DNA of 48,704 bases from Octopus sinensis (Eukaryota): contig NW_021834645.1 of the NCBI RefSeq assembly GCF_006345805.1, positions 1 to 48,704 of the forward strand, read 5' to 3'. This document shows, in pieces, positions 1-48,704 of this stretch. Under the pieces are notes generated by a model. That model had not been told where the DNA came from. It ran no database searches and worked only from the letters and a program-made list of their open reading frames with translations. A program made the position numbers and the translations under genes. Position 1 is the stretch's first letter, and each line of letters begins with the position of its first letter.

Positions 1-90
1 AAAGAAAGGAAGAAAGAAAGAAGAAGAAGGAAAGAAGAAGAAAGAAAGAAAGAAGGAAAGAAAAAGAAAGAAAGAAAGAAAGAAAGAAGA
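1..90. repeat. (AAAG)n/(AAG)n purine microsatellite
   Basis: Directly visible; runs off the window start. Confidence 0.95.
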
Positions 91-409
91 ATCGTGTATG
101 CTGATGGTTCAGAAATACTGAAGAAGCAGAGAAACAGGAGATGAAGTGTTCTTTAACACCTGTGAATGAAAATATGTCAAGAGTAAAATTGAGAATAGTT
201 CATTAATTTCTAAGTCAAGGCCGAGTCGTTAATATACCGTGGCTCAATTGACAGAGAGACAGTCGTCGAACTGGAATGTCACGCTAGTGGTCGGATTGTG
301 ATTACGTTTTATTCTGATCATCGAGTCGGTGACATACGGAAGCGATCAACCCAGTCACCCAAACGACAGCTCTGTATATGGACGAATATGGAAATTGTAC
401 AGGTACTGT

Positions 410-864
410 GGTTACGAAAGAAATTCCGAAAATAATATTCGTCATCTTTATAGCACATTCGATCTTGTACATGGAGCTTCATCAGAGTGAATACAAATGC
501 ATAAAATAAATAAACGGAGGGAAGAGGGAAGAAGAAAGAGCAGGGCCTCGAGATGAGACCAGATTTTAATATATTGAGCTTTCTGGCCTCCTCTCGAGGC
601 CCTGTTCTTTCCTCTTCCCTCTTCCCTCTTCCCCTCGTTTATTTTATTTTATGCATTTGTATTCACTCTGATGAAGTTCCATGTACTACATCGAATGTGC
701 TATAAAGATGATGAATATTATTTTCAGAATTTCTCTCGTAAGCACCGACTAACAATGGAGGCGGAAACGGCCGTAAGAAATGTCATGTCATGTTTTGTAT
801 TAAATAAGAAGCAACTGATGTTGGTCAATTTGAGTATTTGTTGATGCAAAATTTACAAATTTAC
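410..864 (+). mobile_element. Foldback (inverted-repeat) retroposed element, probable PLE inverted pLTR, with 18-bp TSD
   Basis: Arms ~410-560 and ~583-745 are reverse complements. AAATTGTACAGGTACTGT occurs at 392-409 and 865-882. A second copy lies at 5800-6333. Confidence 0.75.
664..780 (+). ncRNA. Hammerhead-like motif with long stem II insertion
   Basis: CTGATGA at 668-674, GAAA at 764-767, palindromic stem III ACGGCCGT, GTA cleavage triplet. Stem I is weak (CT/AG). Confidence 0.5.
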
Positions 865-1214
865 AAATTGTACAGGTACTGTAGTAAACCGACAGAGGGC
901 CATAAAAGAAACCAGAGATTATTTGACAAATGTAGAATATGAAACTGGGCGTTATATCGCAAGAGAAAAACGAGAATAGATTTTGTGAGATAATCAGGTA
1001 GCGCTAACTGGTGAAAGAGGGTTTTTTTTTCCTTTGTTATCTCCATTAGTTTATAATCTCTAGCCATCTCAATATCTTTATTCAGCTTTTTGGCTAAAAT
1101 ATGTTTGATAGTTTTCTGCCTAAAACTTGATATTACACTTCTTCATGAAAGGAGCAAATTATATTATTCCAATTTACCAACTAATTGCTGTTACCTATAA
1201 ATACACACAGACAC

Positions 1215-1316
1215 TCACACACACATACATACATACATACATACATACATACATACATACATACATGCATACATACATACATACATACATATGTACGTAC
1301 GTACATACATACATAA

Positions 1317-1347
<31 letters not shown>

Positions 1348-1630
1348 CATACATACGTACATACATACATACACACATACACGCACACATGCATACATAC
1401 ATACATATACACACACACATACACACACACGCATACATACATACATACATACATACATACATACATACATACATACATACACACATACACATACATACAT
1501 ACATACATACATACACAAATACACACACACGCATACATACATACATACATACATACATACATACATACATACATACATACATACATACATACATACATAC
1601 ATACATCATACATACATACATACATACATA
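1215..1630. repeat. (CATA)n microsatellite
   Basis: Directly visible; source of the HTYI/MYVC ORFs. Confidence 0.97.
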
Positions 1631-1844
1631 CGAAATCTGGTCGATAAATATCTGGACTGTTGCCATGGTACCGAAGCTACAGCACGCAGAGTAAAGCCGC
1701 TTTGGACAGATTGACTTTGGACCCTTCTGTGTATGCGCATTAAGTTTTAAGGTTCTAGCTCACTTCCGCTGTTTACAGCAGTGCTCGGAAGGAACGTGTG
1801 AAGCATGTGATCGTCGCATTGACCACGACAGAAAATTGTCATTA

Positions 1845-2430
1845 AGGCGGCGAGCTGGCAGAAACGTCAGCACGCCGGGCGAAATGCCTAGCGGTATTTC
1901 GTCTGCCGTTACGTTCTGATTTCAAATTCCGCCGAGGTCGACTTTGCCTTTCATCCTTTCGGGGTCGATTAAATAAGAACTAGTTACGCATTGGAGTCGA
2001 TATAATCAACTTAATCCGTTTGTCTGTCCTTGTTTGTCCTCTCTGTGTTTAGCCCCTTGTGGGTAGTAAAGAAATAGGTATTTCATCCGTCCCCACGTTT
2101 TGAGTTCAAATTCCACCAAGGTCGACTTCGCCTTTGATCCTTTCGGGGTCGATAAATTAAGTACCAGTTACTCACTGGGTTCGATGTAACCGACTTAATC
2201 CGTTTGTCTGTCGTTGTTTGTCCTCTCTGTGTTTAGCCCCTTGTGGGTAGTAAGGAAATAGGTATTTCGTCTGCCGTTACGTTCTGAGTTCAAATTCCAC
2301 CAATGTCGACTTTGCCTTTCATCCTTTCGGTGTCGGTAAATTAAGTACCAGATGTAATCGACTTAATCCGTTTGTCTGTCCTTGTTTGTCTCCTCTATGT
2401 TTAGCCCCATATGGGCAATAAAGAAATAAG
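1845..2430 (+). mobile_element. SINE family B, full head plus two extra tandem 3' units
   Basis: Head AAGGCGGCGAGCTGGCAGAAACG, B-box-like GAGTTCAAATTCC in the units, core GCCTTTCATCCTTTCGGGGTCGATAAATTAAGTACCAG repeated three times. TSD-like AGAAAATTGTCAT / AGAAAGTTGTCAT. Confidence 0.9.
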
Positions 2431-2439
2431 AAAGTTGTC

Positions 2440-2850
2440 ATCGCGAAACCTGCTCAGAGGTTTACGCAAAGTTGCAGAAAGTGTATGGAGAAGAGTGCAT
2501 GAGCCGCACACAAGTGTACGAGAGGTTCAGATTTTTCAAAGATGGCCGATAAAATGTCAATTGTAACGAACGTTGTAGGAGCCCCGCAAACAGCAGAACT
2601 GAGAAAAACATTGCAGTTGTGCGTGCATCTGTGAGGGGAAATAGTCGAATAACCATCCATGAGTTATCAGAGGATGTGCAGATTAGCTACGGTTTAGTTC
2701 AGTCCATTATCACAGAAGATTTGGGTATGAGACACTTGTCTGCCAAGATTGTGTCAAAACCGCTTTCTGCTGACCAAAAAGACACTTCGGTTTCAATTGC
2801 ACAAGACCTCCGTGATAGTGTCGAGAACGAGGAAAACTTTTTCAAAATTT
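2440..2850 (+). pseudogene. Mariner transposase N-terminal HTH remnant
   Basis: Translates ETCSEVYAKLQKVYGEECMSRTQVYERFRFFKDGR*...RITIHELSEDVQISYGLVQSIITEDLGMRHLSAKIVSKPL. In-frame stop; no catalytic domain. Confidence 0.85.
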
Positions 2851-3122
2851 TGCTTAAACCTCTGAGCAGGTATTGCCAAGCTTTTGGCAAAATTTAATGC
2901 AGATTCTCTGCTCAGCTTTCTCTGTCATGATCAATTCCACGATCACATGCCACAGACTTCCAAACGCTGCTGTAAACAACAGAAATGAATAGAACGTTAA
3001 GACTTAGTGCGCATGCACAGTAGAGTCCAAGTTCAATCTTTGCCCAGAGGCTTCCCTCTGCGTGCTTTACCTTCGTTACTATAATAACAACCCGAATACT
3101 TATTGATCAGACCAGGTATATA

Positions 3123-3263
3123 CATATTCTGTTGTGTCTGGGGAGAGTCATTTTCTTTTTGTGCCTTATAATTTAATACATTCACCGGTAAATTTTACCG
3201 GTGAGTGTGTTAAATTATAAGTGGCAAAAAGAAAATGACTCTCACCAGACACAACAAAATATG
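3123..3263. repeat. ~140 bp near-perfect palindrome
   Basis: CATATTCTGTTGTGTCTGG...CACCGGTAAA TTTTACCGGTG...CCAGACACAACAAAATATG. Confidence 0.9.
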
Positions 3264-4135
3264 CATCAACACACGAACTCATATAAATAATCTTGCAAAC
3301 TAAATCCAAAAATGAAATACGTATATACATATATACATACATACACCATACGTATACACATACGCAGTTATAATAAATTCTCATATACACACGAAGGTAT
3401 ACGCTCACTTACAGATACCTACTTGCAAATGTTTCTGTTTATACGCTGGACGTCCATGTGATTATGCTTGGCCGTATGCATTTATACGAAGAGAAAGAAG
3501 TGAATAGAATTATGCATTGTGCGTTTACTTCGGGAAATAAAGATATTTTCACGCTTAAGTGAAGTGAAATAAACTTCGTACAGACATTCATATGCATTTA
3601 AGACGATATGCAGGGATTACGTAAAGTTTGTATATCTATACATCTCTTAAAGGCTGTATTCAGGTAATTTATGAGGAATGGATTCAATGAAAACTGATTC
3701 CATAATACCAGGAGACCCCAAAAGATTGCTAATTTTTAATCATTTTTACTCACCTTGTATGTAATAAATGAAATATCAAAAGATCACAAGTTTAGATCTA
3801 TGTATAGAATAAGACAGCGTATATGGGAACCCGATTGTGGAGATAGAGCGCAATTTCAGTATCTCGTCCCTTCGGTGATAAATGAAAACAATAAATGCAT
3901 GAATATTTATTAATCCCATTTCAAATTCATTTCATTCAATGCATTTTAATTTATTACATTGCAAATGATCACTACAAATTAACGCATACATGAATATGCG
4001 TGTATGTATGCTTGTATACAAATATGTGAGTGTATCTGTGTGTCTCTGTGTCTCTGTGTCTCTGTGCTATATGCATATAACAATATCGATAAAATTTGCG
4101 GAAAGACCATCGTTATACAACAGTACACACTCACA

Positions 4136-4182
<47 letters not shown>

Positions 4183-4904
4183 TTTATATACACGCTATAC
4201 GTATCGTCGAAGCGAATTTCTCAAATATGCATATGATATAAAACCTTTCATTGTCCATGCTTTACTACCTTACCAATTTTTCATTCTATTTCCTATGTTC
4301 CTATCTCACATTCTGCGTTGAAATTCACACACACACACACACACACAAACACACTAGCACTTATATAAAACACGTATGTATAAGTAGCAGCGTGTGGGGG
4401 TACATATAACCATTCTAGTTTTCTAGTTTATTACATATTCTCATGAATGAAATTGTATGAATTATATCCGTAAACGAAAAGATAATGCGACATTTTGTGG
4501 TAAAAAAAAAAGAAGAAAAAACTAGCGTTCTTTGAAAACGAGTTAAAAGCGGAAGAATTCCCTAAATATCATTTATCTAAGGACATTACGTTTATTCAAA
4601 ATATTGTAGTGGTGACTGACATTTGTATTGTAGAAGAGGTTAAATACTTGCCGACAGAGATGTGTTTGCTCCTCGACTTTGCAGGACAGTTGGCTAAACA
4701 TCAAGTGAGTCTCTGCTGATCCATAAAATGCTTTAAAACGAACGAAAAAATGAAAAAAACAAACAGATAGAATTTTTAAAAAATGAATGATGAAACGGGA
4801 AAACTGAAAGCTGTAATTAATAGAATGACTGGCTGAAATGGTTTTTACTGTAATTGAGAGTTGACCAATAAACGGTGTACAAAGTGGATAGAGAGTGTTC
4901 GATG

Positions 4905-5125
4905 GCCTAAGCAAGCGCATTAGTTTGACGCTCGGGAAAAATGGAAAACTTTTTTTATGTTTCGAGCCTACGCTCTTCGACAGTAAGAAATAAGAGGAAA
5001 CAAATAGAGAGAGAATGAAAAGGAACCGTGTTGAGTTCAATGCTCCAACACGGCGTATGATAGGAAGAAAAGAGATTGAATGAAAGGGAGTAATAATAAA
5101 AGTGTGGTTAAATAGATAAGGATAT
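4905..5125 (-). mobile_element. PLE 3' end/pLTR fragment related to the element at 28870-30570
   Basis: Minus strand CTGTCGAAGAGCGTAGGCTCGAAAC...CCCGAGCGTCAAACTAAT matches 30440-30508. Abuts (TA)n. Confidence 0.65.
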
Positions 5126-5152
5126 GTATATATACATACATATATATGTATG

Positions 5153-5225
<73 letters not shown>
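5125..5225. repeat. (TA)n microsatellite
   Basis: Directly visible. Confidence 0.97.
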
Positions 5226-5226
<1 letters not shown>

Positions 5227-5410
5227 CAACTACAAAATTAGAAATGGAGAAACATACTTAATCAATCAAACATCAACCATCAGATGATACCCAAACAATA
5301 CTTTATTACACCATTACATAACAGTAAAGGCATTATACAAAATATACTGTAAATATAATTAGACAAGGAAATAGAAACATAAAATATAATATAATATGTA
5401 ATTATATCAT

Positions 5411-5525
5411 ATCTGACAGCTGTTTCGGCAATAAGGGCAAGCATGCCTCATTTAACCCATAAGCCATATAAGGCAGGTATAAATGAACATTAACAAAGAT
5501 GCCCCACGGCCTCTTCAGAGAATTT
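5411..5525 (-). ncRNA. Type I hammerhead ribozyme candidate with extended stem II
   Basis: Minus strand TCT-CTGAAGA-GGC...GCC-GAAAC-AGCT-GTC^AGA: canonical core, palindromic stem III ACAGCTGT, GUC triplet, stem I TCT/AGA. Confidence 0.7.
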
Positions 5526-5799
5526 AATAATTTAATTGTGAAAAAATTATTTTTTCCATATACATATAAATATAAAAATGTAATATATATATATATACGT
5601 ATGTATGTATGTGTGTATGTATAAGCAGAGTCAGCGGTTGTTATAACCGCCTAAGGCATGATAGTATCCGTTCTTACTATCGGTACCAATTTCCTATACT
5701 ATCCCAGGGCATGGGTACGCAGGCACACTATGCTGATAGGTAACAACAGAATAAACTAAAGTTCATCACGAATCAAAATTAAATAGTAAAAAAAAATAG

Positions 5800-6333
5800 A
5801 GAAAACTTTCCATCAACAAACAAGCAAATCGACCAACATCGGTTGATTATTTTTTTTACTACAAACATGATATAACATATCTTACAGCCGTTTCCAATGA
5901 TAGACGGTGGTTACGAAAGAAATTCCGAAAATAACATTTGTCATGTTCATAGCAAATTGGATGTAGTACATGGAGCTTCCTTAGAGTGATTACAAATGCA
6001 TAAAATAAAATAAACGACAGGAACAGGACCTCGGGATGAGGCCAGATTTTAATATATTGAGCTTTCTGGCCTCCTCTCGAGGCCTTGTTCTTTCCTCTTC
6101 CCTCTTCCCTTCCTTTATTTAATTTTACGCTCTTGTATTCACTCTGATGAAGCTCCATGTACAAGATCGAATGTGCTATGAACATAACGAATATTATTTT
6201 CGGAATTTCTGTCGTAAGCACCGACTGACATTGGAAGCGGAAACGTCCGTAAGAAATGTTATGTCATGTTTTGTATTAAATAATAGTCAACCGACGTTGG
6301 TCAATTTGTTTGTTTGTTGATGGAAAGTTTTCT
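5800..6333. mobile_element. Second, longer copy of the foldback element at 410-864 (hammerhead-like motif at 6144-6255)
   Basis: GAAAACTTTCCATCAACAAAC at left and GTTTGTTGATGGAAAGTTTTC at right; same central AGATTTTAATATATTGAGCTTTCTGGCC spacer. Confidence 0.8.
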
Positions 6334-7284
6334 TCATTTTCTCATATATATATATATATATATATAACATACATACATGTACATACTTCCATATATATGT
6401 ATATATATATATAATGTAAATAATATACATATATATGTATATATATATATATATAATATAAATAATATATATATGCAAGTATACATACATCCATGTACAT
6501 ACGTCATATATATGTATAAACACATGCATATATGGGTACAGAATGTCAATAACCATAAACAACATGAAAAACGAGAACATGAAATACGAAAAAAATGGAA
6601 AACAAATTTTTTTGCGAACAACGAAAGAAACAAATAGAAAAACAAGACAGGCAACATAAAAAATCCCTCCATCAGCTGTCTACTGTTTTAGCTACTCCAC
6701 ATTTCGAACATTAGGACGAGATGCGTTTTCGTCAAAACTGTTGCTCCCGCAAAGCAAATTCAATAAAATTTGGGATTTGCGGAGAGTCAAAGGTGGTAAC
6801 AAAAACAGGACAGTGAAAACAAACGGTAAGGGCAGTTAAGCCATAATGAGGAGAAGTTGTGGATGCTGGAGAAAGCAGCTATGACATGAGACAGACAAAA
6901 ATGCGTGCTATCCATCTAGCTGAACGAGAAGAAAGAAATTCGATTTAGGAAAAGAAAGATGGCCGCTAGTCACGTGTGAGCAGCGAGAGTCAAGTAGTAA
7001 GAGTGAGGGAGAGAAAGGGATATATATATATTTACTCTAGTTAACAATAGTTTCAGCAGCTAAACAATCTTTTCTGGGAAATGTCACATTGTAAAACTGG
7101 CTGGTACATACCGGAATTATAGATGTTAAAGGATTATAAGGCAAATTTTGAATTTGAGAGATGCAGTAAAAAATAATAAATAAATGACGGAAAAGAAAAA
7201 CAAAAAAAATCTACGGACCTTGAGAATTGGAAACACGATGGAATAAATGAAATCAGGTAAGTAAGATTAAGCTAAAAAATTAAT

Positions 7285-7452
7285 CTATTATGAGATGTAG
7301 TGAAGATTATTTACATTATTTACATTTGACGGATATTTTTCCTCATCTTATCTGTTGTTAACAGAAGGTTTCGGCTGGTATACCCTCCAACCTGCAGCAG
7401 GTATCTTGGGGAAATTTCGAATTTGGATTCTCATTCCTAAGGTATTTTTCGA

Positions 7453-7496
<44 letters not shown>

Positions 7497-7569
7497 TCAC
7501 TGCCTGGAATCGAACTCGGAATCTTGGGTGTTAGTAGACCGCGCTCTTAACCACTACGCCATATGCCCG
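7285..7569 (-). mobile_element. tRNA-like head + (AAT)n + degenerate hammerhead composite (copy 1)
   Basis: Minus strand GGGCATATGGCGTAGTGGTTAAGAG...GAGTTCGATTCC, then (AAT)n, then CTGCTGCAGGTTG...CAGCCGAAACC. Colinear with 31525-31809. Confidence 0.8.
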
Positions 7570-8057
7570 TTATACTGCAGACAGCCATGAAATAATGAAG
7601 CTTAAGATATGTGAAGTATGTAGCAGAGAAAGAGTGAGGGGAAATGAAGAGAGGAAACTGAAGGAGAAATTTAAAAAAATGGAGTGAAAAAGAGAAAGGT
7701 AAGGCGACAAAGGAATGCGATTCAGATGCATGGAATGAAGGTAGAAAATCTTACCTTGCCCCTCACTATAGATCGATTGACTTTATCACATACGATCTTC
7801 TTACATCACAGTTTCTGAAACATTTTTGTTATGAATCAAACATTAGAAGTGGACATTGTCTTCTTGGTGTTTTAAATTGATAAGTTCCTCATGCTTTTTA
7901 TCGATCGCTTTTATTGATTTACAAAATTATGATGATGAAATCGAAGATGATAATGATGATAAAGAGAAGGACAAGGAGGAAGAGAAGAATCATGATGATT
8001 TAGTGTAAATTTTATATCTTGAATAGTATTCATTTATCTTGTAGTGTTGTGTGTGTG

Positions 8058-8382
8058 TGAAGGCGCGTGGATTAGTGGTTAGGGTATTTGGTTCACGATC
8101 GTAAGGTCGTGGGTTCGATACCCCGGTGGCGCGTTGTGTCCTTGAACAAGACACTTTATTTCACATTGCTCCTGGCCACTTAACTGGCTAAAATTAGCAG
8201 TGCCTGAAATTTAAAGGGCCAGCCTTGTAACATTCTGTGTCGCACTGAATCTCCTTGAGCCCTGCGTCGAGGGTATGCGTGTCTGTGGAGTGGTCAGACA
8301 CTTCCACGTTCATTTCACGAGCAGGCTTTTCCTTTGATCGGTTCAGCTGGAACACTCTTCGTCGTAACCGACGGAGTGCCAG
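8058..8382 (+). mobile_element. tRNA-derived SINE (family C)
   Basis: A box TGGATTAGTGG, B box GGTTCGATACC, followed by GTGTCCTTGAACAAGACACTTTATTTCAC, which is shared with 31261-31490. Confidence 0.8.
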
Positions 8383-8688
8383 TTTGTAGACTTGTATTTA
8401 CCATTACTTTTTTCTAAATGAGGATGCGTAGGAGGATTTTTTTTACAAGTAAGCTCAAGCCTTTCCGTGACAGACAGTGGAAAGGCGTTCCAATCATGAC
8501 AACACATTTTATTTTTGCAAACTAAGTTGTTTCTCTACGACTACGCTATCCAATGCGTCCTTCCCTAATTTTACTTTCTAAAGCCATCCAGGTTGTGATT
8601 TGAGGGAGGCTTCCTGATAGTTATTTCTAGCAGGGACAAAGACAAACTAGAGGCAACCTCCTAGACAAGCTATAACAATAATGATTAT

Positions 8689-8860
8689 AGGCGCAGGAGT
8701 GGCTGTGTGGTAAGTAGCTTGCTAACCAACCACATGGTTCCGGGTTCAGTCCCACTGCGTGGCATCTTGGGCAAGTGTCTTCTGCTATAGCCCCGGGCCG
8801 ACCAATGCCTTGTGAGTGGATTTGGTAGATGGAAACTGAAAGAAGTCCGTCGTATATATG

Positions 8861-8909
<49 letters not shown>

Positions 8910-9140
8910 GTGTGTTTGTGTGTCTGTGTTTGTCCCCCTAGCATTGCTTGACAACCGATGCTGGTGTGTTTACGTCCCCGTCACTTAGCAGTTCGGCAAA
9001 AGAGACCGATAGAATAAATACTGGGCTTACAAAAAGAATAAGTCTTGCGGGGGGTCGATTTGCTCGACTAAAAAAGGTGGTGCTCCAGCATGGCCGCAGT
9101 CAAATGACTGAAACAAGTAAAAGAGTAAAAGAGTAAAAGA
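8689..9140 (+). mobile_element. tRNA-derived SINE family A
   Basis: GGCGCAGGAGTGGCTGTGTGGTAAG...GGTTCAGTCCC head, internal (TA)n(TG)n, (GAGTAAAA)n tail. About 11 copies in the window. Confidence 0.92.
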
Positions 9141-9647
9141 GAAATAAAGTCGAAGTCGGGAGTAAACAGAAACCAAAACTTCATAAACGCAATCGGAGTG
9201 TATCATCCATTCAGTTAATTGTACTTTCTTCACCTTCTTCAGAGGGTAAAAAAAAAAAAAAACTATAGTAACGTCAGTGATCTCAATAGTTTCTGTTTAA
9301 TGATCAATTAAACATAGTATCGATTATCTAATTACCTATTAAGATTCACGAAATGATCTCCGAAAATTGATTTCTCTTTTGTAGAGACACTGTGCTGCAG
9401 ATTAAAAATGTACAGGCATTTTTCTTATCAAGTTTTTTGCATTAATTAATGTTTACTCGTATTTTTTCACGTTCAGAATATTTCCATTTGTTTTGCATTA
9501 ATTAATATTCATCTACATCAACTTCGCATTAATTAGAGTTAATATTCGGTACGTGTTATCTGACAGTGCGTTTTCGCTCGTATATCTTTGAGCTGATTAT
9601 GAAATAAAAACGTATTTCATTCTCATGTTTTATTTTTTTTGCTACAT

Positions 9648-9693
9648 TCCTCTCTTTCTTTCTTTCTTTCTTTCTTTCTTTCCTTCTTTCTTC

Positions 9694-9763
<70 letters not shown>

Positions 9764-9768
9764 TCTTT
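9648..9768. repeat. (CTTT)n/(CT)n microsatellite
   Basis: Directly visible. Confidence 0.95.
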
Positions 9769-10189
9769 GCATGATGCAGCCTAGAAACAGACATCGATAG
9801 AATATTGATACGCCATTTATCTAATTTATAAATCTGTAATATGGCAAGTCACTGATACAAATCCAAATCTATTGAGGTTTTACGAATGTGTGCTTTCAGT
9901 ACGTGGTTTCTTAATCATTATTGAGGTTATCGACACAAGAGGCTTCAGAAAACCCCTTGATAAGACCCCTTTCCAGATTATTATCGATTAGTACAATCGT
10001 TTGTAATTCATATACACATTACAATATTTTTTTAGAGCCATACTTATATCTGTGTTGCAAGTTACGCCTAGAATGGTTCTATTTCCCCACAAATCATTTA
10101 CTTTGGCGTTAAATCCTTGAGCCACGCACTCTGGTCATGTAACCGTTAGCACACCCTAGGATTACCTGATGCATTGCGATAAGAATTTC

Positions 10190-10765
10190 GTGTGTGTGTG
10201 TGTGAGCGCATGTGTGTATTTTATATGTATGCATGTATGTATATATGTGCGTATATATGTGTATTTATATGAGTCTATGCATGTATATATATATATGTGT
10301 GTGTTTATATATGTTTATGCATGTATGTATATGTGTGTTTGTACGTATGTATGTATGTGTGTATGTATATATGTATACGCGTATGTATACACACATATAT
10401 ATGCATGCATATATATTTATGTATTTGTGTATGTATTCATTATATATGTATGTATAATGCATGCATGCGTATATGTATGTATGTATTTATGAATGTATGT
10501 ATGTATATGTTGGTATGCATGAATGCATGCATGTATATATTTGTATGAATGAATACATGCATCTATGTATGTGTGTATGTATGTATATATGTTTGCAGTG
10601 AGCATGTATGTATGTATGTATGTATGTATGTATGTATGTATGTATGTATGTATGTATGTATGCATGCATGTATGTATGTATGCATGCATGTATGTATGTA
10701 TGTATGCATGTCTCGTATGTATGTATGTATGTATGTATGTATGTATGTATGTATGTATGTATGTT
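10190..10765. repeat. (TATG)n microsatellite, degenerate at left
   Basis: Directly visible. Confidence 0.95.
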
Positions 10766-10766
10766 T

Positions 10767-10960
10767 TCACAATCACCATTTACGTTTGTTTGGACACCTT
10801 GTTCGAATGATCAGAGGATCCCAAAGCAGATGCTGTGTGGTAAACTTGTTTGTAGAAAGCACCCCTAGCAGAAACCAAGACTACGATTTAAGGACTGTGT
10901 GAAGTACTTGTCGAAGACATGTGAGATATGGGAGGTCGATTGTCAAAGCAATGGTTGTTA
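10767..10960 (+). pseudogene. RTE-clade LINE ORF C-terminal fragment
   Basis: Frameshifted HLRLFGHLVRM / DQRIPKQMLCGKL...KPRLRFKDCVK resembles the RTE/BovB motif LRWxGHVxRMxDxRxPKxxLxGEL...RFKDxxK. Confidence 0.75.
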
Positions 10961-11069
10961 TCGCTAGAACTGCAGGAAACAGAAAAAGCCGCTACCACTT
11001 TGTGTTTTCTTCTGAATACGAAAACCACATTAAATTTTTGTATATCGACAAAAATTTACATCATAGTAA

Positions 11070-11290
11070 AGAGAATACAATACTGTAATACAATATATTA
11101 TAATTTAATGGGTTTATAAAACATTAAAAAAGAGAATGTTCATTGTAATATATGATAATTTAATGACATTTTATAACATATTGAAAAAGTCGTTTTATAT
11201 AATGAAACAATAAAGAAAACAGAATATCCATTGTAATATGTTATAATTTAACGGCGTTATATGATATAATAAAAATGTATAATATAACAA
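11070..11290. repeat. Degenerate AT-rich tandem repeat, ~3 units of 60-90 bp
   Basis: AGAAT..(C)ATTGTAATAT..TATAATTTAA recurs near 11072, 11133 and 11221. Confidence 0.55.
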
Positions 11291-11327
11291 TTATGAAATC
11301 AATTATTATTTTAGAAGTGTACTTTTT

Positions 11328-11488
11328 AGGCGCAGGAGTGGCTGTGTGGTAAGTAGCTTGCTAACCAACCACAGGTTCCGGGTTCAGTCCCACTGCGTGG
11401 CATTTTGGGCATGTGTCTTCTTGCTATACCCGGGCCGACCAATGCCTTGTGAGTGGATTGGTAGACGGAAACTGAAAGAAGCCTGTCG

Positions 11489-11552
<64 letters not shown>

Positions 11553-11786
11553 ACAAGTGTGTGTGTATATGTTTGTGTGTCTGTGTTTGTCCCCCTAGCA
11601 TTGCTTGACAACCGATGCTGGTGTGTTTACGTCCCCGTCACCTAGCGGTTCGGCAAAAGAGACCGATAGAATAAGTACTGGGCTTACAAAAAGAATAAGT
11701 CCTGGGGTCGATTTGCTCGACTAAAGGTGGTGCTCCAGCATGGCCGCAGTCAAATGACTGAAACAAGTAAAAGAGTAAAAGAGTAA
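11328..11786 (+). mobile_element. SINE family A
   Basis: Full head, internal (TA)n, tail. Confidence 0.92.
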
Positions 11787-12149
11787 GAGAGAGTACTAAC
11801 CAGAGAAGAGATTTGATCGTAGACAGTGAGTTAAAACTGAAGCAATTACAGCATGGAGTATACACATTAACAAGTCAAAAAACACTCAAAGACTTAAATT
11901 CACTTAAACATATATTATCTGATATCAAAATTTTCGTTGCACCAACTACAACCTGGTTACTGATGCGATTTCTGTGCATCTGAAAATACTTATTATAACA
12001 AGGTTTATTGTAATTTCAACTACATTGTTTAATTATAATTATAACGAACACATATTATTAATGCAGCACAACTTTAACAGCTGTTGGAGATCAATAGGAC
12101 AATCGCATTAAATATGCTCAGATGCGGACGTTGAACCTCTCTCGTTCCT

Positions 12150-13200
12150 TCTGCCCTCTACTATATTCTCGAACCATATTCAAAATGTAATCATCCATCA
12201 TTGCTTCATTCCAAATACCATGGTACTATTTTTCGTTAAACTCTATATCTTTATGGAATTATCTAGCATTCTCTTCTGGTAGAACACTAAGATTCGATGC
12301 AAATACTGCAGTTTCAGTGATATTTTGCATCTCATATATCTGTAACTATGAAGCAGCACTGTAATAAAAACTCCGCAACTTCGGCCGCTTCGTTGTTGTC
12401 CAGAAACCCACTGACAACATTCTTGAATACATTCTTTATCATTTTCGTTTTCATATCCAGAGCTTTGAGTGCAAGAATCTACATCACCTGTAGCCCAAGA
12501 AAGATATCAACTTCAAATTTTGTACCTCAAGATAGGAAGAAACGGCCTAAACAAATATACTCTCGTCAGCTGCACCGTTTACACAAGACGAATATCTGCC
12601 AACTTCTGTTCTTGTTTCAACAAATGAAGCTGGCATCAATATGTCTGGTTATGAGGAAGATTGGGAAGAAGAGGATGCAGCATGCTCACGCGAATATCCC
12701 AGGTCCGAAATCAGTTTAATTACCACCTAAAACGATTTAAATTTTCTCGCCAAATCTGGTGCGGAGCTGCAGGTTTCCAGATTGAAAGAATTAAACCTAC
12801 TGGGTATAAACGTAACAGGTTCGAAGCACCAAACTTTACCATGCAGCTTTTGCTTGTTTGTACTCATTTTCTGTGTCTACTGATGTAGGAAATCTGTTTG
12901 TAGCGAACAGCTTTATATGTGCTCTGTTCGTTGATAACAGAACTTGGCAGGTATTCGTCTTGGGTGCAGCTGACGACGGTATATTTGTTTAGGCCATTTC
13001 TTCCTATCTTGTGACTTTTTTAAAAGTAGACTCGTCGAACATACGGAAATAGCATTCGTTTCGAAGATCTGTCTGTTCTCACCAGATTCACAGAACAACA
13101 TCCAACATGCATTTCTTGCTGCCACACACGATCCAGCTAATGAAGATGTGTAACCTTAACAGATCGCACGAGGGTCTCACTATTTGTCCTGATCTTCAAT
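12150..13200 (-). pseudogene. Highly degenerate DNA-transposon transposase (family with FLGN...CxMSLKxHFLH...RYQGxW motifs; possibly TcMar-m44-like)
   Basis: Minus-strand fragments in expected order: DIFLGLQV, FKNVVSGFLDNN, MRCKISLKLQYLH, YHGIWNEAMMDDY. Many stops and frameshifts. Family name is from memory and uncertain. Confidence 0.55.
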
Positions 13201-14190
13201 GGAGTGCCGAAGTAATCTTCCTATGCAATATCATATTTACTACTCTGCAAATGAAAAACATTTCACTTGTTATAGTCCCATGTAATGTTTTATACAATTA
13301 AATAGAAAAGCAGTCAGCTGATATTTTGCAGTGTCTAGAAGTCATTGTTATACTACCAATAACAATCAACACAAAATTAATGAGGTGTAATCAAGGAAAA
13401 CAAACATGACTGGAGTAGAATATTGAAAAACTTAATGATTCCTTTTAATTTTCTTCTTGTAAAACTTATATTTTGAAACAGAAATTACTTGAATATTTAT
13501 AAAACATTGCTCTTAAATAAATTTCATAGTAGATTGTTTCAGAATTGTTAAAATCATATCATCATCAGATATTTTATAAATACATAAGAATATGGGTATG
13601 CCGGTCGATCAATTGTTTAGCATTTTATTAATAATATCTCATTCTTACGTGACTCATTGTCTAAATATTCAATGCATCACAATAAATGAAGACTATCATT
13701 TATTTTTTCATTATTGAAAGTTTAGCATCGAAACAAAAGCTGATGCGAGTGTAATTTCACTACTGTGTTCCACATGACAGAAAGTAATTGTTAGTATATC
13801 TAACAAAATACTGATGATATTATGAAAAGAATTTTATCATCGTGTTCTGCATGATTGAAATATATAATAATAACTATATAGTATATAATAATAATAATAA
13901 GTATATGAAATAAATCAAGTGAAACAAATTTCTGTTGCGTAATCAACGGACGTTAAAAATCTTATGAACACGTATAAAATATAGCAAATCCAGTAAAATT
14001 CCCAACAACAAATCCCTACAAGGTGTTAATGGATTACAATGGTAATGTTAAAGATAATTTTGATGCTGATTCATCAAACTAGTTAAAAGTTTACTAGATT
14101 CTTGTATAAATGCAAAACTAACAACAAATTACGTTTATATATTTGATGTGCAAGATTTATTTTTTATGTGAAATCCTGTGTTGAAACAGA

Positions 14191-14572
14191 TATTGTTGTA
14201 TTTCTGAATGGTCATTTTGCCAGTTTAGCCAATAAAAACACACGCACTATATATTTGGTGTTACTTTGCTTCAGTGTTATTTATTTTTTACATTAAACTT
14301 AATCTTATTTCGGCCAGAGTTCTTTCGTCACACTCCTGTGACCGCATCAGTGGTCCTTTGCTTTCTTTTCTCTTATTTGTGTATCTCTACTTACTAACCG
14401 TCAGACATTTTGTATTTTTAGAAATAGGATTGTGACGAAAGAACTCTGGCCGAAATAAGATTAAGTTTAATATAAAAAATAAATAACACTGAAGCAAAGT
14501 AACGCCAAATATATAGTGGGTGTGTTTTTATTGGCTAAACTGGCAAAATGACCATTCAGAAATACAACAATA
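14191..14572. mobile_element. Foldback element (~140 bp arms, ~100 bp spacer), probable PLE inverted pLTR
   Basis: 14191-14331 is the near-perfect reverse complement of 14433-14572. Confidence 0.8.
14312..14356 (-). ncRNA. Hammerhead-like motif (A9C core variant)
   Basis: Minus strand GGACCA-CTGATGC-G-GTCAC-AGGAGT-GTGAC-GAAAG-AA-CTC^TGGCC. Confidence 0.55.
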
Positions 14573-14986
14573 GCACAACAAAACTTAACAGAAATGCAAC
14601 ACGACTACTATGAAGTGGTTCAACAACATCACGGATACAATCGAGCAGCACATTTTCTCATTTTGATATTGTAGAATATTATCTGTTTTTTTTAATTCTG
14701 GAAATATAGAAATGGTAAGGAAATAAAATATTATATATAATTCCAGTATCAACATTAAAATAAATGCAAGAAAATTGTTATTATTTTATCAAGTTTCTTC
14801 TTTATTAACAACCAGAGAATTGTATGTGGGTACCTTCCACAGTAATTGGAACCACCTTATTTATTGAGTTTATAAGTTTGATATTTGCTGCTGGTAGAGG
14901 TTGGTGATACATTTACAGAATATATCATATTCAGGTTTGTAGGTTTACTAATTTTAAAAAAACTGTATTTACTCTCTTTTAAAAGA

Positions 14987-15192
14987 GCAATTATTCTGTG
15001 CTGATGAAGTGAAATAACCCAGAAATCGTGATACACAGATATCGCTTTGAGCTGAGTGGGGGTGCTAGATTCCCTTGTTTGAAAATATAAGAACACAGAT
15101 AGTGTCGTATAGCCAGCTGGAGACGATATCTCCTGGAGCTAAATTATAGCAACATTCGTCCTAAACCAGGACTGCCATGTTATGTTGGCAAA
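14987..15192 (+). mobile_element. Hammerhead-bearing dispersed repeat (copy 1; copy 2 at 20543-20749)
   Basis: Colinear ~205 bp pair. CTGTG-CTGATGA-AGTGAAATAACCC-AGAAA-TCGTGA-TA^CACAG at 14996-15038. Confidence 0.8.
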
Positions 15193-15959
15193 CACTCTTT
15201 ACTACAAAAATATTTTCCTTTGAATACTCCAGTATCGACTACAAAAAAGTGATTTCAGCTATTTGATGTATATGTGTGTATTTGTCTCTAGGCTGTTAAT
15301 ATTGCTAGTGACTCACTTTCTATCAATAACTTATTGCATAGCATTTTTCTCTAATGAGGTTGAAAAGCTGTTGAGATGATCACAAATATAATTTCGCTTG
15401 GATTCAGCTGAATTTAGTAAAACTAAGAATAACATTGAAATTATAATTTCTCTATGCGATCTCTATAAACATTTACCGAGTAAAATCATGAAACTTGTGT
15501 ATCGATCCCATTCGAGGCAATATTGTATTTCGGCTGATTTCATGAAGGTCCATGCTACAAAATGTGTCAATAGCTACCGGCTAAGTATTTGACTGCGTAC
15601 TCTAATGACAAATCATCATGGAATGAAAATAATTATGAAACTGGTTACGGACCAAAGATTTTAGAGAAAGCTTAGCTGGACTACTTCAGCATCACTGTCA
15701 ATTTTGTAAACTTACAATGATTTGTTCATAAAATACTAGTATGTCTATTAGTCTTGCCCCTACAAATATCGGAGTAATAGAAGTGGTAAAAATTAATCTC
15801 AATTCAAAAGCATTCAAGAGAATTCAAGCATTTTATATTATCTTCTAAGAACCTAGATTGGTGTACATAATTTTGTATAATCTGATATCAAATAGAAACT
15901 TATAATGTAGTGGTTACTAAATTATACGAAATAAGCAGATTAGTGCTGTAGGCACTTAA

Positions 15960-16249
15960 CTCTTTAGTGTACAAAGCAGCTACAAGTATGGAAAATATAT
16001 CTCACTCGACATGATTTCCATATGTACTTAGAAACAATAGAATTTAGGCCTTTTATATCTTCTTTCATGTTATTTCATTCTCAACGGGATTTTTACAGAA
16101 AGAACACTTAATGCATTAAACATATCAAAATGCAGTCAGCAAATGTGAATCATCAAAAGAGCTAGCTCACAGACGACAAAATTTACAATTTGAATAGTTA
16201 TATGTAACTGCCATCACACTGCTAACAGCAGCGCTGGGTTCTGAAAGGG
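15960..16249. mobile_element. Possible piggyBac-like MITE
   Basis: TTAA-CTCTTTAG at left and CTGAAAGGG-TTAA at right; short imperfect TIRs only. Confidence 0.35.
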
Positions 16250-16651
16250 TTAACTCCATTAACAACAGGACTTACAGTTAAAATAATTTATATTTATAGC
16301 AGCCGCAGTCATCATTACGCTACGCTACCAATATCTTTTGACTGCAAGAGTGCTAGTTCGGTTTTCGATTAGATTAGTTAGATGTAGTAAGCAATAATAG
16401 ATACTGCTAAAAGCCGTTGATGTGAATAAATTGACCGGCTTGAAGACACAAAATAGTCATAATCGCCTGATTATCACAACAGTATCTAATTATATACGGC
16501 TGGAAATGAATAGATGAAAGACAGGAAAGATTTTCTGGCAGACGGGAGGAAGGAAGGAAGGAAAAGATAATTTGTCAAAATATGTTCCGTTGAATCAAGA
16601 AATGGGAAAACGAAAACTTTTGTTAATGAATATCGCTGGCTTCGTTTATGG

Positions 16652-17231
16652 CAGGAGTTCTCAGCCATTTTTTATCCACAAACCTCTTTATTATTTTATT
16701 CTGGTGAACTAGAATGAAATAGCATGATAGAAGATATAAAAGACCTAATTTCTATTGTTTTATAGAAATTTCTTTTGTTTTATAGAAAGTTATTTCAGAA
16801 TTTCTATTTTGTAATTCTCACATTATATTGTCTAGGTATAACTATGTAAACTGTTAGAGAAGGAAAAATCTACCAGTTTCTTGCATTCCAATACATGTAT
16901 CTAAATCAGGGGTTCTCGGGCATCTTTTATCCATGGACCCTTTCGATTAGTATTTTATTCTGGTGGACCCCCATAGCCATTTGATGTTTAAAAACTAGTT
17001 TTATACAAACTTCTTTCAAAATTCCTATTTTGTTTTTCTCACATTAAACTGTCTCGGTTGAACCATGTAAAACATTAGGGAAAGAAATCTACCTGTTTAT
17101 TTCAATACATACATCTAAGGCAAAGTTTTTTCAGGTGCCCTTAAAATACTATTTACTATTTTGCTGTATGGACCCCCAAGAACCTTATACGGACCCTCAG
17201 GAGCCACATGGACCCTGGTTGAGAACCATTG
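16652..17231. mobile_element. Two adjacent or nested hAT (Charlie-like) MITE copies
   Basis: CAGGGGTTCTC at 16907 and GAGAACCATTG ending 17231, with repeated subterminal GGACCC. An older homologous copy at 16652-16906 starts CAGGAGTTCTC. No clear 8-bp TSD. Confidence 0.7.
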
Positions 17232-18145
17232 ATTTATGGGATAGTAATGATAGGTTCATTAGATGAAAGGAAATGAAAACGTCTTTTCACCTAGTTGCGT
17301 TTCGTGTTCGAATCACTATTAAGAGAAACTCCTGAATTTTTCACATATAGACTGTTATAGCAACATAGAAATAAAGAAATGTCAACTTAAACACTACACC
17401 ATTATTAAGCAAAGTATAAGCTTCAAATCACATTAATTTTTCTTAGCAGTGAGTTTTCACACATGGAATAGGACAAGCAGCAAAGAAACTCTTTATAGAA
17501 GCCCTGCTGGCTTATGGATTGTTCTTCAACGTTATCCAAATGTAGGATATTAAATTGTGTGATACCTATCTATATACAGATATAGGAAGTGACAAATCAA
17601 CGTGTGGCCGAAATACAATTTGTTATATGAAATGTGGCAGTGTTCCCTTCGACAATCAGTAATATTGGATAGATAATTAGTTTCAAAAGCCAGACACAAC
17701 AATAATTGAATCATTGAATAAATGATTGCGATTGACATATTGCGAAAAGTTAATACAGAATATCAAATTCTGTACAACAATGTGATATATATATCTTCTC
17801 GAAAATGAGTGCAGTTTGATAGGTAATTCATACTAATAATAAATTGGTTACCGTTAGTCACATAATCTGTTAACCGACGGGAGCTTCCAAAATATTGTTT
17901 TAGACGTTGCAAAATATTATTAAATCACTGATGAATAAGGCAGGTTTACGGTCATGTGGAGTAGGCGACGTTTATTGTCCGTTGATTGACTGAAGGTGAT
18001 ACTGAATATGTAGCTCAAGAATGATCTCCAAACTTTACTTTAAAATGAAGGCTTGATTGAGGAAATAATCATTTGAGATATTTATTAAGGCTTCATGTGA
18101 ACAAATTATAATACTAACGTTGATAATATACCCAAGGAATAATAT

Positions 18146-18302
18146 ATTTCTTTACTAGTCACACGGGGCTAAACACAGAGGGGACAAACAAAGATAGACA
18201 AACGGATTAAGTTGATTACATCGACCCCAGTGCGTAACTGGTACTTAATTTATCGACCCCGAAAGGATGAAAAGCAAAGTCGACCTCGGCGGAATTTGAA
18301 CC
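18146..18302 (-). mobile_element. SINE family B, 5'-truncated
   Basis: Reverse complement of the family B core; ACCCA(A)GGAAT flanking duplication. Confidence 0.85.
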
Positions 18303-18435
18303 CAGGAATTATAATGGTACTTAATAGTATATATTTGCTGTTGATTAGCTGTGCTTTTATTCTCCTTGTACCTACCACTCATCAAACTTATGTCGCTTAG
18401 ATTCTGCAACACATTATGAGAGTGTAGTTAAATAT

Positions 18436-18850
18436 TTATTTCTTTTTGCCCACGAGGGGCTAAACATAGAGGGAACAACGAAGGACAGACAAAGGGATTA
18501 AGTCGATTACATCGACCCCAGTGCGTAACTGGTACTTAATTTATCGACCCCGAAAGGATGAAAGGCAAAGTCGACCTCGGCGGAATTCGAACTCAGAACG
18601 TAACGACAGACAAAATACCTCTTTCTTTACTACCCACAAGGAGCTAAACACAGAGAGTACAAACAAGAACAGACAAACGGATTACGTCGATTACATCGAC
18701 CCCAGTGCGTAACTGGTACTTATTTTATCGACCCCGAAAGGATGAAAGGCAAAGTCGACCTCGACGGAATTTGAACTCAGAACGTAGCGGCAGACGAAAT
18801 ACCGCTAGGCATTTCGCTCGGCGTGCTAACGTTTCTGCCAGCTCGCCGCC
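18436..18850 (-). mobile_element. SINE family B with one extra tandem 3' unit
   Basis: Head ends at CTCGCCGCC (18850); TSD GTTAAATATTT on both sides. Confidence 0.9.
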
Positions 18851-19614
18851 TGGTTAAATATTTTAGAAGCGTGTATTTTACAATTTGCTTGTTTTTGTTT
18901 TAAGTTCTCAGCGCTGGGCTACACTCCAGGGGGCATTTTGGAAAACTGATCCGCGTTTTAAGAGTCAGTACAAACCATGGAAGAAAGTGAGTAGCACGTG
19001 AGATACTGTTTGCAATCTTGGGTAATGAGATGCATTAAAGAAACTAATTTCTGTCGAGAAAATCGTTAATGAAGTCTCTCGTGTAATGAAATGTTTCATC
19101 CTTCGTTTCCGTCGTTATATCAACAATGCTACAGTCATACACGAACGATATTTAACGAAAATCTACATGAGAAATTATCACAAAAGTTAAACGTAGCGAA
19201 ATCGGTTGCTGAAGAAATCAAAAAACAATCCATCTCATATTAATCCGAGGGTTAACAAAAGAGTAAGACTTAATGTCAATGAAGTCGATGAGGAATCAAA
19301 GGAGAACACTCGAGAAAAATCTCTGTAATGGTTCTGGTAAGGCTGAATCTTAATCCGAACAAAATGTCTTGTTCGTTGGCAGCGATGAAAAGTGGTTTGG
19401 TTTTTTAAAGATAATTAGTTGATTGTTCTGAATTCTGTATGCTCTTTGTCCATATCGAAACATGGCGAAAGAAAACTGAAAACTGGACAAAATTTAATGC
19501 ACAAGAATACTGGAAACTGCACAAAAGATCCCCTAAAAATCTATGAAAAAGAGATAGGGACACCTTAAGAAAATGCATGTGTCAAATACACTCAAAATGC
19601 ACAAACTAAATAAT

Positions 19615-20178
19615 TTATAAAGTGATAGTATGTCGTCAACTTAATGTGACAGTCCCATAAAAGGGAAGAATAATACTGTTATTTAGCCCTAGGAAACATC
19701 GTTTCCTGTTGGACCTGACACACTTCCTTTGTCCTTATGTTTTCAAAGTGGAGACAAGCACCTCCACCCAGCAAAGCCAGCATCTAGAGACTAGTTTCAG
19801 ACTCGTTGCTCTTAATCAGTCTGGAGTAGCATGTCCTGCTAGCTGTCGATGCCTTTTTGCCCTTGAAAACATATATATTTCAAGTGAAATACATTCACTG
19901 ATTTTTGAAAATAGAAATAATGTATTTCACTTGAAATATATATGTTTTCAAGGGCGGATAGTCATCGACAGCAGGCAAACCATGCTACTCTAGACTGATG
20001 AAGAGCAAGGACTCCGAAACTATTCTCTCGATGCTGGCTTTATCTCCACTTTGAAAACGTGAGAACACAGGAAATGTCAAGTCCAACCGGAAACGGTGTT
20101 TCCTAGGGCTAAATAACAGTAGCATTCTTCCCTTTCATGGGACTGTCACATTAAGTTGATAAAATGCTATTCCTTTAT
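19615..20178. mobile_element. ~560 bp foldback with outward-facing hammerhead motif in each arm
   Basis: Arms ~19615-19895 and ~19917-20178. Motifs at 19784-19824 (-) and 19990-20030 (+); consensus CTAGA-CTGATGA-AGAG..CTC-YGAAAC-TA-GTC^TCTAG. Confidence 0.8.
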
Positions 20179-20542
20179 CGTGCTGCTACTGCATAAATCT
20201 CTCTGAGAGCTTTAGAAATATATTATTTCTAAATAATCTATGTATTTAATACATAAATATTCTGTACATTGAAACTAGAAGTGGAATTTATTCAGAGAAC
20301 TTTCATCAAACTGAAGCCCATCAAACGTTACTTTAGATGCACAATGACACAAGAACGACTAAAAGGTCAGCCTTCCTTACTACTGAGAGCGAAGTAGGAG
20401 GATAAATTGCTTCAATGATATAACAATTTATAACATGTCAAGAATCAGAAAATTACTATTTTTAAATCTCACGACGAGAGATATTCAGCAACAGTACTTT
20501 GGAGTAAAGATTATTTGACAACATTACATGTTCCTCTAGCCG

Positions 20543-20749
20543 AACAATTATTCTGTGCTGATGAAGGGAAATAATCCGGAAATCGCGATAAACAGGTATT
20601 GTTTTGAGCTGAATGGGGGTGCTAGATTCCCTTATTCGAAAATATAAAGATACAAATCGAGTCGTATAGCCAACTGGAAACGATGTCTCCTGGGGCTAAA
20701 TTACAGCAACATTCGTCTTAAACTAGGACTGCCATGTTATGTTAGCAAA
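20543..20749 (+). mobile_element. Hammerhead-bearing dispersed repeat (copy 2)
   Basis: CTGTG-CTGATGA-AGGGAAATAATCC-GGAAA-TCGCGA-TA^AACAG at 20553-20595. Confidence 0.8.
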
Positions 20750-21064
20750 TAATATTTACTCCATGCCAAGAATCATATTAACATTTTCGTAAAATAACAA
20801 AAGAAAAAGTTTTCTTTAAAAAACTAAGCTCGTAATGTATATTTATTTTGTTTAGTAATAATTCTTACCATTTCTCTATATCACCGAGCGCATCAGAATA
20901 ATCCTTGGACAATATCTTTTAACTGCAATTAACTGACCTGCTGACCTGAAAAGGGATACTTTCACATTTTTGGAATACTTGTATAAATCCTACTCGTAAA
21001 ATATGCGTCTTTTATATCGACTGAAGACTGTTTATCCGCGAGTATATGGAATATTTCATTATAT

Positions 21065-21456
21065 AGGCGCAGGTGTGGCTGTGTGGAATAAAGTTTGCTT
21101 TCCAACCACACAGTTCCGGGTTCAGTCCCGCTGCATAGCAACTTAGGCAAGTGTCTTCTATAAAGTTGGGCGGGCCTTGTGAGTGGTTTTAGTAGAAGGA
21201 AACTGAAATAATTTCGTTGTATGTGTGTGTGTGTGTGTGTCTTTGTGGTTATATTTGTTCTCACCACCGCTTGACAAACGGTGCTGGTGTGTTTACGTCC
21301 CCGTGAGTTAGCAGTTCGGCAAAAAGAGACCAATAGAATAAATACTAATCTTTGGGCAAAATAAATCCTGGGTCGATTTGTTCGACTAGAATCCTTTAAG
21401 GAGGCGCCGCTCCATCATGGCCACAGTCAAATGAGTGAAACAAGAAAATGACAAAA
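21065..21456 (+). mobile_element. SINE family A, diverged
   Basis: Colinear with 8689-9140. Confidence 0.85.
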
Positions 21457-21661
21457 GAACAGAAAAGACGAAGATATCCGGGTATTGGGTAATAATCTCC
21501 ATCTGCTTGTCGATGGTGATTTTAAAATAGCCATCGATACAAAGTCTGCCTTTTGGCTTCCAACCAATTACCTTTGGCACAATCCTGCCATTGTAATCGA
21601 TCGGTCAGTCCAACAATACAGTTCAATATTTCACCTAACAATTCGTCTTTTACCTCTCTCT

Positions 21662-21924
21662 CTCTTTTACTCTTTTACTCTTTTACTGTTTCAGTCATTT
21701 GACTGTGGCCATGCTGTAGCACCGCCTTTAGTCGAGCAAATCACCCCAGGACTTATTCTTTGAAAGCATAGTACTTATTCTATCGGTCTCTTTTGCCGAA
21801 TCGCTAAGTTACGAAGACGTAAACACACCAGCATCGGTTGTCAAGTGATGTTGGAGGGACAAACACAGACACAAACATATACACACGCACATATATATAT
21901 ATGTATGTATATATATATATATAT

Positions 21925-21998
<74 letters not shown>

Positions 21999-22156
21999 TA
22001 CGACGGGCTTCTTTCAGTTTCCGTCTACTAAATCCATTCTCAAGGCTTTAGTCGGCCTGAGGCTATAGTAGAAGACACTTTCCCAAGGTAACACGCAGTG
22101 GGACTGAACCATGTGGTTGGTAAGCAAGCTACTTACCACACAGCCACTCCTACGCC
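21662..22156 (-). mobile_element. SINE family A
   Basis: Reverse complement, with long internal (TA)n. Confidence 0.9.
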
Positions 22157-22311
22157 ATTTAAGATTTTTAAAAGAGTAATGGAGCCTGCCTACGAATTGC
22201 TTTCATACCTGGATTTACTCGAAATGTGGCCTGTATGTAATCGACTTGGTCCTTACCCCGACATTTCTGACCATGTGTCAAAATTTGAAGCCAATTTTCA
22301 AGTATTATTTA

Positions 22312-22530
22312 AGGCGGCGAACTGGCAGAGCCGTTAGTACGCCAAGCAAAAAAGCTTAGCGGAATTTTCACCCGGCTTTACATTCTCTTTTCATATTCCA
22401 CCGAGGCCGGCTTTGCCTGTTGTACTTTCGGGGTCGATAAAATAAGTACCAGTTAAGCACTGGGTCAATTTAATTGATTTAGTCCTTCACCCGAAATTGC
22501 TGGCTTGTACCAAATTTTGCAACTAATATT
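22312..22530 (+). mobile_element. SINE family B, diverged
   Basis: AAGGCGGCGAACTGGCAGA head and TTTCGGGGTCGATAAAATAAGTACCAG core. Confidence 0.75.
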
Positions 22531-23049
22531 CAAGTTATTTCGAATTACCAAGATTACTCAAAAAATATTATGCAATGTTATTCATTATAGATATCAACGA
22601 TATATTAGACGCCCCACCAAAAAATCGATCTGAAAATACTTGATCCTATTTTAGATTCTATAACAATAGATTCTAAATTCTGTTGTTTATTTACAACTTC
22701 ACCATTTGACCGTTAAACGGTTGATATCATCAATGGCTATCATTATAGAAAAGTGAATATTTTCCAGCACTTTTTGAAAGTGAGTTTGTAAATTTTATTG
22801 TGCGTGAGACTAAAGTTTATTGTTGATGTTGTTCTCATTTAAAGTTAAAAATAATTACAAAAATTAAACTAGCTCGTTAAGAAAATCTCTATAACAGATT
22901 TAGACGGCGATAAACATTATTCCTCAGTATAAAAATTAACCTTCAGAAAAAGATTTTTTTTTTCTTTCTACATTTTGCCCATTTAGCACATATGTTCATG
23001 CAATAAAACCTTTTCCCCTTTTTTTAAGGATTAATAGATTAATAGATTA

Positions 23050-24017
23050 CCGTAAATCCTCGAGTATAATCTGCACATATTCCCCAAAATTTAAAGGTCA
23101 AAATCCCTAGTGCGTACTATATACGAGGTTAAAAATGAAAAATATTTTCTAAGCAATGTCCGAGTGTCTATTTGCTGTCCGGCAATGTTTATTCAGACGC
23201 ATTTTGTGACATCGGGCACGAAAATACCTTAAGCTAAGCCTGAAAGCAATGAAGTCATAAAAGGATCATCCATAACTTGCAGTAAGCAACATTTATTAAA
23301 ATAAAAGTATTCAGAAAACAGAATCACATGTAACACAAACAATTTGCAAACATATTTACATTCCCATATAACAGTTAAGAACATCACAATTACTGTATTA
23401 CGCATGCGCGAAGTGTCTGTTCGACTAGCTGCTGCTGGCTTAATTAAGCACGAACTGTGCTTAATAGTTTAGCGCTCAATAGTTCATCCTGCTGTTTGTA
23501 TTGGCAATTTGCAGGATTACCGTGGCAAACAATATATACTTAATTAAATACCACTATTAAATGTTTGAACTACTGTGGGCCTTTACTAAGGTTTTTTATA
23601 AGCGGGACTTAAACCTGTACATTAATCTCCAATAAAACATTTTATACATTACATGCTCATAAAATGCCTCGTAGATCTTATTCAGCTATATTTAAACTTG
23701 AAGTTATATCATATGCTGAAGAGCAAGGTAATAGGGCCGCCGGAAGAAAATTTGGTGTTGACGAAAGTAATGTCAGGTTTTAGAGAAGAAATACGATGAA
23801 ATTAAACAGATACCAAAGATAAAGGAGGTAAAAGAGGTAATAATAAAGGATGTTACCGTATACATTTTTATAAACCAAGGACGTTATATAGACCTCCTTG
23901 ACTTAAGTTAGAGATGGGATGCGTATTATACACAAGGTTTAGGTTTTTCAGAGGTACAACCCAAAAAAAACCCCTGCGTATTATACTCAAGGGTGGACTA
24001 TACTCGAAGATTTACGG
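23050..24017 (+). mobile_element. pogo/Tigger-type non-autonomous DNA transposon
   Basis: TA-CCGTAAATCCTCGAGTATA and TATACTCGAAGATTTACGG-TA TIRs; repeated subterminal GCGTA(C/T)TATA motifs. Confidence 0.85.
23664..23805 (+). pseudogene. Brinker-type HTH N-terminus of a pogo transposase
   Basis: MPRRSYSAIFKLEVISYAEEQGNRAAGRKFGVDESNVRF* resembles the BrkDBD of POGK-like transposases. Confidence 0.75.
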
Positions 24018-24051
24018 TAATAGATTTCTCCTTTTAATTGAAATGTTTATA

Positions 24052-24466
24052 TTCTTTTATTCCCTTACTTTTTCCAGTCATTTGAGTGCAGCCATACTGG
24101 AGCGTCGCCCTCAGTCGAGCAAATCGACCACCAGGACTTATTCTTTGCAAGCCTAGTACTTATTCTATCGGTAACTTTTGTTGCCGAATCGCTAGCTTAC
24201 GGGGACGTAAGCACACCAACGTCGTTGTCAAGTGATGGTGGGAGACAAATACAGATGCACAAATATACACATGCAGACACACATACACACATATATATAT
24301 AGGACGGGTTTCTTTCAGTTTCCGTCTACCAAATCCACTCACAAGGCTTTGGTCAGCCCGAGTCTATAGTAGAAAACACTTCTCCCAAGGTGCCACGCAG
24401 TGGGACTGAACCCGGAACCATGTGGTTGGGAACCAAGTCTCCTACCACACAGCCACTCCTTCGCCT
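24052..24466 (-). mobile_element. SINE family A
   Basis: Reverse complement of the family consensus. Confidence 0.9.
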
Positions 24467-24944
24467 ATGACAAATAATGTTTTAATTTAATGAGACAGGG
24501 TTTAATTGTTGAGTTTCAATAACTTTCTACGTTTTTAAATTAAGCTTCTCGTGGTACTGGAATCTAATTAGAATATAATCAATTTGTTATTGATTCGTAC
24601 CGACATATAACATTTATTTCTCATTTATTCATACACACTTTTAATATATATCAAATTAGCCTCAATTAGTAATTCATTTGTCTCGTATAGGCTATCAACA
24701 AAATTATTATCACGACAGTTTGTAATTTTTATAATTGCATTGACAATATTTAGCAAATTTGTAATGTCTATTATTAATTCGATTTTATGATAAACATATT
24801 CTTAAATCACAAATTCTCCCACAAATTACGGTTTCATCCTTACGAGGACAATGTTTTCTTTTAATATATTTTTTCATTTAGCGTTTTGCATTGATTGTTT
24901 AATTTTGTATTATTCTTAATTGAAGAGTAGGTTGAGATTTATTA

Positions 24945-25323
24945 TCTTTATATATATAAAAGAGAGGTTGTGTGATGTCTGTCTCCTACGATTTAGATTC
25001 CTAACTACTCCTACAATTTGCGGTGCAGTTTAACCAAAACCGGGTATCTTATAGTCGTGATTCATATCAAGCCCTTCTGGGTATTAGCGCGCGTCTACGA
25101 TGAGTCTACAATTTAAATAAAAATTACCATCAATTTTTCCCATTTTTAATGCATTTTTGGCATATATAAGGGAATTAAATCTCAGAACGTAAAAAGCTAC
25201 AGTAACACCTCCCCCCACTTTGTGGTTAGCCATATTGAGATGGCTATTAAACTTTACATCTCTAAAAATGCTTATATAATTATTTCCCTTACAAACACGA
25301 GCAACGCCGGGCGATACTGCTAG
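24945..25323 (+). mobile_element. Non-autonomous Helitron-like element (copy 1)
   Basis: A^TC start, CTAG^T end, GC-rich subterminal hairpin region (CGAGCAACGCCGGG), no TSD. Near-identical inverted copy at 27436-27831. Confidence 0.8.
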
Positions 25324-25603
25324 TTTTTATATAAATCAGCAAAATTCAGTAATATTGAATTTTGATGGCAATGTCTTACGTGTTTCACATTTTTCACTAT
25401 AGTTCATAGTAAATTTTTGCGACTCATCATCGACTGATGGATTTTTCGCGACGATATTCGAAGAATTGTCTTCCAATTTGTTATCTCATATCGAAGACCT
25501 TATCTTCGATTTCTTAAATATTGCATGAATGACATTGGCGAAATTTATTAGACGTGATATGTAGGCATTTCTTGAAATGATTTGTCATTTCGTCATTACT
25601 TAT

Positions 25604-25663
<60 letters not shown>

Positions 25664-25699
25664 CCTGTGTGTGTGCGCGTGCGTGAGCCTGTGTGTATG

Positions 25700-26210
25700 T
25701 ATACCAGGTTGAGTAATAGGTAAGCAACGTTTTGAACCATGAAGAATTTGTACCGGATTTTTGCAAAGCTTTGAATTTTTTTTAATATTTTTTTTGCAAT
25801 TATCTAATAATACAAACATAGACTTGCCCAAATGCATCAATAAATTAAAATCGATATTTTGTTTTCACCGTTGTTACAATCATCTCAAATGAAACTGTCA
25901 AAGAGCGATATTCGAGCAATTTCTTTATTCAACTTCAAAAAAGGACGTAAAGCAGCCGAAAGTGCTCACGATATCAACGAAGCTTTTGGTGAGAAAATGA
26001 CCAGTGAGTGGTCAGCTCGAAAATAGTTTAAGCGATTTCGCAGTGGAGACATGTCTCTCGAAGTTCGTGAGCGTAGTGGACGGCCATCTGTCATCGATGA
26101 CTGTCAATTAAAGACCGTCTTTGAGAAAGATCCACGTAAAATCACTCGAAAATTGGCTTGGCAAAAGAACTTCAAGTTAGCCAGAAGACTGCCTGAAACC
26201 ATTTGCAACT
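25700..26210 (+). pseudogene. 5' fragment of a mariner (Mos1/Hsmar1-like HTH) element
   Basis: From ATG 25889: MKLSKSDIRAISLFNFKKGRKAAESAHDINEAFG...RK*FKRFRSGDMSLEVRERSGRPSVIDD...DPRKITRKLA. Confidence 0.85.
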
Positions 26211-26359
26211 CTGAAATTCGGACCAGTACGGTAATACGGAAATTTTTTAGAAATTTCTATCGGCTTGTTTCGAGACGCATAAATTATAATGGTTATTGAC
26301 AATTTGTCTATTTTCGGCATATTTAGCATTAGAATTTTTCTTTTGCCTTTATTTTATAA

Positions 26360-26418
<59 letters not shown>

Positions 26419-26546
26419 TATATATATATTATATATATATATATACCAGAGTAATCACATAAATGCGAAACAAGGTGGAAAAAATATTACTGGAATACCG
26501 GAGGTAGAGTAATATGCTTTATCAAAGAGCAGCAAAAATATCACAA

Positions 26547-26592
26547 AAAACTGTTACTCAGAGTTTCACGTTCTCGTTCATCGGACAGTTTT
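26547..26592 (-). ncRNA. Compact type I hammerhead candidate (U4C core variant)
   Basis: Minus strand AAAACTGT-CCGATGA-ACG-AGAA-CGT-GAAACTC-T-GAGTA^ACAGTTTT: 8-bp stem I, all three stems present. Confidence 0.7.
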
Positions 26593-26819
26593 GTTTAGAA
26601 TGCAACAGAAATAAGGTTATATGCAAATATATACATTTAGTTTAATGGATACACATTTGAAAATGGTTTTGTTTCATTGGTCCTTTCAAATAATAGTCTT
26701 TACAATAACCGTTGCATGTAATGAATAAAATTCGGTATAAAATCATCTTTTTAAATCGAAGAAAACCTAAAAGTAGCTTATAAGGAAAGACTGTGTCAAT
26801 ATACCCAGGGTAAATAATT

Positions 26820-27237
26820 ATTTACTCTTTTACTTGTTTCAGTCATTTGACTGTGGCCATGCTGGAGCACCGCCTTTAATCGAGCAAATCGATCCCAGCA
26901 CTTATTCTTTGTAACCCTAGTAATTATTCTATCGGCTCTCTTTTGCCGAACTGCTAAGTGACGGGGACGTAAACACACCAGCATCGGTTGTCAAGCGATG
27001 TTGGGAGGGGGTACAAACACCGACACACAGACTTATACACACACATACATTTATATATATAAATACATATATACGACGGGCTTCTTTCAGTTTCCGTCTA
27101 CCAAATCCACTGACTAGGCTTTGGTCGGCCCGAGGTTATAGTAGAAGATACTTGCCCAAGGTGCCATGCAGTGGGACTGAACCCGGAACCATGTGGTAGG
27201 TAAGCAAGCTGCTTACCACACAGCCACTCCTACGCCT
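26820..27237 (-). mobile_element. SINE family A
   Basis: Reverse complement of the family consensus. Confidence 0.92.
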
Positions 27238-27435
27238 ATTTGTAAAATATAATTCAATTAATACATTAAAAGTTACGTCCGTTAAAATTTTTTTCACGTT
27301 GCATTACATATACATTTAGCAGTATATGTACATACCAAACCGTCTATAATATACATATATACACTAAAACATACAAGTGTATGTACATAGCTACATACAT
27401 ACACAGACATATACAAATGCATATATATATATATA

Positions 27436-27831
27436 CTAGCAGTATCGCGCGGCGTTGCTCGGGTTTGTAAGGGAAATAACTATATAAGCCATTTTAGAGA
27501 TGTAAAGTATAATAGCCATCTCAATATGGCTAACCACAAAGGGGGGGGTGTTACTGTAGCTTTTTACGTTCTGAGATTTAATAATAAATTTTTGAGAGTT
27601 ACTTCCCTTATATATGCCAAAAATGCATTAAAAATGGGAAAAATTGATGGTAATTTTTTTTTTAAATCGTAGACTCATCGTAGACGCGCGCTAATACCCA
27701 GAAGGGCTTGATATGAATCACGACTATAAGATACCTGGTTTTGGTTAAACTGCACCACAAAATGTGGGAGTAGTTAGGAATCTAAATCGAAGGGGACAGA
27801 CACTCACACAACTACAGTTTATATATATAGA
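27436..27831 (-). mobile_element. Non-autonomous Helitron-like element (copy 2)
   Basis: Reverse complement of 24945-25323, inserted in a TA-rich tract. Confidence 0.8.
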
Positions 27832-28315
27832 TATATATACACATGCGCGCGCATAAACTCCCCTGGCGTATGCTTATACAAGTTTGTTGTTACAGGCGAA
27901 AGAAAGAGAAGGAAAAAATTAGCGAATATTTAGTATAAGGAGGAGGAAGAGGAGGAAGAGACAGCGGAGAAGAAGAAAAAGAAAATAAAAGAAAGAAAGA
28001 AAAACAGAAAACAAGCGAGAGAAAGGGGGAGAATAGATAGGGGAAGGGAGTGCTACGTATTGACACCCGAAAGTAACCCACAACATTTGGATACTTCATA
28101 TGGCTTGCGCAACGAACACATAAAAACGCACACATACAATTACATGTATATGTACATATACACACCACATGGATACGCAAACATATAGAGAAAAATACAA
28201 AAATATGTACGCAAATACATTATATAGTAAATTATAGTAAATACAAAATTATAACAGATATACATACAGTAAATACAAAATTGTACACAGATATACATAC
28301 ACATTTATATATATA

Positions 28316-28353
<38 letters not shown>

Positions 28354-28425
28354 GATAAAACGGTAAGATAACAAAAGAAAGAAAGAGACCTCAATATTAT
28401 GTAAATAGAGGAAATTTATCTATAC

Positions 28426-28605
28426 ATATGTTACATTACTCGGTAGTCAAGATAAAACTCTGAGTTTCAGATGCCGAAGTGGAAATCCACAACACCATCT
28501 CTTCGGTTATCTATAGCCAGATAACCGAAGAGATGGTGTTGTGGATTTCCACTTCGGCATCTGAAACTCAGAGTTTTATCTTGACTACCGAGTAATGTAA
28601 CATAT
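28426..28605. repeat. Perfect palindrome, 87-bp arms with a 6-nt loop; hammerhead-like motif in each arm
   Basis: 28426-28512 versus 28519-28605. AGATAA-CCGAAGA-GATG...CATC-TGAAACTC-A-GAGTT^TTATCT at 28519-28581. Confidence 0.9.
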
Positions 28606-28607
28606 TG

Positions 28608-28640
<33 letters not shown>

Positions 28641-28810
28641 ATATATTATATATATATATATATAAACATACTAAAAAACACGCACGCACACACACACCAT
28701 ATATATACAAAATAAAAATACACACACACACATTATATATATACATAATAAAAATACACACACACATGCACACATACACACACACACATATATCTATATA
28801 CATAATAAAA

Positions 28811-28848
<38 letters not shown>

Positions 28849-29579
28849 GTGAGACTCAGTCTCAACGTATGGCTCACCACTTCACCCTACGTGGATACCC
28901 CCTCACCACTATCCACACCGCCCTTGCCAGAGCACGTCCGTGGACCGTGTATCTGCTCTCTCTCCCCGAACCCGCCCTGTAGTCTCCCGCCTCCCTTTCC
29001 CCTCACTTACCACCCCACGACCCTACGTCTCCAACGCACCATTCTTCGAGCTTCCGTCGTCTCCGTCCGACCCGTCCACTTCACCCTCTTCCCTAACCGA
29101 CCCCTCCCCTCTTTCAAACGAGCCCACAACCTTCGAGACCTTTTGGTCCATAGCTCCTTCCCTGACCCTACCTCCCAACCCGGCTCGTTCCCCTGCTCCC
29201 GCCCACGTTGCCGCGCACTTGCCCTTACCTCTCCAACACCACCCGCCTCACTAGCACCCACCATCGACCCTATCCCATCATCCACTCCTTCACCTGCACC
29301 TCCAGCAATATTATCTATTGCATCTCTTGCTCTCTCTGCAATTCCTTGTACATCGGACAAACGGGACGCCGCTTGGCTGACCGTTCGCGAACACCTTCGT
29401 GACATCCACCTTGCGAACGACACACCGGTCTCACGCCATTTCCTTCCGCTCCACCGTCACTCCTTGCAACACCTATCTGTGTTCGGTTTGTCCTTACACA
29501 GAGGCCATCCGGATTCCCGTTTGCGCCGTGAACAGGAATTAATCTTCTCTCTTCGCTCTTATACGCCATTTGGTCTCAA

Positions 29580-30178
29580 CTCTCCCCCCTCCTCTCTAAC
29601 CCCCCTCTCCCCCTCCTCACCTATCCTTTCTCCCCCCGACCCCCACTTCTTCAGTCCTTCATCCTTTCACCCCTACTCCCCTTCCTTCTTCCCTCTTTCT
29701 CCCTCCCTCTTCCTCTTCCCTCTGCTCCCTCACTCCCTCTCTCCCCTTCTCTCTCCCCCTCTCCCTCTTTCCTCCTTCATCCCTCTCCTCCCCTTCCTTC
29801 TCCCCATCCTCTCCTCTTCACCCTCCCCTCCCCCCCTTCTTCCCCCCCCCCTTCTCCCCCCCCTTCTCCCCCCCCCCCTCTCTCCTCACTACACACCACA
29901 TGACTTTACACATCACATCACATATGATGTGCCATACTAATACACACACCAACTAATACATACTAATACGTACTAATACATACTAGTACATACTAATACT
30001 TACACCAACCCTATACATACACACGTCCAGACCCCGCATACGCACTTATACTCTCTCACACACACACACACACACCTATACATACCAATACGTACTAATA
30101 CATACTAATACATACTAATACATACACCAACCCCATACATACGCACGTCCAGACCAATCCCACGCACTGATACTCTCT

Positions 30179-30217
<39 letters not shown>

Positions 30218-30280
30218 ATACATACTAATACATACACCAACCCTATACATACACATCCAGACCCCTCCCACGCACTTTTA
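29580..30280. repeat. C/T-rich tract, then CATACTAATA repeats and three ~120 bp compound units inside the PLE 3' region
   Basis: TACACCAACCC(T/C)ATACATAC...TCCAGACC recurs near 30001, 30123 and 30233. Confidence 0.8.
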
Positions 30281-30434
30281 GCTGGTCCCTCAACCCTATT
30301 ATCTCCCCTTATTTCGCTCTCGCGTCTCATGTTTGATCTTTGACCTCTGGCCGAAATCAGATCGCCATGTTGATTCGTTAGCTACTGCACGCATTTTTTT
30401 CTCTCCTTCTTTCTGTGTTTTTCTCTCTCGTGTA

Positions 30435-30472
30435 TCTTTCTGTTGAAGAGCGTAGGCTCGAAACGTTAAAGA
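30435..30472 (+). ncRNA. Minimal PLE-type hammerhead (A6U core variant)
   Basis: TCTTT-CTGTTGA-A-GAGC-GTAG-GCTC-GAAACGTT^AAAGA. Confidence 0.7.
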
Positions 30473-30887
30473 CTTGTTTTATTTATATTTCCTGAGCGCC
30501 ATACTAATACAATTGTTCGTTTTTTTCCACCTGCCTTCGTCTTTTGTTTATTTTCATAAAGCTTCCCGTTATATATATATATATATATATACATAATAAA
30601 AATAAACACACATACACACACACATATATATATACATAATAAAAATACACACACACACACATTTATACATTATTACGTAAATAAATCTCGGCAAAGCTTT
30701 AGCTTAAAACTTAATTTAAATTCAAATTTATAAAACAGCCGAAGACTTTCTTAAAAATGAAATCGCAATATGCATTAGTGTTGTGATGGAAAATAACTCT
30801 ACAGTGTAAAATCACATTCAAATGCGACTGTCAAAAAGTATATTTCGAAAGTAGAAACATTTTAGCCATTCGGTATTTTGTCCGTTT

Positions 30888-31122
30888 AAGGTGGCGAGCT
30901 GGCAGAAACGTTAGCACGCCGGGCGAAATGCGTAGCCGTATTTCGTCTGCCGTTACGTTCTGAGTTCAAATTCCGCCGAGGTCGACCTTTGCCTTTCATC
31001 CTTTCAGGGTCGATAAATTAAGTACCAGTTACGCACTGAGGTTGATGTAATCGACTCAATCCGTTTGTCTGTCCTTGTTTGTCCTCTCTGTGTTTAGCTC
31101 CTTGTGGGTAGTAAAGAAATAA
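30888..31122 (+). mobile_element. SINE family B, monomer
   Basis: 14-bp TSD GTATTTTGTCCGTT at 30873-30886 and 31123-31136. Confidence 0.92.
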
Positions 31123-31260
31123 GTATTTTGTCCGTTGACATTTTAGACGTGAGCTGTTAAATTTCTGCAGGCAGGCCATAAAATTTAAAAAGTCAACCGA
31201 CAAAATACCGTATGGGTAAAATGTCTTGATTTTCGAAATATACTTTTTGACTGTCGCATT

Positions 31261-31490
31261 GTTCAGCGGTTAGAGCGTCGAGCTTACGATCGTGAGGTTG
31301 TGAGCTCGAATCCCGGACCGGGCTGCGTATTGTGTTCTTGAGCAAGACACTTTATTTCGCGTTGCTCCAGTTCACTCAGCTGTAGAAATGAGTTGTGAGG
31401 TCACTGGTGCCAAGCTGTATCAGTCTTTGCCTGGGAGGGGAACTTTCTAGGTGTAATCCCATGGTCTGTGTCGTGACCGAAGGGGTTCTC
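31261..31490 (+). mobile_element. tRNA-derived SINE related to family C, 5'-clipped
   Basis: B-box-like GCTCGAATCC, GTGTTCTTGAGCAAGACACTTTATTTC; flanking duplication ACTTTTTGACTGT(C/A)GCATT. Confidence 0.8.
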
Positions 31491-31599
31491 AGAACTTTTT
31501 GACTGTAGCATTAGAGAATACAGTTCTATATTTAAGAGATGAGGAATTATGTACATTATTTACATTTGACAGATATTAGTCTTCATCTTGTTTGTTGTT

Positions 31600-31645
31600 A
31601 ACACAACGTTTCGGCTGATTTACCCCCCAGCCTTCATCAGGTGTC
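31600..31645 (-). ncRNA. Minimal type I hammerhead, canonical core
   Basis: GACAC-CTGATGA-A-GGCTG-loop-CAGCC-GAAACGTT^GTGTT; palindromic stem III AACGTT, GUU triplet. Confidence 0.75.
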
Positions 31646-31695
31646 TTGGGGAAATTTCAAACCTGGGTTCTCATTCCTAAGGCATTTTTCGATGC

Positions 31696-31732
<37 letters not shown>

Positions 31733-31734
31733 GA

Positions 31735-31807
31735 AGTCACTACCTGGAATCGAACTCGGAATCTTGGGGTTAGTAGCCCGCACTCTTAACCCCTACGCCA
31801 TATGCCC
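31735..31807 (-). promoter_or_regulatory. tRNA-like Pol III internal promoter (A and B boxes); not a functional tRNA
   Basis: TGGCGTAGGGG (TGGCGTAGTGG in the 7.5 kb copy) and GAGTTCGATTCC; anticodon-arm-like GGG-CTACTAA-CCC; acceptor stem does not pair. Confidence 0.65.
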
Positions 31808-32427
31808 GTGGACAATTATGGAGTTTCTCTTTCCTTCTTTTATTTTCTGTTTCTTTTTCTCCACTCCTCCTCACCATACTATGGAGTGAATTTTAGGGCC
31901 TATAAATCTAACATTTTTCTCTCCTTCCTTAATACCGGTTCCCATATGCTGCTCATATCTGCACTCGGTCTGCTTAGGCGGTTGTTGTGTCCTAGCATAT
32001 GTGCTGCTTCTTTTAGTTTTCGTATTTTCCAGTGGTGTTCTCTGTCTATTATTTTAACTTCATCCCACGGGGGGAAGTGGTCTCCGTTTTTCCATACATG
32101 ATCAGCTATACACGATTTGTCAATATCTCCCCGTGTCACAGCTTTGCAATGTTCGTCTACCCTTATTTTGAGAGGGCGGCATGTTTCGCCTTTGTATAAC
32201 CTACCACAGCTTGCATAGGATGGAGTACACGCAGTCTTTGGTCATATTGTCTTCTGTAGGTGGTTTTACTCGAAGGAGATATTTGTAAAGTGTTGCATTA
32301 CTGTTGAATACTGTCCTGATGTCAATATGCACCGCATATTTTTTGTATCTTTTCGGAGAGGCCTTTCACATAGGGTAGACAGACTGTGGACAGTGTGTTG
32401 GCTTCATCCTGAAGTTGATCTTGCTCC

Positions 32428-32540
32428 TAACCACATGGTTCCGGGTTCTGCCCCACTGCGTGCATCTTCGTCGAGTATCTTTAACGATAGTCTCGGGCTG
32501 ACCAAAGGAGACGTAAACCGAAAGAGGCCCGTTGTTTATA

Positions 32541-32586
<46 letters not shown>

Positions 32587-32825
32587 CCGTATGTATATAT
32601 CTGCGTGTGTGTGTTTCTCTTTGTGTCTGGTTATTTTATCTCCCCATCAACATTTAACACCGATGATGGTGTGTTTACGTCCCCGTAACTGAGCCATTCG
32701 GCAAAAAGACCGATAGAACAACAACTAGGCTTAAGAAATGATCCGTGGGGTCGATTCAGACCAAAATCCCTTCATGGCGGTGCTCCAGCAAGACCGCAGT
32801 CAGATGTTTGAAACAAGTATAAGAT
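32428..32825 (+). mobile_element. SINE family A, 5'-clipped and diverged
   Basis: AACCACATGGTTCCGGGTTC...GGTGCTCCAGCA...GAAACAAGTA. Confidence 0.8.
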
Positions 32826-32927
32826 TAAAAGAATACATACATGCATTCCTTATATATATGTATTCCATATTTATGTTTTATGTTTTCTAGTTTCAGCTCT
32901 TGAGCTGTGGCCATGCTGGGGCAACAT

Positions 32928-32987
32928 TTATATATATAATATATATATATGCATATATATATAATATATATATATATACATATATAT

Positions 32988-33042
<55 letters not shown>

Positions 33043-33196
33043 GACGATTACATATGTATGTATGTTTAAACATATATACATACATCCATACACACATACA
33101 CATGTACATCACATCGCATACACATACACACACACGCACATACACACGCATGTCCACCTGCCTTCGTCTTTTGTTTATTTTCATAAAGCTTCCCGT

Positions 33197-33230
<34 letters not shown>

Positions 33231-33307
33231 ATTTATATATGTGTTATAATATATATATGTGTAATATATATAATATATATATATATATATGTATGTATGT
33301 ATATATA

Positions 33308-33346
<39 letters not shown>

Positions 33347-33407
33347 ATATATATGTTTATATATAAATATATATATATATATATATGCATACATATATAT
33401 ATATATA

Positions 33408-33457
<50 letters not shown>

Positions 33458-33460
33458 TAA
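32928..33460. repeat. (TA)n-rich tract containing a 45-bp PLE 3' terminus at 33153-33197
   Basis: TCCACCTGCCTTCGTCTTTTGTTTA(A)TTTTCATAAAGCTTCCCGTT-(TA)n matches 30526-30570. Confidence 0.85.
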
Positions 33461-33784
33461 CACGCTTCCTAACACACCATTGCACAAACGCAGATTTAAT
33501 ATTACACGGCGAGAAAAATATTTTCTATATTAATCATGGGAAAACGATTGTAAGTTGAAAAGCTACAACTATTGCCGTTGTTGCTGTTACTGTTGTTGTT
33601 GTTGTTATTGTTATTCTGCTTGTATATCACATCGATTTCCGACACACACCAATATTGTTTTGTAATAGGTAGACTATCATATTGATTTCTTTCATGAGCG
33701 CTAGACCTCAATTTCAGAGAAGCGATATAGGAGCCACATTGAATGAATTTTATTCTTTCACAAAGTCTAGTAATTTACGTTGTA

Positions 33785-34637
<853 letters not shown>

Positions 34638-35128
34638 GAGTGAGAGAGCAGTTCATGCCATCAAAGTGACACTGGGGTAAAATAACGAAGCCCAATATAC
34701 CCATCATGACTACCCGTCTGATAAAGGTACACCAGGCACAGCACACAACCATATGTGCGCGACATGGTGATCTCATATCAAGATAAACAGCACATGACCT
34801 TGCAGGTGGGGCCCAGTTAGAATTTTCTTCAGGTTGAGTAGCCCATCCCGCTCAAACGGTCCCTGAATAAGGGTTGTTTAAGGATGTTGAAAGAACCACC
34901 CATGTTTCCAGAGGTGAACTATTCAAACCCCAAGAAATCCCTCTCAACACATGGCTATGATGCTCCCCCACTACTTCTGCTCGTGATCAGAGATGCACAT
35001 ATCGTCAGCCACTAAGGGACATGCTCAACTGTTAAGGTCAAACAACTGACAAGCAAATCTGTGGTATTGAGCAGAATATTGCTGTAGCCCATCTTTTATA
35101 CCAAGACAAACAATGTACATGATAACAC
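34638..35128 (-). mobile_element. Dispersed repeat, probable 3' UTR of a non-LTR retrotransposon with (TAA)n tail
   Basis: Embedded in (ATT)n on both sides; homologous to 48528-48704 in opposite orientation. Confidence 0.65.
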
Positions 35129-35159
<31 letters not shown>

Positions 35160-35269
35160 TTATTATTATTATTATCGTTATTATTATTATTATTATTATC
35201 ATTATTATTATATTATCGTTATTATTATTATTATTATTATTATCGTTATTATTATTTTATTATTAATTA

Positions 35270-35306
<37 letters not shown>

Positions 35307-35307
35307 C

Positions 35308-35340
<33 letters not shown>

Positions 35341-35397
35341 TATTATTATTATTATCGTTATTATTATTATTATTTTATTATTATCGTTATTATTATC

Positions 35398-35456
<59 letters not shown>

Positions 35457-35472
35457 CGTTATTATTATTACT
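35129..35472. repeat. (ATT)n microsatellite
   Basis: Directly visible. Confidence 0.97.
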
Positions 35473-35674
35473 ATAGCGCTGTCGCTTTGGCGATGACGGA
35501 GTGTACGCTTTTTACTTATACCTCATCGATGGCGCCAAATATTATTGAAATGCCCGAAAAGATCTCCTTTAAGCTGCAGACAAACTTCGTTGAATAAAAA
35601 TAAAAGAAAGAGACGGCGAAAGAGAACAGACAGAACGAAAAGAATTGTGTGCGATAGCTTGTGTGTGGAGCAGA

Positions 35675-35882
35675 GTGGTGGTGGTGGTGGTTGGTGGTGG
35701 GGGTGGTGGTGGTGGTGGTGGTGGCGGTGGTGTGGAGGTGGTGGGTTGTTGTGGTGGTGGTGGTGGTGGTGGTGGTTGTGGTGGTGGTGTTGGTGGTGGT
35801 GGTGGTGGTGGTTGTGGTTGTGGTGGTGGTGGTGGTGTTGGTGTTGGTGTTGGTGGTGGTGGTGGTGGTGGTGGTGGTGGGT
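35675..35882. repeat. (GGT)n microsatellite
   Basis: Directly visible. Confidence 0.97.
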
Positions 35883-36139
35883 GATTTAATGCCAAGATAT
35901 CAAGAAGCCTTGCCAATCGTCTCAATCGACCATACATATCTAATGAGTGTAAAAGTTGTTTGTAAAAGCGCTAAGTTAATTTCTTTTGACAAGGCATAAT
36001 GCCAAGGTATGCAACGAATTGGTATGATGTATTGAATGAATGAATCGAACCCCAGTATATCAGTGGTATTTATACGATTGAACTCCAGGAAAAGAACAAA
36101 AATCAATATTTTTAAGATGTAGGACCTGGATGTAGATAT

Positions 36140-36187
36140 AACAAAATAATCATAAAAATAATAATGATAATAATAATAATAATAATC

Positions 36188-36241
<54 letters not shown>

Positions 36242-36430
36242 TGATGATAATGATAATAATAATAATAATAATGATAATAATAATAATAATAATATATAAT
36301 AATAATAATAATACTAAAAAAATAGAATAACAATGATAATAATAATAATAATAATAATATTATAATAATAATAATAATAATAATAAAATAATAATAATAA
36401 TAATAATAATAATATAATAATAATAAAATA

Positions 36431-36476
<46 letters not shown>

Positions 36477-36487
36477 TAATATAATAA

Positions 36488-36518
<31 letters not shown>

Positions 36519-36535
36519 AAATAAAAAATAAATAA
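36140..36535. repeat. (AAT)n microsatellite
   Basis: Directly visible. Confidence 0.97.
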
Positions 36536-36589
36536 AGTATCATGTGATAATTTGTCTGGCGTTTATCAGAATTGCAAAGCTACCGAACA

Positions 36590-36901
36590 GGTGGAGGCAC
36601 ATGGCCTAGTGGTTAGAGCAGCGGACTCGCGGTCGAGGGATCACTGGTTTGAATCTCAGACCGGACGATGTGTGTGTTTATGAGCGATACAGCTAAGCTC
36701 CATGCGGCTCCGGCAGATGGTAATGGCGAACTTCTGTTGACTCTTTTGCCACAACTTTCTCTCATTCTTTCCTCCTGCATCTTGCAGCTCACCAGCGACG
36801 GACCGACGTCCAGTCCAGGTGGGGAATCTATACGCCAAGGAAACTGGGAAACCGGCCCTTATGAGCCAGGCATGTCTCGAGAGAGAAGGAACAAACAACA
36901 A
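36590..36901 (+). mobile_element. tRNA-derived SINE (family D)
   Basis: A box TGGCCTAGTGG, B-box-like GGTTTGAATCT, (AAC)n-like tail, ACCGAAC flanking duplication. Confidence 0.75.
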
Positions 36902-37016
36902 CCGAACCGAACAGACATAACCAGTAGATCGTTGTCGAATAGAAAACGTCGTCTGATATTCGTTACGGCTATCTCCACCGAGGGTTCAAATCAGCGCAAA
37001 AGACAACGTTGTTTTA

Positions 37017-37021
37017 CTACA

Positions 37022-37067
<46 letters not shown>

Positions 37068-37092
37068 GCTGCGGCTGCTGCTGCTGCTGCTG

Positions 37093-37130
<38 letters not shown>

Positions 37131-37155
37131 GCTGCTACTACTACTACTACTACTG

Positions 37156-37205
<50 letters not shown>

Positions 37206-37269
37206 ACTGCTGCCGCTGCTACTGCTACTGCTGCCGCTGCTACTACTACAGCTGCTGCTGCTGTCGCTG

Positions 37270-37319
<50 letters not shown>

Positions 37320-37413
37320 ACTACTATTACTGCTACTACTACTACTACTATTGCTACTACTGCCGCTGCTACTACTACTGCTGCTGCTGCTATCGCTGCC
37401 ACTACTACTACTA

Positions 37414-37463
<50 letters not shown>

Positions 37464-37500
37464 TTACTACTCCTACTACTACCATCACCACCACCGCCAC
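37017..37500. repeat. (CTA)n/(CTG)n mixed trinucleotide repeat
   Basis: Directly visible. Confidence 0.97.
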
Positions 37501-37649
37501 CAACAGTCTTACCATTTCAGCTGCGATTTTTGGTCAGCACCACACACATGGCTGGCGTTTGCTAACTCCGTGACAAATCTGGATTTAATATACATTAACA
37601 CATGAATTTACACTCGCATGTCCATGCCTACATATGCAGACAGACATTC

Positions 37650-37698
37650 ATGCACACACACACACACACACACACCACACACCACACACACACACACA

Positions 37699-37743
<45 letters not shown>

Positions 37744-37762
37744 ACGCACACACGCATACACA
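37650..37762. repeat. (CA)n microsatellite
   Basis: Directly visible. Confidence 0.95.
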
Positions 37763-37992
37763 CTGTCTAAATGCTGGCTCTATGTGTTCTGAACTGAAGA
37801 ACCATACAGTTAGTCACCAACTGTTATGTAGAGGCTTGATCCATAATTTTTTTCTCTCACATAATCTCCACTTTAATATCTTGTTAACTCATCGGTATTA
37901 TTGCTTTGAGCATCGTTTCGGGGCACACAGCCATGGAATGGAGTGATTGTTAGAGAATTAAATGGGGTAACTTGCGGTATTTGATCCGGCTT

Positions 37993-38565
37993 ATATATGT
38001 ATGCATGTATGTATGTAGGTATGTATGTATGAATGTATGTATGTATGTATGTATGTATGTGTGTATGTATGTATGAGTGTATGTATGTATGTATGTATCT
38101 ATGTATGTATGTATATATGTAAGTATGTATGAATGAAAGTATGTATGTATGTATGTATGCATGTATGCATGTATATATGTATGGATGTATATATGTATGT
38201 ATGTGTGTATGTATGTATATATGTAAGTATGTATGAATGAAAGTATGTATGTATGAATGTATGTATGTATGCATGCATGTATGTATGTATATATGAATGT
38301 ATGTATGTATGTATGTATGTATATGTATGTACGTATGTTTGTATGTATGTATGCATGCATGTATGTATGTATGTATGAATGTATGTATGAATGTATGAAT
38401 GTATGTTTGTATGTACGTATGTATGTATGTATGTATGTATGTATGTATGTATGTATGGATGGATGGATGGATGGATGGATGGATGGATGGATGGATGGAT
38501 GGATAGATGGATGCATGTATGTATGTATGTATGTATGTATGTTTGTATGTATGTATGTATGTATA
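37993..38565. repeat. (TATG)n with embedded (TGGA)n
   Basis: Directly visible. Confidence 0.97.
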
Positions 38566-38762
38566 TGTGTGTGTCTGCTTTTGTGTCTGTGTTTGTCACT
38601 CATCGCCGCTCGGCGACCGGTGTTGGTGTATTTATGTCTCCCATAGCTTAGCGTTTCCCCAAAAGAGACCGATAGAATAAGTACTAGGTTTTAAAAAAAT
38701 AAACCCTGGGGTCGATTAGTTCAGCCAAAACCCTTTAAGGCAGTGCTCCATCGTGGCCGCGT
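38565..38762 (+). mobile_element. SINE family A, 3' half
   Basis: AAAGAGACCGATAGAATAAGTACTAGG...CTGGGGTCGATT...GTGCTCCA. Confidence 0.8.
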
Positions 38763-39543
38763 TCTAATATAAAATTCCTACCATGGTATCGATGACTTTG
38801 TCTAAACGTGCGCTTGCCATAATTATTCAGTGGTAGGATGATTTGTTGATTGGTGGTTTTACAGCGTCTACAGATAAACTGGCGATCGTTCAATTCGAAA
38901 TTAGACAGGGTTGATAGATATTTCAATGATCAGCATAAGGAAATAAACAAAAGCCTATTGAGTCATTCCTCCAACAGCAAACCGGAAACAGATAAATCGA
39001 AAATTAAATAAGGGTGGTGCGTTGTTATAAATTCTCATTTGAGATTCGAAGTCAATGATCGGTAACATTGTTTTACACGGCAGCAAACAAGGAAGATATA
39101 TGAAGGTCCCAAATGTAACGGAGAGTAAAGATAGTGCTTTGTTGTTTACAGAATGACAAAAATATCTTCTTCTGGATAGGACATAGATTTATTGCAGATG
39201 GTAGTATCTATTCATTGACAGAAGAAGAAAGAAAAGACACAAGAAAGAGAAAGAGAGAGGGAGATAGAGAGAGAGCAGGAGAGAGACAGAGAGACAGAGA
39301 GACAGACGGAGACATAGAGAGATAGAAGTAAATGGACAAAAGCAAGTCGGTTTCAAATAAAGTAGAAAAATATGGTCCTGCTTAAAAAACATTCAAACAA
39401 CTCCTGCGAGTTTGAATATAAGCGGAAGTGACAGTGAATTTCATTCACTATAGGCATATATATATATATACATATATGTATGTATGTATGTATGTATGTA
39501 CGTATGTATGTATGTATATATGTATATACATATATATATATAA

Positions 39544-39577
<34 letters not shown>

Positions 39578-39665
39578 GTATATAAGTATGTATGTATATA
39601 TATATATATATATTAAATAATGAAGGAGAAGCAGAGCGAGGGATGTAAAAAATATCGAACACATA

Positions 39666-40942
39666 CGAGGGGCGTTCAATAAGTAATGCCTCTGACCCAC
39701 TTGCAGTTGTTTGATCTAGCTGACATTTTGCATGTGCAATTACCTATATCTCTATAGATTAAGTGGCAAATTACAGCTCTGAACTAATTGCGGTTTCTGA
39801 TTTACAGGTGTTTGAACTGAGTCAAGTGTGAAACGGAGCCTGTTGAGTGTCGAGCAGTGATCCGGTTTTTGTATTTGAAATGACGCACACCACGGGAGAC
39901 TTTTGATGAAATGAAAGTAACTTATTGTGATGATGCCCCATCATATGACCTTGTAAAACGCTGGCATCGTGAATTCAAACATGGTTGGAACTCTGTGGAA
40001 ACAGCTCCCAGATCTGGTCGCCCCCTTCTGCCAATGATGAGGCATCTGTCCGTCAAGTTGAGGCTGCCATTTTGGAAGATCGACGCATAACTATTCGCCA
40101 AATAGCCCATGAGGTCAAGATTAGTACCGGGTCTGTGGAAACTATCATTCATGACCATTTGCATATGCAAAGGTGTCTGCCAGATGGATTCCAGGTTGCT
40201 CACACCTTCCAGAAGCAAGAACACGAGGATGAATTTGAAGATGTGCAAGAAGATGAGTCAAAATTTTTCAAAAGACTGATTACACAGGATGAAACCTGGG
40301 TCCATCACTATGATCCAGAGACCAAAGCCCAGTCAATGCAGTGGAAGCACCGTGACTCACCTCCTCCAAAGAAGGCAAGGGTGCAGCCCTCCGCTGGCAA
40401 GGTCATGATCACAGTCTTCTGGGACCAGGACGGAGTAGTGATGACAGATTTCTTGGCAAAGGGTGCCACAATTACAGGAGTCTATTATGCTTCACTTTTA
40501 AGGAAATTAAGAGAAGCTATCAAAATCAAGAGGCGGGGCAAGATCAGCAAAGGCATCCACCTCCTGCAGGACAACTCTCTGATCCACAACTCGCGTGTCG
40601 CCAGATCAGAAGCACAGGCGTGCGGCTATGAACTCATCTCCCATCCCCCCTACTCTCCTGACCTTGCACCCTCTGATTTTCACCTCTTCCCAGCCATGAA
40701 GTTGTTTTTGAAAGGAAAGCGTTTCCCAGATGATGCAGCCTTGATGTCTGAAGTCACGTCGTGGTTGGAGGACCAAGCTGGGGTCTTCTACAAAAACGGT
40801 CTTCAGAGCTGCATCAAACGATGGGAGAAATGCGTAACTCTGGATGGTTCCTATGTAGAAAAAGACTAATAACTGTGCCAAGTTTCGTTGCTCTACTGCT
40901 ATGGGAAGTGGGTCAGGGACATTACTTATTGAACGCCCCTCG
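39666..40942 (+). mobile_element. Full-length mariner element with TA TSD
   Basis: TA-CGAGGGGCGTTCAATAAGTAATG and CATTACTTATTGAACGCCCCTCG-TA TIRs, 1277 bp. Confidence 0.97.
39833..40869 (+). pseudogene. Mariner DD34D transposase pseudogene
   Basis: TQDETWVHHYDPE, LLQDN, HPPYSPDLAPSDFHLF catalytic motifs in ORF 39985-40869. The N-terminus (EPVECRAVIRFLYLK*...APRSGRP) is in another frame with a stop, and the WVPRxL region is frameshifted. Confidence 0.93.
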
Positions 40943-41299
40943 TATACACAAGCTATGTGTTTTATGATTATAAGCGTAAGAGAATTTATTCTTATCAATT
41001 CACCTGGTGTTAAAACAGCTGGAATTCATAGACGAGCGAGATAACTCGCATCACGTCCCGTTACAGGAGTGATACATGTCGATGTTTTGTCATCTTTGTG
41101 ACTGGTCAATAGAGCAAATTGCTGTCCTATGACTATGCAAAAGCTTACAGCTGTGTTCGTTTGGGACAGGCGGTATTGACAAGCCACGAAAATAACAAAA
41201 CATCGATGTCTATCGCTCCCGCAACGGGACCCAATGCGAGTCATCTCGCTTGTCTTCGCTTTTCAGGTGTGCCGGTTGTCTGGGCAACTGGTTGCTGAT

Positions 41300-41494
41300 A
41301 ATGGTGGAACAAACAGGACAAAAAGATTACAAAAATAGCGATTTTCACCTTGAAGCTAACTATTTTGAATATCTTTTAGATTACGGAACACCCCATTCTG
41401 TCATATATCCATGTTTAAAATTTCAGCGCGATCGGATGAACAATACTCGAGTTATAAGCGCACAAACAGACAGAACAGATTTTATATATTAAGA
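41300..41494 (-). mobile_element. Probable Helitron-type 5' end
   Basis: Minus strand A^TCTTAATATATAAAA-TCTGTTCTGTCTGTTTG...CCGATCGCGCTGAAATTTT. 3' end not identified. Confidence 0.45.
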
Positions 41495-41734
41495 TATATA
41501 TGCAGTACAGTGGGTATGTGTATATATCAACTGCATCTGCTATACAAGTGGTTATATATCTGTGTTTAGCCCTGAAATCTCTCGAACGTTGCTTCCCCGA
41601 GGAAAGCGAATTTGATTTTTGAAATCTGCATCCTTAAGAGAAGGTTGTCCGTATATAATAATGAAAAATATAATTTGCTTCGAGAAATAACTCATCTATT
41701 AGATCGACAAATCTTTTTCTCTCTCTATCAGTCA

Positions 41735-42314
41735 CCCGGGCTTTAACGCATTCTCCTAGCCATATTCCTACCGCTCTATGTCACGCTGGTGAGACCCATA
41801 TTGGAGTACGGGATTCAAGCCTCTTCTTATCTCCTCCAAGACAAACATCATCACGAAAGAGTTCAGAAGCTGGCTGCCCACATGGTTCTTGGTCTCAAGC
41901 ATTTGTCTTATGAAGAAAGGCTGAAGATGCTCTACCTTTATTCTCTAGAAAAACTACGATGCCGTGGTGATCTCATTCTCGCTCACAACATCATAAGCGG
42001 AAAGTGTAACCTCTCGAAAGAGCTGTTCTTCACTCCTGCTCCAGAGCGTCGGCTGCGGGATCACTCCGAAAAGCTTTATCTGCGACGATTTCATCTCAAT
42101 CGAAGGAGAGGGGCTTTCTCCGTCCGGGTTGCGGATCCATGGAATAAGCTGCCGGACGAGATGGTGAAGATGCGGACGACCGCTCGGTTCAAAGTCTCCC
42201 TTGACCACAAGTGGCCTGAACTCTTTGCATGAACACCCTCCCTGTACGTAACTCCATGTCCCCCTACATGGCCTTGCTTTTTGCTTTTTGAGCCAACAAA
42301 TTAACTTAACTTAA
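41735..42314 (+). mobile_element. CR1-group LINE 3' end (RT C-terminus, 3' UTR, (TTAAC)n tail)
   Basis: LYVTLVRPILEYG...ERVQK...LSYEERLKMLYLYSLEKLRCRGDLI...FSVRVADPWNKLP...FKVSLD. Confidence 0.92.
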
Positions 42315-42589
42315 TTATATACATTTACCGCCTTCATTATAACTCTCTATACATACCATCTTTCACGCATGCTGTTCACCACTCTCTTTCTCTCTTCAAA
42401 TGACACAGAGTTGCTTTCATTTTATTAAAACTTCGTCTTCTGTCGTTTAATTTAAATTTTACACAACTATCACGCACAAATTCTGTTTTCTCATCGGTTT
42501 TAATTTATCAGCCTAAAACCACTGTAACATTTGAAAAAAAGTTTGAGGAATAAATAACAAAATCGAATTTAATCTGAAAATGTACATCC

Positions 42590-44245
42590 ATATACTCTCT
42601 CTCTCTCTATCTCTCTCTCACTCTCTCTTACTCACTTACTCTACCTCATTCGCTTTCTCCCTATGTCACTCAATCAGCCAGTCACTCACTTACTCACTCA
42701 ACCACTCACTCACTCACTCATTGTCTCTCATTCGCTCTCTCACTCACTCACTCACTCATTCACTCACTCACTCACTCACTCACCTACTCACTCACTCTCT
42801 CACCCACTCACTGTCTCTCATTCGCTCTCTCACTCACTCACTCACTCATTCACTCACTCACTCACTCACTCACTTACCTACTCACTCACTCTCTCACCCA
42901 CTCACTGTCTCTCATTCGCTCTCTCACTCACTCACTCACTCACTCACTCATTCACTCACTCACTCACTCACTCACCTACTCACTCACTCTCTCACCCACT
43001 CACTGTCTCTCATTCGCTCTCTCACTCACTCACTCACTCACTCACTCACTCACTCACTCATTCACTCACTCACTCACTCACCTACTCACTCACTCTCTCA
43101 CCCACTCACTGTCTCTCATTCGCTCTCTCACTCACTCACTCACTCACTCACTCACTCACTCATTCACTCACTCACTCACTCACCTACTCACTCACTCTCT
43201 CACCCACTCACTGTCTCTCATTCGCTCTCTCACTCACTCACTCACTCACTCACTCACTCACTCACTCACTCATTCACTCACTCACTCACTCACTCACTCT
43301 CTCACCCACTCACTGTCTCTCATTCGCTCTCTCACTCACTCACTCACTCACTCACTCACTCATTCACTCACTCACTCACTTACCTACTCACTCACTCTCT
43401 CACCCACTCACTGTCTCTCATTCGCTCTCTCACTCACTCACTCACTCACTCACTCACCTACTCACTCACTCTCTCACCCACTCACTGTCTCTCATTCGCT
43501 CTCTCACTCACTCACTCACTCATTCACTCACTCACTCACTCACTCACTTACCTACTCACTCACTCACTCTCTCACCCACTCACTGTCTCTCATTCGCTCT
43601 CTCACTCACTCACTCACTCACTCACTCATTCACTCACTCACTCACTCACTCACTACTCACTCACTCTCTCACCCACTCACTGTCTCTCATTCGCTCTCTC
43701 ACTCACTCACTCACTCACTCACTCACTCACTCACTCATTCACTCACTCACTCACTCACCTACTCACTCACTCTCTCACCCACTCACTGTCTCTCATTCGC
43801 TCTCTCACTCACTCACTCACTCACTCACTCACTCACTCACTCACTCACTCATTCACTCACTCACTCACTCACTCACTCTCTCACCCACTCACTGTCTCTC
43901 ATTCGCTCTCTCACTCACTCACTCACTCACTCACTCACTCATTCACTCACTCACTCACTTACCTACTCACTCACTCTCTCACCCACTCACTGTCTCTCAT
44001 TCGCTCTCTCACTCACTCACTCACTCACTCACTCACTCATTCACTCACTCACTCACTCACTCACCTACTCACTCACTCTCTCACCCACTCACTGTCTCTC
44101 ATTCGCTCTCTCACTCACTCACTCACTCATTCACTCACTCACTCACTCACCTACTCACTCACTCTCTCACCCACTCACAGTCTCTCATTCGCTCTCTCAC
44201 TCTCTCACTCACTCACTCATTCACTCTCTCTCTCCCTCACTCACT

Positions 44246-44279
<34 letters not shown>

Positions 44280-44320
44280 CACTTTCTCTTTCCCCTCTCT
44301 CTCTCTCTCCCTCTCTCCCT
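42590..44320. repeat. (CACT)n-based satellite with ~16 higher-order units of ~75-105 bp
   Basis: Marker CTCTCTCACCCACTCACTGTCTCTCATTCGCTCTCT recurs from ~42722 to ~44180, separated by variable (CACT)n runs. Confidence 0.95.
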
Positions 44321-44504
44321 TTGTCAATTTCATTTGTCTATTTTCTCATTATAAACTTCCCCCTCTCTCTATATATATCTACCACTCCCAAACTCAGAAC
44401 AAGTATATCACTCACCCTGGTTGTTCGTGTATGTGCGCGCGCGTCGAGAATTTCATTCAGACGACAAAGTAAGTTTGAAAAGGTTTGTAAAGATAATATA
44501 TTTT

Positions 44505-44897
44505 AGGAGTGGCTGTGTGGTAAGTAGCTTGCTTACCAACCACATGGTTCCGGGTTCATTCCCACTGCGTGGCACCTTGGGTAAGTGTCTTCTACTATAG
44601 CCTCGGGACGACCAAAGCCTTGTGAGTGGATTTGGTAGCCGGAAACTGAAAGAAGCCCATCGTATATATATATGTATGTATGTGTGTGTTTGTGTGACTG
44701 TGTTTGTCCCTCCAACATCGCTTGACAACCGATGCTTGTGTGTTACTTCCCCGTAACTTAGCGGTTCGGCAAAAGAGACCGACAGAGTAAGTACTAGGCT
44801 TACAAAGAATAAGTCCTGGGGTCGAGTTGCTCGACTAAAGGCGGTGCTCCAGCATGGCCACAGTCAAATGACTGAAACAAGTAAAAGCGTAAAAGAG
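44505..44897 (+). mobile_element. SINE family A
   Basis: Matches the family consensus. Confidence 0.92.
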
Positions 44898-45487
44898 CAT
44901 ATTTCTCTATTACAAAATACGTATTTTTTTTTCTCTCTCTCACACTCAAACACACACAGTAGCTTTATGCGGTGTCGGGATCAAAAATCTAAATTACAAA
45001 ATGTTGCTGTTGCCTGAATCCTAGCAGTGGATCACCCTTAGGCCCGTTACTCCCGCATTGTCATTCTATAAAATGAGTTTATGAGGGGAAAATATTGAAA
45101 AACATAAATTCATATTAGAGCGACAAAAACAAAGGAGGAAGGTACAAGGTAGTCGTGGGATGTGCAGGAAAAGCAGTCAATTTTCCCTTAAACATCACCT
45201 TATCGTCTGAAAATTAAGATTATTTTGAAATTATAAATAGAAACAAATTGCACATTCAGATTACTCGTATTTGAAAACAATGATTTTAAAAGGTTTCGAT
45301 GTAATACCGAAAAATTAGGATTTATTAGGCGGGGAGCGGGCGGTGTTGATAAAAAAAAATATTTAAAAAATTTCGCTATTGTTTTTCAATTATGTTTCAT
45401 TTATAGTTTAAAAATAAAAGAAGTGTGGATTGTAATAGCGATCGCCGATTTCCAAAAAAAAATTTTTAGCCAACCCGGGTTCTCCCG

Positions 45488-46005
45488 TCGTTTTTGGAAA
45501 GTTTTACAGATTTCTTTTAGTTTCAGTGAATGGCTTAGATCTCTTGTCTTCGAATCAGATTTCTCCTTTTCTCATTTTGAGAGAGCCTAATTTCTCAAGA
45601 TTGGTCCTTAGGCAGTGTGATACACATCCAAGTGCCCACCAATAATGACAGATATAAACATGAACTTGTAATCTGGATAGAGTAACTGTAAATTTCTCAA
45701 GAGTTCAGCGTAGGTATTTTGTCTTACGCTCATCCATAGCTTCATGTTCACATCCGCTGGGCAACTGATTTCCACAACTGTACACGGTTTCTTATCTATC
45801 CAAAATCGCAAAGTCAGGTATGTTCTTATTTCCTTACTGCCCACAAGGGGCTAAACATAGAGGGGACAAACAAGGACAAAGGGATTAAGTCGATTACATC
45901 GACCCCAGTGCGTAACTGGTACTGTTGTCAGGTCTGTTCTGTCTACATTTCATTGAGGTTTTCACCGAGATACTCCATCAATACTCCTTATTATGAGTTG
46001 TTATG
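45488..46005 (-). pseudogene. R4/Dong-type non-LTR retrotransposon restriction-like endonuclease domain, split by a SINE B fragment (45825-45923)
   Basis: THNKEY*WSISVKTSMKCRQNRPD (46005-45925), then WIDKKPCTVVEISCPADVN...YAELLRNLQLLYPDYKFMFISVIIG; RPD...E pattern of RLE. Confidence 0.8.
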
Positions 46006-46361
46006 GCCTCTGCCATACTGTGTTCGTGTGTGTATGTGTGTGTTTGTGTGTGTGTATGTGTGTGTTTATGTGAGTATGTGTGTGTGTGTGCATATTATGT
46101 ATATGTTCTGAGTGTAGCATTAAGCTACATCAGGTGGTGACGTTCTAGTTTTAAAGTTCTGATGTTGTGAGTAGCGCGGACTCACCGCTTGACTACTCCA
46201 TTACTCCAGGGCATATTCTGACCAGGAACACTATTGCCCATCAAAGACCCATCTATGCGTTAAACAGATCTCGTGGAACCTTTCGGGGTTAAACACACAC
46301 ATATACATAACCACATGCACTCTAATTTACATAGTAGATAAATATAGAAGTATATACATAT

Positions 46362-46526
46362 AGGCGCAGGAGTGGCTGTGTGGTAAGTAGCTTGCTTACC
46401 AACTACATGGTTCCGTTCAGTCCCCTGCGTGGCATCTTGGGCAAGTGTCTTCTACTATAGCCCCGGGCCGACCAATGCCTTGTGAGTGGATTTGGTAGAC
46501 GGAAACTGAAAGAAGCCTGTCGGATA

Positions 46527-46595
<69 letters not shown>

Positions 46596-46803
46596 ATGTT
46601 TGTATGTCTCTGTTTGTCCCCCTAGCATTGCTTGACAACCGATGCTGGTGTGTTTATGTCCCCGTCACTTAGCGGTTCGGCAAAAAGAGACCGATAGAAT
46701 AATACTGGGCTTACAAAAGAATAAGTCCCGGGGTCGAGTTGCTCGATCAAAGGCGGTGCTCCAGCATGGCCGCAGTCAAATGACTGAAACAAGTAAAAGA
46801 GAA
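46362..46803 (+). mobile_element. SINE family A
   Basis: Matches the family consensus. Confidence 0.92.
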
Positions 46804-47071
46804 AGAGAGACACATACATAGACACACATTGACATACACACACACACACACACGGATACACAGTTACACACACACATAGACATACAATTACATATGTGCC
46901 TGTATGTGTTTTGTGTGCGCATGCTTGGAGACACAGACAGAAGACGAGATGGGGAGACGGAAGCGGAAGCGGAAATGGACGAGATAGGAAAAGATGAACA
47001 GAATGAAATACGTTAATAAACAAATTTCGAATTTCACGGTTTTTCGTTTCGTTTCGTTTTTTTGGTGTGAG

Positions 47072-47497
47072 TACTCTTTTACTCTCTTACTCTTTTACTT
47101 GTTTCAGTCATTTGACTGCGACCATGCTGGAGCACTGCCTTTAGTCGAGCAAATCGACCCCGGGACTTATTATTTTGTAAGCCTAGTTCTTATTCTATCA
47201 ATCTTTTTTTGCCGAACCGCTAAGTAGCGGGGACATAAACACACCAGCATCGGTTTTCAAGCAATGCTAGGGGGGGACAAACACAGACACACAAACATAC
47301 ACATACACACATATATATATATATACATATATACGACAGGCTTCTTTCAGTTTCCGTCTACCATATCCACTCACAAGGCATTGGTCGGCCCGGGGCTATC
47401 GCAGAAGACACTTGCCCAAGATGCCATGCAGTGGGACTGAACCCTGAACCATGTGGTTGGTTAGCAAGCTACTTACCACACAGCCACTCCTGCGCCT
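47072..47497 (-). mobile_element. SINE family A
   Basis: Reverse complement; faces the copy at 46362-46803. Confidence 0.92.
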
Positions 47498-47724
47498 GTA
47501 GTAAGTGTTATATATAAACCTATTTTCTATGAAACTACATTCATATTTTAGCATTTAAATACATAAATGAATATAAATATAAATCTATTTATAACCTATT
47601 TATCACTCTCTGCCGGTTTACTCAACTGTGCATTAAACCATTTATTATGTTTTACTACCTGTCTACGAATAAATATATGTTTTATTTCGCTTCAGGGCGC
47701 TGCAATACTTACGCTCGTGCGAGG

Positions 47725-47725
47725 T

Positions 47726-47770
<45 letters not shown>

Positions 47771-47920
47771 CGCACACACACACATACATGCATACATACA
47801 TACATACTTACATGCATACATACACACACACATACATGCATGCATACATACATACATACATGCATACATACACACACACATACATGCATACATACATACA
47901 TACAGAAAGAAAGAAAGAAA
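47725..47920. repeat. (CA)n/(CATA)n/(AAAG)n compound microsatellite
   Basis: Directly visible. Confidence 0.95.
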
Positions 47921-48295
47921 ATTTGGGCCTCAGAACTCTCTGCTTTCAATAAAACAGTGGCCCACAATGTGCTTGCAGAGCCAGTACTCATACCAACATT
48001 TGGGTTGCTTGATTGGACATTTGATGAGATCCTAGCCATTGATGAGAAAACCCCCAAAATACTAACAAGCATATATAATCTCCACATCAGCAGTGATGTA
48101 GAGCGCCTCTACCTAAAGAGGAAAATAATGCGACAGAGGTTTAAGATCAATCCAAAATACCTTTGAATTTCAATATGATACGACGTATCATTCGGAAACA
48201 ATTTTTTAACCACCAAGGGTCAAAGGGCATCCCTTGACCAAGTTTGCATACATGAGGCAGATAACATCATAAGACTTGGAAAGCAGCTCTTTGAA
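47918..48295 (+). pseudogene. R4/Dong-type RT thumb-region fragment
   Basis: [34 protein letters not shown]...[10 protein letters not shown]...[14 protein letters not shown] resembles the NKxxAxNxxAxPVxxYxFG...HPxSxxxRLYLPR motif. Confidence 0.8.
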
Positions 48296-48320
48296 CATGT
48301 ACACACTCATACATATATGG

Positions 48321-48353
<33 letters not shown>

Positions 48354-48527
48354 AAAGTTTAAAAAAAGAAAAACGGGGAAGGATGATAGAGATGTGGCTC
48401 TCTTGATACAGGAATGCCTCTAGGGGTAATCGGGGAACCCCACTATCTGAGATTTTTCTGAAACCCTAGGAGCAAATGCCCTCTCTAATTCCTTCTCTCC
48501 GACTGACTTTTCATCTTAACTGATTGG

Positions 48528-48704
48528 AAGTGTTTTCATGTACATTGCTTTGTCTTGGTATAAAAGATGGGCTACAGCAAATATTCTGCTCAATACCACA
48601 GATTTGCTTGTCAGTTTTTTTTACCTTAACCAGTGGAGCATGTCCCTTGTGGCTGACGATATGTGCATCTCTGATTACGAGCAGAAGTAGTGGTGGATGT
48701 TGAG
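48528..48704 (+). mobile_element. Second copy of the 34638-35128 repeat, truncated by the window end
   Basis: GTCTTGGTATAAAAGATGGGCTACAGCA...GAGCAGAAGTAGTGG is the reverse complement of ~34968-35128. Confidence 0.85.

Follow-up and report, generated by a model that had tools for sequence, protein, structure and literature searches.

A Penelope-like retrotransposon family in an octopus genome whose terminal repeat joins a tRNA-derived head to a minimal hammerhead

Penelope-like elements (PLEs) are described as forming terminal repeats (pLTRs) by partial tandems, with inverted 5' pieces and an optional tail of 30-40 nt (PMC8557442); for this and the other systems below we drew on parts of the cited texts. 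In the Poseidon element of Anolis carolinensis (PAc), the ORF overlaps the hammerhead, reverse transcriptase (RT) initiates inside the element, its two start sites lying 111-118 nt into the ORF and defining the tail, and the template needs the ORF up to +172 (Frangieh et al. 2024, PMC11167929). In schistosomes, the repeats Sm-alpha and Sj-alpha consist of a tRNA-derived Pol III head and a type I hammerhead (PMC6765202, PMC2770079, PMC8490949); they are non-coding and often tandem, their hammerhead is canonical, and the sections consulted name no partner. The TRIMp3 elements Helenus, Ajax and Cassandra carry a small-RNA-derived Pol III promoter in their terminal repeat, for which a SINE insertion has been proposed, and their autonomous partners are argued to need Pol II (Kojima 2024, PMC10886601). 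The same source states, for LTR elements, that Pol III promoters are thought to be confined to short non-coding elements. Finally, animal non-LTR retrozymes are hammerhead repeats related to PLE pLTRs and are defined as tandem arrays (Li, Clavereau, Pollet 2026, 10.64898/2026.07.22.740005).

The family described here resembles each of these systems in part. As in PAc, an RT is combined with a C-terminal GIY-YIG, here putative, the ORF start lies over the hammerhead, and two 3'-end sites bound a tail of 30-40 nt. Unlike PAc, for which the consulted part of the report describes no tRNA-like head, the present unit has such a head and is free of runs of four T (T4), and its ORF starts before the hammerhead core instead of at stem II. 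With Sm-alpha and Sj-alpha it shares a short repeat in which a type I hammerhead follows a tRNA head, and since those repeats already join the two, the short cassette alone is not new; here, however, it comprises the pLTR together with the beginning of the ORF in an autonomous PLE, and its copies are dispersed and often fold back. A retrotransposon terminal repeat with a small-RNA-derived Pol III promoter is also what TRIMp3 elements have, but those are non-autonomous LTR elements, whereas the head here stands in the protein-coding element itself. The retrozymes are likewise short, pLTR-related hammerhead repeats; unlike them, the present copies are single or inverted, have variants in common with ORF-attached repeats and carry a tRNA head, which the consulted part of the retrozyme report does not mention. 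No PLE with a Pol III head was found in the literature searched, a coverage that ended short of Repbase, Dfam and Ohshima and Okada 1994, and the consulted parts of a 2026 octopus repeat annotation and of a mollusc SINE paper hold no description of this structure.

The window, that is, the whole stretch of 48,704 nt that was analysed, contains two cassettes on the minus strand (Table 1). A first-pass annotation had described a tRNA-like head with A and B boxes, an (AAT)n run and a minimal hammerhead, and all of these are present where it placed them. It had further described the cassette as attached to a PLE ORF, which is correct, except that this ORF is a decayed remnant of the last ~510 nt only, with stops and frameshifts inside; the remnant has no direct Pfam match and aligns to the GIY-YIG-annotated region of protein P0014 (E 4e-7). 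The reported gap of ~90 bp between stop and head holds for the 31 kb copy but not as a family trait, the family's own spacer accounting for just 27 nt of it. The same cassette without an ORF was indeed found at 7 kb (31809-31546 against 7570-7306, 88.7% identity over 265 nt, E 1.5e-95 by pairwise alignment), and its homology does end 2 nt ahead of the head's first G, but two positions of its hammerhead core are disrupted, as is the part around helix III. The 3' end of this copy is near 7306, with a tail that is possibly degraded.

Table 1. Features of the two cassettes, in positions of the whole 48,704-nt window
Feature	Position	Strand	Remarks
Decayed PLE ORF 3' end, 5'-truncated, putative GIY-YIG-type endonuclease region	32410-31900	(-)	94.5% to family consensus
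Stop codon of ORF remnant	31902-31900	(-)	
Spacer, stop to head	31899-31810	(-)	Family's 27 nt plus private 63-nt insertion
Private spacer insertion, 63 nt, with 7-nt duplication at its bounds	31879-31817	(-)	
tRNA-derived head	31809-31733	(-)	tRNA likeness and 5'-end pile-up
A box	31800-31790	(-)	Within head
B box	31755-31746	(-)	Within head
(AAT)n run	31732-31696	(-)	Length variable; other repeats often inserted
pLTR body	31695-31519	(-)	
ATG in pLTR body	31674-31672	(-)	In tandem and full-length copies the first ~52 ORF codons start here
Minimal type I hammerhead, PLE kind	31645-31600	(-)	Predicted to need a dimer
PLE tail between two 3'-end clusters	31552-31519	(-)	Clusters at ~31552-31546 and 31523-31519
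Free-standing copy	7570-7287	(-)	Begins 2 nt before head; hammerhead core mutated

Exact cassette motifs number between 1,315 and 6,678 in the 2.7-Gb genome assembly, where control matches number 0, so that they are far above chance. Judged by its sequence, the cassette is the pLTR of a Penelope/Poseidon-type family with RT, a putative GIY-YIG domain and thousands of copies. The 31 kb hammerhead is intact, and the proposal of a minimal hammerhead at this place is borne out by its core and by its layout, which is that reported for PLEs (PMC4209133): a 5-bp helix I, the core CTGATGA, one extra A, a 6-bp helix II and GAAA, with a palindromic ACGT standing where helix III would be. The predicted cut would fall between 31605 and 31604. 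The layout is common to 10/10 relatives compared, in which the helix sequences differ; Rfam called no hammerhead in the cassette.

The derivation of the head from a tRNA is supported by alignment and profile. Over its whole length the head can be aligned to 15 distinct tRNAs encoded in the same genome (40-47 identical columns, z 3.4-7.8), a profile of these tRNAs matches the consensus head with 17.2 bits (E 0.0014), and the A and B boxes have tRNA-like spacing. Arg, Ala and Thr tRNAs score similarly as candidate parents, and neither ARAGORN nor Rfam called the head a tRNA. It is likely that the head serves as an internal Pol III promoter with a start near 31809. In the 29 other best-scoring ORF-end loci (40 scored of 2,939 candidates), the head begins 27 nt past the stop in 28, four of them near-identical, and consequently belongs to the PLE; a chance SINE insertion at the window locus is thereby ruled out. 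When loci were anchored on the head instead, in a sample having few loci in common with the former, 47/60 had the body at most 500 nt away, 9 more had it inverted or farther, and 1 was ORF-attached. The first-pass annotation had itself named, as a finding that would refute its proposal, a common stand-alone SINE of head and (AAT)n, present in a minority of the pLTRs; this was rejected, as only 3/60 head-anchored loci lack any other piece of the element. As to the (AAT)n run, one and the same unrelated repeat was found inside it in three loci (L083, L092 and L099), which suggests an element targeting that microsatellite.

Walking upstream yielded a unit of ~2.7 kb, whose consensus ORF is stop-free over 834 codons. 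RVT_1 scored above the Pfam cut-off in two loci (L067 and L122). The C-terminal region of the ORF gave no direct Pfam match to GIY-YIG; it matches the PF01541 region of P0014 in pairwise comparison (E 4e-7), and by motif likeness it is a putative GIY-YIG domain. In full-length copies the repeat body continues straight into the ORF, which opens at an ATG 34 nt before the hammerhead core and whose frame passes through the hammerhead, a feature absent from the first-pass annotation, as is the unit's lack of Pol III terminators. From this ATG the frame stays open for 391 aa in one locus (L107), and length variants of the hammerhead region are multiples of 9 nt in 43/43 copies, as a 9-nt repeat would also give. 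The closest protein, P0001, is 53% identical and has the same translated-hammerhead N-terminus, being the only one among 88 proteins to do so. Copies lie ~7-9% from the consensus, and no intact ORF was seen among those read. Only two full-length copies reach the head, one beginning there with a fold-back (L115) and the other continuing as a tandem (L116).

The family contains pLTRs from partial tandems, inverted 5' pieces and the tail. Domain order, the PAc-like layout and the absence of a Cys finger from the stretch that separates RT and endonuclease, a feature by which the clades differ, suggest the Penelope/Poseidon type. In contigs of a second organism all 30 bins of the full-length reference were covered, and viral contigs yielded 0 relatives. 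Among the matches to a distant query that were read in the genome, no second Poseidon family was evident; several of the top ones were loci already known. A remnant of a second, C-rich Penelope-like family lies at 28850-29600 (+) and downstream; a hammerhead of its own closes its long 3' UTR, and it looks younger, its top copies being 98% alike in the searched stretch. From its Cys finger we assume it to be Neptune-like.

The ends of the copies were analysed in 90 of the first 100 among the 6,678 exact hammerhead matches, all on one contig (C1), after exclusion of 3 second arms and the last 7; removal of 3 duplicates left 87 for the 5' ends. Of these ends, the body accounts for 13, the (AAT)n run for 16 and the interior of the head for 12; 36 lie at -2 to +6 of the head (30 at -2 to +1), and 10 copies go on into the spacer or ORF. 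Thus 36 of the 46 copies that reach the head start stop within 8 nt, and the plot of 5' boundaries, proposed at the outset as a check, shows a sharp pile-up at the head instead of random scatter. The stop rate per nt at the head start is 0.098, compared with 0.0033 for the interior of the head and 0.0016 for the ORF, a ~60-fold difference between head start and ORF. Counts of exact 20-mers rise from 74 at the junction of tail and ORF through 1,055 at the end of the ORF to 4,203 in the head. The query began at -2; extending it by 8 bases moves many ends to -6, an effect of the palindromic junction.

This 5-bp palindrome, situated exactly at the pile-up, allows another explanation, in which the 3' UTR of an ordinary Pol II-transcribed PLE carries a tRNA-SINE fossil as a passenger, the pile-up results from stalling or snap-back of RT at the palindrome, and T4 is missing by chance. 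An adjoining inverted piece is found in 28/36 copies ending at the head, with the palindrome as junction, and the same ends would result if such a hairpin were opened at its loop; moreover, the PLEs that have been studied functionally have pLTR promoters with 5' UTR introns, according to the part of the review consulted (PMC8557442). However, in a sample biased to long copies, 87 5' ends in the ORF are scattered and eight other ORF hairpin matches of at least 5 bp stop just 0-1 of 21-64 passing copies; one of them is more stable than the head-start palindrome and still shows no pile-up. We consider this explanation unlikely, also in view of the T-run composition discussed below.

The 3' ends are bimodal, 43 of the 90 falling at body positions 141-152 and 39 at 173-177; position 177 is the query end, and the flanks diverge there except in L162. 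The two sites are ~30 nt apart, both inside the start of the PLE ORF, and are likely two RT start sites.

The first-pass annotation had proposed that the short copies form an independently mobilised SINE-like family. We compared 68 solo and 30 ORF-attached repeats over ~215 nt, a length of limited resolution. Both classes share one consensus; 0/17 polymorphic sites differ between them at p<0.05 (lowest p 0.087), two linked haplotypes each occur in both, and the solo/attached label changes 26 times on the tree against 25.7 after shuffling. No separate SINE lineage was thus seen among the 98 repeats by sites, haplotypes or tree, and the proposal loses its support. Nor is a separate element necessary, since two 3'-end sites within the PLE ORF fit the internal initiation published for PAc, as far as the consulted part describes it (PMC11167929). 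A PLE-dependent SINE could still be imagined, whose solos make short hammerhead-bearing Pol III RNAs, are mobilised again in trans and form a lineage of their own: solos retain both boxes and outnumber ORF-bearing copies ~4 to 1, any copy could yield short Pol III RNAs, schistosomes have tRNA-headed hammerhead SINEs, and non-autonomous PLE derivatives have been reported (PMC8557442, in part). Against it, besides the lack of any variant, haplotype or clade specific to solos, stands the fact that the ends of solos coincide with the RT start sites, while the Anolis template has to extend past these sites, to +172 of the ORF; furthermore, the loci read contain no head-to-tail arrays of solos, the copies being single or head-to-head. 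We regard such a lineage as rather improbable.

We favour, as reasonably probable, the idea that the tRNA head is the promoter of the PLE and that the solos are by-products of copying the short front end of its own RNA. Pol III would start ~10 nt before the A box and, in tandem and full-length copies, read through the (AAT)n run, the hammerhead and the T4-free ORF, whose frame on the sequence opens 34 nt before the hammerhead core and continues through it. By analogy with the Anolis Poseidon, RT would start internally at two sites ~125 and 155 nt into the ORF, which in an RNA started at the head would lie ~260 and 290 nt from the 5' end. At the 5' pLTR, RT would run to the RNA end after ~290 nt and leave a solo that begins at the head and in many cases bears an inverted piece made by fold-back; at the 3' pLTR, it would yield ORF-bearing copies with scattered truncations. 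The head and (AAT)n run may descend from a simple SINE or retrocopy of tRNA origin, which took the place of the T-rich 3' UTR that relatives have. Copying of the short front end predicts no separate solo lineage, and none was seen.

A long mRNA is, to our knowledge, assumed to require Pol II or host co-transcription in autonomous retrotransposons. The consensus unit has zero T4, T runs being the signal at which Pol III stops, in 2,971 nt and is depleted in T-rich 5-mers, which suggests Pol III transcription of the full protein-coding unit. In the ORF, 0 T4 stand against 2.7-2.9 expected (P about 0.03, synonymous shuffles), and 3 interrupted T 5-mers against 8.2 (P 0.013). There is likewise no G4 run (P 0.28), and A4 runs are slightly reduced in number (P 0.05). 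In 21 single copies, which are not independent of the consensus, there are 16 T4 against 61 expected, matching the simulated neutral decay of a T4-free master. For comparison we used 80 PLE loci from metagenomes, of which 13, mostly short, were dropped by hand and 67, in 49 clusters, were analysed. None of the 80 has a tRNA head at its ends. The 67 head-less relatives hold 561 T4 against 485 expected, and the ORF part is T4-free in 1/67, the closest relative (L311), which has no head and 6 T4 in its 3' UTR. The ratio of T-rich 5-mers to expectation is 0.30 in the consensus and 0.23-0.83 (median 0.44) in the copies, against a minimum of 0.59 and a median of 1.11 in the relatives, the consensus depletion being the strongest of the 68 sequences compared. 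Between stop and hammerhead, 15/16 relatives, some near-duplicates, have 2-7 T4, and the Neptune-like family of the same genome has 5 T4 against 7.2 expected. Another relative (L380) has, past its ORF end at 4644, an A-rich T4-free 3' UTR with a short AAT run and no tRNA head; its ORF holds 11 T4.

This depletion fits selection for Pol III read-through, although it represents one evolutionary event with a modest P. A passenger fossil in a Pol II-transcribed element gains from the T4 probability of just about 0.03, but has to contend with a T-rich 5-mer depletion topping all 68 sequences and with the disappearance of the usual T-rich 3' UTR. That the family is an autonomous protein-coding retrotransposon whose promoter was swapped for a captured tRNA gene, with the full 2.7 kb transcribed by Pol III and the ORF purged of terminators, we put forward tentatively, as a real possibility. 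The ~4-fold excess of SINE-like copies might, taken jointly with full-length Pol III transcription, be the footprint of the head start site, a combination in which we place somewhat less than even confidence. The head contains a short upstream AUG, and the cap-free translation past it that would be required counts against this. In about 6% of each of three RNA-seq runs of a related organism, the RNA profile mirrors the DNA profile, with both strands equal, and there is no pile of starts at the head or at the cut site, so that the family's own transcription is neither shown nor excluded; the head-to-head junction is found in 321-433 RNA reads per run of the second organism, possibly from few loci.

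If true, the pairing of a tRNA promoter with an ORF devoid of terminators would make the PLE transcript a natural Pol III mRNA and raise the question of cap-free translation. The family also provides genome-scale support for internal RT initiation. A PLE can spawn thousands of SINE look-alikes, which annotation would misfile, and for Sm-alpha-like elements the same route of origin is now worth asking about.

Other features were observed in the window. The PLE's own spacer/head junction (31814-31803) holds a 5-bp palindrome resembling the fold-back junction of the solos, which may be a fossil of the head-capture event. Other tRNA-like heads lie on the plus strand at 31261-31322, 8074-8124 and 36602-36659 and score higher with the tRNA profile (21-27 bits); the first of them, a short way downstream of the cassette and on the other strand, resembles a SINE with no relation to it. 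Finally, a mariner-type transposase frame occupies 39973-40869 (+) (Pfam Transposase_1, E 1.7e-24).
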